A stretch of DNA of 64,000 bases, taken from the IMG/VR virus record IMGVR_UViG_3300037483_001148, positions 36,046-100,045 of that record, one strand, 5' to 3'. The position numbers were made by a program, and so were the translations under genes. Within the stretch, counting starts at the first letter, position 1, and every line of letters starts with the position of its first letter. This document shows positions 1 to 64,000 of this stretch, one piece after another. The notes beneath the pieces are model-generated. The model did not search any database, was not told the DNA's origin, and saw only the letters and a list, made by a program, of their open reading frames with translations. Source of the DNA: a virus.

Positions 1-1
1 A

Positions 2-583
2 GTACGTGATTTACGTCCAGCCAATGATGGTGAATATGTAGAATTACCCAACACAGGTGGCAGCGACTATTCCGGTGATACTACTACAATTGCTAATTAC
101 AAAACATTATTGGTTGACTATGCTGATCTATTAGGTAAGTCAATGTGGAAGATAACGGGCGGGCATTACACATATGGGTTGGTCTTCTACTGGCCTTCAT
201 TAACCACCGAACAACAAGTACAATTGGAAATATTGGATAATGCTCTGGAAGATTATCCTATCCTGGATGAGATGGAATGGGCAGAGGTTGAAAATGATTT
301 GGTTGATGAAGCCTGGGATAGCTGGCTAGGGAGTGACATCCAACGTCATTTGAACAAACTCTTTTGGAATGAAGTATCCGGTTGGTATGTGGAGTTTGAC
401 AATACCCCGGCTCTTCGCGAAATGACAGAGGCGTTTATGGATAAGCGAAACTTCTGTTACGAGTTTGAGACAGCCGGAAATGTTCACCTGGACATTGAAA
501 GATTGTTTCCTAATGCCTACACACTTTATTCTTCGCCCTCGATGGTGAAAGCCGACAAGACCATTGAAAAAGAGGCAGCGTAG
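2..583 (+). CDS. hypothetical phage protein, 5'-truncated by window edge
   Basis: Frame of ORF 110..583 stays open back to position 2; acidic, Trp-rich. Confidence 0.7.
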   Translation, partial: VRDLRPANDGEYVELPNTGGSDYSGDTTTIANYKTLLVDYADLLGKSMWKITGGHYTYGLVFYWPSLTTEQQVQLEILDNALEDYPILDEMEWAEVENDLVDEAWDSWLGSDIQRHLNKLFWNEVSGWYVEFDNTPALREMTEAFMDKRNFCYEFETAGNVHLDIERLFPNAYTLYSSPSMVKADKTIEKEAA

Positions 584-645
584 GGCAATCGTACAGCAAC
601 AATGGGCTATGTGTGGTACACTTAATACTTCAGGAGGATAATATT

Positions 646-840
646 ATGTCAGTAGTAAGAAATGGCAAGCAAGCCAAAAATTCACGGCGCAAGATAGTTT
701 TAGCTCGTTTAGAGGAAAATGTCAGTACAGAACATGCTACTCATCGGTATCTCGGTGAACAAGTTTACCCCAAACTGGATGATCATGACATTGCCAGAAT
801 CAAACGAGAAATCGCTGTTTTACGCCAACGTATTTTTTAA
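646..840 (+). CDS. small basic hypothetical protein
   Basis: CAGGAGG RBS before ATG 646. Confidence 0.65.
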   Translation: MSVVRNGKQAKNSRRKIVLARLEENVSTEHATHRYLGEQVYPKLDDHDIARIKREIAVLRQRIF

Positions 841-847
841 TTAACCT

Positions 848-897
848 GTCTGTTCCTCATTTACCGCTTCGCGTGGTGGTAAGTAGGGAACGGAGAG
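848..897 (+). other. long imperfect intergenic hairpin (terminator or RNase III-type site)
   Basis: TCTGTTCCTCATTTACC ... GGTAAGTAGGGAACGGA inverted repeat. Confidence 0.45.
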
Positions 898-924
898 ATT
901 TAATTAGTCATTAGGAGAAAACTC

Positions 925-2433
925 ATGGAAACCGTAAAAGTACCAAAATATCATTTCAAACAACGAATCACTCAGCAATATAACAATGTGCCTCTGGCAA
1001 TCCTGAGAGAGCTAATTCAAAACTCACGTGATGCCGGAGCAAAGAATATGTGGTTTGAATTTGAGGATGGCAAGTTCATCTGCAAGGATGACGGCCATTC
1101 AATGACCGAGGCCGAGTTCAGAGAATATTATCTCAATCTCGGCGGCACTTACAAACGAACGGACAGCATTGGTGGTTTTGGAGCAGCAAAAGAATTGACT
1201 TTTGCTGCCGATAAGTGGACAGCCATAGGCCGTAATTTCATTTGTAATGGCGAAGGATGCCATTACGATATTTCCCCCTTTCCCCCCCAAAACGGTTTTA
1301 TCTTAGCCGCTTCTGATTCCTCTTACACCAAAAGCCGATTTGAATCGATGCTGTGGCATATCTGCCGTAAATCGGTTTTGCCCCTTACTATTTGGTTGGA
1401 TGGTAAAGAAGTCTCACAAGGTAGAAAGTTACGAGCTAATCAAATGTTATGGGACTTTGGTTTTGCTCGTTTGTATTCCCCCCGTAAGGCTGATTTTCCA
1501 GGTGAAAACGTTGGCTACAAAGTCATTCGGACTAAGGGGCTAATGACTCGCGAAGAATATATCGGTGGTGACTTTATTGTTTACCTGGAAATTGACGATC
1601 CGCTAAAGATTCTCACCGAGAACCGTGAATCAATCCGTGAAGAATACGCCAAAAAGCTTAACGAGGAAATTCAAGCTCTAATTAAACGAGGCTTGGAGCG
1701 AAAAGCCGAAGTCAAGCAAATAACGCTGTATGGTATTCCAAAGAAGCGTTCTTATGTTCCATCATCTAATAACGGGCATGGGTTAGCTTACAATGCTGCC
1801 GGGGATGTTGTATCTGCTTACAACGAAGTGGAGTATGAAAGTGAAGTAGGGAAATGGCCGGTAGCACCTGATGAGCCAGGAGATGAGGAATCCGTTGACG
1901 AAAATCCCATTGTCTCAGAACTGGATGCTAAAGCTTTACAAACCATCGAAACTGCCCAAACAGAAATGGGAATGATGAAGTTTGCTCACAAGCAGCTTCA
2001 ACATTGGCAGTACCCATTTGCGATTGTGGAGGACGGTCAAAAAGCCGTCCAGACTTTCACCAGGGAAGGTACATTGACTGAGAAAGCAAAAAAAGCGTTG
2101 ACCATCGCTCTAACCCTCAACAAAATGATTTGCTCAGAACTGCACATCCAAGTGCCCATTCCGGCACTCTTGTTCTCCAATAGTGAAAATGGGGTTCATA
2201 CGACTACCGGGCCGTATGAATTGATTGGCTATGACCCTGATATTCTGGTGGGGGAAAAGACGTTTGAAGGAACGCCATTCGGAGTCCTGGAATTGGTTAT
2301 TCACGAAATAACGCACCACTATCACAGTGACCATTCCCAAACCTACGAAACAAAGCGAATGGAAATCGCCCGGCAAATTGGGTCAAAGGTCGAGGCTTAT
2401 TTGATGGTAATAAAGGGGTTACAAAATGCTTGA
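925..2433 (+). CDS. GHKL (HSP90/MutL/GyrB-type) ATPase fused to C-terminal HExxH metallopeptidase-like domain
   Basis: N-box LRELIQNSRDAGA, G1 DDGHSM, G2 GGFGAAK; C-terminal LVIHEITHHYHSDH; AGGAG RBS. Confidence 0.8.
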   Translation: METVKVPKYHFKQRITQQYNNVPLAILRELIQNSRDAGAKNMWFEFEDGKFICKDDGHSMTEAEFREYYLNLGGTYKRTDSIGGFGAAKELTFAADKWTAIGRNFICNGEGCHYDISPFPPQNGFILAASDSSYTKSRFESMLWHICRKSVLPLTIWLDGKEVSQGRKLRANQMLWDFGFARLYSPRKADFPGENVGYKVIRTKGLMTREEYIGGDFIVYLEIDDPLKILTENRESIREEYAKKLNEEIQALIKRGLERKAEVKQITLYGIPKKRSYVPSSNNGHGLAYNAAGDVVSAYNEVEYESEVGKWPVAPDEPGDEESVDENPIVSELDAKALQTIETAQTEMGMMKFAHKQLQHWQYPFAIVEDGQKAVQTFTREGTLTEKAKKALTIALTLNKMICSELHIQVPIPALLFSNSENGVHTTTGPYELIGYDPDILVGEKTFEGTPFGVLELVIHEITHHYHSDHSQTYETKRMEIARQIGSKVEAYLMVIKGLQNA

Positions 2434-2752
2434 ATGGTGGGTACACTCAACAGCAAAACCAACTAATCATCGGTCAAAAGTAGGGCCATTTCTTTCTGTT
2501 ATAGAAGCGGCTCAATACACTCAAGAGTATAGACCGGCTGAACAGTGGAAGAAAATATCCATTACCGGAAGAACCGCAAACTATTTTCGATTGTGGACAA
2601 TTTTGGGTGATACACCGGTTAATGAGGCTGAGGAAATTGAGATTGATTTTCTTAACTTTCCTAAAGGCACACACCGAGAAACTATCTGGCATTGGTTTGA
2701 GGAAACTTTCAACGTAGTTATCAACGACAAAATGGAGTTAGAAAATGCTTAA
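2426..2752 (+). CDS. hypothetical phage protein
   Basis: Overlapping start/stop coupling; C-terminal FPKGTHRETIWHWFEETF motif. Confidence 0.7.
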   Translation: MLEWWVHSTAKPTNHRSKVGPFLSVIEAAQYTQEYRPAEQWKKISITGRTANYFRLWTILGDTPVNEAEEIEIDFLNFPKGTHRETIWHWFEETFNVVINDKMELENA

Positions 2753-2981
2753 AGATGTCCTGTTAGCCCATAGGCTCTATAAATCCCAAGAAATTCATTT
2801 AGCTGCCTTTGTCATTCGGGATTTGCCGGAAACAAAAGAATTGGGCTTGGATAATTTAGCCTGGGCGGTTTATAACGATTCTTGTCCTACGGCTGGTGAT
2901 ATAAAACCGATGTTGAAAGAACTATTAAATTATCACGGCCTATCATGGGAACAAGCCGAAAGTAACTACAAAGGAGAATGA
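2745..2981 (+). CDS. hypothetical protein
   Basis: GGAG RBS, coupled to neighbours. Confidence 0.65.
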   Translation: MLKDVLLAHRLYKSQEIHLAAFVIRDLPETKELGLDNLAWAVYNDSCPTAGDIKPMLKELLNYHGLSWEQAESNYKGE

Positions 2982-3463
2982 TCATGTCTGCTGAGTTTGT
3001 AAAATTTACTGATGATACACTGGAAAACACAAAAAAGTTAGCTGAAGGAGTAAAGGGTATTAAATGTGTTTATGTTGGTTCACCATCGGGAGTGCCGGTA
3101 GCTCACCAGATGGTTCATTTAACTGAAGTGTTGGAAGCTTTAGAGAACATCCCCCCCATTGTAAAGTTTGGTGGTTGTGAAGTATACGCCAACCAGTATG
3201 CCAATTATTTTGTCAGAGATGTAAGTGAAAAGGTGATCGGCTTTATCCGCTATACTCCTGAACAAGAAACGCATACTCAATTTTGGAGTGCTGAGGGATT
3301 CTGGCGCAGCCAGCTAGCCCAAAGCAAAGAGGATAAATCCATTTTGCCAATCCTTGCGGAAGCTGAAAAAATCCCCTTAACCGGTCATGAGATGAATGAC
3401 ATCGAAGGCTTGCTCAGGCAAGCTTATCGAGCCGGAGCTAATTCCTGGTTTGGAGAAGAATGA
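2978..3463 (+). CDS. hypothetical protein
   Basis: AGGAG RBS, ATGA overlap. Confidence 0.7.
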   Translation: MIMSAEFVKFTDDTLENTKKLAEGVKGIKCVYVGSPSGVPVAHQMVHLTEVLEALENIPPIVKFGGCEVYANQYANYFVRDVSEKVIGFIRYTPEQETHTQFWSAEGFWRSQLAQSKEDKSILPILAEAEKIPLTGHEMNDIEGLLRQAYRAGANSWFGEE

Positions 3464-3837
3464 TTATGGCAACAATTTACACCCCCAACGGCCCTGAAGA
3501 ATGGTCCGACAACGATCTTCGTTTGCACGTTTACCGAGCATTAAAGATAGCGGCTGAAAGAATCGGGTTCAACGGCTGGAAAGCCGAATGTAAACGGCGC
3601 AAGCTGAATCCGACTGAAGCTGTTCAGCAAACGTTTTTTGTGTGGGTTAAGGGTTATCCACATTCTGACCCGCGCTCTATGAAAATGGTGGTTAAGCCTC
3701 GTTCAATCTACACACCTACCGAGGCGCATGAGGAAATCATAGAGGCAATGAGTAAAGTCCTGAGTGGTGAGTTAAGCCCAAATGATGCTATGCTTTTATT
3801 ACATCGTGGTGATATTTTAGAAATGAGGACAAAATGA
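3460..3837 (+). CDS. hypothetical protein
   Basis: ATGA overlaps on both sides. Confidence 0.7.
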   Translation: MIMATIYTPNGPEEWSDNDLRLHVYRALKIAAERIGFNGWKAECKRRKLNPTEAVQQTFFVWVKGYPHSDPRSMKMVVKPRSIYTPTEAHEEIIEAMSKVLSGELSPNDAMLLLHRGDILEMRTK

Positions 3838-4274
3838 AAGCTATACTAATTGTTGAAAATGACACGGTAATCCATGAGCTACTTGTCCCCAATGGTGAAG
3901 TAGATTATTGGGGATCAGTCATTGGCCGGTGGGGTGGTGAAACAATTGAGCCACAAGATAACTCTCACGTACCATTCTATCCAGCTAAAATCCCACCGGA
4001 TATGGCGACTATTCAATGCTTGAATCGGTTTTACCCCCAAGCTGAAGTCAAATGGTTGGTTGACAATTCTTATGTGCTGGAAGCGTGTGTTACTTTGAGT
4101 CAGCACCCGAAACACTTTCAATACTGGTACAAAAATTCTACGATGGAATGGCTCAAACGATGTAAACATTGTGCTGGTGATTATGATATGTTGGAAAACT
4201 TGGGCTACAAACCGGCTGAGAAAGTCTACATCCATTTAGAAGGCTGTCCGGCTATAAGAACAACGGGATTGTAA
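3834..4274 (+). CDS. hypothetical protein with possible Cys/His zinc site
   Basis: CKHC...HLEGC; GAGG RBS. Confidence 0.65.
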   Translation: MKAILIVENDTVIHELLVPNGEVDYWGSVIGRWGGETIEPQDNSHVPFYPAKIPPDMATIQCLNRFYPQAEVKWLVDNSYVLEACVTLSQHPKHFQYWYKNSTMEWLKRCKHCAGDYDMLENLGYKPAEKVYIHLEGCPAIRTTGL

Positions 4275-4359
4275 TGCACCGGTTAAGGTTTATAATCCGC
4301 AATTGGTTTATAGTCATGTGGATCGAGTTCTTATCAATGAGGCAGAAGGAAATAAAGAA

Positions 4360-4746
4360 ATGATTACCAAAGATGAAATTAAATTCCAAAACGATTTTTT
4401 GAGAGTGCAATTTAACGGCGATATGGTTGAAGATAGACTTGATGATTTTAATTCTATCACTCGCCGGGAACTGGAACATTACGTCGAAACCCACCAGGAA
4501 ACATGGGTTGGCAAAATCAACCTGTACGGCAATGACACGGCTGACCTGGTAAAGTTAGGTCCAGGGGATTTTATCTACAATTTTCAATATAACTATGCTG
4601 TGCCGTTTAATGACGAATGTTTGCGGCTTATGGTCGATCAGCGTAAAGAAGCACCTTACACCGGCACTCAGCAAGACTTGGTGTTTATTGAAGCTATCAT
4701 TAACAGAATCTACCAAATCAACGGTATCTTACTCAATTGGGCATAG
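4360..4746 (+). CDS. hypothetical protein
   Basis: ORF 4303..4746, likely ATG start at 4360. Confidence 0.65.
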   Translation: MITKDEIKFQNDFLRVQFNGDMVEDRLDDFNSITRRELEHYVETHQETWVGKINLYGNDTADLVKLGPGDFIYNFQYNYAVPFNDECLRLMVDQRKEAPYTGTQQDLVFIEAIINRIYQINGILLNWA

Positions 4747-4755
4747 GAGAAGAAA

Positions 4756-5361
4756 ATGTACGATTATCAACTGCATGTAGAAAAAGCCAAGAAAAGTTTA
4801 GCCGAAGCGGAGAGACATGCGGCACTCATTCAAAAAGCCACGATTCTTCTTCCACCTGGTTTGCCTATAAATCGAATACATCCTCATACCTACAAGGGGG
4901 ATGTATCAATTGAAATGGCTGTCGATGATAGAAATCAAGTATTACCTTTGGCCAAAATCACCGGCGCAGTACCATTAGTTGTTTATAAGGATAGCTGTAC
5001 AGCGTTATTTCCGGCTGAAAAACTAACGGATCGGGGGCGAGAACGAGGCAAGTATTTTGAGTTTTCCCCATCTATTTGGTGGGAAGCCGAGTATCATTAT
5101 TGGTGGGACGGTTCAACCCATGCTCAAGCTATATGGTATTTTAAGCTTGAGGATTTAATGGTTAAAGCTGAATGTATTATTACTAAAGACCCATCCAGAA
5201 TTTGGGAGGAGATTGTCAGAAATAACCAGCAGCAAATAATGAGTCGCATGTGGATATTTGAAAACTTTCCAGAAGGTGAATTGATTCGATTTGCTTCGGG
5301 TGAGCGTAGTAAACCAGGTAAACAGGTAAAATACAATTTGAGGGGGGAAGAATGGGAGTAA
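4756..5361 (+). CDS. hypothetical protein
   Basis: AGGAG RBS, 201 aa. Confidence 0.7.
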   Translation: MYDYQLHVEKAKKSLAEAERHAALIQKATILLPPGLPINRIHPHTYKGDVSIEMAVDDRNQVLPLAKITGAVPLVVYKDSCTALFPAEKLTDRGRERGKYFEFSPSIWWEAEYHYWWDGSTHAQAIWYFKLEDLMVKAECIITKDPSRIWEEIVRNNQQQIMSRMWIFENFPEGELIRFASGERSKPGKQVKYNLRGEEWE

Positions 5362-5726
5362 TAGGCATAATTCTAAACAGAGAAGAAATAAACAAAATGC
5401 GCTATCCAGTTGTAGTAGAAATGTGGAGTAAAGCTGTTGGGGCATCTGCTTATGGTAGTATTCGCCGTAAATTTCATGCGGAGTTTACCGAACCGGAACG
5501 AATCAAAGCCCGTAAAATCCACAACACATTTTATAGATGGTATCTTAAAACGGGTACTCCCCAACAACTTGTAGTTAAATTAGATGCAAAGGAAACTTAT
5601 AATCCACAAGATGATTTACCCATTGATCCTATACCAATTCAAAACACAAGCCAGTATGCGTATTTGTGGACAATAAGCACTTTCCATTTAGCTCGTAGGT
5701 TAATCAACTTTTTTGGTACATTATAA
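5352..5726 (+). CDS. hypothetical protein
   Basis: Coupled ORF in + strand array. Confidence 0.65.
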   Translation: MGVIGIILNREEINKMRYPVVVEMWSKAVGASAYGSIRRKFHAEFTEPERIKARKIHNTFYRWYLKTGTPQQLVVKLDAKETYNPQDDLPIDPIPIQNTSQYAYLWTISTFHLARRLINFFGTL

Positions 5727-5733
5727 AGGGAGA

Positions 5734-5967
5734 ATGATCATGTCGATTCCACGCAAACAAACCAAACAACAGAATAACCGTAACAAACGGCGGCAAGCGG
5801 CTCGGCAGCGTTACGCCAAGTTTCATTGGAATTTGAAACATCCCTCCACCAAGCCGGAAGAATTGGAAGAGAAAAAAGACCAGAAGCAAGAGGAAATTGC
5901 TCATCAACCCATTGAGCCGGTTACGGCTGCACCTGTTATCGTTCCAAAATCCCGGCAGAAGGTGTAA
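5734..5967 (+). CDS. small basic hypothetical protein
   Basis: GGGAG RBS; Arg/Lys/Gln-rich N-terminus. Confidence 0.55.
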   Translation: MIMSIPRKQTKQQNNRNKRRQAARQRYAKFHWNLKHPSTKPEELEEKKDQKQEEIAHQPIEPVTAAPVIVPKSRQKV

Positions 5968-5968
5968 A

Positions 5969-6370
5969 ATGAAAACAAAACAACAAGTAGCTGCTGAACA
6001 GGCTACCGGCTGTTCAGGTGCGGGTGATTATGCACTTTGGGCCAAACAACAAGGCTATCCTTTTTGTCAGGTATGGGATTGGACTTCGAGTGCCGGTGAC
6101 TGGACATTTTTGGTCAGCCAGGACGGAAACGAATGGTTCTGGATGACCCAAACAAATAACTTCCCTTTTTCAGGATTCACCCGAACCATTGATAAATCCC
6201 ATTCCTATACTGGCTCATGGGAAGAAGTTCAGAGCCAAATAACAATGGAGTTTCTTCGCCTCACTGGACCGACAACCGCAAAAGAAAAATGGCTGTTGGC
6301 TTGTGAATGGGATGAGGTTGATCCCAATGAAAAGTTTGTTGTCTTTTCAGAAGGAAACCCCTACCTATGA
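5969..6370 (+). CDS. hypothetical protein
   Basis: AAGG RBS, Trp-rich, ATGA overlap downstream. Confidence 0.7.
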   Translation: MKTKQQVAAEQATGCSGAGDYALWAKQQGYPFCQVWDWTSSAGDWTFLVSQDGNEWFWMTQTNNFPFSGFTRTIDKSHSYTGSWEEVQSQITMEFLRLTGPTTAKEKWLLACEWDEVDPNEKFVVFSEGNPYL

Positions 6371-6669
6371 ACACAGAAATTGAAGCTGAGTTATGGGCAT
6401 TGGATGAAATATACACCAAAAGAGGTCATGATATTAGCACGTGGACTGAGTTTAACATTCAACAGTTTGCTTCATCTCAAGCATTGTATAAGCTGCATAA
6501 GTTCATTTACGACAATCCCGGCCAAATTAAGAAATACATTTCCCTGGTCAGGCTGGCTAATTTAACCAAAAAGCAGCTTTTAGAAATGCTGCCGGAAGCT
6601 AAAAAATCGTCCAAACGAATCACTCTATATAGACAAGTCCGAGCTAACTGGGAGAAGGAAAATGCCTAA
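6367..6669 (+). CDS. hypothetical protein
   Basis: Coupled ORF. Confidence 0.6.
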   Translation: MNTEIEAELWALDEIYTKRGHDISTWTEFNIQQFASSQALYKLHKFIYDNPGQIKKYISLVRLANLTKKQLLEMLPEAKKSSKRITLYRQVRANWEKENA

Positions 6670-6877
6670 AATTGTCGTTCTAAACGAAAACACGCTTGGC
6701 TATCTGTTCAACATAGATGAGTTTTTGTGGTTGGGTATTTTAGATGGCAGCGTTATTCGTGGCGGGCATAGTTGGTTAAATGGTCCTGTTGCTGTTATTC
6801 AGCCTATTGATAAAATTAGACCAGCCACCCAAAAGGATTTCAAAGAGTATCGAGTATCACCAGGAGAGTATTTCTAA
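6662..6877 (+). CDS. hypothetical protein
   Basis: AAGGA RBS; coupled. Confidence 0.65.
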   Translation: MPKIVVLNENTLGYLFNIDEFLWLGILDGSVIRGGHSWLNGPVAVIQPIDKIRPATQKDFKEYRVSPGEYF

Positions 6878-7080
6878 TGGGTCGCTATCGGGTTGATATT
6901 AAAATAGATACATTTCCCAAATCAAAGAATTATGGAAAGGCATTTTGGTTTAGTATCCACGATAAAGTAAAAAATAAATCAGTAGCCAATTCTATTATTG
7001 ATGATCTGGACATGTATTGCCGAGCCTACAAAATAAAAAGAGGTGAAAATGACAAGACTATCGTTCAAGCAAGTAAATGA
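6877..7080 (+). CDS. hypothetical protein
   Basis: TAATG overlap. Confidence 0.55.
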   Translation: MGRYRVDIKIDTFPKSKNYGKAFWFSIHDKVKNKSVANSIIDDLDMYCRAYKIKRGENDKTIVQASK

Positions 7081-7465
7081 AGAGTTTGATCGTATCAGAG
7101 AAATAGCCCCTCTGTATGATCTTCGGCTCAATGATAGCCGAGTGGGGGGCTGTATGATTGTAGAGCTACAAAAACAGGGTAGTTCCGCTTCCAAGCGGCA
7201 AATATTTAGTGGTGATTTGAAGGAATGTTCAGCTTGGATAGCCGGTTTTATGGCACATTTCTATGCCATTGAAACGAGGGTGAAGAATGAAATGAAGAGA
7301 CGTGAAAAAGAACGTGACAAACTAAAAATAGAACTATATGTAGCTATTGAGGAATATCCTTTAGTAAGGTTTAGCCAAATAAATAAAGCAATGACAGAAC
7401 TATCTATAGGAATCGGTACACTGAAGTTTGTATTGGGGAGGGATGTTGAAAATGTGGAATCTTGA
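7043..7465 (+). CDS. hypothetical protein
   Basis: GAGGTG RBS. Confidence 0.65.
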   Translation: MKMTRLSFKQVNEEFDRIREIAPLYDLRLNDSRVGGCMIVELQKQGSSASKRQIFSGDLKECSAWIAGFMAHFYAIETRVKNEMKRREKERDKLKIELYVAIEEYPLVRFSQINKAMTELSIGIGTLKFVLGRDVENVES

Positions 7466-7757
7466 ATTTCAAAACGGTGATGATCCCATGCAAATGGCTG
7501 AGAAGTTGGAATTAGCAGGATATACTAAAGAAGAGTGGGGGGGTGAAGAAGTATTTATAAAACAAGTTGGTGGCTTGCTGCTTAGGTGGCAGCTTGAGGA
7601 AACGATCATCATTGAAGTGCTTCGTATTGGCGGGGCGCTGATTGGCAACCAGCAAGTTTGCATCGTACATTTTGATAGCAGTTTTTATACTGATCCGGTA
7701 AGCAAATTTGAAGACGCAATTCTCGATATGTACAAGACATTAGAGGGGTTATTATGA
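7452..7757 (+). CDS. hypothetical protein
   Basis: ORF 7428..7757, probable ATG 7452. Confidence 0.6.
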   Translation: MWNLEFQNGDDPMQMAEKLELAGYTKEEWGGEEVFIKQVGGLLLRWQLEETIIIEVLRIGGALIGNQQVCIVHFDSSFYTDPVSKFEDAILDMYKTLEGLL

Positions 7758-8350
7758 TTAAGTTACAAGATTTCCCAAAGCAAGAGCATGTTAAGAGAGC
7801 TTTGGAAGTAGCAATGGTGGGGAAGCACTCTATTACTCTGATTGGCTCACCAGTGTCCGAAGGGAGAGAGCTTGTGGAATGGCTCAGGTGGTCTAAATAC
7901 CCCACCCCTGCATATTTTGTTTCCCCCTGCCCATGTGGGTATTTCGGTTTTCCTTCCAGGGAATGTACATGTTCAATTTCAATGGTGGGCCGACATCAAG
8001 CTAAGTATCTTAGCCGGGACACTGATATTTATGTTACCCTCAAAGAACTGTCCCCTGATGAAATAATAAACTTCATGCGGAACAAAAACCGAAATGAGGA
8101 AGAGGAGAAGGTTTATGAGCGAATCAAGTTAGCCAAAGCAATTGAAGCCCCCAGGCCGCTTGAATTAACCAGCACCGATTGGAATCTGCTGAAATCGGCT
8201 GTTTCACAACTCAATCTAAGTTTCTTTCAGGTTAAACAGATTCTTGTAGTTGCAAAGACCATTCAGCATATGGCATTAGTCTATAATACTGAGAGTTCAT
8301 TCATGCCGTACCTGGCCGAAGCTATTCAGTATAGGCCAAAGGTAGGATAA
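7754..8350 (+). CDS. miniaturised, internally deleted ComM/YifB (Mg-chelatase-related AAA+) homologue
   Basis: QEHVKRALEVAMVGKHSITLIGSP, PCPCGYFG...CTCS, LLKSAVSQLNLS...ILVVAKTI...LAEAIQYR match ComM/YifB blocks; Walker A degenerate, Walker B region absent. Confidence 0.8.
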   Translation: MIKLQDFPKQEHVKRALEVAMVGKHSITLIGSPVSEGRELVEWLRWSKYPTPAYFVSPCPCGYFGFPSRECTCSISMVGRHQAKYLSRDTDIYVTLKELSPDEIINFMRNKNRNEEEEKVYERIKLAKAIEAPRPLELTSTDWNLLKSAVSQLNLSFFQVKQILVVAKTIQHMALVYNTESSFMPYLAEAIQYRPKVG

Positions 8351-8351
8351 A

Positions 8352-8789
8352 ATGGGTTTTCCAAGATCGAGGCAGCAAGCCAGCGTATGGCTTTATAAGT
8401 TAGATAACCAATGGTCGGCTTATCTGATGATTCCGAACCAAAAGATTCTAAGCACAGATAGTAGAAGTTTCTCAACAACTCAAGGGTATATCCCTGGCGA
8501 AGCGAGACAGGTTGAATGGGAGCAGCTACCCAAGGAAGCCCAAACCATTTTCTTACCGGCTCTAAAAGTATTTGGGTTAGATGAAACAGCATGGGGACTT
8601 CATAAACTGCCAGAGTGGGAAGAGGCCAGGACCATTGGGGGCTATATCATTCTCAAAAAGCGCACCAAAATGCGCCGGGGCAATTTTAAGATAGTTCACC
8701 CTGATGGAAAGGAGGTTAAATCGGAATCACTTGTCGAAGCTGTTGAGTATGTTGAAAATCATCTACAAAGTATTAAAGATTCTAACTAG
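8352..8789 (+). CDS. hypothetical protein
   Basis: AGGA RBS. Confidence 0.65.
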   Translation: MGFPRSRQQASVWLYKLDNQWSAYLMIPNQKILSTDSRSFSTTQGYIPGEARQVEWEQLPKEAQTIFLPALKVFGLDETAWGLHKLPEWEEARTIGGYIILKKRTKMRRGNFKIVHPDGKEVKSESLVEAVEYVENHLQSIKDSN

Positions 8790-8797
8790 GAGTTAAA

Positions 8798-8947
8798 ATG
8801 GACGCTACTGAAAAACGTATGTTTTTGATCGTTGTGTTTCTGATTACATCGTTGGTTATCTCATCAATGATAGCCTGTGGTGGATCAGGAAAAGACAATG
8901 TAAAACGGGTTAAAGCTACCCCCATGTGTATTGCTTTTTGTAAGTGA
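8798..8947 (+). CDS. small putative lipoprotein (49 aa, not in ORF track)
   Basis: AGGAG RBS; MDATEKRMFLIVVFLITSLVISSMIA-CGGSGK..., signal peptide plus lipobox Cys. Confidence 0.6.
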   Translation: MDATEKRMFLIVVFLITSLVISSMIACGGSGKDNVKRVKATPMCIAFCK

Positions 8948-9093
8948 TGAAGATAATCTGGTTTATGCCACTATTGGTTGTATTTTTGTCTGTTGCGTGC
9001 GACTGTGAGCCAGGTGATCCGGCTCGCAACCCATGCCAAATGAGTCAAATTGAAATCCTGCAAGTAAAATGGAGCTACTATGTTAGCCACTAA
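8947..9093 (+). CDS. small putative lipoprotein (48 aa, not in ORF track)
   Basis: TGATG coupling; MKIIWFMPLLVVFLSVA-CDCEPGD... Confidence 0.5.
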   Translation: MKIIWFMPLLVVFLSVACDCEPGDPARNPCQMSQIEILQVKWSYYVSH

Positions 9094-11092
9094 AAAACTG
9101 AATAATATTAAAAAAGAAGTCGGGCGGGTTAATCACATCTGGATTTTTGACCGATCCGGCTCAATGAGTTGGGTAATCAAACAATTAGTTGAGGATATGA
9201 TTGAATTACAACGTGTTCTCAAGCCGGATGATACCCTTAGTGTTGGCTGGTTTTCCTCTGAAGGGGAATATAACTGGCTCATTAAAGGGTATGTAGTTGG
9301 TTCAATTGAGGGTGGGGTTGAAAAGCTGCTCAGAGCCAATAACACTTCATTGAACTTAACCTGCTTCAGTGAAATCCTGATTTCTACCAGCCAAGTGCTT
9401 CAGAATTTGAGCATTTTTAGCCCCCAGTTCTCCCTCATTTTCTTCACTGATGGTTATCCGGTAGTATCGAATTATCAACAAGAGGAAAATAACATCTTCA
9501 GAGCTATTTTTGACGTTGCCCCCGACATTGATAATTCTTTGCTCGTAGGGTATGGTGACTACTACAACAAACCTCTTTTAGTTCGGATGGCTCAGGCGTT
9601 TAATGGCGCTTTGATTCACTCATCTGACCTGGATTCCTACAAAGTCCAAAGCCGGACTTTTTTGGAAAATTTGACCCCCATGCAGCCAGTAGATTTGGAT
9701 GTTGACACCGAGCGCATCTATTTTACCCAAAAAGGAATGGTGACAGCTATGCCTGTTTTGGAAAGACACACATTTGTGCCAACCGGGGTGAAAGAAGTTT
9801 TTTATGAAACTGATCGAATCATGGTGCAATACGAGCCACCTTATGAGGCATGGTGTGCTGTAGCTGTCATTGCTCTTCAAGAAGCCGATGTTGAAAAAGC
9901 TATTGAAATGCTAGCAAAAACCGGCGATGTGTATTTGCTGGATTTAGCCAACAATGCCTTCACCAATCAAGACTTCGGCCAAGCGGAAAACGCCATTCGG
10001 GATGCTATTCAATATCCAGCCAAGCGTTTCCTAAGCGGTAAGGATTACAACTACCTCCCGGCTGATGACGCATTTTGTGTCTTGTATTTGCTGGAACTAC
10101 TTCAGCAAGACAAAAACGCCATGTTCTATCCCTACGACCCAATGTTCCATTACAAACGCACCGGGAAGAAGTCTAAGCAGCTTCCCGGCTATCCTCAATT
10201 TATCAAATCGGATGCTAATCCGGCCATTCCCCTGGAAGATTTGGTTTGGCATCAAACCAGAGCAAACATATCAATTCGCTGCCGGATTAACGGAGTAGTT
10301 GATATTGGCAAAAATGAGGTAGACTTGCCACCACACTTCTACACTCACATTTATCGCAACTATACTATCGTTAAAGATGGTAACTTGAATGTGACAATGC
10401 TGCCGGTATCTACTTCCAAACGAGTATTTGATGTTTTGAAGAAACACAACCTGGTCATGGGGAAATGGGAAAGCGGAAAAATCTACGCTGTTGACCTAGC
10501 CAAATTGCCGATCATTAACAAGGTCATCGCCAGAGGGTATAAGTCAGCAACGGCCCTATGTGAACGAGTCATGAGTGAAACTGAGGTCGAAGCGGGTTTG
10601 AAAGTCTACCGCCATTTTCTGAAGGAATTGCTACCGGAGAAACAAATTGAAGGGTATAAGCCAGAGCAGCAAATTTTCCTGAAAGAAAGAGGCATTACTT
10701 ACAACGGCTACAACCCGCCCACTGAGGATGAACCGGCTCAGGATTACTACTATGCCAAAGAGTTCAAGGTTGAAGTAGAAGGAATGAAATCATTGCCTTC
10801 GGTAAAAGAAGTTATGGAGAAAATGGAAGACGGTAAGAAACTCACAGGTCGCCAAGATTTACTCAGACCATTCATTGCCGATTTTCAGCTTCATGCAGAC
10901 GATAAGATTCCCTGGCTACAAGACCACATCGAATCAGCCAAAACGGAACTGTGGAATTTGCGGCGATACATTCAAAGAGCCAAGTTTGCCGTTATTGTCG
11001 GTAAGACATGGTTTGATGAACTAAAAGAACGGGAATGTGTTTTTGAGGGATGTTCATTATCATTCAAGGATAACACGAAAGTGGAATACTAA
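9080..11092 (+). CDS. vWA (MIDAS) domain protein with large C-terminal region
   Basis: IFDRSGSM (DxSxS), TCFSE, FFTDGYP. Confidence 0.85.
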   Translation: MLATKKLNNIKKEVGRVNHIWIFDRSGSMSWVIKQLVEDMIELQRVLKPDDTLSVGWFSSEGEYNWLIKGYVVGSIEGGVEKLLRANNTSLNLTCFSEILISTSQVLQNLSIFSPQFSLIFFTDGYPVVSNYQQEENNIFRAIFDVAPDIDNSLLVGYGDYYNKPLLVRMAQAFNGALIHSSDLDSYKVQSRTFLENLTPMQPVDLDVDTERIYFTQKGMVTAMPVLERHTFVPTGVKEVFYETDRIMVQYEPPYEAWCAVAVIALQEADVEKAIEMLAKTGDVYLLDLANNAFTNQDFGQAENAIRDAIQYPAKRFLSGKDYNYLPADDAFCVLYLLELLQQDKNAMFYPYDPMFHYKRTGKKSKQLPGYPQFIKSDANPAIPLEDLVWHQTRANISIRCRINGVVDIGKNEVDLPPHFYTHIYRNYTIVKDGNLNVTMLPVSTSKRVFDVLKKHNLVMGKWESGKIYAVDLAKLPIINKVIARGYKSATALCERVMSETEVEAGLKVYRHFLKELLPEKQIEGYKPEQQIFLKERGITYNGYNPPTEDEPAQDYYYAKEFKVEVEGMKSLPSVKEVMEKMEDGKKLTGRQDLLRPFIADFQLHADDKIPWLQDHIESAKTELWNLRRYIQRAKFAVIVGKTWFDELKERECVFEGCSLSFKDNTKVEY

Positions 11093-11130
11093 TGGAAGAA
11101 ATATGGAAAACAATTCCCAAAAACGCTTGA
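11092..11130 (+). pseudogene. 12-codon relic resembling a NUMOD4/HNH endonuclease N-terminus
   Basis: MEEIWKTIPKNA*, TAATG-coupled to the vWA stop. Confidence 0.35.
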
Positions 11131-11155
11131 CTTAATGCCTAGCCAGGAGTAAACT
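11127..11155 (+). promoter_or_regulatory. sigma70-type promoter, TTGACTTAATG family
   Basis: TTGACT-17 nt-TAAACT. Confidence 0.6.
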
Positions 11156-11156
11156 G

Positions 11157-11561
11157 ATGTCTGACTGTGTGTACTACGCTCTAAACCAACATCTTAGATG
11201 GCTTAGGGTAAGTCCGGTTAGGGTATTTGGGGTATATAACCAGGTACGCTTTCTATCCGGCCATAAATGGAACGATGATACTTTTGCCGGGGTTGTACCT
11301 TACATGGCCTTCCAGCTTGCGAAAATTTATGATGACCTGACAGCCATTGTGGAGCGTAACCCTGACTTTGACCTGTTGGCTCAAGCTAACACAGCAGAGA
11401 AAAAGTTCATGGGGGACATGGGGACAAGCCCCATTACCCCTGGCCCTGGTGTTTATTGTGGTTATTTTTCAGCCCATGCTATCTTCTGGTCACATGAACA
11501 AATGCCGATTGGGGATACATGGGTATTATCAATTAAATTCAGGAGGTTAAAAAATGACTGA
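11157..11561 (+). CDS. hypothetical protein, possible minimal Cys-His (papain-like) peptidase
   Basis: N-terminal DCVYYAL helix and distal SAHAIFW strand; AGGAG RBS; overlaps the Ubl-like gene. Confidence 0.5.
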   Translation: MSDCVYYALNQHLRWLRVSPVRVFGVYNQVRFLSGHKWNDDTFAGVVPYMAFQLAKIYDDLTAIVERNPDFDLLAQANTAEKKFMGDMGTSPITPGPGVYCGYFSAHAIFWSHEQMPIGDTWVLSIKFRRLKND

Positions 11562-11895
11562 AGTATTGACGGTTCAAATTAGAGTTTTGTTTCCAAATAA
11601 CGCTACCCATCACGCTGGTGAATCGGTAGACGTTCCGGCCCATGAGGTTCTTCGAGAAAATGACGACCTGGCCTCAATGTCGGATGCTACCCTGGTTCAC
11701 CGAGTAGAGGCGTATCTGGATTTGCCGGAAGGGACGATGCACGGCATGATCGTGCAACGGCCTGAAGCCGGGAACATTCTCATTACTGCCAAGACCCGAT
11801 TCGGCAATTTTAGTTGTGGGTACTGCGGAGCTACTTTTAGAAACTACCTGGACCTTCGCAATCACTTGACAGTGAATCCCACCCACAGCATCTAA
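11554..11895 (+). CDS. putative ubiquitin-like (beta-grasp) protein fused to a C-terminal C2H2 zinc finger
   Basis: beta-beta-alpha-beta-beta pattern ending GNILITAKTRFG (G84), then C-x2-C-x3-F-x5-L-x2-H-x6-H; AGGAGG RBS; E1-like gene nearby. Confidence 0.65.
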   Translation: MTEVLTVQIRVLFPNNATHHAGESVDVPAHEVLRENDDLASMSDATLVHRVEAYLDLPEGTMHGMIVQRPEAGNILITAKTRFGNFSCGYCGATFRNYLDLRNHLTVNPTHSI

Positions 11896-11917
11896 TGTTC
11901 CAGTTTTCCAGAACATC

Positions 11918-11946
11918 TTGACAAAATGGGTGGTTCGTAGTACACT
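11918..11946 (+). promoter_or_regulatory. sigma70 promoter for the ncRNA/tRNA cassette
   Basis: TTGACA-17 nt-TACACT; predicted +1 near 11953 coincides with the first RNA stem. Confidence 0.8.
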
Positions 11947-11952
11947 AAGACT

Positions 11953-12020
11953 ATCGTTCAACGGCAAGGGCGAACAAACACCAACAGCAAAAGTTTTTTA
12001 GCTCTTACTGCACAGAACGT
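11953..12020 (+). ncRNA. Y-RNA-like element A (minimal, no tRNA domain)
   Basis: CGTTC-AA-CGG-C-AAGGGC-GAACAAAC...GCTCTT-A-CTG-CACA-GAACG; same stem recurs in three downstream elements; upstream of Ro-like gene. Confidence 0.65.
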
Positions 12021-12038
12021 TACAGGATGGCGCGTTGA

Positions 12039-12118
12039 AAGGTAGGATTGACCGACTACCACAAATGCTGGATAAGAATGGTCGTTAAACATTAAACCCC
12101 AGTCACATCCGAAACCTT
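12039..12118 (+). ncRNA. unidentified structured RNA inside the cassette
   Basis: AAGGT/ACCTT, GGAT/ATCC, TGAC/GTCA, CGACTA/TGGTCG pairings. Confidence 0.35.
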
Positions 12119-12126
12119 AAAAATCA

Positions 12127-12268
12127 TTAACCGTTCGACTCTGGCAGCTTACAAACAGTATGGGTTCGATTCCCATATTCCAAGCTTCTTGGAATTAGCC
12201 TAATGGTAGGGCAACAGTCTTTCAAAAACTGTCTAAAAAATGCAGCTTTCAGTACATGGAACGGTTGA
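12127..12268 (+). ncRNA. Y-RNA-like element B (YrlA-like) with circularly permuted tRNA domain
   Basis: Outer stem TTAACCGTTC/GAACGGTTGA; order is T-arm ATGGG-TTCGATT-CCCAT, closed acceptor ATTCCAAG-CTT-CTTGGAAT, D-arm GCCT-AATGGTA-GGGC, anticodon arm ACAGT-CTTTCAAAA-ACTGT. Confidence 0.8.
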
Positions 12269-12275
12269 TACATAA

Positions 12276-12347
12276 TGTGGGGTAGAGCAGAGGTAGCTCG
12301 TCACGCTCATAACGTGAAGGTCGTGAGTTCGATTCTCACCCCCGCTA
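12276..12347 (+). tRNA. tRNA-Met(CAT), initiator-like
   Basis: TGTGGGG/CCCCGCT with 1:72 mismatch, GAGC/GCTC D-stem, TCACG-CTCATAA-CGTGA, GTGAG-TTCGATT-CTCAC; CCA not encoded. Confidence 0.9.
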
Positions 12348-12351
12348 CTAT

Positions 12352-12490
12352 GGCCTCCTAGCTAAAAATGCAATTGAAAGTAACCTAATCACAGAACGAG
12401 TTTCTCGTTCAACCTGGGGTACTTACAAACAATGGACAAAGCGTCAGTCTTAGGAACTGAAGAATCCTGGTTCGATTCCAGGGGAGGCCA
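12352..12490 (+). ncRNA. tRNA(TAG anticodon)-like RNA with a permuted Y-like module inserted in the D-arm (element D)
   Basis: GGCCTCC/GGAGGCC-A acceptor, TCAGT-CTTAGGA-ACTGA, CCTGG-TTCGATT-CCAGG; about 66-nt insert containing CACAGAACGAG-TTT-CTCGTTCAAC. Confidence 0.8.
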
Positions 12491-12491
12491 C

Positions 12492-12622
12492 TAATTCGTT
12501 CAACTCTAATGGCGAACAAACTTATGGTGCAGAGGTAGCACAACAAATTCATACTTTGTCGGTCGCAAGTTCGATTCTTGCTAAGTTTACCAAAAAACCG
12601 CCAATAGAACACAGAACGATTA
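12492..12622 (+). ncRNA. Y-RNA-like element E enclosing an intact tRNA
   Basis: TCGTTC-AAC-TCTA-A-TGGCG-AAC [tRNA] AAAAAC-CGCCA-A-TAGA-ACACA-GAACGA. Confidence 0.75.
12518..12592 (+). tRNA. tRNA with CAT anticodon (Met or Ile2), CCA encoded, nested in element E
   Basis: AAACTTA/TAAGTTT-A-CCA, GTGC-AGAGGTA-GCAC, ACAAA-TTCATAC-TTTGT, GCAAG-TTCGATT-CTTGC. Confidence 0.85.
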
Positions 12623-12627
12623 AAAAG

Positions 12628-12666
12628 AAAACAAAGAGTGGCCGCATTTAGCGGTCATTTTTGTTT
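12628..12666 (+). terminator. intrinsic terminator closing the RNA cassette
   Basis: AAACAAAGAGTGGCCGC-ATTTA-GCGGTCATTTTTGTTT. Confidence 0.8.
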
Positions 12667-12690
12667 AATATACATAAAAGAGGTTAAACG

Positions 12691-14169
12691 ATGGAACAAA
12701 ATACTGCCAGAAAGTTATTGTTCGACAATCTCCTAAAACTCCCCCACCGAGACTATAATGAATTAGTCCCCCACTTCTCCAAAGCAATGCTTGATGACCC
12801 CGATTTTACTTCCAAAGCAATGGTTTATCTGTTTACAACTTCAGTGATTCGAGATCAGCAAGACACGGCTGTTATTGCTCTCTTATCGTCACCAGCCCAT
12901 TTTGGCCTTCGAGATGCAGGTAAGGCTTTGTTCGGCCTGGACTTCTACAGAACTGCCAACACGACTGGTATGAAGGCTATGCCCCCATTTCGTCTGTTTC
13001 GCATCTTGCATTACCTTATGGGGTTTGGCCGGTACAAAGGTCAAAAAGCAATTAGTCCCCGACTGACCAGAACGTTGATGAATGACTACCTCACTTTCCT
13101 GGAATCTCATCCTGAGCGTTTTGATCGAGTCATTGCTCTCAATCGGCAAGAGGTTCATGATGCTTATGTCACCTTACATCGCAAACCTTCAGATCGAGTT
13201 AAGGCCATTGTGTTTGAAGACAATCCCCCCGAAGATTCCATTTTCTTTGCTATCAAGCAAGTTGGCCGGGAAGCTGACCCAATGGAAAAGGCAAGATTGG
13301 CAATGAAATTCAAGTTGCCTTATACCGTAGCTTCGGGCTTACTGCCCAAGAAAAACGCGGCAGCGCATGTGGCTCTCATTGATTTGATGTCGCCCACCGA
13401 AGCGGCCAATTCTATCGCCTGGGTAGAAAACTCAGGCGTGCTTGAAATCCCCGAAGTCAAAGCGGCTTTTGCCGCAAAGGTGGCAATGGCTAAGGACGTT
13501 ACCAGCCTGAAGCATCGAAAAAGTAGTGCATCCAAAAATGAAGCTGTTCAGCAAGCCGTATCTCAGGCCAGAGAAAAAGCTACGAGCGAAGCCAAGAAAA
13601 TCACCAAACGGGTTTTGCTCAACATTGATCGTTCCGGCTCAATGCGGCCAGCAATTGAAGTAGCTAAGGAATTTGCCGCTTTTTTAGGGGCAAGGCTGGA
13701 ATCACCTGATTTGCTCTATATGGTGGCTTTTAACGACATGGCTACTCGAATTAAGCCCCGTTCTCTGGCCTTGAGCGATGTTGAAGCAGCTTGCATGCTT
13801 ATAAAGGATAACGGGGCAACGTGTTTGGGAGTTGGGATTCAGACCGCTTTAGCAGATGGATTTGAACCGGAGGTTATTGTAACCCTCAGTGATTTTGAGG
13901 AAAACCGTAGACCCTCGTATTTGGAAATGGCCTCTAAGGTTGATTGCCAGCATGTGTTCATTGGCTTGGGCAACTACAAAGGGTATGCCCAGGCTTATAC
14001 TAATTCAGTGGAAAGCAAAGGGCATGCGGTATCGTTCTTTCCCTACATGGCTTCAGGACGTAATGACTATTACCTGTTTGAGCAAATAGCGGCTATTTTG
14101 GCTGGTCAGGGGAAAAAGAGTTTGGTCCAGGCTATTTTGGATATTGAACTGCCGTATGTGGTGAAGTAA
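12691..14169 (+). CDS. divergent Ro60/TROVE-like helical domain plus C-terminal vWA protein
   Basis: About 300-aa helical N-region (LPHR, DPDF..KAMVYL...IRD, LPYTVA, MSPTE) then LNIDRSGSM, GAT, LSDFEEN MIDAS; Ro60 size and layout; adjacent Y-like RNAs. Confidence 0.75.
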   Translation: MEQNTARKLLFDNLLKLPHRDYNELVPHFSKAMLDDPDFTSKAMVYLFTTSVIRDQQDTAVIALLSSPAHFGLRDAGKALFGLDFYRTANTTGMKAMPPFRLFRILHYLMGFGRYKGQKAISPRLTRTLMNDYLTFLESHPERFDRVIALNRQEVHDAYVTLHRKPSDRVKAIVFEDNPPEDSIFFAIKQVGREADPMEKARLAMKFKLPYTVASGLLPKKNAAAHVALIDLMSPTEAANSIAWVENSGVLEIPEVKAAFAAKVAMAKDVTSLKHRKSSASKNEAVQQAVSQAREKATSEAKKITKRVLLNIDRSGSMRPAIEVAKEFAAFLGARLESPDLLYMVAFNDMATRIKPRSLALSDVEAACMLIKDNGATCLGVGIQTALADGFEPEVIVTLSDFEENRRPSYLEMASKVDCQHVFIGLGNYKGYAQAYTNSVESKGHAVSFFPYMASGRNDYYLFEQIAAILAGQGKKSLVQAILDIELPYVVK

Positions 14170-14170
14170 A

Positions 14171-14341
14171 ATGGATACCTTCATAAACTTGACGGTTCTG
14201 ATTGCGGCAGTTTGGCTTATTCAACAGGGTTTGGTAATGAACACTTCAAACTTTCAATCGGCTCTGTATTTTAAGGTGATTCCATTTTCTATAGGCTTGG
14301 CCTGTCTATGGTCAGCCGGAAAACTGTTTGGGTGGATATGA
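14171..14341 (+). CDS. small membrane protein (56 aa, not in ORF track)
   Basis: MDTFINLTVLIAAVWLIQQGLV...PFSIGLACLWSAGKLFGWI; ATGA overlap with next gene. Confidence 0.55.
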   Translation: MDTFINLTVLIAAVWLIQQGLVMNTSNFQSALYFKVIPFSIGLACLWSAGKLFGWI

Positions 14342-14643
14342 AACTATTTTGGATTTTTTCTTGCATTGCAATGAGAATTAGTGGTGAACATGTTGAAGCA
14401 AATCATTTTCCATTTATAACAGAAGGAAAAGATAAAGCAGAGGCTACAACCTATGCTTTGGGGAAAACCTTAATGCAGTATAATCCATCCGACGATTGGG
14501 TTAGCCATCAAGTGACTCCATTAGAGATTTCCCCCAAGTGGTTAGTCGATGCGCTAACGGATGAGCAACGGCTAGAACTGTTTTCCAATTATTGCTTCCA
14601 TTGTGGTTCAAAAAATCTTCCCTGTCAGTGTCAAACGAGGTAA
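14338..14643 (+). CDS. hypothetical protein with C-terminal Cys cluster
   Basis: CFHCGSKNLPCQC; ATGA coupling. Confidence 0.6.
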   Translation: MKLFWIFSCIAMRISGEHVEANHFPFITEGKDKAEATTYALGKTLMQYNPSDDWVSHQVTPLEISPKWLVDALTDEQRLELFSNYCFHCGSKNLPCQCQTR

Positions 14644-14645
14644 AA

Positions 14646-14789
14646 ATGTATCTAAAATTAGGTCCGTTTGCAATAAACGTTAAAATGTATGAACTGATAA
14701 TTGTGTGTATGTCCTTAGTTCTTCTCTGTGCTGGCTTAACCGGCATAGTTAGAGCAATAGTACCTCTATTCATAAAATGTCTTTATTAA
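14646..14789 (+). CDS. small membrane protein
   Basis: GAGGT RBS; one hydrophobic helix. Confidence 0.5.
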   Translation: MYLKLGPFAINVKMYELIIVCMSLVLLCAGLTGIVRAIVPLFIKCLY

Positions 14790-15649
14790 ACGTTCTGAAC
14801 AAGCTAAGTGAACATATCCCCCAACCATTCTTAGCCCCTATCCCTCAGTCTGAAATAGTCTCCTGCTTTACTTTGCAGGAGACTATTCCTTATTGGTTTC
14901 ATCTAACCAACCCTCAACCTGGCTGGTGGTGGTTAAAACCGCATAGAAATGAAGCTGTCTTAAACCGGGAAGCTGAACCTCACGAATATCTATCTTACCT
15001 CTCACAGTTACCTCGCTGGATCGTCATTGTGATAGAGCAAAACCAGCATGGGGTAGTAGTAGTTCCTTACAATGCCTCAGATGCGACTCAACGCGGCTGG
15101 CTTAACTCTGAGCCTCGTTATGTCTATCTCACCAGAAAAGTCCAGCTTCAGACTTTTTCTGTTGTCTGTGTTAGAAACATGGCCGGAACGCTTCTATTTG
15201 ATGATTTCTATCCTTTAGATATAGAAGTGCAAAAAAAGTTGACAGATGGGGTAAACGAACAAAGGCCAGTAGTTGTGCCAGGCCATTTTAGTGTGGTATG
15301 GCAAATCGCTTTCCGGCGAATGGCCGAAGAAAGAGATCGTCAACTAAAAGAAGAAATCGAAAGAAAACGAAAGGAAGCGCAACTAACCGAAGAAGGCCGG
15401 ATTAGATACCGACTGGAATATGTTGGGGCTGAATTAGTTGAATATAAAAAACGAGGGGAACGATTTGATGTCACTTATGAGTACAATGGAGCAAGATTCA
15501 CCATGAATGTTAGACCCGACATGAGGATTGAGAGTGCCGGGATTTGTCTTTCGGGTGAAGATTCTAACCATGATCTATCATCCATTGTACTTACTATGGA
15601 ACGAGCCAGAGAGTTGCACAGACCGGGGATTGAGAGGTATCACCTATGA
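14777..15649 (+). CDS. conserved-looking protein with putative E2-like (Ubl-conjugating) C-terminal Cys motif
   Basis: C-terminal strands then IESAGICLSGED (C257), similar to the G-x-ICL active-site segment of UBC folds; coiled-coil linker; next to ThiF gene. Confidence 0.5.
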   Translation: MSLLNVLNKLSEHIPQPFLAPIPQSEIVSCFTLQETIPYWFHLTNPQPGWWWLKPHRNEAVLNREAEPHEYLSYLSQLPRWIVIVIEQNQHGVVVVPYNASDATQRGWLNSEPRYVYLTRKVQLQTFSVVCVRNMAGTLLFDDFYPLDIEVQKKLTDGVNEQRPVVVPGHFSVVWQIAFRRMAEERDRQLKEEIERKRKEAQLTEEGRIRYRLEYVGAELVEYKKRGERFDVTYEYNGARFTMNVRPDMRIESAGICLSGEDSNHDLSSIVLTMERARELHRPGIERYHL

Positions 15650-16059
15650 CTGTACCTGAATGGGCAATTGATTACATCCAATATTGGCGGGATATTTTAC
15701 TTCTACAAGAATGGCAATTTTTTACCAGCCTGACCGATGAGCCATTAGGCGATAGCCAAAATTTGGCCGGAGTGAATGTTCAAGCTGATTATGTCACGGC
15801 TCGAATTGAAATAAGGGATGACATTCCGGTTAATATAGAAGAAGCTGATGCACTCGACCAGTACAGATGGAAAAAGACGATCATCCATGAATTGGTGCAT
15901 GTAAGGCTATATCGAATTACCTGTTTTGTGCAGGACAACATATTTCCCGAACTAGGCCAGTCACTCTATGGGATAATTAGCAGGCAATTTAAGCAAATGG
16001 TTGAGCCAACAGTCGAAATTTTAACTGAAATCCTATACAGTCTGAGTGAGGCAAAATGA
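15646..16059 (+). CDS. zincin-like metallopeptidase (HExxH)
   Basis: TIIHELVHV with a distal Glu helix (VEPTVEIL). Confidence 0.7.
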   Translation: MTVPEWAIDYIQYWRDILLLQEWQFFTSLTDEPLGDSQNLAGVNVQADYVTARIEIRDDIPVNIEEADALDQYRWKKTIIHELVHVRLYRITCFVQDNIFPELGQSLYGIISRQFKQMVEPTVEILTEILYSLSEAK

Positions 16060-16628
16060 TTATTTTATGCGGTTGTGGCTCAGTTGGATCAAAGATTGCT
16101 CTTGAGCTATCAAGTTTGGATAATGAGTGGATACTTATTGACGATGATGAAATTGAGCCTGAGAATGTTCCTGTCTCAGCATATCTCCATGACCAAATTG
16201 GTCAAACTAAAGTAATAGCTCTGGCTGAATTGCTATGGCGTAAAAATAGGGTAATCGCCAAACCCTACTCAAAAACACTCAGCCGGAATGTTCACCAAAT
16301 TTTTCCAGATGGATTGGTAATTGAAAGTTTTGACAATCCGGCAGCAAGGTTGCTTACCATCAACCCATTTAAGCATGCAGACCATCCGGTAATTCACATC
16401 GGCGTAGATTTAGGTGAAGTAGGCTCAGTAGTTTGGGATGTTCATTACAGGTTGCCGGAGATTGATTTCAACCGAGGTAACAACCCCGTTTGCACGAGGC
16501 AAGCCGGGGCTAATATCATTAGGTTTACTGTTACCATAGCGGTTTATGCCATAAGTCAATACTTAAGCAATGTAGTTAAAAACAGTTATTTTATCAATAA
16601 TGGAATGATAGTGAGGATGAACAAATGA
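16056..16628 (+). CDS. ThiF/MoeB/E1-family adenylyltransferase
   Basis: IILCGCGSVGS Rossmann loop, LIDDDEIEPEN, IGQTKVIAL, ESFDN..AR; candidate catalytic Cys146 (NPVC). Confidence 0.85.
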   Translation: MIILCGCGSVGSKIALELSSLDNEWILIDDDEIEPENVPVSAYLHDQIGQTKVIALAELLWRKNRVIAKPYSKTLSRNVHQIFPDGLVIESFDNPAARLLTINPFKHADHPVIHIGVDLGEVGSVVWDVHYRLPEIDFNRGNNPVCTRQAGANIIRFTVTIAVYAISQYLSNVVKNSYFINNGMIVRMNK

Positions 16629-16993
16629 ACCTGTTAAAAGAAACCAAAGCTGTCTGTCCAAAATGTGATAGTGAGAATATAGGGTATCTAACACAAATAC
16701 CAGAAATTGATCGGAAATTCTCACAAAAGTGCAACAAATGTGGGAAAGGCTTTAATGAAGCAGCTTATTACCCCCCGGCTGTTGATTTATCCGGCTGTAT
16801 CACTGTAGGTGATATGATTGAAGCACTCAAACAGTTTGATCCGAACTTGCCCATTCTACACGCATATGAGGGTTGGGTTAGAGAAAATGAGTACATGTCT
16901 ATAGATAATGTTGAGCTAACTAATCTATGGCATCAAAATACTGGTGGTGATCCTGAGTTTTACGGCCAAGCCGAGATTGTGCTGATAAAATGA
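16625..16993 (+). CDS. zinc-ribbon protein
   Basis: CPKC...CNKC. Confidence 0.7.
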   Translation: MNLLKETKAVCPKCDSENIGYLTQIPEIDRKFSQKCNKCGKGFNEAAYYPPAVDLSGCITVGDMIEALKQFDPNLPILHAYEGWVRENEYMSIDNVELTNLWHQNTGGDPEFYGQAEIVLIK

Positions 16994-17202
16994 AACTATT
17001 TCCTGGGTTAAAAATGATAGATCGTATCGCTATACATGAAGGTTGGCCGGAAGAAGAAGGTACAATCCTTGAAGTTGACGGAAGTAATGTCAAACTAGAG
17101 TATCCTGATGGGGTAGTTCGATGGAAAGCAGCTTTTAACCTGGATATATCACCCGACAACCCACCCGAACTGTTGGAAAGAGCCAAGAATGAAAACAGCT
17201 AA
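16990..17202 (+). CDS. small SH3-like hypothetical protein
   Basis: GTILEVDGSNVKLEYPDG strand pattern. Confidence 0.55.
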   Translation: MKLFPGLKMIDRIAIHEGWPEEEGTILEVDGSNVKLEYPDGVVRWKAAFNLDISPDNPPELLERAKNENS

Positions 17203-17271
17203 ATTTACCTACAAATGCCGAAGATGCGGCGCAACTACTGATTGACTTTTTACAGAATTGGAGGAATCAAC

Positions 17272-17634
17272 ATGAGTGATGAAGAAATCTACTATTTTGG
17301 ATGTATGGACGTTCCCGGCCATTATCTATTTAGAGGTAAAATCCATCAAAATCCACGCTATTTACCGGATGACTTTCCGGTATCTTTGAGGACGCTAGAT
17401 GGTGGTCTTTTACCACCTATGCTGCCAAGAGTGGAGGGTAGAGCAGAGATAATCCATTGTGAAGAGTGGACTATTCTCGCGTTTTGGGACAACTCTGTTG
17501 ACAGCCGTTCAGGGGCAAACAGTAACTTCATAATTCGTGGATGGACTGTGTTTGAAAATGCGGTTGAAATAGCCAAAAAAGCTTACCCATATGTGTGGGA
17601 GAGATTTAAGTTTGAGGTATATAAACGTGAGTAA
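17272..17634 (+). CDS. hypothetical phage protein
   Basis: GGAGG RBS; YFGC..GHY and WDNSVDSRSGANS motifs. Confidence 0.7.
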   Translation: MSDEEIYYFGCMDVPGHYLFRGKIHQNPRYLPDDFPVSLRTLDGGLLPPMLPRVEGRAEIIHCEEWTILAFWDNSVDSRSGANSNFIIRGWTVFENAVEIAKKAYPYVWERFKFEVYKRE

Positions 17635-17908
17635 CTTACGTCTTGTCCTGGTTTGTGCTAAAATAAAGGATATGTTGGGTAAAGAGGAATATGAAAAGCA
17701 CTTCAGACCCCTGCTCGAATGTTCCAAAGAAGAAGCGGTTGCTATCTTGCTGGCTGATCTAAAATTGTCTCATGAACTTGAGGCAAAAACCAATCAGGAA
17801 TTAGCCGATGAAATGGTTAAGGTGTGGGCGCAACTGCCGATAAACAGTCCAGTTGCTTTACTCGTTAGCGAAGTTATAGAAAGGTTGCAAAATGTTAAAT
17901 CCTCTTAG
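17591..17908 (+). CDS. hypothetical protein (true start probably downstream)
   Basis: ORF in array; AAGGA before MLGKEE. Confidence 0.55.
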   Translation: MCGRDLSLRYINVSNLRLVLVCAKIKDMLGKEEYEKHFRPLLECSKEEAVAILLADLKLSHELEAKTNQELADEMVKVWAQLPINSPVALLVSEVIERLQNVKSS

Positions 17909-18074
17909 TTTAGCTATAATTATAATTGCTGTAATGAACATTTCGTCTGTCATCTATTTTAATAAGGCCAGTGTGAGTTTTTCAGTAGCTATTTTTGGGT
18001 GGCTTGTAGTTATCTTAAGCCAGGTAAATATACTTATGTTGAGGAATAAACATGGAAATAAAGATCACAATTAA
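17892..18074 (+). CDS. small two-TM membrane protein
   Basis: Two hydrophobic segments. Confidence 0.55.
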   Translation: MLNPLSLAIIIIAVMNISSVIYFNKASVSFSVAIFGWLVVILSQVNILMLRNKHGNKDHN

Positions 18075-18318
18075 CCCCGATGAAGCCGGTCATCTGGCTA
18101 AATGGCTCAGGAAACGCTACGGTAAAAGCCGGAAGGTGACGTTAGGTGCTTTGTTGAAGCAAGCCGGATATGAAGCTGCCAGCAAAGAAATACTTGATTT
18201 TACAGAAAAAAATAAAATGAAAGAGGAATTGGCAAAAATAGCTGCCACATTTTCCAAGCCAAGTAGAGTATTACCTGAACGTTACAGTGATGCTATCGGC
18301 AAAAGGATTGAGCCGTGA
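18052..18318 (+). CDS. hypothetical protein
   Basis: GAGG RBS. Confidence 0.6.
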   Translation: MEIKITINPDEAGHLAKWLRKRYGKSRKVTLGALLKQAGYEAASKEILDFTEKNKMKEELAKIAATFSKPSRVLPERYSDAIGKRIEP

Positions 18319-18839
18319 ACATAAAAACATCCCGTAATAATGAAATAAGGGTTAGTGTGGCCGAGGACTTTGAACTTATCATCACCGGCTATAATTTTTC
18401 TGATCGAGTTGTTTATCACATAAACTACCCCGATGGTGTTGCTATCAAAAAAGAGCAAAACCAGTTCACCTTTAGTCGTTCCAAAAAACGTCATGAGGAT
18501 ACCTGTCCAGAATGTAAAGGTATTGGTGGCACTCATCAAAAAGATTGTTCACTCAATCCCTGTTGGGAATGTGGTGAAGTAGGTAAACACGCTAAAAGCT
18601 GCAATGTGCCTTATTTTCGGCAAGATCGAAATCTTCAAGAAAAATATGATGAGCTACTTGTTTTAATTAAAGCACTACCAAAATACCCTTATAATGCACC
18701 TTTAGCCAATGATCTATTAAACAAGGCTATTAAACTATGGCAAGACGGTGGGGCTTCCCCCGTTGGACCATCAACCCCGGCCAGCCGCTTTTTCCAGGAA
18801 TTTATGAACGAGTTCGGGAAGTTCCCACAACCCATGTAA
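18315..18839 (+). CDS. protein with two CCHC-like zinc knuckles
   Basis: CPECKGIGGTHQKDC and CWECGEVGKHAKSC. Confidence 0.65.
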   Translation: MNIKTSRNNEIRVSVAEDFELIITGYNFSDRVVYHINYPDGVAIKKEQNQFTFSRSKKRHEDTCPECKGIGGTHQKDCSLNPCWECGEVGKHAKSCNVPYFRQDRNLQEKYDELLVLIKALPKYPYNAPLANDLLNKAIKLWQDGGASPVGPSTPASRFFQEFMNEFGKFPQPM

Positions 18840-18857
18840 ATCAGGCCATTTTAGATA

Positions 18858-18886
18858 TTGACTTAATGTTTGTTTCGTGTTATGCT
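18858..18886 (+). promoter_or_regulatory. sigma70-type promoter, TTGACTTAATG family
   Basis: TTGACT-17 nt-TATGCT. Confidence 0.6.
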
Positions 18887-18916
18887 GTTATTGTACATGA
18901 GATTTCTCCCTCTAAC

Positions 18917-18969
18917 TGTCCCCTGTGCAGGGATGCCTAAACGCATCCTAGCATGGGGGACACCTTTTT
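18917..18969 (+). terminator. long GC hairpin with U-tract (attenuator/terminator) in a leader
   Basis: TGTCCCCTGTGC-AGGGATGC...GCATCCT-AGCATGGGGGACA-CCTTTTT. Confidence 0.55.
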
Positions 18970-18981
18970 GCAGGAGGATTT

Positions 18982-19185
18982 ATGCAGACTGATCCATTGG
19001 CTACCAAACCGCTAAGACCTGACTGGTGTTTGAAAATGGCAGAGAAACTTTGGGGGAAGTTCGATATAGTCAATTTTTCCAGAGATGATCTTTATGTCAG
19101 TATTGAGGAAGTAGCTGATTTCATTTGGGAAACTCATCAGGAATTTTTACGCCAAGTCGCTCTTCGTGTGGGGGGCGTGGATTGA
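18982..19185 (+). CDS. hypothetical protein
   Basis: AGGAGG RBS. Confidence 0.7.
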   Translation: MQTDPLATKPLRPDWCLKMAEKLWGKFDIVNFSRDDLYVSIEEVADFIWETHQEFLRQVALRVGGVD

Positions 19186-19199
19186 AACGATTCCCGCCG

Positions 19200-19330
19200 A
19201 GGGTATAGAGTAGTACCCCTGAATGGTCTAGTACCAGTGTCTCGAAAGAGGCTTGCTTCCATATCGAATGGATATACTGTCTTAAGTGACAGGCTACTCA
19301 AGCCAGCCTAAAGGGGTTGAAGGGCTGGCT
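19200..19330 (+). ncRNA. candidate multi-hairpin ncRNA
   Basis: Six consecutive hairpins including GTCTC-GAAA-GAGGC. Confidence 0.45.
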
Positions 19331-19335
19331 GACCG

Positions 19336-19548
19336 ATGAGAAGGAAGATGGAAAACTTTACTTGCAACAAACTGGATTTATTTGATCTAACCCCGGCCCA
19401 AAAGAAGTTTGTAATGGCAGTTGGCCGAAAACAAGGTGTCAGACCCAAATACGCTGTAAGCTACATCAATGAAGCGTTGGCTCTACTTGAGTGGAAAATC
19501 AGGCTCAGAGCTATCATGGGAAAAGATGTCAAGATAGCTAACTCCTGA
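19336..19548 (+). CDS. hypothetical protein
   Basis: AAGGA before second Met. Confidence 0.55.
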   Translation: MRRKMENFTCNKLDLFDLTPAQKKFVMAVGRKQGVRPKYAVSYINEALALLEWKIRLRAIMGKDVKIANS

Positions 19549-19575
19549 CATGCTACTGACAGTTTCCAAAAAGGC

Positions 19576-19605
19576 TTGACAATTGGAGGGAAAGTATGCT
19601 ATAAT
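19576..19605 (+). promoter_or_regulatory. consensus sigma70 promoter with extended -10
   Basis: TTGACA-18 nt-(TGC)TATAAT. Confidence 0.85.
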
Positions 19606-19668
19606 AGGTTTACAATTTAATTTCCAGCCGATAGCTGGAAAGCCTAGCCAGAGGGCTTCAATCAATAT

Positions 19669-19788
19669 AGGCCATGAGCAAAGCGTACCGCTTTTGTAGT
19701 CTGTCCCTTATTGCCCGAATCAAAGTCTCATGGTCTGATTCTGGCGAATCAAAGTAAGGGGCAAAGGGACAGACTAGAGAGGCGGTAT
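19669..19788 (+). ncRNA. candidate long-stem ncRNA with alternative pairings
   Basis: TAGTCTGTCCCTT/AAGGGACAGACTA 13-bp helix plus flanking helices. Confidence 0.5.
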
Positions 19789-19794
19789 TTTTAT

Positions 19795-19867
19795 TTTCTC
19801 ATAGCTCAATGGTTAGAGCGCAATCCTGATAAGATTGAGGCCAATGGTTCAAATCCATTTGAGGAAA
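19795..19867 (+). tRNA. tRNA-Ile(GAT)
   Basis: TTTCTCA/TGAGGAA, GCTC/GAGC, CAATC-CTGATAA-GATTG, AATGG-TTCAAAT-CCATT; no encoded CCA. Confidence 0.9.
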
Positions 19868-19940
19868 TTAGCACCCAAAGCGTCTGGCTGAAAACAAGCA
19901 GCGCGTTGGAAGTAAGCCGGGTTAAGTGAGTAAGTGTGAA

Positions 19941-20037
19941 GAGCGAGTGGCAGAAGGGGTAAATGCACCATACAGTTCAGAGCAGTTATAGAACTGGCTG
20001 GTCATAAATTGTAGGGTTCGATTCCCTACCTCGCTCA
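19941..20037 (+). ncRNA. tRNA-like RNA with extended anticodon arm and 6-bp T-stem
   Basis: GAGCGAG/CTCGCTC-A, Leu-type D-arm, GTAGGG-TTCGATT-CCCTAC; ACCA..CAGTTC-12 nt-GAACTG..TGGT. Confidence 0.7.
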
Positions 20038-20163
20038 TAGGTAGTTCTCCGCAAGGAATCATACGGTCAAGGCATTGTAATAGTCCATGATTAAGTTGCA
20101 TGGTGAGCCAATGCGAAACGGGTAGCAGTAATTAACGAAGTGACCGTAGGCTACCGCTGCCTA
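20038..20163 (+). ncRNA. candidate pseudoknotted ncRNA
   Basis: TAGGTAG/CTGCCTA, TACGGTCA/TGACCGTA, GCATTG/CAATGC, CCATG/CATGG, crossing GGTAGC/GCTACC. Confidence 0.55.
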
Positions 20164-20263
20164 ATTTATAATTATGGTTAAGCCAGAAGTAATGGATGTA
20201 GTCTTGTGATAGGGAGTCTGGATATACCTATCGGGTACTGGCGCATCAACCTATGGGGTTAAA

Positions 20264-20434
20264 ATGAGCAGATCGTTCAAGAAAAACATATACCGAAAAT
20301 CAAGACGATTTGATGTAAACTGCCGGTGTCACGGCGGTTGTCCCTGGTGCAAAAACAACCGGCTCTATAATGACCGGAAAAACAGGGACGCTGCCGAGCA
20401 AGAGATTCAGCATTACAAAAAAGACAAACCCTGA
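20264..20434 (+). CDS. small basic Cys/His protein (56 aa, not in ORF track)
   Basis: MSRSFKK...NCRCHGGCPWCKNNRL; GGGGT RBS. Confidence 0.7.
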   Translation: MSRSFKKNIYRKSRRFDVNCRCHGGCPWCKNNRLYNDRKNRDAAEQEIQHYKKDKP

Positions 20435-20475
20435 CTAATTTCAAAGGAAATTGGCCGGGGTTTGTCTTTTTGTTT
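20414..20475 (+). terminator. intrinsic terminator, possibly bidirectional
   Basis: AAAAAGACAAACCC...GGGTTTGTCTTTTT. Confidence 0.75.
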
Positions 20476-20544
20476 AGTCATTACTCTACCAGTTGAATCT
20501 AAACAAAAAGCAACAAAGTCCCTAGTATAGCATTAAATCTGCCT

Positions 20545-20795
20545 TCACCCCAACCAATCATTAGGGAGATTGAGTGGGTAAATTATCCGTAACTAACGAG
20601 AGTTAGCGTAGTCAACCGTCACGATTCACCGATAGGCCGGAGGGATGGGCACTTGTCTTGAGCCTGGTGAGGGGAGTTGTAAACAAACTACCGGAAGGTA
20701 GCAGGATTGCATAGTGGCCGGAGTCCTGTTGAGTTTACAAGCCTGATGGCAGACCTCTTTTCGATGAAAAAGTCGGGAGATTGGCGTCAGCCATG
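20545..20795 (+). ncRNA. candidate large structured RNA
   Basis: No ORF; GNRA-capped hairpins CTAAC-GAGA-GTTAG and CTACC-GGAA-GGTAG; multibranch closed by TTGTAAAC/GTTTACAA. Confidence 0.45.
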
Positions 20796-20851
20796 CCGTA
20801 TTCCATCTGGATACCTTAATTTGAAACTCGTTTCTATTACACCATTGATTC

Positions 20852-20900
20852 TGAAAAATCGAAGATTTTTCACTGTGAGATTTTGAAAAAATCTCACAGT
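20852..20900. repeat. two abutting inverted repeats in an AT-rich tract
   Basis: TGAAAAATC-GAA-GATTTTTCA and ACTGTGAGATTTT...AAAATCTCACAGT. Confidence 0.6.
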
Positions 20901-20989
20901 AGTCTCAATAAAAATCTGAAACTTTGAGTAAAACAAAAACAATAAGCTCCTTAATCGAGCGTTAAAATATATTTATAATAAAAAGACAA

Positions 20990-21451
20990 TTGCTTGATAG
21001 AGGGAAAATGGGATTTTTTAGTGAACTATCTAATCCTTATACGGCTAAATCTTCTTCAATTTATACCCATCCTACTCAACAAGAACAACAGCAGCAAAGA
21101 GAATTAGAGATCGAGAAATGGAAAAAATCAAGAATTTTGCAAGAAAGAGTTGCTAAATTTAAGATAGGGTATATTTATTTTGTCTTAGATGTTAAAAGCA
21201 ATCTTGTTAAAATAGGATTTACTCAAGACATTTGGAGACGATTTTCAGAAATAAATCTGCACAACAAAAACGTTGTTTTATTGGGGTATACTACAGGCAC
21301 GTTCAAGACAGAAAAAAGAATTCATAGGATGTTTAATAGTGCCAGAGTATATAGTGAATGGTTTAACTTTTCATCCACAATTAAATCATATATAGAACTA
21401 TTTAGCTACAAAATTATAGTTAGAGATGAAGAAAAATCTCTGTACAGATAA
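20990..21451 (+). CDS. T5orf172/GIY-YIG-like nuclease domain protein
   Basis: GYIYFV...VKIGFT...RRFSEI...EKRIHRMF...SEWF. Confidence 0.85.
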   Translation: MLDRGKMGFFSELSNPYTAKSSSIYTHPTQQEQQQQRELEIEKWKKSRILQERVAKFKIGYIYFVLDVKSNLVKIGFTQDIWRRFSEINLHNKNVVLLGYTTGTFKTEKRIHRMFNSARVYSEWFNFSSTIKSYIELFSYKIIVRDEEKSLYR

Positions 21452-21758
21452 ACAACTTAGATTCCTAATTAGTCTTAGGCTACAAAAAGGGGAAGTTAAT
21501 TACAAACACGCAGTTAAACAAGCTGGTTTGAAGCTAGATGATATGGGGTTATATGATGTTAAACAAGCCTCTTTGCTAATAGATTATCTAAAGTTCAAGC
21601 CTGATGAAAAAGTAGAATCTAAGAATGGGATTATTAGCAAAATCCAGAAAAATTTTAATAACAATGAAGTAAAAATACCCAAAGATACAAATCTTATTAC
21701 TGAGATGGAAAAATCACTTAACCGGCTACTTGATAAAATCCATAAGGACCGACGATGA
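21426..21758 (+). CDS. hypothetical protein
   Basis: TDKQLRFLISL...QASLLIDYLK motif. Confidence 0.6.
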   Translation: MKKNLCTDKQLRFLISLRLQKGEVNYKHAVKQAGLKLDDMGLYDVKQASLLIDYLKFKPDEKVESKNGIISKIQKNFNNNEVKIPKDTNLITEMEKSLNRLLDKIHKDRR

Positions 21759-21897
21759 AATGGCTCAACAAATTAGCTTGTTCCTGGGACTTAAAATCCC
21801 CTTATCGAAGTATCTGGATAACCGGCTACTTCCTTATAACATGGTATGGGTGTTGGGAAACCTTGAATTTTAGCTTTTACAAAAGCGGGGAATACGA

Positions 21898-22320
21898 ATG
21901 AACAGAGAAGAGTATCTAAAGAACCTATCCATGATAAGTCGGCTAGAACTGGAAATAGATAAAATAGATGAGATAATATTTAATGAGGCACTTCCTTTAC
22001 TCAAAGAGTATTATCTATACATGGGATGGTTTAATGAAAAAATAGAACGCCAAATGGAAAACGTCGATCTTACTGAGCGTAATCCAAACAACGTTTCCTT
22101 TTTTGGTTCTGAAAGTTGGCGGTATGGTGGGTATGATGATTGGTCATTTACCATGCCAGTAGAGTTTTTGGTTAATCCTGACTATCGGAATGAATTAAAA
22201 CAAGCTTATTTTCTAAAACAAGAAAAAGAAAGAGTGAATAGAGAAGAAAGCGCACAGAAAGCCAAAGAAGCAAAATTCAAGAAATATCTGGAACTGAAAG
22301 AAGAGTTTGAGGATAGTTAA
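21898..22320 (+). CDS. hypothetical protein
   Basis: 140-aa ORF, C-terminal KYLELKEEFE. Confidence 0.7.
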   Translation: MNREEYLKNLSMISRLELEIDKIDEIIFNEALPLLKEYYLYMGWFNEKIERQMENVDLTERNPNNVSFFGSESWRYGGYDDWSFTMPVEFLVNPDYRNELKQAYFLKQEKERVNREESAQKAKEAKFKKYLELKEEFEDS

Positions 22321-22585
22321 AATGATTACAGCAAATCAAGTTAAAGAGGCCATGATTAAAGCTAACATCACTGAAGTAGATGACCATAAGTGCCACTTCT
22401 GTGGGTATATGACCAAATTTAGTCGGCATGGTGAAGTGCTGTTATTTGACCCCGGCTGTAATTGTATAGATTATAAAAAGGGTTGGGAAGTTCGTTCATG
22501 GCAATCCATAGCGGATTGGATTAACATGCAGGATAATGAAGAGGCGAGAAATAAAATTGCCGGGATGTTTGGGTTAGAGTTATGA
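22307..22585 (+). CDS. hypothetical Cys-containing protein
   Basis: CHFCGY...GCNC. Confidence 0.65.
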   Translation: MRIVKMITANQVKEAMIKANITEVDDHKCHFCGYMTKFSRHGEVLLFDPGCNCIDYKKGWEVRSWQSIADWINMQDNEEARNKIAGMFGLEL

Positions 22586-22607
22586 ATAAAAATAAAATTC
22601 TAACAGT

Positions 22608-22862
22608 ATGTGGGATGTTACGATGAACCAATTAAACCCAACTTGTGTTATTCGCCGGGATGACCTGACCTTTATCCTGGCTGCCTTGATGTCCGCTCGG
22701 CCTGATCTACGTGAGGGCTTTTACCTGGTGAGCCAGGCTACTGGGGTGAGTGAGATGTTGTCACTCACACAGTCAGTATTACTAGCCAGTTACGAAAGAC
22801 GTGAAAAAGGCATTTGTGCTAAGTGTGAGAAAACCCATGCAACGAAAGTTTTACCTGGATAA
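22608..22862 (+). CDS. hypothetical protein
   Basis: ORF in array. Confidence 0.5.
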   Translation: MWDVTMNQLNPTCVIRRDDLTFILAALMSARPDLREGFYLVSQATGVSEMLSLTQSVLLASYERREKGICAKCEKTHATKVLPG

Positions 22863-23382
22863 TGAAACAGCTATAACTGTAGGACGGATGGCAGGGGTAG
22901 TTCTTGTAATATCAACCCTGTTTTATCTGCTATGGTGGACAACTATCCGGTTTGATAGAATAGAATCTATGGTTATTCGTTCTAAAGATTGGTCGAGAGA
23001 AGTGAAGGAATTAGAAGATTATCAAACATGGGAATGTACAACTCGACATCGCCAAACATGTACCGGCATAGGGGACAACCGTCAATGCAAAGATGATTCC
23101 TATCAAGATTGTGGGTGGGAAACTCATACTCGTTTAATCAATCGCTGGACTTCAGCCGGTATTTATCCCCAATCACCTTATTGGCCTTCTTATTCAATTG
23201 AGTTAGGCCATTATGAGCGTAAATGGGAAGTCTATACCATCCGTTTTTCGGATGATCGTAAGTTATATAACTTTCATCCAGGCAATGAAAATGACTACAA
23301 TAATTATCTCCCCCGCCAGAAATGTACGGTTGGACTAAACTGGTGGGGTTTTGTACTTAAGGTAGCATGTCCAATTTCATAG
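22801..23382 (+). CDS. single-TM membrane protein with Cys-rich extracellular domain
   Basis: TM MAGVVLVISTLFYLLWW; several Cys. Confidence 0.7.
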   Translation: MKKAFVLSVRKPMQRKFYLDNETAITVGRMAGVVLVISTLFYLLWWTTIRFDRIESMVIRSKDWSREVKELEDYQTWECTTRHRQTCTGIGDNRQCKDDSYQDCGWETHTRLINRWTSAGIYPQSPYWPSYSIELGHYERKWEVYTIRFSDDRKLYNFHPGNENDYNNYLPRQKCTVGLNWWGFVLKVACPIS

Positions 23383-23660
23383 AAGAAAGACCGTATGAGC
23401 CACTAGACATGACAACGGCTCTATGGCTTGAGATACCGACTTCTGTTGTACAGATAGACACACTTATCTTCTGTCAAAACCATTTGACTGTAGAAGGTTT
23501 GCTAAAGGCAGCTAAAGGTGAGGCAAGCTACTGTGGTGACACTTACCCTCATTTGGTAAGATTTAAGGGAAAGATATACATTGTAGATGGGCATCATCGG
23601 ATCGTAGTTGCTGTAGTACGTGGGCAAAGCATAATTGAAGCCCGACTATTAGAGAGGTAA
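23367..23660 (+). CDS. ParB/sulfiredoxin-like domain protein
   Basis: PHLVRFKGKIYIVDGHHRIV. Confidence 0.8.
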   Translation: MSNFIEERPYEPLDMTTALWLEIPTSVVQIDTLIFCQNHLTVEGLLKAAKGEASYCGDTYPHLVRFKGKIYIVDGHHRIVVAVVRGQSIIEARLLER

Positions 23661-23662
23661 AA

Positions 23663-23908
23663 GTGACTCAAGAAGAACAACTCAAGTTTGTGAACAAACT
23701 TATTGACAGAATTAAGGCTGAAATCTCTAAAAGTCCAGAATCAGACTTTTTCTACCATCTACTCTGGTGGCTTAAACAGTGTTGGCGACACAAACCTCGC
23801 CGTACAAAGTGTGGGGTTTGTGATAAAATAATATGGACTCATGGTGAGCCAATGCTAACTGTGTGTTCAACAAAATGCGGTGACAAATTAGTTTTAGAAA
23901 GGATTTAG
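23663..23908 (+). CDS. hypothetical treble-clef zinc protein
   Basis: CGVC...VCSTKC; GAGGT RBS. Confidence 0.6.
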   Translation: MTQEEQLKFVNKLIDRIKAEISKSPESDFFYHLLWWLKQCWRHKPRRTKCGVCDKIIWTHGEPMLTVCSTKCGDKLVLERI

Positions 23909-23910
23909 AA

Positions 23911-24339
23911 ATGTTAGACAAAAAAGAATTAAAACAAAAAGTGCTGAATGGGTCGGTAGTTGGTGAGGTTGTAGTTCGTAAACCTTATGTCTGTGTAGAG
24001 GTTTCCTATGACTTCAACGGAGCAACCATCGTTGGCTACGGTTTCTCCAAATGGAACACAATGGATATGGGCATGGTTGCCAGAGCCAGCAAAATGGTTG
24101 ATCGTTTGGACGGTAATGATAAGGATGATAATTACATGATGGCATCTGAGCTATTGGGTGCTGCCAAACGTATGCTTGAGAAACTTGATTGGTCTGAGCA
24201 GCGTGGTATTGAAATTGCAACAGGTCGTGCCAAAATGGATGTGGTTAAGCAGATTGTTGAACTAGACGAATTAAAGATTACCCATAAGAATTTGGGCAAA
24301 AGGTTAAAAATCCATGACCTACAAAGTAGTAGCTCTTAA
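23911..24339 (+). CDS. hypothetical phage protein
   Basis: GFSK...WSEQRGIEIATGRA. Confidence 0.7.
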   Translation: MLDKKELKQKVLNGSVVGEVVVRKPYVCVEVSYDFNGATIVGYGFSKWNTMDMGMVARASKMVDRLDGNDKDDNYMMASELLGAAKRMLEKLDWSEQRGIEIATGRAKMDVVKQIVELDELKITHKNLGKRLKIHDLQSSSS

Positions 24340-24550
24340 AGTAAAACTGGATGAAATGCCCAGGATGTTCAAAGTGCTTCGGGAAGCACATGGGTTTGCA
24401 GTTCATCAGTTGGCTTTTAAGCTAGGCAAACGGCCTAATACCATTTACAGTTATGAGCGTGGGGATCGGAAAATCCCCACCGAAATAATTGAAAAGATGG
24501 CCGAACTGTATAACTTGGAAGTGTGTTATCAACTCAGGAGAAAAAAATGA
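24314..24550 (+). CDS. XRE-family helix-turn-helix regulator
   Basis: LREAHGF..QLAFKLG...TIYSYERGDRKIP..IEKMAELY. Confidence 0.9.
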   Translation: MTYKVVALKVKLDEMPRMFKVLREAHGFAVHQLAFKLGKRPNTIYSYERGDRKIPTEIIEKMAELYNLEVCYQLRRKK

Positions 24551-24834
24551 TAATCTATGTACCCGATTTTGCATGGAACACACCATCTTTGGCAAAACTA
24601 GAAGTTAGCGAAACACCTCGAAAATTTAAGTATGGGCAAATGGAAATACTTTTTGGAACTAATTTTCTTTATGGAACAGTATTAGATAAGTCCAGACCTC
24701 ATTTTTCAACTCAAAAAGAAGCCTACAGTTGGCTAGTTAACAGATGTAATGAGTCGATTATGTCACATAGAAAAGCCATTGCTTTATTAGAAGCCGCTGT
24801 TTTAGAGATGGAGAATAGGGAAAATGCAGGATGA
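24523..24834 (+). CDS. hypothetical protein
   Basis: AGGAG before internal Met. Confidence 0.6.
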   Translation: MLSTQEKKMIIYVPDFAWNTPSLAKLEVSETPRKFKYGQMEILFGTNFLYGTVLDKSRPHFSTQKEAYSWLVNRCNESIMSHRKAIALLEAAVLEMENRENAG

Positions 24835-25225
24835 ATTAGTAAAACTTATTGCCGACTTTCTGGTAGAAAAGAAGGAATCAAATGGTGGTTACGCTCCGGT
24901 TGAAACTGAGGAAGTCCATACACTTAATGTAATAATTACCAGACTACTTGAAGCCAAATACGAGCGTGATCCAGACGGTGCTTTGCCGATTGACTGGGTG
25001 TTAGTAGACCGGACCAGAGAATATCACCCGTTTTTACATTATTCATCTATGCGTTATGCACATAACCTGAAAACGTTAGGAGAGTTTATATATCAATTGA
25101 GAGATGCTGAAAAGAACCTGGCGATGGCTCAAAACGAAATGTCCACTCTTGTTAATTATATGGGAGTTCTGATACACCAAACAAGTGAGCTAAAAGAACT
25201 TACAGTTAATAAGCAACATGACTAA
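24824..25225 (+). CDS. hypothetical protein
   Basis: Coupled ORF. Confidence 0.65.
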   Translation: MQDELVKLIADFLVEKKESNGGYAPVETEEVHTLNVIITRLLEAKYERDPDGALPIDWVLVDRTREYHPFLHYSSMRYAHNLKTLGEFIYQLRDAEKNLAMAQNEMSTLVNYMGVLIHQTSELKELTVNKQHD

Positions 25226-25502
25226 CATAAAACATTTTCCACCTATCAGAAAAAAGCGCCTTCATGCCGATACTTCCTTTGTGCAGAAAGCCAATGAAGT
25301 TTTTAATTGTATCGAAAACATTAACAAGCTTCATGCTGAACACAAATTCTGTGACAAATGGGGCAACGAAATCAAAGTAGGTGACAGAGTGAAGTGGACT
25401 CTTAGTCCTTATCCTATAGGTACAATCAACCGGCTTGATAGGGATTACATTTACACTGAGTATGGCCGGTGGCATTGGAGCAGGGTAGAGGTTGTGGAAT
25501 GA
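25218..25502 (+). CDS. hypothetical protein, C-terminal SH3/KOW-like
   Basis: DKWGNEIKVGDRVKW. Confidence 0.6.
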   Translation: MTNIKHFPPIRKKRLHADTSFVQKANEVFNCIENINKLHAEHKFCDKWGNEIKVGDRVKWTLSPYPIGTINRLDRDYIYTEYGRWHWSRVEVVE

Positions 25503-25768
25503 ACGGCTGGCTATCACCAAGAGCAAGGTTCTTTCCCTGTAAGGTAGGTGAGCATGGAGATGAAATTAAAAAGCTCCCTACCAAGCCGGGGCAAACTTGG
25601 GTGGCTATTCATCCACAGGGAGCTTTTTCCGAAAGACCATTAACCAGGATGCAAATAAAATGGTTACAAAAGTCCCTGACTGTTATTAGAGATTTTCAAT
25701 ACAAAGAACTGGTGGAGTGGTTACTTGAAAAACAAGAGGAGCTTAGAAATGTGGGTAATGATAATTAA
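25499..25768 (+). CDS. hypothetical protein
   Basis: MNGWLSPRARFFPC..EH; ATGA overlap. Confidence 0.6.
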   Translation: MNGWLSPRARFFPCKVGEHGDEIKKLPTKPGQTWVAIHPQGAFSERPLTRMQIKWLQKSLTVIRDFQYKELVEWLLEKQEELRNVGNDN

Positions 25769-26348
25769 AAACCTGCCAATTCAAAATCCGCCGCCACGTT
25801 ATAGTATCTTCTGGTCAATACCCTGGCCTTCTGAGGATGCGATGATACTTAATAGCCTGGAATTTGTTAAAAGCGAAATGAACCAAGACGATGAATTTCC
25901 ACCAGCCGGTTTTTCCAGAAAACGAAAAAGACGTGAGTTTGACCCGACCATTAAGCAAACTGATCATGCTATTTATTCTTCAAATGATACTGTGTTTGGT
26001 TGTGCTACCCCTAACTGGTTTGGAGCAAGAGCTATTATGTATGGTGGGGAAAAGATTCGAGTTTTTCCTCATGAATTTGCAGTTCAGCCACCTGAGCAAA
26101 TGAATTACTTCATCAATCAAGAAGAAGCTTTTAATCTTGTACCAGATAATGTAGCTGAGGAAAGAAGTGTAAATGCTATCCTTGATGGGGAGTTAAAACC
26201 TATCTATGAGGCAGCTTTACTTGAGGGAGCAAATCATAATCAGGCATTACTTGTTGCCCTTGAAAAAGATATTACTATACCGGATGCTGATTTCCCACCG
26301 ATTGGCTATTACCTGTTGAAAGAAGAGTGGAGAGAATACTTACCATGA
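25725..26348 (+). CDS. hypothetical protein
   Basis: 207-aa ORF coupled to the polymerase. Confidence 0.7.
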   Translation: MKNKRSLEMWVMIIKNLPIQNPPPRYSIFWSIPWPSEDAMILNSLEFVKSEMNQDDEFPPAGFSRKRKRREFDPTIKQTDHAIYSSNDTVFGCATPNWFGARAIMYGGEKIRVFPHEFAVQPPEQMNYFINQEEAFNLVPDNVAEERSVNAILDGELKPIYEAALLEGANHNQALLVALEKDITIPDADFPPIGYYLLKEEWREYLP

Positions 26349-28243
26349 CCCGATTCTTTCTCGACTTTGAAACTTTTTGGGATAGCAATTATTCCCTATC
26401 CGGCCCAAACGCTTTGCCAATTGATAACTATGTCATGGATGATCGTTTTCACATTCATGGTGTTGCTATTAAAAAAGACGATCAGCCAAGTCAATGGTAT
26501 ACTGGTGACATGGTTGAAAAAGCTATCAATCGGCTCAAGGCTTATCCTGATGCCACTTTAATAGCCCACAATATGTACTTCGATGGATTCATTCTCACCC
26601 AAAAGTTCGGCATTAAAGCATATCGCTGGCTATGTACCATGTGCATGGGGAAGGGCTTATTTGGTCCTGATATTTCCAACAGCCTTGATTCTGTTTCTTC
26701 CAGATTAGGCACAGGTGAAAAGGGCAATGCCCTGGTGGATACAAAAGGTAAGTTACATCTTAGCGAAGCTGAGTTAAAAAAGCTTGGCGAGTATGCTTGC
26801 AATGACAATGAAATATGTGCCGCTTCCTATGCCAAAATGATTCCAAATTATCCTGAAGGTGAGTTAAGGTTGATAGACCTGACCTTGAGGATGTTCATTG
26901 AGCCGAGACTTGAGCTAGACCATGAGCTACTGGAAAACTATTACAATTCCATTGTAGCCGATAAGATGAAGGTATTGGCTGATCTGCAATGGATTGTACC
27001 ATATCTACCATCGAGTGGGCAGGTATCGTTTTTTGAGGAAGACCCCACCGAAAAAATCAAAAAGGCTTTAATGTCAGACCAGCAATTTGCTGAACTACTG
27101 ACCAAACTAAACATAAAAGTTCCTACAAAAACAAGCAAAAAGACCGGCGAAAAAACAACAGCTTTTGCCAAAACAGATACCGGCTTCAAGAATGTGCTTA
27201 AGGGTGATGACCAAAGAGCCATTCAGCTTTTCACAGCCAAACAGGAACTTAGCAGTACTATTACTGAGACACGAAGCCAATCGCTACTCAATGTTGGCAA
27301 ACGCTCTTTGCCGGTTCAATTGATATATTTCGGCACTCATTCAAGCCGATGGTCTGGTGGTGGGAAACGAAACCTTCAGAACTTGCCGAAAGTGGGGGAT
27401 ATTCGTAAAGCCATTATTGCCCCTAAAGGCTACAAACTGGGGATTGCTGATTCATCTCAGATCGAGGCCAGGTTGACCGCCTATGTTGCCAGTAAATTAG
27501 CCGGGGTTGAGTGTGAGCTACTTAAATGGTTCAAGCAAGGTTTAGACCCCTACTGTGAATTTGGTACGCGCTTCTTTGGTCGGACGATTACTAAAGAGGA
27601 TAAGTTTGACCGGTTTGTTTCAAAACAATGTGTCCTCGGTCTAGGATTTCAGATGTCGGCAGCTAAGTTTGCTTTACATATGAAAAACCTGGCTGATAAG
27701 GATTTTGAACCTGAGTTCTGCCAAAACGCTGTATCGTTTTACCGCAATACTTTCCCTGAAATTCCATCTCTATGGTATCACATGCAAAGAATGTTACAGG
27801 TGGTTTTGGACAAAGGATTTATGGACTTTGGCTTTTGGGGTATTGATGAAAAAGGCATTTTGCTACCATCGGGGATGCATGTGCAGTATCATCAACTTCG
27901 TAAACTACCGGCAAACCCAAGCGAAGGAAGAAAATGGGATGAGTTTGAGTATTTTGGCTGGAAGGAAAAACGAAAACAATGGGTTAAAGTATATGGTGGT
28001 TTGGTAGCTGAGAACTTAATTCAAGCTCTGGACAGACAAATAGTAGCCGAACAAATGCTTGTTATAAACGAAAGATATAAAGTAGTACATAATGAGCATG
28101 ATGGAATTATTTGCCTCATTCCTGATGCTGAAGCCGAAGAAGGGATTCAGTGGGTGCAAGAGGTTATGTCTACGCCGCCGAATTGGGCAATAGATTTTCC
28201 GGTTGCAGCCGAAAGCCATTTGAGTGACAGATATGATAAATAA
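26345..28243 (+). CDS. polA: phage family A DNA polymerase with 3'-5' exonuclease
   Basis: ExoI LDFET, ExoII AHNMYFD, ExoIII YACND; RWSGG..NLQNLP; motif A ADSSQIEAR; motif B RFVSKQCVLGLGF; motif C HDG. Confidence 0.93.
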   Translation: MTRFFLDFETFWDSNYSLSGPNALPIDNYVMDDRFHIHGVAIKKDDQPSQWYTGDMVEKAINRLKAYPDATLIAHNMYFDGFILTQKFGIKAYRWLCTMCMGKGLFGPDISNSLDSVSSRLGTGEKGNALVDTKGKLHLSEAELKKLGEYACNDNEICAASYAKMIPNYPEGELRLIDLTLRMFIEPRLELDHELLENYYNSIVADKMKVLADLQWIVPYLPSSGQVSFFEEDPTEKIKKALMSDQQFAELLTKLNIKVPTKTSKKTGEKTTAFAKTDTGFKNVLKGDDQRAIQLFTAKQELSSTITETRSQSLLNVGKRSLPVQLIYFGTHSSRWSGGGKRNLQNLPKVGDIRKAIIAPKGYKLGIADSSQIEARLTAYVASKLAGVECELLKWFKQGLDPYCEFGTRFFGRTITKEDKFDRFVSKQCVLGLGFQMSAAKFALHMKNLADKDFEPEFCQNAVSFYRNTFPEIPSLWYHMQRMLQVVLDKGFMDFGFWGIDEKGILLPSGMHVQYHQLRKLPANPSEGRKWDEFEYFGWKEKRKQWVKVYGGLVAENLIQALDRQIVAEQMLVINERYKVVHNEHDGIICLIPDAEAEEGIQWVQEVMSTPPNWAIDFPVAAESHLSDRYDK

Positions 28244-28406
28244 ATTACTGGGTTATGCTCTAAAAACAGTATGTAAAAAGTGTAACCATGCTTCTATTGG
28301 TGGTTTAACACTGTGCAAACTGTATTGTGAAAAATGTGGTTCAAGGCAAGTTACTATTATTCGCTCACAGGAGCATCCAGTTTATGGAGATAAGGTGTGC
28401 AGTTAA
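28224..28406 (+). CDS. small zinc-ribbon protein
   Basis: CKKC...CEKC. Confidence 0.5.
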   Translation: MTDMINKLLGYALKTVCKKCNHASIGGLTLCKLYCEKCGSRQVTIIRSQEHPVYGDKVCS

Positions 28407-28530
28407 ATGGAAATTCCATTTAGGATTATTCAATATATGTTTGTTATCTTTTTTGGTTCACTGATGATTATTATAATAGCTGCTTTATGTATTTCAGTTT
28501 ACAGCATGTATCTAAACATAGGATGTTAAA

Positions 28531-28812
28531 ATGATAATCAAAGAAGGCACTAAACTTACTATAACCCACAAGCGAAGCGGCACATGGAAAGCTATTGCTC
28601 TGAATGACTTCGATACTGACATGGAAACCTTCTGGCCGGTTGTACTGGATGAGGGTCAGATTGTCAAAGGGGTAAGCATTACACGCTCCTTACAGCCCTG
28701 GCGGGAAGGTGATGTAATGCCTTGCCGGGGTACACTTGTAGAAAAATATGAGCAAACAGGGTCTATTTTCGATGATGACCATCAAACTGATTCCGTTCAA
28801 ATTCGAGACTAA
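28531..28812 (+). CDS. hypothetical protein
   Basis: AGGA RBS. Confidence 0.65.
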   Translation: MIIKEGTKLTITHKRSGTWKAIALNDFDTDMETFWPVVLDEGQIVKGVSITRSLQPWREGDVMPCRGTLVEKYEQTGSIFDDDHQTDSVQIRD

Positions 28813-28813
28813 A

Positions 28814-29593
28814 ATGAACTTAATTGTAGATGCCAATAGTTTGATAACCAGGAGTTTTCATGCGTTTCCTGAGAACGAGGAAAAGACATGGGCTATTTAC
28901 GGCTTTCTGAATATGCTCCTGGACATCGTTAAGAAGTACAATCCCAAGACCATCCATTTTTGCTTTGACGATAGAGATAATTGGCGTAAAGTCTTTTATC
29001 CCGAATATAAGTGCAACCGGAAGCCGAAGCCTGAGTTTCTACCTTATCAGATTGACCTCCTTAAAACTACTCTGAAGCGAGTTGGATTGTCTATCTATCA
29101 GCATCCGAGTGCTGAGGCCGATGATTTGATTGCAACCTTATGTAATGATTTACGGGGTGAGCATACCATATTATCGAGTGACAAAGACCTGATTCAACTG
29201 GTAGGTGTCGGCACAACTTATATTCGCTACACTGACCATTTCCGAAATCATGAAGTTTTGACGCTGGAAAAGGTTGAAGAAAAATATGGCTTTGGGCCGG
29301 ATAAGATAAAAGAATACATGGCTTTGTTGGGGGATGTCAGTGACAACATCCCTGGTGTTAAAATGATCGGCCCAAAGAAAGCCAAAAAACTGATTCAAGC
29401 CTATGGCTCAGTCTACAAGATAGGAATTACTAAAGATAACGACCCCGATGCATGGACAGTTAGGAGGTTAATAGACAAAGCTGAACTATCATTAAAACTG
29501 GTTACTTTAAGTATTATTCCTCAATTAAAGCCCCAAAGCGGCGATTATACAGTTAGCCAGTTACATAAAGTAGCTGAGATTGTAAGAGGTTAA
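28814..29593 (+). CDS. 5'-3' exonuclease / flap endonuclease (PolI N-terminal-like)
   Basis: LIVDANSL, WRKVFYPEYKCNR, EADDLIAT, SSDKDLIQL, GDVSDNIPGV..IGPKKA. Confidence 0.95.
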   Translation: MNLIVDANSLITRSFHAFPENEEKTWAIYGFLNMLLDIVKKYNPKTIHFCFDDRDNWRKVFYPEYKCNRKPKPEFLPYQIDLLKTTLKRVGLSIYQHPSAEADDLIATLCNDLRGEHTILSSDKDLIQLVGVGTTYIRYTDHFRNHEVLTLEKVEEKYGFGPDKIKEYMALLGDVSDNIPGVKMIGPKKAKKLIQAYGSVYKIGITKDNDPDAWTVRRLIDKAELSLKLVTLSIIPQLKPQSGDYTVSQLHKVAEIVRG

Positions 29594-29594
29594 A

Positions 29595-29852
29595 GTGCCA
29601 TTAAAAGAGTATTCTGATGACGAACTTAAAGCCGAACTTGATCGGCGTATCAAAAAAGATGAAATCAAGCTTCCTCAAGAGTTAGAGCAGAAGGATTGGT
29701 CTATGGTTGAATCTTTATGTCGGGGTTATTTAGATTCAATCAGAGAAAAAGGTTGGGTAGATGAAGATATGGCCCAATATATTTTTGAGGCAGCTATAGA
29801 AGCTGTTTATGGCAAAAAAGTGTTTGAATTTATAAACAAGAAAAGAGGTTAA
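29595..29852 (+). CDS. hypothetical protein
   Basis: GAGG RBS, GTG start. Confidence 0.7.
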   Translation: MPLKEYSDDELKAELDRRIKKDEIKLPQELEQKDWSMVESLCRGYLDSIREKGWVDEDMAQYIFEAAIEAVYGKKVFEFINKKRG

Positions 29853-29853
29853 A

Positions 29854-30630
29854 ATGTACGCAAAATTCTGGTGTGATAAAGAAAAAGTTGATGGTATCAT
29901 TTCGGTTGCCAAAGCTTATCTGGCTGTTTTAACCGAAAGAACCGAAACACTACGAAAAACCAATAATCTGACCGATGAAGAATCTGACCTATTCCGGCAT
30001 CAAGCCAAGCAAGCTGATGAGGTATACAGGACCATTGAAGGTTTTGAATGGTCTGTAAAATCGGGTGACACTGACCAAACCGAAAATGAACAACTTGCGG
30101 CTATAAATGCCTGGATCAAGGAAGAACTGGTTAAGCATAGCCGAGGCATGCATGTAGGGGATTTGGTCAAATCTCTTAAAGCCTATTTCAAAGATGTCAT
30201 TGATGAGAAAGAAAACGCCTACAAGGTTTTTGCTACCCTGGCCGATGACATGCGGGTAAAACTATTAGCTGTTCAATTCCTGTTAGAGCAAGCCGAGCAT
30301 GGGGCTACTCATCGGGAAAAGAACTATCGAATCAACCAAATTAACCAGACCATAACCACCCTCATTGAAAACCTGGGTCGGGTAGATAAAAACAATCCTC
30401 GCGATTACTACTATCACATAAGCCGAAGCAATGTTGGCTCATGGGATTATGTTCAGACCCTAACTGAAATGCACCATCGCAAAACTGAACTGGAAAATCT
30501 GAAAAAAGAAGTCGAGCAATTGAGGTTGGATAACGCAGCTTTGGGTGATACCATTAGTGATCTTCAACAAAACAAACTGGAAGAAAAACCGGCTCAAAGA
30601 AGTTATGATAATGACAATATTCCGTTTTAA
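29854..30630 (+). CDS. coiled-coil protein with SSB-like acidic C-terminal tail
   Basis: Ends DNDNIPF; helical, no recognisable OB fold. Confidence 0.65.
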   Translation: MYAKFWCDKEKVDGIISVAKAYLAVLTERTETLRKTNNLTDEESDLFRHQAKQADEVYRTIEGFEWSVKSGDTDQTENEQLAAINAWIKEELVKHSRGMHVGDLVKSLKAYFKDVIDEKENAYKVFATLADDMRVKLLAVQFLLEQAEHGATHREKNYRINQINQTITTLIENLGRVDKNNPRDYYYHISRSNVGSWDYVQTLTEMHHRKTELENLKKEVEQLRLDNAALGDTISDLQQNKLEEKPAQRSYDNDNIPF

Positions 30631-30639
30631 TGGTGAATT

Positions 30640-31716
30640 ATGAGATTTGCTCATTTCGGGGATGTCCATCTCGGCTATCATCAATATGGTCTGGATCAAC
30701 GAGCGCAAGATATTGCCAATGCATTTTTGTGGGTTTGCAATAAGGTAAACGAAGAAAGGTGTGACTTTGCTATTTTAAGCGGCGATTTGTTTCATCACCG
30801 TTATGTTGATCCAGTATCACTGTCTGTAGCCTCTGAAGGTTTACGAATAATTAATTGCCCCATTTATATGATTAAGGGAAACCACGAGAAAATGAGGACA
30901 GCCTATGAAACCGACTGGATAGACTATTTGGTTAGTGAGAAACTGGTTATTCTGGCAGAACCAACCGGGGTATCGTTTTATATGGGGGAGCATTGTCGGC
31001 AAAAGGATAGGAGACATAACCACTATGTTACTGTTTTTGGGGTAGACTGGGTAGGTATGGCAACGGACCAAATAGTATCAAATCTTGTAATCCCATCAGG
31101 GTTTGCCGGTGACTTTTTCATCTTGATGCTCCATGCGGGGATGGAAGATGTTTTGCCTAAAAATCACCCTGGCATGCTGTCTTATGAAACAATTCGTAAG
31201 TTTATGGACCGGGTTGATTATGTAGCTCTTGGACACATTCACAAGCCTCATTTGGATGGCTGGATTTTTAACGGAGGGAGTTTGGAAACTATAGCCTCGG
31301 ATGAGTATAAATGGCCGGATAGGGGTTTAATTGTAGTTGATGTAAATGAAGATAAGTCGTTCACCACCCAACTTCACGTTCCCCCAAGAAGGTCGTTTTT
31401 TACTCATACTCCGGTAAAAGATGGTATTCCTTTTGATCCGCGTATTTTGTTCAAGGATGCTGTAGTCATCGTCAATGGCACTCAAGCCGATGTTGATTTT
31501 ATCAAAGCTAACAGTGATCCACTATACATAAAGCTAAATCTGGTTAAAGATGAAAAGCGGCATGTAGAAGTTCAACCATCCCTGAATAAAGTTACAATGG
31601 AGTTAGATGCAATCAAGCAATTAACAGACTTGCCCTCAGAAAAAGTATTAGATATGAAAGGATTAAAAGATGGCAAAGAAATATGGTCAACAGCCGATAA
31701 GCTTTATAGAGCTTAA
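30640..31716 (+). CDS. sbcD: SbcD/Mre11 metallophosphoesterase nuclease
   Basis: GDVHLG, SGDLFH, GNHE, LH, ALGHIH. Confidence 0.92.
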   Translation: MRFAHFGDVHLGYHQYGLDQRAQDIANAFLWVCNKVNEERCDFAILSGDLFHHRYVDPVSLSVASEGLRIINCPIYMIKGNHEKMRTAYETDWIDYLVSEKLVILAEPTGVSFYMGEHCRQKDRRHNHYVTVFGVDWVGMATDQIVSNLVIPSGFAGDFFILMLHAGMEDVLPKNHPGMLSYETIRKFMDRVDYVALGHIHKPHLDGWIFNGGSLETIASDEYKWPDRGLIVVDVNEDKSFTTQLHVPPRRSFFTHTPVKDGIPFDPRILFKDAVVIVNGTQADVDFIKANSDPLYIKLNLVKDEKRHVEVQPSLNKVTMELDAIKQLTDLPSEKVLDMKGLKDGKEIWSTADKLYRA

Positions 31717-31903
31717 ACTAATGCAGGAAAAAGAAAAACTGATTGAAGCCCTCCAACCTTTTGCTTCCTTTGGGCCGGATGTAGCCGGACTACATGACAA
31801 TCAGGCGTTTATGGGTGCGGCTCAGATAAAAGCCGGTCATTTCAAAAAAGCATACCAACTTCTACAGGAACTAAAATTAAATGTTAAAAAAACTAATCCT
31901 TGA
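31670..31903 (+). CDS. hypothetical protein
   Basis: Short ORF between sbcD and sbcC. Confidence 0.5.
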   Translation: MAKKYGQQPISFIELKLMQEKEKLIEALQPFASFGPDVAGLHDNQAFMGAAQIKAGHFKKAYQLLQELKLNVKKTNP

Positions 31904-33788
31904 TAATTTCAAATCTCATGCTCATACTATTATTGACTTTACTCCCGGTTTGAACGTAATTGTTGGTGAAAATGGCTCAGGTAAATCATCCATCTTCCAG
32001 GCCATTGGGATTGGACTGTTTAACAGCATCCATGCTATGAAGAACCTGGTCAAGGATAAACAAAGTTTTGCTACTATTGAAATATGGTTTGAACATGGGG
32101 GGAAATGTTATAAGTCGATCCGAAGCTTCGGCTCATATTCTTCCTGGCAAATTTTTGAAGATTTTGACCTTGTAGCCGATGGTGAAAAAGCAGTTACGAT
32201 AGTTTTATCCCAACTATTTGGTCTATCTGAACTGATGGATTTACCTACCTTCTTCAATGAATTACTTGGGGTAGGTCAATTTAATATGGTTGCTCCTTTT
32301 GCTCAAAGCCCAGGCCCTCGGAAGCAATTCTTTAATCGGGTTTTGGGGGTAGATGAATATGATTTGACTAACCAGAATCTTAGAGTCGGGGAGAGGTATG
32401 GTGAAGAAGCAATTCAAACCAATGAGGTTGAACTTGCTCGATTGCAAGTTGAGCAGGAATACTACCAAAAAGCTATGCTGGAAAAAGTTCAACTTGAAAC
32501 GAAACGAGCCGATTTGTTATTGCAACTGAGCATTTTTGGAAAAACACAAAACGAGTTGGCTATCCAATTGGATGAGTTGGATCAGGAACAAACAAAATAT
32601 AATACCCTAAAACTGGAACTGGAAAAACTGAATCGCGACAAGGAGTATCTGTCTGTTCAACTAAACGCCTCTATACAGCTACTTGAGTTTGCAGAAGCAG
32701 AATTTCAGGAAGTAGAAGACGCTATAAGCATCTTACCTAAACTGGAAGCTGAAGTTACTGTCATCAAACAGATTGAAAAGAAAAATTTCGAGAATCAGCA
32801 TGCCTATGATATAGGCGAAGCTGAGTGTAACGCAAGGTTTGAGGAATTAAACGAGCGTAAAGAAAGACTTTACGCTATTGAAGAGTGTCCTATTTGTGGC
32901 ACAAAAATATCCAACAGGAAAGCCAGAGAACTTCTTTCAGACATCGAGCAACAAATCATGGCTCTTGAATTTCCAAGCAATATTCAGGAGTATGCACCAG
33001 AATATCCGGTTAACCTGGAAGTAACCAGGGTAATGGCTAGAGGACTTAAGAAAGTAGAACAAAAATTAGCCAAGCGAAAAGAGGAAGTATCCGGTTTTCA
33101 GCAACAGCTAGACATAGTAGAGGCAGAAATCAAAGGGATTGTTTTGCCTGTATTTGATGAAGAAAGTTACAAAAAATTGGTCAATGACCATACTACCTGT
33201 AGCATAGAAGTAGCAAGAGCTAATTCGTTGCTGGATGACCTATATACTCGTTTGGATAAACTGGAAAAATTGCCTGATCCCGGCTTGGCTGTTGATTCAT
33301 TATCCAACCGACTACAACAGCAAAAAAACACCCTGGAAACACTTAAATCCATTCGCTCAGTTTTTAAGCAGCTAGGGCCGGTTATGGCTGGACGGTTGCT
33401 TGAGCAAATAAACTATGAAGCAAAAATCATATTTTATGATCTTTTGGGTGAGCATTACAATGTTGAAGTATCCATTGATGCTGATTACGGTATTGAAACA
33501 AACATAGATGGTAACAGTGTTTCATTCTATTATTTATCGGGTGGGCAACAGGTTTGTTTGGCGTTAGCTATCCGGCTAGCTTTACTCAAAGCGGTATCAG
33601 GGCTGGATTTGATGTTAATAGATGAGCCATTCGACTCATTGGATAATCTCAGCAAAGAAGCGGTAGTAAAAGCGTTGTCCAATCTGGCAATCGAACAATT
33701 CATCATCATCACCCATGATGACAGCTTTGATGCTGATAATCTAATCAAACTGGAACTTAAGAATGGGATAAGTGAGTATCTACAATGA
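31881..33788 (+). CDS. sbcC: SbcC/Rad50 SMC-like ATPase
   Basis: GENGSGKSS, coiled coil with CPIC zinc hook, LSGGQ, LIDEPFDSLD, ITHD. Confidence 0.93.
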   Translation: MLKKLILDNFKSHAHTIIDFTPGLNVIVGENGSGKSSIFQAIGIGLFNSIHAMKNLVKDKQSFATIEIWFEHGGKCYKSIRSFGSYSSWQIFEDFDLVADGEKAVTIVLSQLFGLSELMDLPTFFNELLGVGQFNMVAPFAQSPGPRKQFFNRVLGVDEYDLTNQNLRVGERYGEEAIQTNEVELARLQVEQEYYQKAMLEKVQLETKRADLLLQLSIFGKTQNELAIQLDELDQEQTKYNTLKLELEKLNRDKEYLSVQLNASIQLLEFAEAEFQEVEDAISILPKLEAEVTVIKQIEKKNFENQHAYDIGEAECNARFEELNERKERLYAIEECPICGTKISNRKARELLSDIEQQIMALEFPSNIQEYAPEYPVNLEVTRVMARGLKKVEQKLAKRKEEVSGFQQQLDIVEAEIKGIVLPVFDEESYKKLVNDHTTCSIEVARANSLLDDLYTRLDKLEKLPDPGLAVDSLSNRLQQQKNTLETLKSIRSVFKQLGPVMAGRLLEQINYEAKIIFYDLLGEHYNVEVSIDADYGIETNIDGNSVSFYYLSGGQQVCLALAIRLALLKAVSGLDLMLIDEPFDSLDNLSKEAVVKALSNLAIEQFIIITHDDSFDADNLIKLELKNGISEYLQ

Positions 33789-34747
33789 GTTTTTTACTTA
33801 CTACTGATCGAAGAATACTCGATTACATTAAACATAGGTACGATCAAGCCCATGCCACTTCTTTGCCTTATGCGGACATCCAGCATTTTGCTGATAACGT
33901 CTATAATTATGATGTCTGTCAGTTTTTAAGGGAACTGCCTGACAAATCGGTAGACTTTATTTTCACTGATGAGCCATACGGTGTTGCTCCAACCCGGCTT
34001 AATCTGAAGGCTCGTACCGACATTACAACCGATTTTGAATGGGATAAGATTATTGAACTACCAGAAGTTTATAAAGACTTGCTTTATGGCATCAGTTCAG
34101 ATGCTCCAAGACTTCCGGCACATCTTTTGAACGAATGGGTGTTTGAGGCAAGCAGGGTCTTAAAAGATACCGGCATGCTGGTTAATTTTGGGTCTATGGA
34201 GTTTGTAGCTACGTTCAGGGATGTAGTCAGATATGCCGGGATGACATGGAGAGCATCTATTCCCTGGTTAAAAACTAATACCGCTCCCCACTTCAGAAAA
34301 GCTAATTTCAGAAGTGGGCATGAGACAATATTCTTTGCTTCCAAAGGCAAGACCAAAGGGGTCTGGAATTTTATGGAGCAACAGGAGATGGTTAATTTTA
34401 TCATTGACCAAACCTGTCCCAAATGTCATGCCAGTTTCCCAGTTATTCTCAGTAATAACTACGACACTCCAAATTGGTTTGAAAAAGTCCAGGATTGGAC
34501 TTTTGAGATTTCTCCTATGACCAATAAAAAATCACCCCATCCGACTGAAAAGCCGGAATGGTTGATAACCAAATATATGGAGATAATGAGCAAACCGGGA
34601 GATGTTGTAGTAGACTGTTTCGCGGGAAGCGGAGTTATCCCATCTGTAGCAAAAAAACTAGGAAGGAGGTACATCGTCAATGATAAGGATGAATACTGGA
34701 CTACATATATTCAAAAAAGGCTAAAGAACCAACAATTATCATTTTAA
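33785..34747 (+). CDS. DNA amino-methyltransferase (N4-C/N6-A, beta class)
   Basis: IFTDEPY (motif IV variant), HPTEKP, VVDCFAGSG. Confidence 0.88.
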   Translation: MSFLLTTDRRILDYIKHRYDQAHATSLPYADIQHFADNVYNYDVCQFLRELPDKSVDFIFTDEPYGVAPTRLNLKARTDITTDFEWDKIIELPEVYKDLLYGISSDAPRLPAHLLNEWVFEASRVLKDTGMLVNFGSMEFVATFRDVVRYAGMTWRASIPWLKTNTAPHFRKANFRSGHETIFFASKGKTKGVWNFMEQQEMVNFIIDQTCPKCHASFPVILSNNYDTPNWFEKVQDWTFEISPMTNKKSPHPTEKPEWLITKYMEIMSKPGDVVVDCFAGSGVIPSVAKKLGRRYIVNDKDEYWTTYIQKRLKNQQLSF

Positions 34748-34770
34748 TTGGAGAGCAATAGGAGCTAGAA

Positions 34771-35268
34771 ATGAAAACATGTCCAGAATGTAATTTCCAA
34801 TTTCAAAGACGTTCTAAAGAGTGCTGCCCCAATTGTAAGGTTAGATTGGTTTTATCAGGCAAAACACTTAGGATATTGGAGGATAAACAAACAGTTGACG
34901 AAATTTTACTGAAGATCAAAAGGCATGTGGAAAGAAGGGATGGGGTAGAACTGCCATTTACCCTAGCAGAACAAAGCAGGGAGCGAAATGTGGCTTATGA
35001 TTTGATAAAGCGTACTAAGGTATTCTTAGCGGCTCAAAAAGAAAAAATCCCTATTAGCCCTAGAGATTTTCTTATGGGGATGCTCGATTATATTTTGAGC
35101 AACCTCTGGTGGTCGGAACATCTTAAATCTTTGCTTATGTTATACAACAAAATACCTGAATTTGCAAAGGAATACTTTAACAAATTAAAGAAAAGGTTCA
35201 TTTCCCAAAACGCTGAAATAGAGCGAATGGTTACTACCCCGAAGGTGAGTATTGAGTATGTCCTATAA
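34771..35268 (+). CDS. zinc-ribbon protein, possible helicase loader or initiator
   Basis: CPEC...CPNC; directly precedes helicase. Confidence 0.55.
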   Translation: MKTCPECNFQFQRRSKECCPNCKVRLVLSGKTLRILEDKQTVDEILLKIKRHVERRDGVELPFTLAEQSRERNVAYDLIKRTKVFLAAQKEKIPISPRDFLMGMLDYILSNLWWSEHLKSLLMLYNKIPEFAKEYFNKLKKRFISQNAEIERMVTTPKVSIEYVL

Positions 35269-36253
35269 TCCCCATTTGGGTGCTTTTAGTAACTCCTCTG
35301 AAAGCCGGTGGGGGAAACCTGAAGAAAACAATTCCAAAATCGTGCGTTATATGATGTGTGATGCATTTGATGGGGCAGTATACGGAGTACGATTGAACAC
35401 AGGAGAAGTAAATTCAGTGGTTGCTTCAAAGAAACAACGCAAGACAACACTGATGGCAAATTGGCTACTAAATTTTGCCAGGCAATTGGAAGATAAATGG
35501 ATTTGTATTGATACTCTGGAATCAGGGATGCCACCGGGGAGATATGCCGATGTTTTAATTTCTATCTTGGCTACAAAGATAATGATCATGCAATATTTTG
35601 GCAAAGATAGAAAAGAATGGCCCTCGTCCAGGGAAATAGTAACTCATCCTGAACTTGGCCCACAACTTCGCCTTAATCCTGAATTTTTCCTATATTCAAC
35701 TCGTACTCAACTGCAACACAACGCTATTGAAGCTGCCAAGAAAGCGACCAGTACCTTACCTATTTCAATATTTGGCCCGGCTAAAGAACAGGGCCAAACC
35801 AGGGACTTAGATGCTTCACTTAAAAGATGGGAATTGTTAGCTAAGGGGGAATATCCCGGTTCGGAAGGTAAAAGACATGTCATTTTCTGTGTAGATAACA
35901 TCCAGCAGTATAGGCAGTTTGCTGGAAACTCATACTACGGTTTAGAAATCATCACCAATGAGTTTTCATCGTTCATCGTCACGAATCCCGGTACAGTTGG
36001 ATTCGCCGTATCTCAGCCTTCTATGACCTCCCAAAGGGGGGATGGTGAATTGGAAGCCAGAGGCGGCTCACGGTTGGCTGAAGAATGTAATTATGTCTTT
36101 AGCACAGAATATGACAAAGACAAGCACCCGCTATTTATGATAATCAAGACACTGTTTTCAAGACCAACTCCCCCACCGACCATCAGGCAGGAGATTGAGC
36201 CATTCAGTGGTGCATTTTTAAGACTTGCAACTCCAGTATATGCGGAGGAATAA
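35252..36253 (+). CDS. dnaB: DnaB-like (SF4/RecA-fold) helicase
   Basis: VVASKKQRKTT, TLES, CVDNIQ, VSQ, RGGSRLAEECNYVF. Confidence 0.7.
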   Translation: MSMSYNPHLGAFSNSSESRWGKPEENNSKIVRYMMCDAFDGAVYGVRLNTGEVNSVVASKKQRKTTLMANWLLNFARQLEDKWICIDTLESGMPPGRYADVLISILATKIMIMQYFGKDRKEWPSSREIVTHPELGPQLRLNPEFFLYSTRTQLQHNAIEAAKKATSTLPISIFGPAKEQGQTRDLDASLKRWELLAKGEYPGSEGKRHVIFCVDNIQQYRQFAGNSYYGLEIITNEFSSFIVTNPGTVGFAVSQPSMTSQRGDGELEARGGSRLAEECNYVFSTEYDKDKHPLFMIIKTLFSRPTPPPTIRQEIEPFSGAFLRLATPVYAEE

Positions 36254-36255
36254 AA

Positions 36256-36642
36256 ATGGTTAAAAATAAGCAAGCTGTTATTTTGGATGTTACAGGTATT
36301 ATACCAACTCCCCCCAAAGAAGTTAAATACGATTGGGCTGTTTACGAAAAGCAGGAAGATCGTGAACGTCTAAAAAGGATTGACTTTTCATTAGCCAATA
36401 CGGAGTTTGATAAGATTGTGCCGGTTTCAGGATTTTGTCCTTGCCCCTCCTGTCAGGGTCACAATAGGCTATTGACCTGGCCGAAGCGATCCAAGCTTGT
36501 ATTTGGAATCGAAGGGGCTTGTCCCTTTTCAGTGGGTATCCAAATGGTGCGAATTGCACTTCTCAAGAAACAAAATAGTGATGAAAACCTGATGGGCAAC
36601 TTATTGAAAAAAGCAAGACAATATGATTTCAAAGTTGCTTAA
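36256..36642 (+). CDS. hypothetical Cys-rich protein
   Basis: CPCPSC...CPF; GGAGG RBS. Confidence 0.6.
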   Translation: MVKNKQAVILDVTGIIPTPPKEVKYDWAVYEKQEDRERLKRIDFSLANTEFDKIVPVSGFCPCPSCQGHNRLLTWPKRSKLVFGIEGACPFSVGIQMVRIALLKKQNSDENLMGNLLKKARQYDFKVA

Positions 36643-36817
36643 TAAAATAGGTGGGGATGATTGTCCTCACCAGAATACTCAAACCCTGCTAATTTTCGGC
36701 AATAAGAACTATTTTCGACCTGGTTTACATTATGCGTTTGAGATTCAGGTTTGCCGGATTTGTGGGAAAGTTATCGTCAAAGAATATCAAACAAGCGAAT
36801 GGTATGAGGCAAAATGA
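36623..36817 (+). CDS. small zinc-binding protein
   Basis: CPH...CRICG. Confidence 0.6.
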   Translation: MISKLLNKIGGDDCPHQNTQTLLIFGNKNYFRPGLHYAFEIQVCRICGKVIVKEYQTSEWYEAK

Positions 36818-37869
36818 AATTTGAAATTGAAGCAAGTAAACTGGTTTCAGCAAAAGACAAGATAAAAAAGGTTGTCCAAAATAGTGCGCTGGTTAAAAAA
36901 TCAATATATCTTCAAGCTGGTGAGAATGGCTTGGTTATGTATGGCTATTCTGAAGGTTTCTACGGCGAAATACATGTTGAAGCTGAAGTAATAAAACCTG
37001 GGGTAATTGAATTGAACCACAATGCGCTGGACCTGTTTGATTTTACAGAGGGTAAAATTGAATTGGAGCTAGTTGATCCAATCCACATATCTTATAAAAA
37101 CAAAATTTTGAACGGACAACTAAATATTACCACATCTGAGCCAGACTTTCAGATTGCGACTAAGCCGGTAAATTGGATCAAATTGCCCCCGACTTATCTT
37201 GGTGTGCTGTACTGCAATACCAAAGATGATCGAAATCTTGAAAATGTATTTTTCTTCCAGGACACAATAGCTTGTACATCCCGATACACATTTGCGGGTT
37301 ACAAGCACCCTCAAGAGATTACCAGTGAAGCATTTACTGTGCCGATTCGTTTCTTTGACCTTATTGATAAAACCTCAGAAACAGAATTGGCTCTGGATTT
37401 AAGAAAGGTTTGGATCAGGCAGGGGGAGTTTCTGGTATCAGCAGGAACAATAGAATACACAAATCCGGTTGTGACTGAGTTTGGCTATTATGAATTTAAA
37501 CCACTCGCCAAATTTGAAATTACCATTGAAGAAGCTGAACGGATTTGTGGATATATTCAAACATTATCTGACGATGGTTTTGCCAGTCTTGTTTTGCACA
37601 AAAACAAATTGTTTGTTGTTCCTACCGGAAACTCAATTGGGCCGGGAACAATGGAAATAGAGTGCAAATCATCGGAAGGTGAAATAAACTTTGGCTTGAA
37701 AGCGGCTTCATTTCTGCCAGCAATAAAACATGTGGACTATGGTATTTGTCGGGTATATCTGGCTAACCCCACGAAAGATGTGTTTTCTCTGGTAGTAGTC
37801 GGAAGCAGAACACGTCATTTATTTAATGAAGTACCTCATGCCAGGTACAATGGAGAAGCATCAGTATAA
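36814..37869 (+). CDS. dnaN: DNA polymerase III beta sliding clamp-like protein
   Basis: 351 aa; MKFEIEASKL..KIKKVV..SIYLQA; three-domain beta-alpha pattern; replication context. Confidence 0.65.
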   Translation: MKFEIEASKLVSAKDKIKKVVQNSALVKKSIYLQAGENGLVMYGYSEGFYGEIHVEAEVIKPGVIELNHNALDLFDFTEGKIELELVDPIHISYKNKILNGQLNITTSEPDFQIATKPVNWIKLPPTYLGVLYCNTKDDRNLENVFFFQDTIACTSRYTFAGYKHPQEITSEAFTVPIRFFDLIDKTSETELALDLRKVWIRQGEFLVSAGTIEYTNPVVTEFGYYEFKPLAKFEITIEEAERICGYIQTLSDDGFASLVLHKNKLFVVPTGNSIGPGTMEIECKSSEGEINFGLKAASFLPAIKHVDYGICRVYLANPTKDVFSLVVVGSRTRHLFNEVPHARYNGEASV

Positions 37870-37889
37870 AAACTGGGGTATTATTTCTA

Positions 37890-37918
37890 TTGACTTAATG
37901 TTAAAGTAAGAGTAGACT
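37890..37918 (+). promoter_or_regulatory. TTGACTTAATG-family promoter giving a probably leaderless mRNA
   Basis: TTGACT-17 nt-TAGACT, ATG 37925 begins 7 nt after the -10 box. Confidence 0.65.
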
Positions 37919-37924
37919 GGAAAG

Positions 37925-39331
37925 ATGCTAAGTTACAAGAAAGTTGCCTCTATGCCTATGTCCTTGTGGGAGAAAGTCAAGGCTGGTCAAGACATCGGTC
38001 TTGACACTTCCAAAGACGTAATTTGCCCGGATTGTTGGGGACAAAATATTTACACTAAACTAGCCTGGACCGGTTCGGTATTTGTTTGCTCCACACATGG
38101 CAAGCTAAGTTCAGTTATGCCGGAATGGGTTATAGAAACAACCTCTCAATATCGCGGTTACTATGAAACAAAACTTATAGAAAGGTTAAAAATGAACAAC
38201 CAACTTATTAAAAAGCCTGAATCAAACCTTCTGGCCGAAAAGGCGCAACTCACCCGTATGCAGGGGGTGGTCCGTTCAGCCCTAATGGGCATAGGTACAG
38301 ACCTCGGCAAACTTACTGAGGACATCATTACTGTAGTTGCGCATGGCGCTTTGATACATGGCCTCAATCCGGCTACAGGAGAAATCTTTCCATACATTGA
38401 AAAAGATGAAAAAGGGAATATCTCCAAGTTTACACTTGGCATTAACTACAAAGGTCTTGCCCGAAGCGCAAGGCGACAAGCACAATTCAATATTCCCCAT
38501 TCGGAAATCCGGCGATTAGACGCTGAAGAAATTCGGCAAAAACAGCTTAACATTACGCCCAATTGGGCGTGGTTTAGAGACAAATCTAAACCTCAATTTG
38601 TAGAGCATCCCCCTGAAAAATGCATTGCAGTTGAAGTCCCCCTGTACCGGCTTGACATTTATGAAAAGCTATTAGAGTTGGCTGAACGCGCTGTAAAGGT
38701 AGGAGCGAAGCCTATTCCGGTTACTCCTCAGTCAGTAGGTCTTGGTGTGTGGAGGCCAGGAGATTCCATTCCGTCCGGCAGAACCGCCGAATGGAGAGCC
38801 GAACTTCGTGGTATTAAAGACGCTATCACAAAGGCTTATGACCTTTCTTTCGATTTTGTGTCGATGTATGTGGATCGAGCCGATGAATATGTTGAAAGAA
38901 ATACGGGCCTGATAATTGAAGCTGAACCACAAGATCAGTATCCATTCACCGTAGATGACGTTTTAACTGAGGAACTTCCCTTCAGTGATCCGCTTTTGCC
39001 AACTTACCCCGGCGAATTGCTAAATGACAAACGCCAGAAAGTCTTGACCAAACAATTAGCCTCGTTTGTACCAAATCCTGAAGGAATAGTTCAACAGGTT
39101 TTTGGGGATATTGGATTATCCGATGTAACCGACATAATGGCTAAAAATATCGTTGAGTTAGCTAAACGGCAAGCTATGTTAAAAGAGGGAAGGTTGACCA
39201 GTGAGGATGTTGGTTATCCTGGCCTCTCAGTAGATGTTGTTTCTGCCGCCTTAGAGCAAGATTGTTTGGGGATGTCAAAGTTAGGCCGAAAATGGATGGA
39301 TGCTGAAAGTCTCAAAGAGGTTAAGGAATGA
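37925..39331 (+). CDS. recT: RecT/Red-beta-like ssDNA annealing protein with N-terminal zinc ribbon
   Basis: HGLNPATGEIFPY, GINYKGLARSARR, AELRGIKDAITKAY; N-terminal CPDC...CSTH. Confidence 0.7.
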   Translation: MLSYKKVASMPMSLWEKVKAGQDIGLDTSKDVICPDCWGQNIYTKLAWTGSVFVCSTHGKLSSVMPEWVIETTSQYRGYYETKLIERLKMNNQLIKKPESNLLAEKAQLTRMQGVVRSALMGIGTDLGKLTEDIITVVAHGALIHGLNPATGEIFPYIEKDEKGNISKFTLGINYKGLARSARRQAQFNIPHSEIRRLDAEEIRQKQLNITPNWAWFRDKSKPQFVEHPPEKCIAVEVPLYRLDIYEKLLELAERAVKVGAKPIPVTPQSVGLGVWRPGDSIPSGRTAEWRAELRGIKDAITKAYDLSFDFVSMYVDRADEYVERNTGLIIEAEPQDQYPFTVDDVLTEELPFSDPLLPTYPGELLNDKRQKVLTKQLASFVPNPEGIVQQVFGDIGLSDVTDIMAKNIVELAKRQAMLKEGRLTSEDVGYPGLSVDVVSAALEQDCLGMSKLGRKWMDAESLKEVKE

Positions 39332-39873
39332 ACTTTATTCCCGAACAATCAGAGGTATCTAAACAGGAAGTCCCTTTTTTCGATGATGTAGTTGCTGAAG
39401 AGGGGTGGCAAGGCCATACTACCAGTAAAAGTATTGCTACCCTTAAGACAGAAGTGATAGTAGCTTTGAATCGTTTGGGTGGTACAGTTATGGTTTTCCA
39501 GAGGGGAATATTTGTAATCGGGCAGCACAAGCGAGAGGGATTTCAGGTTCACTACCAGGTTGATCGTAATGGGGTTATAAACAGAGGTAGGTTGGATGTA
39601 GCTGCATTGCCGGTACGTGAGGATTACCGTCTAAACCGTTCTCTTAACAAGCGCAAAGAAAAATCCTTGAAAATGGCACTTTACATGCTTAGAAGCGCAT
39701 TGGAGGGAACATGGTTTTTGCAACAGTTGTCCCCAGGTTATGCACCGTTAATGCCCTGGATGCTCACTGAACAAGGCAAGACTGTTACTCAATTGTGGAG
39801 TGAGCATGTTTTTACCCAAAATCTTTTACCAACTGGTGACTTTGTTGAAGGAGAAATCATAAAAAATGACTAA
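39328..39873 (+). CDS. hypothetical protein
   Basis: ATGA overlap; 181 aa. Confidence 0.75.
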   Translation: MNFIPEQSEVSKQEVPFFDDVVAEEGWQGHTTSKSIATLKTEVIVALNRLGGTVMVFQRGIFVIGQHKREGFQVHYQVDRNGVINRGRLDVAALPVREDYRLNRSLNKRKEKSLKMALYMLRSALEGTWFLQQLSPGYAPLMPWMLTEQGKTVTQLWSEHVFTQNLLPTGDFVEGEIIKND

Positions 39874-40612
39874 TTTAGCAGAAATTCCAATCGGCCTTGC
39901 TCAACTTCGTGAAGCTGAAGCAATGGCAATCGAGGGGGCAAGTAACATCATCGCCGGAGAGAATATGGTGAGTATCGCGGTTCATCGTATTGCCACTCAA
40001 AAGCTATACCTTGAAATAAAAGATGAAAAGGGCTTACCTATTTACACTCGATTTGAGCATTACTTGCCGGAACTCATTCAGAAGATGGGCATTGGCCGGA
40101 GCAAAATCTTCAATCTATTGACCATCACCAGGATTGCAACTGGCCCTACTTTGAACCTCAGTTATGAGCAATTCGCTGAACTAGGTGGTGCAACTGCTTT
40201 TGGCGCATTAAGAGATATAGTTGAATATGACCAAAAGACCGGCGAAATAAAGGGGTTCAAAAACGATGTTAAAATTCCTGATGATACTCCGGTAGGTAAG
40301 TTCATCATAGAACACATGGAGCAAATTGCACCGGGGGTAACAGATGAGTTGAACCTGTCACCGGGAGATTACAAGCTTCAGCTTGAAGCCGGGTTAGGTG
40401 GAGGTACTTTTACCGTTATTCAATGGTTTACGGCTGAAACAACGGGTAAGCCGGGGATTAGAGTGAAGTATATTGTTGAAAAAACCCAAAGGGGGGATGT
40501 TCAAAACCCCATTGAGGGATTCTTAGATGAAGGGAACATTCCCCAGGAGGTTTTGGAAGATTTTAATAAGCGGTTAAAAGTGGTTGGCCGATTCAAGTTT
40601 GAAGGTGATTGA
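39866..40612 (+). CDS. hypothetical protein, possible HTH DNA-binding
   Basis: YTRFEHYL...MGIGRSKIFNLL. Confidence 0.7.
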   Translation: MTNLAEIPIGLAQLREAEAMAIEGASNIIAGENMVSIAVHRIATQKLYLEIKDEKGLPIYTRFEHYLPELIQKMGIGRSKIFNLLTITRIATGPTLNLSYEQFAELGGATAFGALRDIVEYDQKTGEIKGFKNDVKIPDDTPVGKFIIEHMEQIAPGVTDELNLSPGDYKLQLEAGLGGGTFTVIQWFTAETTGKPGIRVKYIVEKTQRGDVQNPIEGFLDEGNIPQEVLEDFNKRLKVVGRFKFEGD

Positions 40613-40613
40613 A

Positions 40614-40784
40614 ATGAGATTTTCGTTACTCTTTGGGCTAATATACATTGGTAGTCAAATCGCTGAATTGACCGCAAAAGAATTGAAGTACGGTACTGGT
40701 TTTACATATTTTGTGGCCTTTACGTTGGTCTTAATGCTTTTGTTTGATGTTATTGAACTATACATAAAAGGAGTTAAAAAATGA
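40614..40784 (+). CDS. small two-TM membrane protein
   Basis: MRFSLLFGLIYIG...FVAFTLVLMLLF. Confidence 0.55.
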   Translation: MRFSLLFGLIYIGSQIAELTAKELKYGTGFTYFVAFTLVLMLLFDVIELYIKGVKK

Positions 40785-41944
40785 CTGTTACAAACCATAA
40801 ACCATTTGCAGAAATTTTAGGTGAGGTTATGGCTAAGTCCAAAGACAAATCTGATCGGGTTATTCCGGCCAAAGAGTTTGTAGGTGGACTGAAACGAATG
40901 GGCGATGTATGGGGAATAGAAACGGAAAATTCCGGCACATTCACCATGACCAAACCGGCGCTGGTTCAATTGGTCAAAGACCGGCTTGGTGGTATGCCAG
41001 CCCTCTTCAATGATCGTGATGTGTCTGAACGCACAGTCCAAAATTATATGATGGATAAGGTTTTGGCGGGGCAAGTGGATAAGCCATTGGCCTTGCGCGT
41101 TACAGGAACACAAATTGATGGTGTTCTATCTGACCATTATGCCTTTTTTGATAACACGCGGCTAATGTTGACGCTGGCCGGGTTTGTGCGTGATGGTTTA
41201 CTACCGGAACAGCTTTATGCTCATCGTTACTATGTAGGGCCGGGGGCGCGTGATCTGCATTTGCGTCTCATTAGCCCCGAAAACTGGAACTTCAAGAATG
41301 GGGATCAATACTATGGTTCAGTTCTGTTTTCCAACAACGAATTGGGTCTTGCCTCTTTGAAAGTTGCCCCGGCTATTGCACGAGTGGCCTGTTTTAACTA
41401 TCTAGTAGCTGAAAACACCATTCAGGCTAATCACACGTTCGGCAGTGTTGAAGAATTAGACAAGACCATTCTTCAGGGTGTTCAGCATATCCAACGTTAC
41501 GCCGCCTCAATGTTCGAGCGAATTCAGCATAGCCATGCAGTTCAGTTTGATCGGCCTGAAACTGTGTTCACGATGGTTGCCAGAGAAATGCATTTGCCGC
41601 AGTACGTTGAAGAAAAAGCACGTGCCTGGTGGGTTCAAGAAGGCGAGGAAAATTCATTGTGGGCTATCGTTCAGGCAGTTGTGAACGGCACTCAGGAATT
41701 AACCCCAAATAAAGGGAAGAAAGTTCGATGGGATGACCGGAACGCTTTTGAACACAATGTCTGGATGTGGAGCGAGAACATCCTTACTCGTCACCAAGAG
41801 GGGCAAGACATTAACAAGGTGTTCAGTTCAGCCGAACTTGTTCAGAAAAGTAAAGTGCTGGAAATCTTGCGGGGCAATCAGCAATGGCAACCAGCGCGTG
41901 AATTGGTTGCGACACTTGAGCCAGTAGCTTGGACCGAGAACTAA
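40781..41944 (+). CDS. DUF932-like phage protein
   Basis: VLSDHYAFFDN, SNNELGLASLKV..ARVACFN, NSLWAIVQAV. Confidence 0.75.
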   Translation: MTVTNHKPFAEILGEVMAKSKDKSDRVIPAKEFVGGLKRMGDVWGIETENSGTFTMTKPALVQLVKDRLGGMPALFNDRDVSERTVQNYMMDKVLAGQVDKPLALRVTGTQIDGVLSDHYAFFDNTRLMLTLAGFVRDGLLPEQLYAHRYYVGPGARDLHLRLISPENWNFKNGDQYYGSVLFSNNELGLASLKVAPAIARVACFNYLVAENTIQANHTFGSVEELDKTILQGVQHIQRYAASMFERIQHSHAVQFDRPETVFTMVAREMHLPQYVEEKARAWWVQEGEENSLWAIVQAVVNGTQELTPNKGKKVRWDDRNAFEHNVWMWSENILTRHQEGQDINKVFSSAELVQKSKVLEILRGNQQWQPARELVATLEPVAWTEN

Positions 41945-41999
41945 CTCTCAAAAAAAATAATCGAGAAAAATGTTTTATTGTGTTGAGGGTTGATTCTAA

Positions 42000-42025
42000 A
42001 GGGGGTGGAATTACTTCCACCCCCT
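42000..42025. terminator. hairpin between the convergent arms
   Basis: AGGGGGTGGAA-TTAC-TTCCACCCCCT. Confidence 0.7.
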
Positions 42026-42080
42026 GATTCATAGTTTCGGGGAGAGCAAGCCGAAACTTAGAAACCACTAGCGTTACTTC

Positions 42081-42584
42081 CTATTTACTACCAATTACCA
42101 GGTCAGCTAAGGCATCAGAAATCTGGCTTTCATTTATAGCCATTTTTACCCGCTCCAATGCTTTACGGCGAGAATAATTTAGATCAGCGAAGCTATTTCG
42201 CATCCAATTCCATTGCGCTTCCCATATTGAGAGCATCTTAAATGCTGTCATTCCGGGATCACTCGTTTCCGCATAGGCCCGTGCTTCTTGGTACGCTCGG
42301 TAATATCGTTGGGGGTCTGGTTCTTCTGGCCTACCGTCAGATCGCCATTCTCCGACCAACAAACCTATATCCGCTATATTAGCGATAAAAAATAGCTCAT
42401 TTGTCAATATATTCAGTTCTATTACTTTATTATTTACGGTCCTATTGATCTCAATAATAGCTCGTTTTTTTAGTTCCTCTGTAGGCGTATGCCCACGTTC
42501 AGCAGCATCAAGAAGCTCCTCTGTTGTTGGCTGTCTTTCTGTAATTTCCCCAGTCGAGCAATTGATCTCAGCAAATATACTCAT
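42081..42584 (-). CDS. tail fibre-associated or assembly protein
   Basis: Follows tail fibre with ATGA overlap; EINCSTGEITERQPT N-terminus. Confidence 0.6.
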   Translation of the reverse strand: MSIFAEINCSTGEITERQPTTEELLDAAERGHTPTEELKKRAIIEINRTVNNKVIELNILTNELFFIANIADIGLLVGEWRSDGRPEEPDPQRYYRAYQEARAYAETSDPGMTAFKMLSIWEAQWNWMRNSFADLNYSRRKALERVKMAINESQISDALADLVIGSK

Positions 42585-45169
42585 GCTCTTACTCCATAAA
42601 GACTAAACGATGATCCAGTCTCAAAATTTGTGGCTACCTCAGCTAACAATAAAATACTTGTTATGGCAGCCGTATTTCTCCACACTCCGCCACGACTTTG
42701 CACGAAGCTTGTGGTGGTCGTACCATCAGAATAGTTAAATCCAAACTGTGTAGTAACACTTTTCCATAGAGCATCCCTATAACGAGGAATCGTGATCCAC
42801 ACTGGGCTAAAAGCATTTGCTGTAGAATTTGCCGCATCAATAATTGCTGTTGCCAATCCCGATGCAGCCATATTAGAGCCAGACGTGACGGTTCCGTCTG
42901 CTCTGCCATTAAGAAATACAAATGAGTATCCGGTTGACGAGCCGTTAAACCGGAGCATAACTGCATCATTTGTCGATGCTCTTGTCGATCTCGCTTTTCC
43001 AATTACCACTAAGTGTCCGTAAGTGCTAGGGATGCTACTAAACGTGACAGTACCATCACTGCCCAGAGTATTTGTAGCAATAAGTTCCATTGCTACATCT
43101 GCCACTAGTGGAAACGCCGCTGCGTGCAATCCGTCTAGCAAATCTGCATTAAGGTTTGCTATCAACGTAGTGCTGGTTATGCCCAAAGCAGCAGTACCAG
43201 TTGCTACGTTGGAGATTAGACGCGATGCAGTAATGTTTTTCCCCGTTCCGGTTAAATGACCACTTGCGTCCGTAGCCCAAGCTGCCGCTCCGCCGTCACT
43301 CTCCCATAGTTTGCTAACCGCAGCCTTGTCTAATCCAGACACTACTGATGATCCTACAAAAACAATATTGCCAGAGGCATTAATGTACCATCCTGAAACC
43401 GTGCCGGAAACAATACTAATACCGCCACCAAGCAACCTACAGCCGCTTAATTTTACAGTTGCTCCTGCGTCATCAATTCTAATGTCCGCTGTCGTGCCAT
43501 TGATAACAACTTCTGGCCCTATCTCCACTGTTGCCGCGCCAACAATCTGCAACCCGTACATGGTTGTGCCAGACGATACGGTTATTCTTGTGGCATTTCT
43601 AATAATAACTGTTCCCCCCATCAAGTACAGCCCATAAGCAACAGTTGGCGTACCGGATGTCTTGTCAACAAGACATCCGTCTATGATAGCTGATGACGTA
43701 CACAAAACCCCGCCCACTAGAACACCACCAGCCGTATGATTAAATGTAAGATTTTTGAGTGTAACACCACCAGCATCTATATAAGCTGCCGGGCTTGAGC
43801 TAGAACTTTCAATGATGGTTTGCTCTGGATTAAGGCTCACAACAGAACCAGCTATATCTACAGTTAAGGCGGCATGCGTTCCCTGGCCTACCTTTATAAT
43901 ATCGCCGCTAGCCATGACATTTGCAGCGTCTTGTAAGGTAGCATATTCAGTTGCGTTTATTCCAGCTTTTCCAGCATTGGGCCAGCCTAAACGATCCAAA
44001 TCTTCCCATACTGCCCCATTGTATCGTCTCAGCCCAGGTAAGCCTGTAAGGGTATTAGTGCCGTCATCCATGTAAACATCTTCTGCTATTGCTACTGATG
44101 GTGGGGTGCTTCTTGCTGTAAGTCGTAAAGGGGCAAACGACGCATTGTCCTCGGCAACAAGACTGCCTTTAATATATACTTGCCCATCCGAACCGATATA
44201 TTGTCCGATGAACGTTCCTCCTAGTGTAGCGCCATCGAATGCCCCCCCGCCTCCAAGCACAGGAAGCACAAGCAGTACCGTAGCTCCGCTACCGGCATAA
44301 ACAATTCCATCGTTAGTACCACCAATAATAACTACTGTAGTAGCTGCGGCAGTAGTTATAACACCAGCCCCGCCAGCATTGACATTTGTAAGTGTTGCTG
44401 CTGTTGGAATAAATGCACCACTACCTGCAATTGTCAGATTACTAACATGACATGACGATACTTGTAACTGAGTCGAGATACTTATAAAGCATGTACCTGG
44501 GCCAGAACCGATAATGCTAACACCCCCCGGTATTGCCAAATCTCCTATACTATGAGTACCCTCACCCAAACGTATTAAGTCCCCGGAAACTGCTACTGCT
44601 GATGCTGCTGCAAGTGTATCATATTCAACGTCACCAATGTTTACCTTTCCTGGCTTGGGCCACACATTACCTCCCCCACTCTCGACAGCATCGAATAACG
44701 CAAATCTAGCATCTGTTATATCTGTTTCAAAAAGTTGGGTAGCGTTGTGGCGTAACCTGACCAAAAAAGATGGATGGAACGATGTTGGCAACGATCCGGG
44801 TAAATGAGGATAAGTAATAGCACTAAATATTTCTTCTGAGCCAGTATACCCCTCAATCTGTTCTGTAGCAGTATTAAACCCAACTACCAACAGACGAACC
44901 TTATTTGTTCCAGTTGCCAGATAGGGGGTTGTGTTGAATGTAGTTTCCCCCACCACGTGAAATTCACTATTTTTAATGTAGTAGAATGGGGATATTTTTA
45001 TTAAAACAGTCCCAGGAATAACTATCCCCCGCATAAGTGAAAACATTCTTGGATGGACAGTCAAGGCATCTGAAGGTGGAACAGCGTTACGCCATTCATG
45101 CGATTTTGCATGATCTGGCATAAAAATATTGAAAATCTTATCTCCACACTTATAACTTATTTGAGTCAT
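42581..45169 (-). CDS. tail fibre/tailspike with two beta-helix modules
   Basis: Gly/Ala/Thr/Ser-rich; duplicated WP..GK..I...EY.TL..A....SGD.I..G.GTH; NLNADLLDGLHA motif. Confidence 0.8.
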   Translation of the reverse strand: MTQISYKCGDKIFNIFMPDHAKSHEWRNAVPPSDALTVHPRMFSLMRGIVIPGTVLIKISPFYYIKNSEFHVVGETTFNTTPYLATGTNKVRLLVVGFNTATEQIEGYTGSEEIFSAITYPHLPGSLPTSFHPSFLVRLRHNATQLFETDITDARFALFDAVESGGGNVWPKPGKVNIGDVEYDTLAAASAVAVSGDLIRLGEGTHSIGDLAIPGGVSIIGSGPGTCFISISTQLQVSSCHVSNLTIAGSGAFIPTAATLTNVNAGGAGVITTAAATTVVIIGGTNDGIVYAGSGATVLLVLPVLGGGGAFDGATLGGTFIGQYIGSDGQVYIKGSLVAEDNASFAPLRLTARSTPPSVAIAEDVYMDDGTNTLTGLPGLRRYNGAVWEDLDRLGWPNAGKAGINATEYATLQDAANVMASGDIIKVGQGTHAALTVDIAGSVVSLNPEQTIIESSSSSPAAYIDAGGVTLKNLTFNHTAGGVLVGGVLCTSSAIIDGCLVDKTSGTPTVAYGLYLMGGTVIIRNATRITVSSGTTMYGLQIVGAATVEIGPEVVINGTTADIRIDDAGATVKLSGCRLLGGGISIVSGTVSGWYINASGNIVFVGSSVVSGLDKAAVSKLWESDGGAAAWATDASGHLTGTGKNITASRLISNVATGTAALGITSTTLIANLNADLLDGLHAAAFPLVADVAMELIATNTLGSDGTVTFSSIPSTYGHLVVIGKARSTRASTNDAVMLRFNGSSTGYSFVFLNGRADGTVTSGSNMAASGLATAIIDAANSTANAFSPVWITIPRYRDALWKSVTTQFGFNYSDGTTTTSFVQSRGGVWRNTAAITSILLLAEVATNFETGSSFSLYGVRA

Positions 45170-46767
45170 CGTTTGGAAATCCTTTTGAGGGTTGTCATGT
45201 ATTTTTCAAAGCTTGATTTATTTTCGGCGGGAATAAGCTTGCATGTACCGGAATCAAGACTTATTTCTACTGCTGCCAACATAAAAGAATAGAACCCACT
45301 TCTTTTATCCTCAAATAGTTTAGTTTCAGCGGCTCTTAGAGTTGGAATCTGAATAATACCCCCACTAACTATTTCTTCAATAGGAACTATTCCTCCACTG
45401 GGTAATTGGATGTAGTCTCCCACTGAAAAATCAGTAGTAATCTTTGGCTGTTTGTTCTCGTTCAATGCCAATTGCAAGGCTTGTTCAGCTTGTGGTTGGG
45501 AAATATCTGAGTCAAATTCAATGACATTCTTTTTATAAAGCCCACCCAGTGTTTCAATTTCCGAAGTAGCATTGAAAATGTTACTTCTAGTTTCCTGACC
45601 ATAAGTGTTAGTAAACTTGCCATATACCTTTTGAAACGATTCTACTAAATCTCCTGTAACAGATATTTCATCAGCATTGTTTATTTTATATCTTACATTA
45701 AACAAATCCTGTACTTCAAGAAACATGCGGTTCGTATCGTCACAAAGCACCCCCCATGCAATTGGGTCAAGGGTTGTGTCGCCATACTGACAAACCTCAT
45801 TCATAATCTCGTTGAGAGGTTCATCCGCGTCAAAAGCTGCTTGAGGTAATTCATAGCCAATAGATTCTATGTAAGAAGTATCACTATTAAAACCAAAATA
45901 AGTGGTCATATGAGCAGCTACAACCAAAGCAACTGTTTTAGCTTCAATGATTGGATCAGCCGACATTATTAAAATATCATAAAGTCGGAAATATATTGTG
46001 CCATCTTCGGCTGTGTTTAATCCGGCTGTAGTTACCTCAAAACGGATTTCGACAAAATTCCCACTTGAGACACTATCCAAATCTACATCAATTGTGCCGT
46101 TGCCTGAAACAACAAATTGCTGTAGTACATTTTCAGAAGCATCTAAAATCTTAATTCGACCCGGCCAGTTATTGAGTAAACTTATTTTGTATGTTCCTCT
46201 GAGTCGTTTGGCTGTTTCTCCAAATTCAAATCTATAGCGGATGTAATAATAATCCTCTGCATTGAAATCTACTCCGCGACGAGGAACTATTTCAATACCA
46301 TCATAGGAAATTTCCTCTTCCTCCGGCGCACCCTCATTAACTATCTCAGTCCAATTCAAAGAATGGTCAAACTTATCAGGTCTATAACTGCCTCTTGAGG
46401 TACAGGCAGTTAGCCAGCGATTTACACGAGCATCAGATAAAATGAAGTTAAGAATGTCAAACGATAGTAACGTAGCCTTGCCTACAGCGTATACGTTAAA
46501 TGAATCACTGTTTTGTTCTTCAATTTTAGTTATAACCCCATTAAATAAAAAAACTTTCAAACCTTTAGTTAGCCTGATTTCATATCCAAATCCAATGTCA
46601 TTGTAATCTACCCCATACTTGCGCCGTAAACTAAAACTAAGAAACCCAAAACCAGAGCCTTCATCACTATAATGATTACTAAATGTAATATCACTAGCAT
46701 CTACAATATCGTGCTGCTGACTTAAAATGTCTATGCTGGTTAAAGTAATATTGTTAGTTAAACCCAT
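45166..46767 (-). CDS. minor tail / baseplate hub (Tal-like) protein
   Basis: Position; GFGFLSFSL...LFNGVITKIE pattern. Confidence 0.6.
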   Translation of the reverse strand: MGLTNNITLTSIDILSQQHDIVDASDITFSNHYSDEGSGFGFLSFSLRRKYGVDYNDIGFGYEIRLTKGLKVFLFNGVITKIEEQNSDSFNVYAVGKATLLSFDILNFILSDARVNRWLTACTSRGSYRPDKFDHSLNWTEIVNEGAPEEEEISYDGIEIVPRRGVDFNAEDYYYIRYRFEFGETAKRLRGTYKISLLNNWPGRIKILDASENVLQQFVVSGNGTIDVDLDSVSSGNFVEIRFEVTTAGLNTAEDGTIYFRLYDILIMSADPIIEAKTVALVVAAHMTTYFGFNSDTSYIESIGYELPQAAFDADEPLNEIMNEVCQYGDTTLDPIAWGVLCDDTNRMFLEVQDLFNVRYKINNADEISVTGDLVESFQKVYGKFTNTYGQETRSNIFNATSEIETLGGLYKKNVIEFDSDISQPQAEQALQLALNENKQPKITTDFSVGDYIQLPSGGIVPIEEIVSGGIIQIPTLRAAETKLFEDKRSGFYSFMLAAVEISLDSGTCKLIPAENKSSFEKYMTTLKRISKR

Positions 46768-48167
46768 TCTAATGCCACCACATTACAAACTGTATTTTTA
46801 TAATAAGTAGCGGCGTAAGTAGCGCCATACGTTTGCCTGTAAGTTTCGGTTTCATCGAGGCAATAGCTCAGATCATGGGTCAAATCGGTGAAATTGAATG
46901 TACTGCCGTTGTAAGAACCTTTAACAACGTGAGGGAAATTACCCACATGTGTACCAAAAACGACATCGGTAAAATCATAATCCGCGTAGGTTATAATGAA
47001 TCCATCTGACCATACACCATAAAGTTGGTAAGAACCAACTTCAATAACCTTGCTTTGGGTAAAAACATTTTCACCCCAATAAAATCTAGCAGTTTCTCCG
47101 TTTATATCAGGAAACGGTTCACTTCGACCATAAATACCACTTGTTGATCCCCCCACAAACCCAAAAATAAAGCCACCGCCATCAGTCATTCTAATAACGT
47201 GGGTTATGGCACTTGTGCCTACTGCTTCAGGAGTACCCCATGTTCCTCCACTTAGTAGTACAAAATCACCATCTAAATCCCCCGGTTGTTCGGTAAAACC
47301 AATTGAATAGGCAGGAAATATTTCTGTGCCACCTTGATTATGATTTCCTGGTGTTGATATTGTCCCACCTAATGAATTGGTATATTTCCAAACTCCCGCA
47401 TTAGCAAACCAAATAAAAATATCAACTAAACTTAAAACATCCCCTTCACGATGTAGCCATGCGTCGGCTGGTGTCCATTCATCTTCCCCACTATCATAAA
47501 ACGTGCTGTGAGTTATATTAAGCGAGGTAGGATTCCATTGAAACCACCGATAACCTTGTCGTGGTTCATCCCCTCCTATCTTAAAGGCATCATCCGAAAA
47601 AATCAGTTTATCTGTTGGAGTAACATTGTAACTAAGACGATTCTTAGATACAGCAAAATCATCATTGATTTGAGGGGGGGTATCTGAAACTGATGCTGTA
47701 GCCCACAATGTTCCATTTGAACTATAGAAAGCCCAGTCAAAAAGAAATGAACTTTGATTGCTTGCTGCCAATACTAGATAAGATGAAGTTGCTAGCAAAA
47801 CAAATCGACCACTCGGATTAGTAAATGTTTCAATTTCTGTCCAGGATGTGCCTGAGCCGTTGTATTTGAATATTCTCAAATCATCGGTGGCATCCTCTGT
47901 AAATACTACAGCATATAAACTACCATTAAACCATTGAATACATGAACCAGATAATCCCCCAGGAAATGAAGCTCCTAAAAGAGGGGTTGTTCCAGTCCAT
48001 GAACTGGTGTTAGAAATCTGAGTAACCGTATCTTCACTGGTATCATACTTAAATACATTGTACTCTAACTCACCACCATACTGAACAAAAAATAAGTCAT
48101 TCCCATTGGATGCGACTGATAGTAAGTCAAAATTGGATAATGTTTGAAGCTCCGACCAAGTCGCCAT
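46758..48167 (-). CDS. beta-propeller-like minor tail protein
   Basis: Aromatic/Gly/Ser/Thr repeats (FKYNGSGTSW, YSSNGTLW). Confidence 0.55.
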   Translation of the reverse strand: MATWSELQTLSNFDLLSVASNGNDLFFVQYGGELEYNVFKYDTSEDTVTQISNTSSWTGTTPLLGASFPGGLSGSCIQWFNGSLYAVVFTEDATDDLRIFKYNGSGTSWTEIETFTNPSGRFVLLATSSYLVLAASNQSSFLFDWAFYSSNGTLWATASVSDTPPQINDDFAVSKNRLSYNVTPTDKLIFSDDAFKIGGDEPRQGYRWFQWNPTSLNITHSTFYDSGEDEWTPADAWLHREGDVLSLVDIFIWFANAGVWKYTNSLGGTISTPGNHNQGGTEIFPAYSIGFTEQPGDLDGDFVLLSGGTWGTPEAVGTSAITHVIRMTDGGGFIFGFVGGSTSGIYGRSEPFPDINGETARFYWGENVFTQSKVIEVGSYQLYGVWSDGFIITYADYDFTDVVFGTHVGNFPHVVKGSYNGSTFNFTDLTHDLSYCLDETETYRQTYGATYAATYYKNTVCNVVALEWV

Positions 48168-49258
48168 TATCGTTTATTCCTGACTGATTCCACTTTCCTT
48201 GAACCACCGTTTTCCAGGCTGACTTTCATTGAGCCACACCAGTCATCTCCCCAACTTTGTTCTACTGCTACCCAATTTAAGCCTTCATCAACAGTTTTCA
48301 TGATATGGGTTAAACCTAATGATTGGGGATTGCTTGCTCTGCCATAAAACCAGACAGTGTTTGTGTCTACCTGAGAAATAGGTGAGAGGGTTTCAAAATA
48401 ATTTGCTGCTTCCCATTCTGAAGCGGCTCCCATACTATATTCGGCTGAAATAGTTGGAGTAGGATCGTTGTTTATCTTTAGCACCCGTAATAAATTATCC
48501 CCCCAGGTGGATACCCATATTAAGTTTCCACCATTACCGTTGGTACACATCCAGATAGGTTTTCTTTGAGTTACACCATTATAAGTAGTTAGTTCTGTCC
48601 ATGCCCAATTGACCCCATCATCCTGAGTTCGGACTAAAAAAGTCCGTTTCTGGACAAATTCTTCAGCCAATATATAGAATGTATTTTGCCTGAAGGGATC
48701 AGATATAATTTGCTTAAAATTGATTTGGCTTATACTTACTCCGGTGGGGGGAGTAGGAGTTTTTATATTCCATGAACTACGACCCGCGTTTTCACTACGC
48801 AAAACAGTAGCCAAACTGGTTCGCCATAAAATAATATTATCCTCTGACAGAGTTTTTTTCCTGTACCACCATAAGTCTTTGCACCCGTGAGATAGCCTGG
48901 TATCCGATAAACCTGTGTTTCGATTTTCCCAGTTTGAGCTATCAGGGGGCAAATAAAATACTCCATTTATGGCATCAAACTCAAATAATCCCCCAAACAC
49001 CACATTACCGGCAAAATCTCCTAAAGATGTGTCTCCCCCTTCATCTACACCACAATTAGCTAAAGTCGGATCAGGAGTGAATGTTTCGATGTCTACACAT
49101 TCACAATCTTCAAAATAGTTATCAGGATAGACACTTGAACCAGGAGAAGTAATAACATCCGTATATCCTCCACTTGTTCCTACAGTGGAGGATAATTTTG
49201 TTCTGAGGCACTTTAGTTCTTCTTGAACTAACTGCCAATCCCTATTGGTAATCTCCAT
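48167..49258 (-). CDS. BNR/Asp-box repeat minor tail protein
   Basis: RSENAGRSSW, RTQDDGVNW, KTVDEGLNW. Confidence 0.7.
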   Translation of the reverse strand: MEITNRDWQLVQEELKCLRTKLSSTVGTSGGYTDVITSPGSSVYPDNYFEDCECVDIETFTPDPTLANCGVDEGGDTSLGDFAGNVVFGGLFEFDAINGVFYLPPDSSNWENRNTGLSDTRLSHGCKDLWWYRKKTLSEDNIILWRTSLATVLRSENAGRSSWNIKTPTPPTGVSISQINFKQIISDPFRQNTFYILAEEFVQKRTFLVRTQDDGVNWAWTELTTYNGVTQRKPIWMCTNGNGGNLIWVSTWGDNLLRVLKINNDPTPTISAEYSMGAASEWEAANYFETLSPISQVDTNTVWFYGRASNPQSLGLTHIMKTVDEGLNWVAVEQSWGDDWCGSMKVSLENGGSRKVESVRNKR

Positions 49259-49263
49259 TAGCT

Positions 49264-51177
49264 TTAGTCTCTAAATGGGTAAGTAGTACGATAGATGATA
49301 TTAGTTTCCACCTCTACCTGATCTGTTGGCAAATGGGTTCCATTAAGTCTTTCAAATAAAACATATAACCGGGTATCTTTGGTAGCCAGTAAAGACAACG
49401 TGCCATAAACACTGTTTGCGTATCTTGTAATAGCATCACTATCATTCAAAACTAAGGATTTGCGAATATAGTCTAACCCTGTTTCTAAAAGTAATGATTC
49501 CCCATAAGTAGCCCCGACGTTTCTGCCGGTATCTATATCTACTTGCATTATTGACTCATCACTGTACATGATCTGTACAAAATCAACGTCTAGTGTAGCT
49601 GAACCGGAGGGAAGCATAAACTCAATTGCCAATTGAAGGGGGGTAGTAAAATCGGAACTGAGAGCAATAGGGGGGAAGTTAAATTCCCCGGCGTACAAAA
49701 TATGCCATATATTTGCAAGTTCAGGTGAGTATTGGTTTCTTGAAACCCACACGGCTGTGCTATTCAAATAAACTGCCAATCTACATTTGAAAGAAGTAGA
49801 TGAGGCTCGAATGACAGGTAAAATTGTAATCAGACCTTCATACTGGGTGTTAGACGGTAAATCAAATACAATTCTATTCCAATCCGCATCGGAAGCAGAT
49901 AGTCTCTGATAACCACCACCACTTCGAGCCGCATCAACCTGAATCCCCCATGAACCAACTAATTCGGCTGCATCCTCAGCTTCAAATGAAGATACTAATG
50001 TTCCTAGTGTAGAGTACAAAGAGCTTCGACTGCATATGTAGAACTTATTTAGAGTTTGTCCAGCTACAAGATTAGTTAGTTTGGTTTGGAGCAAAGCTGG
50101 AACATCACCCCTAATATCTAATAAATCCAAATGGTTATTTACACTGTTGCTCAAAGTGGTTTGAGACGGAGTTATAGCCTGGAATATTCGGCTATGCCCA
50201 AAAGGATGGGTCATAAGTTCTACATCGAAGATCATAGCATGAATATTATGCTCTCTTTTTATGTCATCCCACCTGTTTAGTTTTTTACTTGAAACCTTTG
50301 GAATGATTGACATTTCATAGGTAAAGTAGGTGGTAGTGGTTGCTTCATCCGGCAGATATTCCAATAAACCACCTTTGGGGTTAGTTATAGTATTAGCCAG
50401 TTTTTCACTATTCCGAAGCATTTCATCCCTGGTTGTGCCAAAAACAATACATTGAAATTCTACCGGGGTTAGCTTTTCTTTAACATTGATAGCTTTGCCA
50501 CCATACCGGGTATCACTATATAGAACATCTCTTCGCTCAGATTCGTTAAAATTCAACGTGTCTAGTAGAACATAAAATCCGGTCAAAGAAGATCGAAAAG
50601 ATGTTCCAAATTGAATATCTGTTGGAGTTGAGTAAACGATGGTTAAAACAGCAGGAAAACCAGAGTCTTGCGACCCTAGAAATCTTGAACTTGTTCCGCT
50701 ATTGTTGAGTACAATCAATTGAAGTGTGTTCAGACCATTAAACTCATCAACTAATTCTTGAACTACATTTACCAATGAAGGGCTTTCCACAAACTGGTTT
50801 GTAGTCCATGTTCCCGGTGTCCACGCTGTAAAGTTTGTAGAAAGGGTACGACCCGTTAAATCGGTATAGGACGACGGCGCAACAGGTGCATTAGATTTTT
50901 CACCATGAATTTTTATATTCAAATCACTGCTAGAATCACCTCCGCTATAAAACCCAACTGAAGCAGATAAAATTGTAACTCCGGCAGGAACATTTATATT
51001 TGGAAATCTAAACCATGAAGTAACACTATTACCACCTGTAATACCAACTGTTACTGCACCAGTTGTGGAAAAGGAAGGGGTTGAAAAACCAAAACCATCA
51101 TCTCCTGAAGCATTTACTGTTGATTCCATAGTGGCAGCATCAACTATATTCGGTAGAAGTTTGAACGTAGTCGTCAT
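49264..51177 (-). CDS. distal tail-like protein with carbohydrate-binding-like domains
   Basis: Directly after tape measure; N-terminal WFRFPNINVPAGVTILSA module; FEAEDA. Confidence 0.65.
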   Translation of the reverse strand: MTTTFKLLPNIVDAATMESTVNASGDDGFGFSTPSFSTTGAVTVGITGGNSVTSWFRFPNINVPAGVTILSASVGFYSGGDSSSDLNIKIHGEKSNAPVAPSSYTDLTGRTLSTNFTAWTPGTWTTNQFVESPSLVNVVQELVDEFNGLNTLQLIVLNNSGTSSRFLGSQDSGFPAVLTIVYSTPTDIQFGTSFRSSLTGFYVLLDTLNFNESERRDVLYSDTRYGGKAINVKEKLTPVEFQCIVFGTTRDEMLRNSEKLANTITNPKGGLLEYLPDEATTTTYFTYEMSIIPKVSSKKLNRWDDIKREHNIHAMIFDVELMTHPFGHSRIFQAITPSQTTLSNSVNNHLDLLDIRGDVPALLQTKLTNLVAGQTLNKFYICSRSSLYSTLGTLVSSFEAEDAAELVGSWGIQVDAARSGGGYQRLSASDADWNRIVFDLPSNTQYEGLITILPVIRASSTSFKCRLAVYLNSTAVWVSRNQYSPELANIWHILYAGEFNFPPIALSSDFTTPLQLAIEFMLPSGSATLDVDFVQIMYSDESIMQVDIDTGRNVGATYGESLLLETGLDYIRKSLVLNDSDAITRYANSVYGTLSLLATKDTRLYVLFERLNGTHLPTDQVEVETNIIYRTTYPFRD

Positions 51178-54100
51178 ACGATTTGCGCCCTCATTTCACT
51201 TGCCATAACCATTCGTTCTATTTGTTCCAGAATGGTTGCTGCATCCCTAGCATTTTTAACATTGGGAAAAGCATTAGCGAAAGCACCAGCTTGAAACAAA
51301 TAAGATTTTTGGCTTGATGTTGAACTTCTAATATCTGTCGATTGGGAGGATAATCTTTCTTTGAAAGCGTTTACTATTGAAGCTGGCAATGCCATTTCTT
51401 GTTTTAAGCTTTTAATACTTGCAGTTGGATTAGCTAAGTATCCTCGAATAGCCTCTGCCATCTTAGCAGGTATAACCATTTCATCTTTATGAAGTTTAGC
51501 CGTATGCGCTCTCATGATTCGTGGTGTACCCATAGCATAACTGGCATTAACCTTACCGTATGTAGAAATCGTCCCTTTCTCTTTAAGTAGTTTGAAGAAC
51601 CGCTTCCAACTGGCAGCAATACCACCCTGTTCAGCAATGCTCGGTCCATCACTTCCTTTACCATAATTACCAAATCCGCTGCCAAGTGGTTCACTCAGAC
51701 GTGAATGAGACATAGCTTCCTGTATGCTTTTCTGAGTTTCCCCGATTGTTTTGATCGTATCCATTGAAGCTTGACTTATTGAATCATGCGCCTGATTAAC
51801 TGTTTGTACCATCGTATCAGTCTGAGTTTTGATATTAGTAGTCATATTTTGCCAGATGGTTGAAAGACTGGTAGCTGTAGCCTGAACCAAACTAACAATT
51901 GAACCAAGTTGAGGATTCAAAGCTCCAATAGCTATCATTAAGGGTGTTACTAAATATTCTGTCCAGTTAGGTAAAACAGACAATGGTCCTTTTTCAGCCG
52001 GGGAGTGAGGCCAGTATGAAGAAACTGTAGCAGCAATATCACTGACAGTTTGTTCAAGTCCTTCTGTAGCGGATTCCATGCCAGTTTTTATACTATCAAC
52101 CATACCTGAGCCAGCTTCAATTAGTTCCTCTTTAATCGAAGTGAACATATCTGCAATTTTGCCGCCCAAGTCTAATTCTTCTAATTTTTCTGGTAAATAC
52201 TCAAAAACTGAAACAATAGCGTCAACTGTTTCAGGTACAATGGAGTTTCCTACTAACGTATCATACAGCCACCTAAAACCACTTACAATGGGTGATAAAA
52301 TGAATAACCAGTCCGTATTCATTATACCATCACGGAAGAAACCAATAAGTTGTTGAACCGTTTCATTCCCAAGTGGGTTTAGACTATCGGAGAGTCCTTT
52401 ACCAATTCCATTAGCTATTCTTTGTCCGATTTCCCCAAATCTATCCCCAGTAAAAGCTGAAATAAATCCTGATATAGCTGATCCTGCTATAGTATTAAAC
52501 GCTCTGTAAAACGTGGCAGTAGAACTTACAATGGAAGTAGCAAATTCATTAACTACTACGTTAGCTCCAACGTCTAATCCAAGTGCAGCTTTGATACCAT
52601 CTATCAAAGCTTGCCCGACTGTTTTACCAACTTCGTTAAAGCTGGATTTTCCTTCCCCTTGTGACCAACTTAGAAACCCCTCACTAATTCGATTAAAGAA
52701 ATCAGACATGTCAGATAATGGACCACCTTCAGCAGTTAAATCAGCCCATAACCCACCGGCCCATTTCATCAGATTTTCTCTAACGTTGCCTAATCCACCA
52801 CTTTCTTCCCCAAATATAGCAGTAGATATTTCCTCCCAAATGCCATCAAAAGCGTCATGAAAAGTGTTGGTAAACTCCTCCCAGGTAGATGTACCGAGTG
52901 AACTAAACTCACTCAGAATATCATCCATCATCTTTTGTAGTTCACCACCTACCCCATCAGCAAATGAGGCAAGAATATCTTGTGGTTGATCAACCGGAAT
53001 ATCAGTTAATTTCTTTAGCTCATCTTGCAAAGACCTTAACTTTTCTATTTCTTTGTCAACTGGAAAGCCAAGATCAAGAAGTTGGTCGATATAGCCTTCC
53101 TGAAGTTTTACCAGAGCTTCCCGATATTCTTTCTCTGTGATTAGCCCCTTTTGATATTTGATTTCCAGAATTTGTCGTTCTTTGGCTATTTGTTCATTAA
53201 GAGCCTTTAATTGCTCTTGTTCCTCGACTTCCTTGATTCGTTTTTCCAGGTTCTTTGCGTTTTCAATTAAGGCTTTTGCTCCTGCTTCATCCCCCTGAGC
53301 TAAAAGTTTTTCCGCTTCGGATTTGTTAAGATCGGCTAATTGACTAAGATACTCTGCCTCAGTTATTAAACCAATTTTCTTTTTCTTTTCAAGAAATTCT
53401 CTATCCTGCTTAAATATCTCAGCATCGACTTTTTTAGCTTGTTCAACTTGGTCTTTAGCTGCTCCTTTATCCCCGGCTTGTAAAAACACATCGGCATATT
53501 GGCGGCGTAAAGAAGCAACTCCATCAAGATATTCTTTTTCAGTGATTAGGCCGATTTCTTTTCGCTTCTTAAGCAGAGTTAATTCATCATTCATCCGCTT
53601 CTTGGGGTCATCTGTACTACCATCACTAGTTGTTCCACTCGAAGAAGAAGCCTGGTTAATTTGCTCTTGTAATTTTAATTCCTCTTCCTTCAGTTGTACA
53701 GCAGCTTGAGCCGCATCTAACTTATCTTGTAGCTCTTTGGGAATAAACCCGGCTTTTTCAGCATCAGCATATTCTTTAGATACTTGTTTTAACTCTAACG
53801 TTAATCGCACATATTCGGTTAAAGCGGTATTACCAGAGCCTATTTGCTTAGTTAGTTTTCCCCACAATTCCTCATTTATTTGACCTGTTTTGTTAATTCC
53901 ACCTATGATCTCTAATACATTTTGTCGGATAGCCTTGAATTTATCTAATCCAAGACTACCCAATGCAGTTTGAATAGATGAGGTAATGGGAGTAAGAAAG
54001 TCCATATCAGCCGACTTAAATCCACTGGTGAATACCTCAACTAGTCCTTTACCCCATTTATCTATAGTTGACAATGGTCCTTGTTCTGGTGGAGAACCCG

Positions 54101-57100
54101 GTTTAAGGAAACTGGAAATTATACTGGCGACACTTTGAACTGCACTCTTAATAAGAGTTCGAGCAGCAGTAGCAATACCTGAAGCAATTTGTTTTATCAG
54201 GTCAAATCCCCATTTGAACCACTCTCGTCCTGATCCCTTCAGCCAATTCCCAATTGATTTAATAGCATCTTGGGCATATTTTAAGAGTAGTCCCCATGCC
54301 TTCGGCCATTCCCCTTTGACAAGAGCCAGGATAACCATCAAAGCTGGCTTGACAACACTCATAACAGTACCAGCTAATTCCTTCATTCGGTTGGTAGCTT
54401 GTTCTATTCGTTTTCCAGTTTCGTCAACCCCACTCTGAATACCGGTAATATTCTCCCACAAAGATTTAATAGAATTGCCAAGTTCCTGACCAATTAGCAT
54501 AACGAAAGGTTCGGCAGCGTTGCCGATTTGTTCAAACATATTACGTATGTCATCCAAAACATCCGTCAAAGCGTCAAAAATAGGGCTACCTAAACCGGTT
54601 AGTAGTTTTGTAATTGTATCGTTCAGGTTTGAGATAATACCGGATAAAGTTTTGGATCGAGCCGCCGAAGCTCCGGCAAAAATAGTGTTTTGTTTCAAAT
54701 ACCCGTTCAAAATATCTAACGCTTCAATGGGTGTCTGCTTCAAGCTGCCTTGAGCATCAAACGCCCATTGTTTCCATTCGTATCCTGCGGCTTGTAGTTC
54801 CTCCCTGGATTTACCCAAGACCTTATTGGCCTCTATCATTATTCCGGTAGATTTATCCAGCCATACCCCCACTTGCTGGACTGGGATACCGAAATCCCGA
54901 ATCATATCAATCCCAATACCTTTTGAACCCGCTTTTAACCTCTGGATAGCAAAGATTAACTGTTCCATTGGTTTGTTCATAGCTGAAGCAGCATCAGCCA
55001 TTGGTTCAAGCCATTTTCGTGGATCAAGACCACCCGTTACTAAGCGTTGAAACGATTCTTGCCCCGAAGCCAGTTCAAATGGTGTTTTGGCAATAATTCC
55101 TCTAATAAATTCATCAATACCCCGTAGAGATTTTTTTATGGTTTCAGGATCAAAGCCGGTTAGCATTTGTTTGAGTGTGGTATTGAAATCCTGAACCTGT
55201 TTATTTGCTTTTAGAAATTCCTGGGGTAAGGTGGCAAAAAATTGACCAATTTGGTCGATAATTGTGCCGATAATACTGCTCATCATTTTGAATGGGGCTA
55301 GTATGGTATTGATAGGAATGGTTAAAGGCAAGGTTAGAAACTTGGTGAGTTGCCCAATAACATTACTAAGCGGAACACCAAGAGCTACACCCAATGCAGT
55401 TTTAAGAACATCCCCTAAGAATGTGGCAGATTTAGCTGCACCATCAAGTGATGCTTTTACCAGATTACCTTTTTTAGCAGCTTCCTCAAATGATCCACCT
55501 AGTTGAAATGCTTTTTCACCGGTTTCGGCAACTTCTTTTTTAGTTTGCCGGAATGGAGTAAGAAGGTTATTAACCCCACGTTTTAGTTTATCAAATATAG
55601 AACCACCCTGATCTACTGCTTTTAAGTTACTGGAAATCTCTTCCAGGGAGCGTCTATTTTCATCAACTGCCCCCCGCATTTGTTGAAGACGTTGAATGGT
55701 TTTACTACTAACCGGGTCAAGTTTATAAACCGTCTTTAGAGTTTGTTCCAGATTATCGAATTGACGGTTTAAGTCTTCCACCCCATCAATATAAGCTCTA
55801 ATATCAGCCCCAAATTTAGGGCCGGTTGCGCCTCTAGCAATAGCACTTTGCAAGATTTTGAACTTATTGACAGAGTTGGTTATTTGGGTGTTTAATCCGG
55901 CAAATTCAGTCTCGGCAACTTTCTCATCTTTGCCTAATCGCCGTAATGAGTTGCCCATTTGCCGCAACTCACTATTTGATGTAACCAAATTAGAAGCTAA
56001 TCTCTGAGCCTCAGCTTGCAAAGCATTAGTTGCTCGACTGAATGAAGTAGTATGCTTAACAGCCATATCAAGCAGTTCACCCAGTTTGCCGGTAGGTTCA
56101 GTAGTGCCGTAAATGACTCTGCGCAAGGCTACAAAAACATTCCCGCCTTGCGCACCGAAGAGATTTACTCCGGCAAGAACGTCGTTAAAATCTCTTCTTA
56201 TGTTTTGAGTAACTTTACTAACTTCCTGTCCGGCTGAGATGATGCCGGATAAGGATCGTAAATCTCCCTGTTGGAAGATTTGTTTTACCCCGGTTAAAGC
56301 CTCACTTGTCCCACTAGCTATCCCCAATGCTCCTTTAGAACGTAATGCAGCCCTACGTGCTTCGATTTGTTCAAAACGTTGTTCTTCCAGAGCAATTCGC
56401 TGTTGTGATTCAACTTCTTTTTGTCGGCCTTTAAGAAGTTTTTCCTGTTCCTTAATAGTTTCTTTTAGTTCATCTGTTATTTTTCTCTGATTAGTGGCTT
56501 GTTCAACTTGTGCCAGGTTTATGTTATTGGCATGCTCGGCTACTTTCTTCATTGAGCCTAATTGCTGCTTATAGATAGCCTCGACATCTTTGATTGTCTT
56601 GCCTTCCTCAGCCAAAGAATCAATTATTTGTTGTCGTTTGGCTTTAGTCTCATCTAATTTGCGATTCAGAGCATCAACAGAGGAAGTTGGCAAGCCAGGA
56701 GTAGCAATGGCTTTTTGAAGCTGCCCGATTTGAACATCTAACTTTTCAAATGTAGCTAACGTGCTTTCGGTTTGTTTTATTTCAGCCCGAAGTTCACTAA
56801 ACCGCTTTTTAAGCAAAATAACAGCCGGTTCAGCTTTATTGGGTAACTTGGAAAAAGTGGAAGTAATAACAGCCTCTAGCTTTTCCAGATCAGTAGAGGC
56901 CGATTTTATGTATTTGGAGAACTTGTCTCCAAAGAGGTCTTTATTTCTTAAATTGAGGGTCTTAAAAGTAGAGTTAAGATTGTTGAGATTTTTATTGACA
57001 TCAACAAAAATCTTGCCAGAGTTTTTCAGACCATTCTGAAGTTCCTTGAGATTTTTTATTGATTCTTGAATGTTTTTAAGACTGATGTCTATATCAGTCT

Positions 57101-57128
57101 TAAAAACTTCATAATTTCGTTCAGCCAT
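51174..57128 (-). CDS. tape measure protein
   Basis: 1984 aa helical; IAKTPFEL..DAASA..QRLKAG tape-measure block; PGSPPEQGPLS and PHSPAEKGPLS motifs. Confidence 0.92.
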   Translation of the reverse strand: MAERNYEVFKTDIDISLKNIQESIKNLKELQNGLKNSGKIFVDVNKNLNNLNSTFKTLNLRNKDLFGDKFSKYIKSASTDLEKLEAVITSTFSKLPNKAEPAVILLKKRFSELRAEIKQTESTLATFEKLDVQIGQLQKAIATPGLPTSSVDALNRKLDETKAKRQQIIDSLAEEGKTIKDVEAIYKQQLGSMKKVAEHANNINLAQVEQATNQRKITDELKETIKEQEKLLKGRQKEVESQQRIALEEQRFEQIEARRAALRSKGALGIASGTSEALTGVKQIFQQGDLRSLSGIISAGQEVSKVTQNIRRDFNDVLAGVNLFGAQGGNVFVALRRVIYGTTEPTGKLGELLDMAVKHTTSFSRATNALQAEAQRLASNLVTSNSELRQMGNSLRRLGKDEKVAETEFAGLNTQITNSVNKFKILQSAIARGATGPKFGADIRAYIDGVEDLNRQFDNLEQTLKTVYKLDPVSSKTIQRLQQMRGAVDENRRSLEEISSNLKAVDQGGSIFDKLKRGVNNLLTPFRQTKKEVAETGEKAFQLGGSFEEAAKKGNLVKASLDGAAKSATFLGDVLKTALGVALGVPLSNVIGQLTKFLTLPLTIPINTILAPFKMMSSIIGTIIDQIGQFFATLPQEFLKANKQVQDFNTTLKQMLTGFDPETIKKSLRGIDEFIRGIIAKTPFELASGQESFQRLVTGGLDPRKWLEPMADAASAMNKPMEQLIFAIQRLKAGSKGIGIDMIRDFGIPVQQVGVWLDKSTGIMIEANKVLGKSREELQAAGYEWKQWAFDAQGSLKQTPIEALDILNGYLKQNTIFAGASAARSKTLSGIISNLNDTITKLLTGLGSPIFDALTDVLDDIRNMFEQIGNAAEPFVMLIGQELGNSIKSLWENITGIQSGVDETGKRIEQATNRMKELAGTVMSVVKPALMVILALVKGEWPKAWGLLLKYAQDAIKSIGNWLKGSGREWFKWGFDLIKQIASGIATAARTLIKSAVQSVASIISSFLKPGSPPEQGPLSTIDKWGKGLVEVFTSGFKSADMDFLTPITSSIQTALGSLGLDKFKAIRQNVLEIIGGINKTGQINEELWGKLTKQIGSGNTALTEYVRLTLELKQVSKEYADAEKAGFIPKELQDKLDAAQAAVQLKEEELKLQEQINQASSSSGTTSDGSTDDPKKRMNDELTLLKKRKEIGLITEKEYLDGVASLRRQYADVFLQAGDKGAAKDQVEQAKKVDAEIFKQDREFLEKKKKIGLITEAEYLSQLADLNKSEAEKLLAQGDEAGAKALIENAKNLEKRIKEVEEQEQLKALNEQIAKERQILEIKYQKGLITEKEYREALVKLQEGYIDQLLDLGFPVDKEIEKLRSLQDELKKLTDIPVDQPQDILASFADGVGGELQKMMDDILSEFSSLGTSTWEEFTNTFHDAFDGIWEEISTAIFGEESGGLGNVRENLMKWAGGLWADLTAEGGPLSDMSDFFNRISEGFLSWSQGEGKSSFNEVGKTVGQALIDGIKAALGLDVGANVVVNEFATSIVSSTATFYRAFNTIAGSAISGFISAFTGDRFGEIGQRIANGIGKGLSDSLNPLGNETVQQLIGFFRDGIMNTDWLFILSPIVSGFRWLYDTLVGNSIVPETVDAIVSVFEYLPEKLEELDLGGKIADMFTSIKEELIEAGSGMVDSIKTGMESATEGLEQTVSDIAATVSSYWPHSPAEKGPLSVLPNWTEYLVTPLMIAIGALNPQLGSIVSLVQATATSLSTIWQNMTTNIKTQTDTMVQTVNQAHDSISQASMDTIKTIGETQKSIQEAMSHSRLSEPLGSGFGNYGKGSDGPSIAEQGGIAASWKRFFKLLKEKGTISTYGKVNASYAMGTPRIMRAHTAKLHKDEMVIPAKMAEAIRGYLANPTASIKSLKQEMALPASIVNAFKERLSSQSTDIRSSTSSQKSYLFQAGAFANAFPNVKNARDAATILEQIERMVMASEMRAQIV

Positions 57129-57649
57129 TAGTTAGGCAGCATTTCCGGCTTCATAGGAAGCACAATGGCAACTTTACCTAGCTCTGTCTGTTCTCCATGC
57201 ATATCGAAAAGCATAACCATACTTCCCTGTTCATCAAAGTAATTTTTGTTCTGATCCACAAATACAATAGGGCGATGAAGTGCTTTTGATACCATATAAG
57301 CTTTTCTGTATTTTTCTTCCAGATCACCAATGGGAGGTAAGAATGGGGTTAGATTCTTAACCGTTTCTTCCAGGGGTAGGATTGGTTCAGTTCCGGCTTT
57401 GTCGGGGCTAGACCATACCCAATTCTTTACATCGAGTTGTGAGTTTACCCACCAGTGAAATCTTTCCAGTTCTTCGGCATCCAAACTCTCCGTAAACAAA
57501 CAGATATAATTACCCCAGTCAATGTCATCCCTAAGAGTGGTCCAGGGAATATTAAAATGTTTACAAATCAGCCTATCACTATGAAAAGCGGCGAAATCCG
57601 AAGCTAGTTCTGTTCCTCCTCGGTATCGTCGCCGCCCCTCAATTTTTTT
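57128..57649 (-). CDS. tail assembly chaperone GT C-terminal part (-1 frame)
   Basis: -1 frame open from slippery A-AAA-AAA (57649-57643) into ORF 57499..57128. Confidence 0.8.
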   Translation of the reverse strand, partial: KKIEGRRRYRGGTELASDFAAFHSDRLICKHFNIPWTTLRDDIDWGNYICLFTESLDAEELERFHWWVNSQLDVKNWVWSSPDKAGTEPILPLEETVKNLTPFLPPIGDLEEKYRKAYMVSKALHRPIVFVDQNKNYFDEQGSMVMLFDMHGEQTELGKVAIVLPMKPEMLPN

Positions 57650-58029
57650 AGGCTTTCTTCGACCTCTGGCCGTTTGACTTGTTGGGTACGATAAGGAATA
57701 GCATCCTTAAACGCACCTACAATATCAAAAATCGTGAGATTATTAAGAACTGTCTCCCCTTCATCATCATCAAGATCAAGAACGATGGATGCAATTTTCA
57801 GCCATTCATCATCTTCAGCAAATTTGTTGATTAGAACAGCATCATCCATTTCCTCAGATAGTCCAGCCACAAAGGAAATGATTTTACCATCTTTCTTACG
57901 GCCTTCTGACCCTACATGAGGCTTTAGAAGTAGAGTTACTTCCCGTTCCTCACCAGGGGCGATAGTGATTTTGTTTATAACCGGAATTTTGTCTTTGTAA
58001 GTCGGCTTACCTTTAACTACAGTAGTCAT
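57604..58029 (-). CDS. tail assembly chaperone G
   Basis: Between tail tube and tape measure; slippery heptamer near 3' end. Confidence 0.8.
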   Translation of the reverse strand: MTTVVKGKPTYKDKIPVINKITIAPGEEREVTLLLKPHVGSEGRKKDGKIISFVAGLSEEMDDAVLINKFAEDDEWLKIASIVLDLDDDEGETVLNNLTIFDIVGAFKDAIPYRTQQVKRPEVEESLKKLRGGDDTEEEQN

Positions 58030-58098
58030 TTATTTGCTCTCCAATGTATTGTAATTTTTTACTTATCCGAATGTTTTCACACTTGTCAAGTTTATAGG

Positions 58099-58758
58099 TC
58101 AGAAGGCATAAATGGAACCAACTTGCCTTCCGTTAGCCAACGATTCCACAGGACGCCCCATGAAGGTAACGTCCATAGTATTGATCGTTTTTGCAGCCAA
58201 AGCTGCCCAGTTGAAGCCACTAGTAGAGATAACGTCCCAAATAGATAAAATCAGAGCAGTTAAGCCAAGTTCAATATCCTGACCGGCTGGCAGAAAACAG
58301 GCCAGGTTGGTTACGTCAAGCTGTAACGGTTGAGAAGTGATATTGCAAAGTGTACCGAAAGTCAGGAAGAACTCATTATTGGGAGCCGAAGCAAGTTCAT
58401 AAGACTGAGCATGGTGCAACAGCATTTTGATGAAGGTGGGGTTAAATTGAGTAGCTCCAAAAGTGATCTCACACACTTCCCCAGTAACGTAGTAAATAGA
58501 AGGAAGACGCTCGTTAGCCGCATCGAACGGCTCAACGGTTGCACCAATGTTAGCCCCAACTGTAGCTACTTTACCAACATCCAGGGCTTGCTCATTAACG
58601 ATACCAATAGAGGTATTATAAGCTGTATAAACCTCGCTCGTAGTTTCAAGTGCCCCCCACAATTCAGCTAAACCAAGACGAATACGAGCTTGAGCCTGAA
58701 CCAAAAAACCAGCTAGTTTTTCGGGTGGGGCTGTTGAACCAAACGCGCCAGTAGCCAT
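58099..58758 (-). CDS. major tail (tube) protein
   Basis: Position, 219 aa, beta-rich. Confidence 0.7.
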   Translation of the reverse strand: MATGAFGSTAPPEKLAGFLVQAQARIRLGLAELWGALETTSEVYTAYNTSIGIVNEQALDVGKVATVGANIGATVEPFDAANERLPSIYYVTGEVCEITFGATQFNPTFIKMLLHHAQSYELASAPNNEFFLTFGTLCNITSQPLQLDVTNLACFLPAGQDIELGLTALILSIWDVISTSGFNWAALAAKTINTMDVTFMGRPVESLANGRQVGSIYAF

Positions 58759-58773
58759 AATTTATAATCCTTT

Positions 58774-59019
58774 CTAATCTTCAGGTTTCAATTTAAGTTG
58801 CCGTTGGTTGGGTGCTGACCGGTAAACTATATTGGGTCGAAGCACCATTTGTTTCTTAGCAGGACACCAGGCCGGATATTCTCTTTCAACTAATATATCA
58901 GCATCATTCAGTGGTATCCAGCTACCATACATTGAAATAACGAGGCTTTTCCCCGTAATCGGTCCAATTTCTCTTATTGTTCCGACTGCTTGAGAGCAAG
59001 CCACATGTTCCCATTCCAT
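58774..59019 (-). CDS. hypothetical virion-module protein
   Basis: ORF in - strand array. Confidence 0.6.
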   Translation of the reverse strand: MEWEHVACSQAVGTIREIGPITGKSLVISMYGSWIPLNDADILVEREYPAWCPAKKQMVLRPNIVYRSAPNQRQLKLKPED

Positions 59020-59020
59020 T

Positions 59021-59539
59021 TTAACATTCTTCTAAATCAAATTTTATTTCACTTATAAGATAAGCCGCAAAGCTTTCGGCTTCCGGCCAGTAAATCTCAC
59101 TGTTTTCACAGGTAATGTCAGTATCCGAAAAAAGTCTAAATCTGGACAAATTATCAGTAAAGTAAGTTTGCTCATTATATTTTTTTTCCAGCAAATCTAT
59201 TATTCGATCCGTAATGAGATTAAAATCATCATTCATTGCCTCATATAACTCAGTTTCACCCGCAACTGCTCCAACATAATCCAGTATTGAAACAGTAAGT
59301 CGATAAAACCAGGTTTTTGGAATATCAAATAAGTCATTGGCCGGGTCTAGCTTCTTGCGAAATTCTTTGTTGTCTACGTGAATGGCTACAAAATAGTAAC
59401 CTGTCGGTGGAGTTAAAGTTGAACGAGTTATATGTGAAAATGTACGCTGAACACCATAATGGTTGATGCCAGATAAAAGTTCAGATTCATTGTCTCTGAA
59501 AAAGTTTTGAATAACTCGTTTGGCCGAAACTTCACTCAT
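59021..59539 (-). CDS. putative tail terminator/completion protein
   Basis: Position before tail tube; acidic. Confidence 0.5.
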   Translation of the reverse strand: MSEVSAKRVIQNFFRDNESELLSGINHYGVQRTFSHITRSTLTPPTGYYFVAIHVDNKEFRKKLDPANDLFDIPKTWFYRLTVSILDYVGAVAGETELYEAMNDDFNLITDRIIDLLEKKYNEQTYFTDNLSRFRLFSDTDITCENSEIYWPEAESFAAYLISEIKFDLEEC

Positions 59540-60077
59540 TCAACTTTTCTCTCTCTTCGGCTAACTGAAGCAAACCATCTCCTACAGTTACCGTATCTAT
59601 CAAATCTGTAGCAATTCTATCCAGCATTTCAGATACCTTTTCATCTGTCTTTGCAAGCTGTTTAGAGAATATTTTTAATTCATCAGCCCACCTCTCAAGT
59701 TTGGTAATGGTAGCTCTCAGGTCATTACGCCGCTTAAGTGTTAGAATTCGATTAGATATGTTTTGATGCTGGATTCTTAAATAATGTGACCATGCAGCTA
59801 TAACTGAAATAACTACAATTGAGATTAAAATAACCGCTTTTCGACTAGGTTCTATAGGTAAAGCATATGCTATAAAAAGCATAACAATTAGGGTGTTTAA
59901 GGTTGGAATAACAAAAGTTGTACCATTTAATTCAAGAGTAAAAACAAGTAAAGCAACTAAAGGTAAAACAGCATATCCTACAAACTCACCCAAGTTAAAT
60001 AACGTGTAAAGCAAACAACCACCTACTATCAACCCAACTGAAATAACGTGTTTAATCGTGAACAGTTCTCTAATCAT
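59532..60077 (-). CDS. multi-TM membrane protein with coiled-coil tail (holin-like candidate)
   Basis: About four hydrophobic helices in first 100 aa. Confidence 0.55.
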   Translation of the reverse strand: MIRELFTIKHVISVGLIVGGCLLYTLFNLGEFVGYAVLPLVALLVFTLELNGTTFVIPTLNTLIVMLFIAYALPIEPSRKAVILISIVVISVIAAWSHYLRIQHQNISNRILTLKRRNDLRATITKLERWADELKIFSKQLAKTDEKVSEMLDRIATDLIDTVTVGDGLLQLAEEREKLNE

Positions 60078-60600
60078 TTCCGGTTAATTTCCTAATTTCC
60101 TCTTCTTCAGCTTCTATTTTATTTTGTAATTCGAGTGGTATGTCCACCGAACCGTATTTTGCTGCTTGTTGTCTTAAAATGGTCAAGTTTCGTTTATGGG
60201 TAGCCATAAGATTTCTTCTGACTTTTATTTCATCTTGTAAATCTTCTATAACCTCCGTTATTTTCTGATGGTTTTTCTCGGTTAATAGCAGGAGCAAAAT
60301 ATCATCAGTTCGCTCCATATGCTGCCTGACCTCTATAATTTGTTGCCGAATTTGCCTGTTTTGTTTTTCTATTCGGCGTATTTCTTTTAAGGTACTCTCG
60401 AAGCCGGTTAAAAGTCCACTTACTTTGTCATTTGTATCAAAAGCTATTTTTACTCTGGCTTGTTCGGCAGTTCGATTTCTCTGAAGTTCACTAATGCTTT
60501 TTTCAGCTAAATCGTTTTGTCGTTTTAATTCAAGAACCTTTTGATACTCAACTTCTACCTGTCGATGAAGGGCTTCAAGTATTTCTTTGTTTTCATCCAT
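60070..60600 (-). CDS. coiled-coil protein with C-terminal helical hairpin
   Basis: HKRNLTILRQQAAKYGSVDIPLELQNKIEAEEEEIRKL. Confidence 0.65.
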   Translation of the reverse strand: MDENKEILEALHRQVEVEYQKVLELKRQNDLAEKSISELQRNRTAEQARVKIAFDTNDKVSGLLTGFESTLKEIRRIEKQNRQIRQQIIEVRQHMERTDDILLLLLTEKNHQKITEVIEDLQDEIKVRRNLMATHKRNLTILRQQAAKYGSVDIPLELQNKIEAEEEEIRKLTGND

Positions 60601-61222
60601 CCAACGCTTTGCTGATCTTGTCTATTCCGATTTTTTTAGATGCAGTTCTAATCGCTTTATTAAACATGGATCGGTATCTTTGATTAAACATTTCCAGCAC
60701 TATTAAACCATAATCCATGTGACCGGGATGCTCTACTATCAATGGAAAAAAGTGACCTGGCTGATCTGACCATTTTCTTACCAATGGAGGATGCCAGGGT
60801 AATGGTTTTCCCGATTGAAAAGCCAATCTACCCTTTGAACTATAAATCGGATAATTGAACGATTTTGGTTGTCCAAAAAAATAACCCGCGTGTTCTGCTA
60901 TGTTTTCAAAAACTACACGTAGAGCCATTACCCCACGTTGTTTACGAATTCTGAATTTTTGTCCTATGGCTAAAGATGGAGAACCTGGATGAAGTCTTTC
61001 AGTGGGGGTCTGGTCATACAAATCATCTATTCTGTGGTCATCTGCTTTAGTAATTGCACCCTTGCGTAAAGGATAATTTTTACTCTCAAGCCAATGAACA
61101 ATGTGAGCATTAAATTTCTGAGCCGGGGGGGTTATCTCTTCTCTTAGGGTTTTTAATCCCTTTCTACCATCCTGTATTTCCTCTAAAATTTTAATCAAAA
61201 CGGGAAATTTATTTTTTGTCAT
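60593..61222 (-). CDS. putative neck/tail completion protein
   Basis: Basic; AEHAGYF..GRLAF..VEHPG pattern; position. Confidence 0.55.
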   Translation of the reverse strand: MTKNKFPVLIKILEEIQDGRKGLKTLREEITPPAQKFNAHIVHWLESKNYPLRKGAITKADDHRIDDLYDQTPTERLHPGSPSLAIGQKFRIRKQRGVMALRVVFENIAEHAGYFFGQPKSFNYPIYSSKGRLAFQSGKPLPWHPPLVRKWSDQPGHFFPLIVEHPGHMDYGLIVLEMFNQRYRSMFNKAIRTASKKIGIDKISKALDG

Positions 61223-61881
61223 AAGTAACCCGTTACAGGAGAGTAGGATAATTGCTGCAAAGTACCATCAACCCCGGTTAAATCAAGCCAATTAAACGAG
61301 TTTTGCTTAAAACTTTCCATAAGTCTATTTTCAAGCAAAGTATAATCCCAAAAGTACATGCGTCTACTTCTATCTGAATTACCAGATTCAGACAATTGTC
61401 TTGAAAAATCAGCCTTTGGTGGAGTAGGTTCGGTAATGGCTTTTTCAGCGGGTGTACCAAGATAGAACTTAGCTCTTAAGCGAAGTTGAGTGTTATTCGT
61501 TTGTTTATCCCATATTCTATTTAACTCAGCCTGGTACAAGTCCCTAAAAACGTTACCACTTGAGCCGCTTCTTCCTGGGCCACTTGCGGGTGCTGGTAGT
61601 AACGCGGGCGAAATTAATGAAATTGTTCCCACACATGTAGCAAGTTGAAGATAAGCGGTTTGGTGGATAGGCCATGCTTCCCCTGCTAAATCCTGAAGAG
61701 GAATAACATATCCGGCCTGGGATAACTGCATATCAATGGATGCGGATACCCACAAAATGAATTGATCTACAGTATCTTTTGGTACACGAGAAACATCACT
61801 GAAGTTAGTAGCACCTAGCAAAAGATTCTTCTGCATAAGTGCTACTAACTCTGAAGTAACGTAGGGGGCTACTACAGCCAT
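61219..61881 (-). CDS. head-tail adaptor protein
   Basis: PYVT...SASIDMQLSQAGYVIPL; follows capsid gene. Confidence 0.7.
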   Translation of the reverse strand: MAVVAPYVTSELVALMQKNLLLGATNFSDVSRVPKDTVDQFILWVSASIDMQLSQAGYVIPLQDLAGEAWPIHQTAYLQLATCVGTISLISPALLPAPASGPGRSGSSGNVFRDLYQAELNRIWDKQTNNTQLRLRAKFYLGTPAEKAITEPTPPKADFSRQLSESGNSDRSRRMYFWDYTLLENRLMESFKQNSFNWLDLTGVDGTLQQLSYSPVTGYL

Positions 61882-61899
61882 TCGCTCTCCTATTTTATT

Positions 61900-63138
61900 T
61901 TACATAACATCAAGAACCGCAAGACCTTCAGGTTGCTGAAGTAAGGGCCAGCAAACATTGGAGATGGTCATTTCCCGGTCATGCGGTTCTTTCTCTTCAC
62001 GATGAACATGAACCACGTCACCAGAAACGAAGTCCCCAGTTTGATTCTCATGCGGGGCTTGAGCCATTGTACCAATTTTCTCACCTTGTGGCACAACTAT
62101 AACCCGACCAACCGGCAGGAATCGTACCGATTTGATGTTCTCAGACCCATCAGCCAGCGGATTTGCAAAGTCGATATAAGTCCACTTTGCGTCATACAAC
62201 TCGATCTTGAATCCAAACGAATCCTTTACCTTCTCTTTGAGAATAGGCAGGGAAGCAGCCGCTTCCCAACCGCCGACAGTTGAGAAGGTTCGTCCTAGTA
62301 ACCAGTTTTGCATCACTGGCAAACGAACAATGCGGGAAAGAACCAACCGAGACATCAGGAGGGTAGCATTATCAGGATTTACACCTTTGGTGTCTTCCAT
62401 CAAACTACCAAGTACTTCCATATCAACCAATGGATTCGCGCTTGGATCAGACCACAAAAAACCAGCGCCTACATCTCCGTTTACACCAGTTAGGTCAGCA
62501 ACGGTTCTTGGAGCAGGGGTAACACCATCAGATTCTACCCGGTCACGATGGTATTGAAAAGCATCAGTGAAAGGCCAGCGCATAGTCATAGCCTGCCCCG
62601 CGTTCCATTCTGGCATCGGCAAAGCAATAGGCATACCATCAGCACCCAACGGAGGCCACTGAAGTATGCCCATCATTGCCTTGATAGCAAAATACTCTTT
62701 CATTGACGCAATTTGGTCGTCAATGAAAGCAAGATATTTGTTCATCTTGGCAATGACGCGGTTCATTGCTCCTTCAACCATATAGGGAATTGGACCACCG
62801 GCTTTGTAGATATTGATTGTGCCGGGATCACGAAGCTTTTGAACCATATCGGAATCAATGGTTTTAGCTGCTCGAATCCACAGCAAATTAGCGAAATGGG
62901 TTTTGAACCCAATATCATCCCCAGGCATGGCTTTACCACGACTTGAATAAATGCCTGCCAATCGGTTTTCTCTACGAATGGATTCCCAAGCTACAATTTG
63001 TTCCGGCACGTTTTGGACAGGGAAGAATCGTTGCCCAATGTATTTAGGTCGTTCATCCCCAAAATCCTGCCGTTCCGCAATAAGACCCATCAAGTACATT
63101 GGGTCAAGGAAATTCAGAGGGTTTGTAAATTCAGTCAT
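61900..63138 (-). CDS. major capsid protein (lambda gpE-like)
   Basis: YIGQRFFP, KEYFAIKAMMG, WSDPSANPLVDM, YDAKW...RFLPVGRVIV, terminal WPLLQQPE. Confidence 0.88.
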   Translation of the reverse strand: MTEFTNPLNFLDPMYLMGLIAERQDFGDERPKYIGQRFFPVQNVPEQIVAWESIRRENRLAGIYSSRGKAMPGDDIGFKTHFANLLWIRAAKTIDSDMVQKLRDPGTINIYKAGGPIPYMVEGAMNRVIAKMNKYLAFIDDQIASMKEYFAIKAMMGILQWPPLGADGMPIALPMPEWNAGQAMTMRWPFTDAFQYHRDRVESDGVTPAPRTVADLTGVNGDVGAGFLWSDPSANPLVDMEVLGSLMEDTKGVNPDNATLLMSRLVLSRIVRLPVMQNWLLGRTFSTVGGWEAAASLPILKEKVKDSFGFKIELYDAKWTYIDFANPLADGSENIKSVRFLPVGRVIVVPQGEKIGTMAQAPHENQTGDFVSGDVVHVHREEKEPHDREMTISNVCWPLLQQPEGLAVLDVM

Positions 63139-63151
63139 TGGTTATTTCTCC

Positions 63152-63577
63152 TTAAACCCAATCTACATCAGATAGTGCAGTTTTAACAGCCGCCGAAATA
63201 ACGCCTTTGGTTTGACCCAAAACATAGCAATTCCGTTGGCGAACCTGACCGTGATACAATAAACCCACACCTTCAGCTTGTAAGGTAGCGTTCAAACGAA
63301 TGTCCAACAACCCAACCGCTGTATCCGAACCAGTACCATATGAACCATCAGCGTTATACGGCACAGCCCGAACTACATCACCATAGGTCACATCAGTGGA
63401 CATAACCGCTACAGCAACTACCAGGCCGGGATCAATGTATCGGTTTCCTCGCGCATCCACCGGAAAATAAGTTTCCTCAAACCAGTATGAACCATGATAG
63501 TCATACAGGCCATGAGGCATTTTGATTTCGCCGGGAACGGCGTTAAAGAACGAATGGTCATTTTGATTAAATGGCAT
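63152..63577 (-). CDS. head decoration protein
   Basis: Immediately upstream of MCP; GNRYIDPG..AVGLL..LLYHG. Confidence 0.75.
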   Translation of the reverse strand: MPFNQNDHSFFNAVPGEIKMPHGLYDYHGSYWFEETYFPVDARGNRYIDPGLVVAVAVMSTDVTYGDVVRAVPYNADGSYGTGSDTAVGLLDIRLNATLQAEGVGLLYHGQVRQRNCYVLGQTKGVISAAVKTALSDVDWV

Positions 63578-63578
63578 T

Positions 63579-64000
63579 TTACATCACCGACCAAAAGCTA
63601 GAAGCATCCTTTTTACCCGTTTCAAACAAAGAACCATTAGTTCCTGCTTCCAGGGTACGAGTCTGCTCCGGTACAGTTTCACTTTTGACTTTGACTTGAC
63701 CGGGAATAGTTTTGAGCAAATGAGCTAATCCAGAACGGAAATAATTGGCGATTGCAGCCGGATTGGTCATATCTTCCAGTTTAATGGTTTCGTTTTCAAG
63801 TGGGTTTCCCAACATCAAATCATGAACCAAGTTCAATAAAACTGCCGAATGACCCATACCGTTACTATCGGTGTAGGTACGTGCTTCGGCAATGACAGCT
63901 TTCACCCGGTCTTCTGCCCCTTGCTTCTCAAGGGCCAGGATACGCTGGTTAGCTGCTTCAAGCTTCAACTGAAGTTCAGTAGAAGCTTGAAGCAGCTAAC
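63579..64000 (-). CDS. scaffold / prohead protease C-terminal part (truncated by window edge)
   Basis: Coiled-coil ORF upstream of decoration gene; frame runs off the window. Confidence 0.6.

What the first reader, a model, noticed from the sequence alone, without database searches (positions are those of the whole stretch)
12352..12490. tRNA(UAG) with an inside-out Y module inserted into its D-arm
Acceptor GGCCTCC/GGAGGCC-A, anticodon arm TCAGT-CTTAGGA-ACTGA and T-arm are perfect, but about 66 nt interrupt the D-arm (about 12364-12429). The insert is the Y-like stem circularly permuted: the 3' half (CACAGAACG) comes first and joins the 5' half (CGTTCAAC) through GAG-TTT-CTC, so the tRNA keeps free ends that could be matured and charged. 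The body looks Arg-like (short 5-nt variable loop, GGA D-loop with A20) while the anticodon reads Leu CUA. Standard tRNA finders would probably miss it.
Basis: partly seen in the sequence, partly recalled or inferred. Interest (0 to 1): 0.85.

Follow-up and report, generated by a model that had tools for sequence, protein, structure and literature searches.

The report
tRNA-shaped Y RNA beside phage Ro60
A sediment phage encodes a 139-base RNA that has a complete tRNA outline with free ends, but carries inside it, in reversed strand order, the hairpin "handle" shared by the partner RNAs of the phage's own Ro60-like ring protein; it is most likely a new wiring of the known tRNA-mimicking Y RNAs and not a working leucine tRNA.

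Summary
Window 12352-12490 has a perfect 7-bp acceptor stem, a canonical T arm and a 5-bp/7-nt anticodon arm (UAG). These are interrupted by about 67 nt, so ARAGORN and Rfam miss it. In-silico removal of the insert gives tRNA-Leu(tag).

The insert is the array's Y module with its strands in reversed order:
- Its halves align to the 3' and 5' strands of three neighbouring modules.
- It keeps their helix signature and the ACAAAC motif exactly 19 nt after CGTTC.

The downstream 492-aa protein has a Ro60 fold.

Six more "long tRNA frames" with reversed hairpins lie upstream of homologous Ro-like genes in four other phage loci. Their stems covary by locus.

Best reading: a Ro60-partner Y RNA of the tRNA-mimic (YrlA-like) kind in a new connectivity. 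[quoted passage not shown]

Whether it is charged or decodes is untested. Two of the seven frames have non-canonical anticodon loops, and the body lacks the long variable arm of bacterial tRNA-Leu. The exact insertion point (within the D loop, or after a vestigial D hairpin) is unresolved.

This scan has already noted the same class on other DNA (unchecked notes). I found no description in print.

The parts
11918..11946 (+). Sigma-70-like promoter (TTGACA-17-TACACT) placed to start the RNA array about 11953
   Evidence: 10 of 12 matches; a consensus match only
11953..12022 (+). Y1: plain Y-like module (5' strand CGTTCAAC, 3' strand CACAGAACG), no tRNA part
12129..12266 (+). Y2: ordinary-order Y module around a permuted tRNA-like core with its acceptor closed by a loop (YrlA-like)
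   Evidence: (Rfam YrlA 22.5 bits, below threshold)
12276..12348 (+). Free tRNA(CAU); it ends 4 nt before base 1 of the element
12352..12490 (+). The element: 139-nt tRNA-framed Y RNA (acceptor 12352-12358 / 12483-12489, A73 at 12490)
12361..12363 (+). GCT, proposed D-stem 5' strand (pairs with AGC 12440-12442); alternatively part of a 2-bp local hairpin with GC 12370-12371
   Evidence: -44.6 against -45.2 kcal/mol, unresolved
12374..12428 (+). Reversed Y hairpin: basal and middle stems, internal loop, apical stem GAACGAG (12394-12400) - TTT - CTCGTTC (12404-12410)
12425..12430 (+). ACAAAC linker motif, exactly 19 nt after CGTTC as in Y1, Y2 and Y4
   Evidence: 4 in the array against 0.33 expected
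12434..12443 (+). GGACAAAGCG: candidate G18 G19 A20 ... A21, D-stem 3' strand AGC (12440-12442), G26
   Evidence: numbering by inspection
12444..12460 (+). Anticodon arm TCAGT-CTTAGGA-ACTGA; anticodon TAG at 12451-12453, U33, G37
12466..12482 (+). T arm CCTGG-TTCGATT-CCAGG
12492..12622 (+). Y4: tRNA(CAU) with encoded CCA (12518-12592) enclosed by an ordinary-order Y stem
12634..12662 (+). Intrinsic-terminator-like hairpin plus T run ending the array
12691..14169 (+). 492-aa Ro60-fold protein (helical ring part plus vWA domain), the presumed partner

Best explanation
The element is a partner RNA (Y RNA) of the phage's Ro60-like protein, built on a tRNA frame.

Proposed steps, all inferred:
1. 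It is transcribed as part of a roughly 715-nt array (Y1, Y2, tRNA, this element, Y4).
2. It is released by RNase P at 12351/12352 and by 3' trimming after A12490, then given CCA.
3. It folds into a tRNA-like L shape, with the Y hairpin projecting from the D region.
4. The Ro60-like ring binds the hairpin (invariant ACG/CGU core, adjacent mismatch, ACAAAC 19 nt downstream).

The tRNA body plays the role of the tRNA-like domain of YrlA. It acts as a nuclease-resistant, correctly processed scaffold and as a docking surface for tRNA-binding proteins. Because the Y stem is closed by a loop, the only free ends are protected tRNA acceptor ends.

Shown here: the anatomy, the homology of the insert to the ordinary modules, the Ro60 fold of the neighbouring protein, and recurrence with covariation in other loci.

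Inferred only: processing, Ro binding, and the role of the tRNA body.
For: - The insert halves align to the 3' and 5' strands of Y1, Y2 and Y4, with CGTTC.AC, ACAAAC and CA..GAACG conserved.
- It has the same helix signature as its neighbours: mismatch, GC, AU, then the core AU-CG-GC.
- ACAAAC lies at offset 19 in all four window modules.
- The neighbouring protein has a Ro60 fold: pLDDT 80, and the top 12 Foldseek hits are all Ro60/Rsr/TROVE, with TM up to 0.58. Distant family members reach Pfam vWA_Ro60.
- Six further long tRNA frames lie in the arrays upstream of homologous Ro-like genes (L001, L002 x2, L003, L010 x2). Each has a reversed hairpin carrying its own locus's stem.
- The first inner pair is AU, CG, UA, UG or GC depending on locus, while the core is invariant in 18 modules.
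- A promoter and a terminator bracket the array.
- Precedent: M. smegmatis YrlA has a 7-bp acceptor, is cut by RNase P in vitro, and is cleaved and receives CCA in vivo (PMC4201824). A phage Ro60 binds Y-like RNAs encoded upstream of its gene (PMC12135203).
- Non-canonical anticodon loops in L001 and L003 argue for mimicry over decoding.
Against: - There are no expression, processing or binding data. No RNA run holding the locus was available.
- The protein is not recognised as TROVE by Pfam or by sequence search against the PDB.
- The published YrlA Ro-binding motif GNCGAAN0-1G is absent, so Ro binding rests on context and analogy.
- This particular member has a fully canonical anticodon loop (C32, U33, UAG, G37, A38) and A73, as a real tRNA would.
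- The D-region fold is ambiguous.
Confidence: 0.66

Rival explanations
1. It is a genuine decoding tRNA(UAG) that keeps the hairpin. It is charged (Leu or another amino acid) and used in translation, and the Ro60-like protein binds, stores or delivers it.
For: - It has a canonical 7-nt anticodon loop with U33 and G36-G37, plus A73, a perfect acceptor and T arm, and plausible tertiary pairs.
- ARAGORN calls Leu(tag) once the insert is removed.
- CUA makes up 14% of Leu codons in long + strand ORFs of the phage.
- L002_3427 (UGU) and L010_954 (CAU) also have canonical loops on both fold inspection and excision; L010_447 (UCG) looks canonical in the fold only.
Against: - The 5-nt variable loop is unlike the class II body of bacterial tRNA-Leu (established knowledge).
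- A 55-nt helix projecting near the elbow may clash with the ribosome (inference).
- L001 and L003 have 9-nt and 8/6-nt loops.
- Identity elements are inconsistent in relatives. For example, L010_447 has anticodon UCG but U73 and no A20.
Confidence: 0.17
2. The insert is an intron-like element that is excised and the halves ligated, giving an ordinary 72-76-nt tRNA.
For: In-silico excision yields a recognisable tRNA. Archaeal tRNAs can carry introns outside the anticodon loop (PMC3241643, listed).
Against: - At 67 nt the insert is far too small for a group I core, and no intron family hits in Rfam.
- The junction flanks are A-rich and A/C-rich and stay unpaired in all folds, so no bulge-helix-bulge can form.
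- No splicing endonuclease or RtcB is found in the roughly 80%-complete genome.
- The insert is the conserved Ro-module itself, which is kept in 7 frames.
Confidence: 0.04
3. It is a dead tRNA gene disrupted by duplication of a neighbouring module, or a chance arrangement with no function of its own.
For: The module is repeated four times locally, so local duplication is plausible as its origin.
Against: - All helices are intact.
- The same architecture recurs seven times in five loci whose Ro-like proteins are only 26-36% identical to the window's, with locus-specific compensatory stems.
- The scanner's background rate is about 1.6 hits per Mb.
Confidence: 0.04

Closest known systems
YrlA (Y RNA-like A; Rfam RF02553; Chen et al. 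2014, PMC4201824)
   Same: It is encoded next to a Ro60-type gene, often in multiple copies, and combines a Ro-binding stem with a tRNA-like domain (T arm, D region, acceptor stem).
   Different: - The connectivity is reversed. In YrlA the RNA ends lie in the Ro-binding stem and the acceptor is closed by a loop. Here the Ro-type stem is closed and the acceptor carries the ends.
- A full anticodon arm is present.
- The GNCGAAN0-1G motif is absent.
- There is no Rfam YrlA hit for this element.
[quoted passage not shown]
   Same: The end product is a Y RNA whose tRNA-like domain has a free 7-bp acceptor end able to receive CCA.
   Different: The mycobacterial form is two base-paired fragments made by cleavage. 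Here a single chain is encoded directly in that topology.
Thermus phage phiLo Ro60 with Yrl1/Yrl2 (PMC12135203; PDB 9kop, 9l5y)
   Same: It is a phage-encoded Ro60-fold protein with Y-like RNAs encoded just upstream. The phiLo structures are among the fold hits.
   Different: The phiLo RNAs are plain stem-bulge-stem Y RNAs with a CGAA motif, and no tRNA frame is reported. The protein here belongs to a divergent family that Pfam does not recognise as TROVE.
Engineered tRNA scaffolds that display a foreign RNA hairpin (from memory, not checked here)
   Same: A tRNA body supplies folding, processing and nuclease resistance for an inserted hairpin.
   Different: Those are artificial and carry the insert in the anticodon stem. 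This one is natural, and its insert lies in the D region.
tRNA genes with non-canonical introns (archaeal bulge-helix-bulge type; PMC3241643)
   Same: A tRNA outline is interrupted outside the anticodon loop.
   Different: There is no bulge-helix-bulge, no endonuclease gene was found, the promoter, terminator and Shine-Dalgarno signals are bacterial-type, and the insert is a conserved protein-binding module.

Membership tests
Canonical decoding tRNA (Rfam RF00005) | 7-bp acceptor stem with discriminator base | tested here: met
   GGCCTCC/GGAGGCC plus A73; pair probabilities 0.99-1.0
Canonical decoding tRNA (Rfam RF00005) | T arm: 5-bp stem, 7-nt TTCRANY loop, G53-C61 | tested here: met
   CCTGG-TTCGATT-CCAGG
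Canonical decoding tRNA (Rfam RF00005) | 5-bp anticodon stem, 7-nt loop with U33 and purine 37 | tested here: met
   TCAGT-CTTAGGA-ACTGA
Canonical decoding tRNA (Rfam RF00005) | Contiguous D arm (3-4 bp, 7-11-nt loop with GG) | tested here: not met
   The D stem is either split by about 67 nt, or reduced to a 2-bp hairpin without GG
Canonical decoding tRNA (Rfam RF00005) | Detected by tRNA models at threshold | tested here: not met
   No ARAGORN call, also in intron mode; Rfam gives 26.8 bits against a 29-bit cut-off, for a partial match only
Canonical decoding tRNA (Rfam RF00005) | Long variable arm, as expected of bacterial tRNA-Leu | tested here: not met
   The variable loop AGAAT is 5 nt; the expectation comes from established knowledge
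Canonical decoding tRNA (Rfam RF00005) | Aminoacylation and ribosomal decoding | not testable with these tools
   Needs wet-lab assays
YrlA (Rfam RF02553) | Encoded beside a Ro60/Rsr gene | tested here: met
   The 492-aa neighbour has a Ro60 fold, though Pfam TROVE does not hit
YrlA (Rfam RF02553) | tRNA-like domain with T arm, D region and acceptor stem | tested here: met
YrlA (Rfam RF02553) | RNA termini in the Ro-binding stem; acceptor-like stem closed by a loop | tested here: not met
   The reverse holds: the Y stem is closed by TTT and the acceptor is open
YrlA (Rfam RF02553) | GNCGAAN0-1G motif in the 5' strand of the Ro-binding module | tested here: not met
   No match in any Y stem of the window or of the related arrays
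YrlA (Rfam RF02553) | Covariance-model score at or above gathering (69 bits) | tested here: not met
   No hit on 12352-12490; neighbour Y2 scores 22.5 bits
YrlA (Rfam RF02553) | Bound by the Ro60 protein | not testable with these tools
   Needs RIP or EMSA
Intron-bearing tRNA (group I or bulge-helix-bulge) | Group I catalytic core, or a bulge-helix-bulge at the junctions | tested here: not met
   The insert is 67 nt; no intron family hits in Rfam; the junction flanks are unpaired in all folds
Intron-bearing tRNA (group I or bulge-helix-bulge) | Splicing endonuclease or RNA ligase available | tested here: inconclusive
   No tRNA_int_endo or RtcB in the roughly 80%-complete phage record; the Rnl1 control was silent; the host is unknown
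Permuted tRNA genes (3' half before 5' half) | tRNA halves in swapped order | tested here: not met
   The tRNA parts are in normal order. It is the Y module that is permuted. The neighbour Y2 is the permuted-tRNA type

The most novel reading that the evidence does not exclude
The RNA is a chargeable, Ro60-tethered tRNA. After RNase P and CCA maturation it is aminoacylated, and the phage Ro60-like ring holds it through the hairpin. This would physically link an RNA-surveillance protein to a translation substrate. Possible purposes are to shield or ration a tRNA during infection, or to bait host enzymes that attack tRNA. The same module is grafted in four topologies in this one array: plain, around a sealed tRNA core, around a whole tRNA, and inside a tRNA. 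That would make this locus a natural experiment on what the tRNA-like domain of Y RNAs is for.
Probability: 0.15. Interest if true: 0.85.

Novelty: new variant of a known kind. Interest (0 to 1): 0.62.

Why it matters
The purpose of the tRNA-like domain of bacterial Y RNAs has been an open question since 2014.

This phage family shows that the Ro-binding module and the tRNA body are separable parts, and that they can be joined in several connectivities. One of these leaves a complete tRNA with natural ends and a canonical anticodon loop.

That gives a direct handle for testing which part is selected for: the tRNA shape, the acceptor end or the anticodon loop.

It also shows that tRNA and ncRNA annotation pipelines systematically miss such genes. 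Finally, it extends Ro60/Y RNA systems to a large, divergent phage protein family (about 1,160 cluster representatives) that Pfam does not label as TROVE.

Tried and rejected
The contigs of the closest relatives (P0002-P0006, 53-61% identical Ro-like proteins) could therefore not be read. This blocked the best test of anticodon and D-stem conservation.
- **The search for related loci**: a 38-sequence alignment was too diverse. A tighter alignment recovered only the same two viral loci, and nothing in genome contigs.
- **tblastn against GenBank phages**, with the window protein and with P0125, found only one uncultured 595-kb phage.
- **Pattern scans** for the reversed hairpin in the viral and genome collections returned only chance-like matches. 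None lay inside a tRNA frame, so I used them as a null set.
- **The look-up of sequencing runs**: no RNA holder was listed, and the only full holder is probably the source metagenome.
- **MAFFT alignment of the seven hairpins** misaligned the window copy. I replaced it with a core-anchored pair table.
- **Rnl1 (PF09511) search**: the control did not ring, so the result is uninformative.
- **PDB sequence search** with the protein found nothing; only the fold search did.
- **Rejected readings**:
  - The ORF on the minus strand (12409-12612, 67 aa) overlaps tRNA sequence and is spurious.
  - The partial Rfam tRNA alignment that uses GGGTACT as the acceptor has two mismatches and is inferior to the full frame.

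Full report
**Observation.** The stretch 12352-12490 reads as follows:
- a 7-nt strand GGCCTCC, then TA and GCT;
- a long interruption;
- GGACAAAGCG, then the arm TCAGT-CTTAGGA-ACTGA, then AGAAT;
- the arm CCTGG-TTCGATT-CCAGG, then GGAGGCC and A.

Inside the interruption, CACAGAACG (12390-12398) precedes CGTTCAAC (12406-12413). The two are joined as the hairpin GAACGAG-TTT-CTCGTTC.

ARAGORN and Rfam at gathering threshold report only the flanking tRNA(CAU) genes. A permissive Rfam search gives a partial tRNA match of 26.8 bits against a cut-off of 29. ARAGORN's intron mode finds nothing.

Removing 63-74 nt in silico makes ARAGORN call tRNA-Leu(tag) in 90 of 192 variants. A wider sweep gives 220 Leu(tag) calls out of 350.

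The 139-nt RNA folds to -45.2 kcal/mol, z = -3.6 against shuffles. Pair probabilities are about 1.0 for the acceptor and the apical hairpin, 0.91-0.99 for the T arm and 0.48-0.88 for the anticodon stem. The same fold appears in the 350-nt precursor context.

**The insert is the local Y module with its strands swapped.** The motifs CGTTC[AG]AC and CA[CT][AG]GAACG each occur four times on the + strand of the 100-kb genome. All eight lie within one 700-nt array. Their order is 5'-3', 5'-3', 3'-5', 5'-3', and the reversed pair is the one in this element.

The second half of the insert aligns with the 5' strands of modules Y1, Y2 and Y4 (CGTTC.AC and ACAAAC invariant). The first half aligns with their 3' strands (AAAAA...CA..GAACG). 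ACAAAC lies exactly 19 nt after the C of CGTTC in all four modules, giving four occurrences in the array against 0.33 expected from genome density.

Anchored on the ACG/CGU core, the reversed hairpin has the same signature as Y1 and Y4: mismatch, G-C, A-U, then the core.

**Context.** A TTGACA-17-TACACT promoter-like site (11918-11946) and a terminator-like hairpin (12634-12662) bracket the array. The array contains:
- Y1, a plain module;
- a 106-nt unassigned spacer;
- Y2, with ordinary strand order around a tRNA-like core whose acceptor is closed by a loop (weak Rfam YrlA hit of 22.5 bits);
- a free tRNA(CAU) ending 4 nt before base 1 of the element;
- the element itself;
- Y4, a whole tRNA(CAU) with encoded CCA enclosed in a Y stem.

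The next gene (12691-14169, 492 aa) is seen by Pfam only as a marginal vWA domain, by PHROGs as a weak "RNA-binding protein", and not at all by sequence search of the PDB. Its AlphaFold model (pLDDT 80) nevertheless matches Ro60, Rsr and TROVE structures as its twelve best full-length hits. These include D. radiodurans Rsr and human Ro60 (TM 0.58) and the Thermus phage phiLo protein.

A profile search finds about 1,160 cluster representatives. Some distant members reach Pfam's Ro60 vWA domain above its cut-off. The array therefore sits where Y RNAs are expected.

**Relatives.** Ro-like homologs were located in two IMG/VR contigs, five metagenome contigs and one 595-kb uncultured phage.

I wrote a scanner for a T arm followed by a 7-nt strand whose perfect complement lies 95-220 nt upstream. 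In the whole 100-kb genome it finds only the element. It also finds six more frames, every one in the RNA array upstream of a Ro-like gene: L001 3315-3446, L002 3427-3550 and 3660-3789, L003 2425-2559, L010 447-571 and 954-1080. In 3.8 Mb of unrelated strand sequence it finds six hits, none containing the hairpin.

In each locus the 3'-before-5' strand order occurs only inside these frames, and ordinary order occurs only outside them.

Across 18 modules the core A-U, C-G, G-C is invariant and the third inner position is always a mismatch. The first inner pair is A-U, C-G, U-A, U-G or G-C according to locus. Reversed and ordinary modules of one locus share it. That is compensatory variation in a helix common to both topologies.

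Loci L004-L007 carry a single plain Y RNA and no tRNA part.

**Where the hairpin sits.** In L001, L003 and L010_447 an intact D arm with GG comes before the hairpin, so there the hairpin lies between the D arm and the anticodon arm.

In the window no GG precedes the hairpin. GG follows it (12434-12435), and GCT (12361-12363) can pair with AGC (12440-12442). That gives a textbook set of tertiary partners by inspection: U8, A14, A15-U48, G18 G19, A21, A9-A23-U12, G10-C25-G45 and G26-A44.

However, this cloverleaf (-44.6 kcal/mol) and a fold with a local 2-bp hairpin (-45.2) are energetically equivalent. In addition, the CT of GCT belongs to the module's conserved CTAAAAA flank. L010_954 shows the same ambiguity. 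I regard insertion within the D loop as the more likely reading, at about 60%, but unproven.

**Mechanism.** Chen et al. 2014 (PMC4201824) showed three things:
- Bacterial and phage Y RNAs next to Ro60 genes carry a tRNA-like domain.
- tRNA modification enzymes act on that domain.
- M. smegmatis YrlA, the one with a 7-bp acceptor, is cleaved by RNase P in vitro, and in vivo it is cleaved and receives CCA.

The present RNA encodes that end state in one chain: an open acceptor and a closed Ro stem. I therefore infer RNase P cleavage at 12351/12352, 3' trimming, CCA addition, and binding of the Ro60-like ring to the hairpin. In this model the tRNA body serves as a stable, processable scaffold and as a docking surface for tRNA-binding proteins. 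None of these steps is shown here.

**Decoding.** Several points argue against a primary decoding role:
- The class is heterogeneous. L001 has a 9-nt loop, L003 an 8- or 6-nt loop, and L002_3660 is ambiguous.
- A Leu anticodon sits on a short-variable-loop body.
- Identity elements are inconsistent in relatives.

In favour of decoding, this member's loop is fully canonical and it has A73.

**Excision.** Excision is unlikely. The insert is too small for a group I core. Its junctions cannot form a bulge-helix-bulge. No endonuclease or RtcB gene was found. And the insert is the conserved module itself.

**Novelty.** Three literature searches and readings of the YrlA, phiLo Ro60, jumbo-phage and tRNA-mimic papers turned up no description of a Y module closed into a hairpin inside a tRNA frame.

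Earlier notes of this same scan report tRNA-shaped Y RNAs beside phage Ro60 genes on other DNA, with the hairpin in the anticodon stem or loop or next to the T arm. Those notes are unchecked and I did not use them as evidence. They do mean that the class is not new to this scan. What this window adds is a D-region insertion site, a divergent Ro60-like family, and one array showing four topologies side by side.

I file it as a new variant of a known kind (YrlA-type tRNA-mimicking Y RNAs). It is not a member of Rfam YrlA, because three defining features failed: the connectivity, the GNCGAA motif and the model score.

Noticed in passing
window 12023-12128: A 106-nt stretch between Y1 and Y2 inside the same transcription unit. 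It has no Y motif, no tRNA feature and no Rfam hit. It could be another structured RNA or just a spacer.
   Followed up: no
window 12129-12266: Y2 is a permuted tRNA-like core (T arm, acceptor closed by CTTC, D arm with GG, anticodon-like arm with a 9-nt loop) held in an ordinary Y stem attached at the variable-loop position. Rfam YrlA scores only 22.5 bits.
   Followed up: partly
window 12492-12622: Y4 is a complete tRNA(CAU) with encoded CCA whose leader and trailer form the Y stem. The same 'caged tRNA' design recurs in L001 (anticodons TTA and AAG), L003 (TCG) and L010 (TGT).
   Followed up: partly
L010 2420-2445: A closed Y-like hairpin in reversed strand order (GGATGC-GGAA-GCGTCC, followed by CCAAC) sits in the leader of the Ro-like gene itself, about 10 nt before its ribosome-binding site. 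It may be an autoregulatory operator.
   Followed up: no
window 11554-11895, 14777-15649, 16056-16628; L001, L002, L003-L007: The Ro-like gene travels with a ~290-aa protein of no known family and a short ThiF/E1-like protein (L001, L002, L004-L007). A Ubl-like/zinc-finger protein also recurs (L003, L007). This is a conserved phage gene set of unknown purpose. E1-like enzymes with Ubl sulfur carriers are known from tRNA thiolation (from memory).
   Followed up: partly
L001 3481-3555 and 3629-3702: The caged tRNAs have anticodon TTA (which would read the UAA stop codon) and AAG (Leu) on 74-75-nt bodies with short variable loops. These are odd for decoding tRNAs.
   Followed up: no
L004-L007, about 100 nt upstream of the Ro-like gene: This sub-family has one plain Y RNA (CATCGTTCTCTCCTGGGCAAC ... 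GTTGCCTAGGTTAGAACGGTG) with no tRNA part and no ACAAAC motif.
   Followed up: no
window 12276-12348: The free tRNA(CAU) has a position 1-72 mismatch but no G-C-rich anticodon stem. ATA codons are frequent in the phage (293 against 402 ATG in long + strand ORFs), so it may be a lysidine-type tRNA-Ile rather than tRNA-Met.
   Followed up: no

What the first reader, a model, noticed from the sequence alone, without database searches (positions are those of the whole stretch)
12492..12622. Intact CCA-ending tRNA(CAU) caged inside a Y-like stem
A full cloverleaf (12518-12592, A1-U72, the only CCA-encoding tRNA seen in the window) has leader and trailer that base-pair to form the Y-like module. Inference: a pre-tRNA whose release by RNase P and 3' trimming may be gated by Ro binding (a stored spare tRNA), or a decoy for Met/Ile2-tRNA-targeting defence nucleases.
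Basis: partly seen in the sequence, partly recalled or inferred. Interest (0 to 1): 0.75.

Follow-up and report, generated by a model that had tools for sequence, protein, structure and literature searches.

The report
Whole tRNA built into Y-like RNA
A phage small-RNA gene joins a complete CAU-anticodon tRNA to a conserved two-helix "handle" that three neighbouring RNAs share, just upstream of a gene for a Ro60-shaped RNA-binding protein; the same tRNA-in-handle design recurs in five distant phages with other anticodons, so it is most likely a new kind of Ro/Y-RNA partner and not an ordinary tRNA gene.

Summary
Positions 12518-12592 are a canonical tRNA(CAU) with an encoded CCA, the only such tRNA in the 100-kb phage record. 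Its leader and trailer form a two-helix handle at 12496-12514 and 12599-12619.

The same handle occurs four times, only in this 700-nt array, between a promoter and a terminator upstream of ORF 12691-14169. The AlphaFold2 model of that ORF matches Ro60/Rsr over its full length, although Pfam TROVE does not detect it.

Four relatives with 26-36% protein identity carry five more handle-plus-tRNA modules. Their anticodons differ: UGU, UUA, AAG, UUU and UCG. Their acceptor stems begin with the handle's CA-rich motif, not with the G1-C72 start of those phages' free tRNAs. Two of these phages also have free tRNA genes with the same anticodon elsewhere.

My reading, at about 0.55, is a chimeric Y-like RNA whose tRNA stays tethered as a bait or mimic module of a Ro60-like particle.

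No RNA data exist, and binding to the protein is inferred. This is a new variant of a known kind (Ro60 with YrlA). Earlier unchecked notes of this scan report analogous handle RNAs beside DUF2828-type Ro60-like genes in other phages.

The parts
11918..11946 (+). Sigma-70-type promoter of the RNA array (TTGACA, 17 nt, TACACT)
   Evidence: 10 of 12 matches. The relatives have equivalent TTGACA/TATAAT-type boxes upstream of their arrays, read.
11955..12019 (+). Module M1: the handle alone, closing a plain loop
   Evidence: Motif pair; fold; register table.
12126..12269 (+). Module M2: handle carrying a circularly permuted tRNA body (T arm, closed acceptor hairpin, D arm, anticodon-like hairpin)
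   Evidence: Fold z -3.83. Partial Rfam YrlA match of 22.5 bits at 12159-12212, below the gathering score of 69.
12276..12348 (+). Free-standing tRNA(CAU) #1 inside the array, with no encoded CCA
   Evidence: It resembles tRNA-Met genes of other phages and metagenome contigs.
12352..12490 (+). Module M3: tRNA-like body (acceptor GGCCUCC/GGAGGCC, T arm, anticodon-like arm UAG) with the handle inserted as a closed hairpin
   Evidence: Rfam tRNA 26.8 bits; fold z -3.53; hairpin CACAGAACG-N7-CGTTCAAC at 12390-12413.
12496..12514 (+). M4 handle, 5' strand: helix 1 (12496-12501), loop AAC (12502-12504), helix 2 (12505-12514)
12515..12521 (+). AACAAAC motif shared by all four modules; its last four bases are A1-C4 of the tRNA
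   Evidence: The huge phage LR756511.1 has the same offset.
12518..12592 (+). Complete tRNA, anticodon CAU, A73, encoded CCA
12593..12598 (+). A-rich 3' linker AAAAAC; its AAAC can pair with the acceptor 3' strand GUUU as an alternative
   Evidence: The MFE uses this pairing. The same is seen in L095.
12599..12619 (+). M4 handle, 3' strand: helix 2 (12599-12608), loop ACACA (12609-12613), helix 1 (12614-12619)
12634..12662 (+). Intrinsic-terminator-like hairpin with a T run, between the array and the Ro60-like gene
12691..14169 (+). Ro60-like protein, 492 aa: helical repeat ring plus vWA domain with a DxSxS MIDAS motif
   Evidence: AF2 model with pLDDT 80. The top 12 PDB matches are all Ro60/Rsr/TROVE, best E 2e-10, about 500 aligned columns. 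Viral matches include a Gordonia phage Ro-like protein. The profile hits the human Ro60 vWA domain at 2e-6. The MIDAS residues are invariant.

Best explanation
Positions 12496-12619 encode one chimeric small RNA of a Y-RNA-like family.

It has two parts:
- A conserved two-helix handle. It consists of helix 1 (core CGU/ACG), an asymmetric internal loop, a 10-nt helix 2 and a single-stranded ACAAAC motif. This is the presumed docking site for the Ro60-like ring encoded downstream.
- A complete tRNA at the apex of the handle, attached through both of its acceptor ends.

Proposed course of events:
- The RNA is made as part of a roughly 700-nt array transcript, from the promoter at 11918 to the terminator at 12662.
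- tRNA-processing enzymes cut the array at the neighbouring tRNA and tRNA-like units.
- In the particle, the tRNA stays tethered to the handle. If RNase P nicks at A1, the 15 base pairs of the handle still hold the 3' trailer.
- The tethered tRNA displays its elbow and a normal-looking anticodon loop as the effector module, as the tRNA-like domain of YrlA does.

The most likely use is as a bait or mimic for a factor that reads anticodon loops, such as a host tRNA-targeting nuclease or a modification enzyme. An extra decoding tRNA is less likely.

Shown: the anatomy, the paralogue covariation, the conservation of the design in distant phages, and the Ro60-like fold of the neighbouring protein.

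Inferred: that the protein binds the handle, that the tRNA stays attached, and who the partner is.
For: 1. Same handle in four modules. The 25-nt 5' half occurs four times and only here in the 100-kb genome. Helix 2 covaries in register, with 34 of 44 cells paired against 11-22 when slid.

2. Neighbouring protein. The 492-aa ORF is modelled as a full-length Ro60 fold with an invariant MIDAS motif. Published Y RNAs lie next to Ro60 genes, in phages too (PMC4201824; PMC12135203).

3. Conserved design. Handle-plus-tRNA modules lie upstream of the orthologous gene in four other phage lineages at 26-36% protein identity. All five score above the Rfam tRNA cut-off, and all fold as helix 1, loop, helix 2, cloverleaf:
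- L001, two modules: anticodons UUA and AAG.
- L002: UUU.
- L004: UCG.
- LR756511.1: UGU.
The core CGU/ACG is invariant while the flanking pairs change.

4. Fixed geometry. The window and LR756511.1 share the exact offset (AAC, 10 nt, WACAAAC, with tRNA +1 at the fourth base), followed by N-CCA and an A-rich linker.

5. Signs that the embedded copies are not ordinary decoders:
- The anticodon is not conserved.
- UUA sits in a phage whose Ro-like gene ends in TAA.
- The AAG tRNA has a short variable region, not the long arm of ordinary tRNA-Leu.
- The L002 copy has a degenerate acceptor and D arm.
- Every acceptor stem starts with the handle's A/C-rich motif.
- The 172-kb phage (L002) and LR756511.1 also carry free tRNA-Lys(UUU) and tRNA-Thr(UGU) genes that start with G1. 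The embedded copies keep the same 7-nt anticodon loop.

6. Published precedent. YrlA is a tRNA mimic, and M. smegmatis YrlA is cut by RNase P yet both halves stay bound to Rsr.
Against: - No transcript, end-mapping or binding data exist. No listed sequencing run is on record as RNA.
- The handle lacks the published Ro-binding motifs (GNCGAA, GGUCCGA, CGAA). Assigning it to the Ro60-like protein therefore rests on gene linkage only.
- The window's own tRNA is flawless and scores as well as real tRNAs.
- It has A73 and an encoded CCA followed by an A-rich single strand, which is what a processable precursor would look like.
- This phage has only three tRNAs, and AUA makes up 28% of its Ile codons. 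A real Met or Ile2 decoder would be useful to it.
- Free tRNA #1 in the same transcript shows that the array is exposed to tRNA processing.
- Close relatives (46-61% protein identity) could not be examined at the DNA level. Conservation of this particular anticodon is therefore unknown.
Confidence: 0.55

Rival explanations
1. Caged precursor. The module is a pre-tRNA whose leader-trailer stem, with or without the Ro60-like protein, delays RNase P and 3' trimming. The end product is a free, chargeable tRNA-Met or tRNA-Ile2 used in translation of the AT-rich phage genes.
For: - The cloverleaf is canonical at 65.8 bits, with all tertiary positions, A73 and an encoded CCA.
- The 3' linker is single-stranded and A-rich.
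- The phage has only three tRNAs (CAU, CAU, GAU), and AUA makes up 28% of its Ile codons.
- Neighbouring tRNA #1 must be cut from the same transcript.
- M. smegmatis YrlA shows that RNase P can act on Y-RNA-embedded tRNA shapes.
Against: - Equivalent modules in relatives carry varying, non-decoding or redundant anticodons and non-canonical acceptor stems.
- The first four tRNA bases are fixed by the handle motif.
- After an RNase P cut, 15 base pairs would still hold the 3' trailer.
- Only 3 nt separate helix 2 from the cleavage site.
Confidence: 0.25
2. Processing stalk. The leader-trailer helices are cleavage sites for a double-strand-specific nuclease such as RNase III, like the stems that flank rRNAs. 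They serve only to cut the array into units and have no link to the Ro60-like protein.
For: - The architecture is a stem that encloses a stable RNA within a polycistronic transcript.
- Irregular stems with internal loops are used as phage RNase III sites (established knowledge for T7).
Against: - The helices are short, 5-6 bp plus 10 bp with a mismatch.
- A sequence core (CGU/ACG), the loop and the ACAAAC motif are conserved, which a structure-only site would not need.
- M1 encloses nothing, and in M3 the handle is a closed hairpin inside a tRNA-like body.
- The handle family travels with the Ro60-like gene in every locus found.
Confidence: 0.07
3. Evolutionary accident. A tRNA gene landed in, or duplicated into, the loop of a Y-like RNA, and the fusion has no function of its own.
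For: - tRNA #1 and the embedded tRNA share identical D loop, T loop and part of the variable region, which suggests a local duplication.
- The published model derives Y RNAs from dimeric tRNA transcripts.
Against: - The same fusion, with the same junction geometry, is kept in five lineages at 26-36% protein identity.
- The stems of the embedded copy have all changed compensatorily while the cloverleaf is kept.
Confidence: 0.05

Closest known systems
YrlA / YrlB Y RNAs with bacterial and mycobacteriophage Ro60 (Rsr); Rfam RF02553; Chen et al. 2014 (PMC4201824); Wang et al. 2018 (bioRxiv 10.1101/312249)
   Same: - Small RNAs encoded next to a Ro60-type gene, several per locus and processed from one precursor.
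- The 5' and 3' ends pair into a stem with an internal loop.
- The other end of the RNA is a tRNA-shaped module with T and D arms.
- M2 of this array even matches the YrlA model over T arm, acceptor hairpin and D arm, at 22.5 bits.
   Different: - YrlA has no anticodon loop and no free or encoded CCA. Its Ro-binding stem takes the place of the anticodon stem.
- Here the tRNA is complete and is joined through its acceptor ends.
- The GNCGAA motif is absent.
- No module reaches the Rfam cut-off.
- The protein is not detected by Pfam TROVE.
M. smegmatis YrlA, cleaved by RNase P and CCA-added (Chen et al. 2014)
   Same: A Y RNA whose tRNA-like part has a 7-bp acceptor stem that tRNA enzymes recognise. 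The cleaved halves stay with Rsr.
   Different: - There the acceptor end is created by cleavage of a closed stem, and the CCA is added afterwards.
- Here the CCA is encoded, and both acceptor strands run on into the handle.
Thermus phage phiLo Ro60 with Yrl1/Yrl2 (PMC12135203; PDB 9KOP, 9L5Y)
   Same: - A phage Ro60 gene with Y-like RNAs upstream.
- The structure is among the fold matches of the window's protein.
- It binds host PNPase in vitro.
   Different: - The passages of that paper retrieved do not mention a tRNA module in Yrl1/Yrl2.
- The Yrl RNAs were identified by a CGAA motif, which is absent here.
Handle RNAs beside DUF2828-type Ro60-like phage genes (earlier AI notes of this scan: e1-6009501, e1-5832275, e1-440189). 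These notes are not published and were not checked here.
   Same: As reported there: arrays of small RNAs that share a stem running into a UACAGCAA-type motif, some of them carrying whole tRNA bodies, next to a Ro60-shaped protein.
   Different: - The motif here is WACAAAC with a CGU/ACG helix core.
- The protein matches neither DUF2828 nor TROVE in Pfam. By fold it lies nearer to Ro/TROVE than to DUF2828.
- No look-alike stretch was found in the scan's index.
tRNA-like elements that remain part of a larger RNA or are cut from it (tmRNA, viral 3' tRNA-like structures, lncRNA 3' tRNA-like structures), as reviewed
   Same: A tRNA shape used as a recognition module outside ordinary decoding.
   Different: As described, those are partial mimics of a tRNA. 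This one is a complete, canonical cloverleaf flanked on both sides by a protein-binding handle.

Membership tests
Y RNA / YrlA (RNA partners of Ro60) | Encoded next to a Ro60 (TROVE plus vWA ring) gene | tested here: met
   The array ends 70 nt upstream of ORF 12691-14169. Its AF2 model matches Ro60/Rsr over about 500 columns. The linkage is kept in all relatives.
Y RNA / YrlA (RNA partners of Ro60) | 5' and 3' ends pair into a stem interrupted by an internal loop or bulge | tested here: met
   Helix 1, loop, helix 2. Covariation among four paralogues and across relatives.
Y RNA / YrlA (RNA partners of Ro60) | Published Ro-binding sequence in the 5' strand (GNCGAAN0-1G in bacteria, GGUCCGA in vertebrates, CGAA in phiLo) | tested here: not met
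   The 5' strand is CGUUCRAC. The family-wide invariant core is CGU/ACG. M2's GUUCGA resembles GUCCGA, but that is one module only.
Y RNA / YrlA (RNA partners of Ro60) | Match to Rfam RF02553 at the gathering score | tested here: not met
   No hit for 12492-12622. M2 reaches 22.5 bits against 69.
Y RNA / YrlA (RNA partners of Ro60) | tRNA-like effector module (T and D arms, elbow) | tested here: met
   A complete tRNA at 65.8 bits. This goes beyond the definition, since YrlA lacks the anticodon loop.
Y RNA / YrlA (RNA partners of Ro60) | Physically bound by the Ro60 protein | not testable with these tools
   Needs RIP or EMSA. The only hint is a handle-like hairpin over the ribosome-binding site of the Ro-like gene in LR756511.1 (L095 about 3400-3440).
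Decoding tRNA (elongator Met or Ile2) | Canonical cloverleaf and tertiary nucleotides | tested here: met
Decoding tRNA (elongator Met or Ile2) | Free mature 5' end and 3' CCA end in vivo; aminoacylation | not testable with these tools
   No RNA run was listed. CCA is encoded but internal to the module.
Decoding tRNA (elongator Met or Ile2) | Isoacceptor identity conserved in the orthologous position of relatives | tested here: not met
   Anticodons are CAU, UGU, UUA, AAG, UUU and UCG. Acceptor stems follow the handle motif, not the G1-C72 start of the free isoacceptors.
Bacterial initiator tRNA | 1-72 mismatch and three G-C pairs at the bottom of the anticodon stem | tested here: not met
   A1-U72 is paired, and the anticodon stem is ACAAA/UUUGU.
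Ro60 / TROVE protein family (the neighbouring gene) | Helical-repeat ring plus vWA domain with a MIDAS motif | tested here: met
   Fold matches. DxSxS, T and D are invariant in 12 sequences. The vWA profile hits Ro60.
Ro60 / TROVE protein family (the neighbouring gene) | Sequence match to Pfam TROVE (or DUF2828) | tested here: not met
   Only vWA families match. One member hits vWA_Ro60 at 0.0055.

The most novel reading that the evidence does not exclude
The array may be a tRNA-presenting device. One protein-binding handle is grafted onto tRNA bodies in three topologies: at the variable loop in M2, as an internal hairpin insert in M3, and at the acceptor ends in M4. Each topology would expose a normal-looking anticodon loop on a Ro60-like ring.

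The particle would work together with the conserved neighbouring E1-like (ThiF), Ubl-like and 290-aa genes. It could capture or sense host enzymes that attack or modify tRNA anticodon loops and pass a signal or a tag to them. Alternatively, it could release the caged tRNA only when host tRNAs are damaged.
Probability: 0.12. Interest if true: 0.85.

Novelty: new variant of a known kind. Interest (0 to 1): 0.62.

Why it matters
The effector that bacterial Y RNAs recruit through their tRNA-like domain is still unknown. In this family the mimic is a whole tRNA with a real anticodon loop, and the anticodon changes from phage to phage. That narrows the search to factors that read anticodon loops, and it gives a direct experiment: pull down the particle and ask what binds or cuts the tRNA.

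The finding also adds a third, sequence-undetectable branch of Ro60-shaped phage proteins. This branch has its own RNA handle and a conserved link to E1-like and Ubl-like genes.

It also shows that tRNA-gene finders will annotate such modules as ordinary phage tRNAs, including an apparent ochre suppressor. That can mislead codon-usage or recoding studies.

Tried and rejected
The DNA around the closest protein relatives (P0002-P0007, 46-61% identity) could not be fetched. Conservation of this exact module and anticodon is untested.
- **IMG/VR pattern scan** for CACAGAACG-N3-11-CGTTCRAC gave 84 stretches. None of those loci encodes a Ro-like relative, so I treated the hits as chance.
- **Protein-pattern scans** of viral contigs gave only L001 and L002. 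Genome contigs gave nothing.
- **The look-up of sequencing runs** listed no RNA holder.
- **Read laying at 80% likeness** placed other organisms' contigs only on tRNA #1 and a few short pieces, none on 12492-12622.
- **blastn of the embedded tRNA** against 50,697 phage records found only T-arm-sized matches.
- **Rfam at gathering score** gives only tRNA. The YrlA hit is partial and on M2 only.
- **Pfam, PADLOC and PHROGs** do not name the Ro-like protein beyond vWA and a weak phrog_850 'RNA-binding protein' match.
- **MAFFT alignments** of whole modules misplace the window's 3' strand. I did not run the count of structure pairs or build a covariance model. I used anchored registers and single-sequence folds.
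- **Met versus Ile2 identity** could not be decided from sequence. The initiator reading was rejected.
- **The atlas search for the 290-aa neighbour** gave no usable hit.
- **The minus-strand ORF 12409-12612** (67 aa) overlaps the RNAs. I took it as spurious.

Full report
**What is at the coordinates**

ARAGORN and Rfam both call a tRNA at 12518-12592, with anticodon CAU and 65.8 bits against a cut-off of 29. Read directly, it has:
- a 7-bp A/U-rich acceptor stem (AAACUUA/UAAGUUU, A1-U72);
- the usual tertiary nucleotides;
- A73 and an encoded CCA at 12590-12592.

The whole virus record (100,045 bases; the window is 36046-100045 of it) has only three tRNAs. The other two are followed by CUA and UUA, so the "only CCA-encoding tRNA" remark is correct.

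- Helix 1: 12496-12501 with 12614-12619.
- Internal loop: AAC opposite ACACA.
- Helix 2: 12505-12514 with 12599-12608, with one A-A mismatch.
- A 3-nt 5' linker and a 6-nt A-rich 3' linker after the CCA.

The complete handle-plus-cloverleaf structure costs -28.6 kcal/mol, against -29.0 for the MFE. The MFE differs only in pairing the acceptor 3' strand GUUU with the linker's AAAC.

**It is one of four copies of a handle**

The intergenic stretch 11896-12690 holds four modules with the same 5' half and the same 3' half. The 5' half is CGTTCRAC, ten variable bases, then WACAAAC. The 3' half is ten variable bases, then CAYRGAACG. These are the only four copies in the 100-kb genome.

With the constant parts as anchors, the ten variable bases pair in register in 34 of 44 cells, against 11-22 in slid registers. 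Almost every position shows several pair types.

The cargo differs between modules:
- M1 (11955-12019) carries nothing.
- M2 (12126-12269) carries a circularly permuted tRNA body. It gives a partial, sub-threshold YrlA match.
- M3 (12352-12490) is a tRNA-like body with the handle as a closed internal hairpin.
- M4 is the finding.

A free tRNA(CAU) lies between M2 and M3. A promoter-like site (11918-11946, 10 of 12) precedes M1, and a terminator-like hairpin (12634-12662) follows M4.

**The neighbouring protein**

ORF 12691-14169 (492 aa) hits only vWA families in Pfam and weakly phrog_850 'RNA-binding protein'. An AlphaFold2 model built from nine homologues has a mean pLDDT of 80.

- Its top 12 PDB matches are all Ro60, Rsr or TROVE entries, aligned over about 500 columns with a best E of 2e-10. 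They include the Thermus phage phiLo protein.
- Among viral models, the best named matches are Ro-like or TROVE proteins.
- A profile of 12 family members hits the Ro60 vWA region colinearly.
- The MIDAS residues are invariant.

It is therefore a Ro60-shaped protein that sequence models do not recognise.

**Relatives**

Protein searches gave eight homologues. Loci were obtained from these sources:
- IMG/VR: L001 and L002.
- JGI metagenomes: L004-L008.
- GenBank: the 595-kb phage LR756511.1, locus L095.

In four of these five lineages, the RNA array upstream of the gene contains a tRNA at the apex of a handle:

| Module | Position | Anticodon | Notes | Rfam tRNA bits |
|---|---|---|---|---|
| L001a | L001 3453-3582 | UUA | C-CCA | 62.9 |
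| L001b | L001 3602-3735 | AAG | short variable region | 52.3 |
| L002c | L002 3793-3909 | UUU | degenerate acceptor and D arm | 45.2 |
| L004d | L004 2886-3014 | UCG | | 58.9 |
| L095e | L095 2261-2393 | UGU | U-CCA | 69.3 |

 Each folds on its own into helix 1, internal loop, helix 2 and the tRNA arms.

The helix sequences differ between lineages, while a CGU/ACG core is invariant. L095 has the same spacing as the window: AAC, 10 nt, UACAAAC, with tRNA +1 at the fourth base of that motif, followed by N-CCA and an A-rich linker ending in AAAC. The L005-L008 clade has a single Y-like stem-loop with a CGUUC strand and no tRNA.

**Decoder or module?**

For the window alone, both readings are possible.
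- The tRNA is flawless.
- AUA makes up 28% of Ile codons.
- The phage has only CAU, CAU and GAU tRNAs.

The family evidence points the other way.
- The anticodon at the equivalent position is never the same.
- One anticodon is UUA, in a phage whose Ro-like gene ends in TAA.
- The AAG tRNA has a short variable region, whereas the tRNA-Leu genes ARAGORN calls in these phages are 82-88 nt long.
- All the acceptor stems start with the handle's CA-rich motif.
- The complete 172-kb phage behind L002 has 46 tRNA hits in a separate island, including two free tRNA-Lys(UUU). LR756511.1 has 60 hits, including two free tRNA-Thr(UGU).
- Those free copies start with G1, and the two tRNA-Thr genes begin GCC. 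The embedded copies do not, yet they keep the same 7-nt anticodon loops, CUUUUAA and CUUGUAA.

The embedded tRNAs thus keep the anticodon loop faithfully but not the acceptor stem. A bait or mimic should look like this. A supplementary decoder should not.

**Mechanism proposed**

I take M4 to be a chimeric Y-like RNA. The handle docks on the Ro60-like ring. This is inferred from linkage and from what is published for Ro60 and Y RNAs. The tRNA is the effector module.

If RNase P nicks at A1, as it does in M. smegmatis YrlA, the 15 handle base pairs still hold the tRNA through its 3' trailer. An encoded CCA makes sense for an RNA whose 3' end is not free for the CCA-adding enzyme, though it fits a releasable precursor equally well.

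I put this reading at 0.55. Within it, I favour a bait for anticodon-loop-directed host enzymes. The rivals are:
- a pure processing stalk, at 0.07;
- a functionless fusion, at 0.05.

**Comparison with what is known**

The closest family is Ro60 with YrlA/YrlB.

Criteria met:
- linkage to a Ro60-type gene;
- a terminal stem with an internal loop;
- a tRNA-shaped module.

Criteria not met:
- the published Ro-binding motif;
- the Rfam threshold.

Binding itself is untested.

The topology is new relative to what I read. YrlA lacks the anticodon loop and a free CCA, and it joins the Ro-binding stem at the anticodon stem. Here the tRNA is whole and is joined at its acceptor ends.

Earlier notes of this scan report similar "handle" RNAs, some with whole tRNA bodies, next to DUF2828-type Ro60-like genes in many other phages. 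Those are unchecked AI notes. The present protein matches neither DUF2828 nor TROVE in Pfam, and no look-alike stretch was indexed.

**Context noticed**

The Ro-like gene travels with a 290-aa protein and a ThiF/E1-like protein in L001, L002 and L005-L008. A small Ubl-like protein accompanies it in L004 and L008. In L095 a 78-aa ORF inside the RNA array aligns with the window's 113-aa protein and ends exactly at its ...FG. I did not pursue this further.

**Limits**

There are no RNA data. Close relatives were unreachable. Whole-module alignments were unreliable, so covariation rests on anchored registers and single-sequence folds. The host is unknown; the only run that holds the whole stretch is labelled sediment metagenome and may be the source of this DNA.

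Noticed in passing
window 12352-12490; also L001 3316-3446, L002 3428-3551 and 3661-3790, L004 about 2425-2560, L095 about 1428-1572 and 1953-2082: A second conserved module type: a tRNA-like body with a free acceptor stem and a T arm, in which the handle sits as a closed hairpin (3' strand, loop, 5' strand), followed by the ACAAAC motif and an anticodon-like arm. Its 3' ends lack CCA (A-CUA, U-CUU, A-CUU), unlike the acceptor-joined type.
   Followed up: partly
window 12126-12269: M2 is a tRNA body opened between the anticodon arm and the T arm, with its acceptor stem closed by a small loop and a 9-nt anticodon-like loop. It gives the only (partial, 22.5-bit) YrlA match in the array.
   Followed up: partly
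window 11554-11895 and 14777-16628; L001, L002, L004-L008, L095: Conserved gene neighbourhood. The Ro60-like gene travels with a 290-aa protein of no known family and a ThiF/E1-like protein (weak hits to CBASS-type E1-E2 models). A small Ubl-like protein accompanies it in some loci. In the window that protein carries a C2H2 zinc-finger tail after ...TRFG. The L095 homologue (1634-1870) ends at ...AIFG.
   Followed up: partly
L095 about 3400-3440 (LR756511.1): A handle-like hairpin (CUUGGAUGCG-GAA-GCGUCCCCAAC) lies about 25 nt upstream of the Ro-like start codon and runs into its AGGAG ribosome-binding site. This could be autoregulation by the protein, which would link the handle to the protein. 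It is not present in the window.
   Followed up: no
window 12586-12598; L095 2356-2369: In both the window and LR756511.1, the linker after the CCA ends in AAAC. It can pair with the acceptor 3' strand GUUU in place of the tRNA's own 5' AAAC. The two states are nearly isoenergetic in the window (-29.0 against -28.6 kcal/mol). This may be a switch that frees the ACAAAC motif, or it may be a by-product of A-rich linkers.
   Followed up: partly
window 12276-12348 versus 12518-12592: The two CAU tRNAs share an identical D loop (AGAGGUA), T loop (UUCGAUU) and part of the variable region. All four stems differ, with paired changes, and the embedded copy is much more A/U-rich. They look like diverged paralogues. 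tRNA #1 has a U1-U72 mismatch.
   Followed up: partly
L001 3481-3555: A well-formed tRNA with anticodon UUA (it would read UAA) and an encoded CCA, in a phage whose Ro-like gene and the gene upstream of the array both end in TAA. Gene finders would call it an ochre suppressor.
   Followed up: partly
window 12020-12125: About 105 nt between M1 and M2, inside the same transcription unit, with no assigned element.
   Followed up: no
L005-L008 (e.g. L007 3847-3948): This clade of the protein family has only one upstream RNA. It is a long stem with a CGUUC strand and a T-arm-like apical hairpin, with no tRNA module.
   Followed up: partly
L098 326-639 (the 172-kb phage of L002): ARAGORN calls a tmRNA gene with a tag peptide in this phage, beside tRNA-Gln and tRNA-Met genes.
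   Followed up: no
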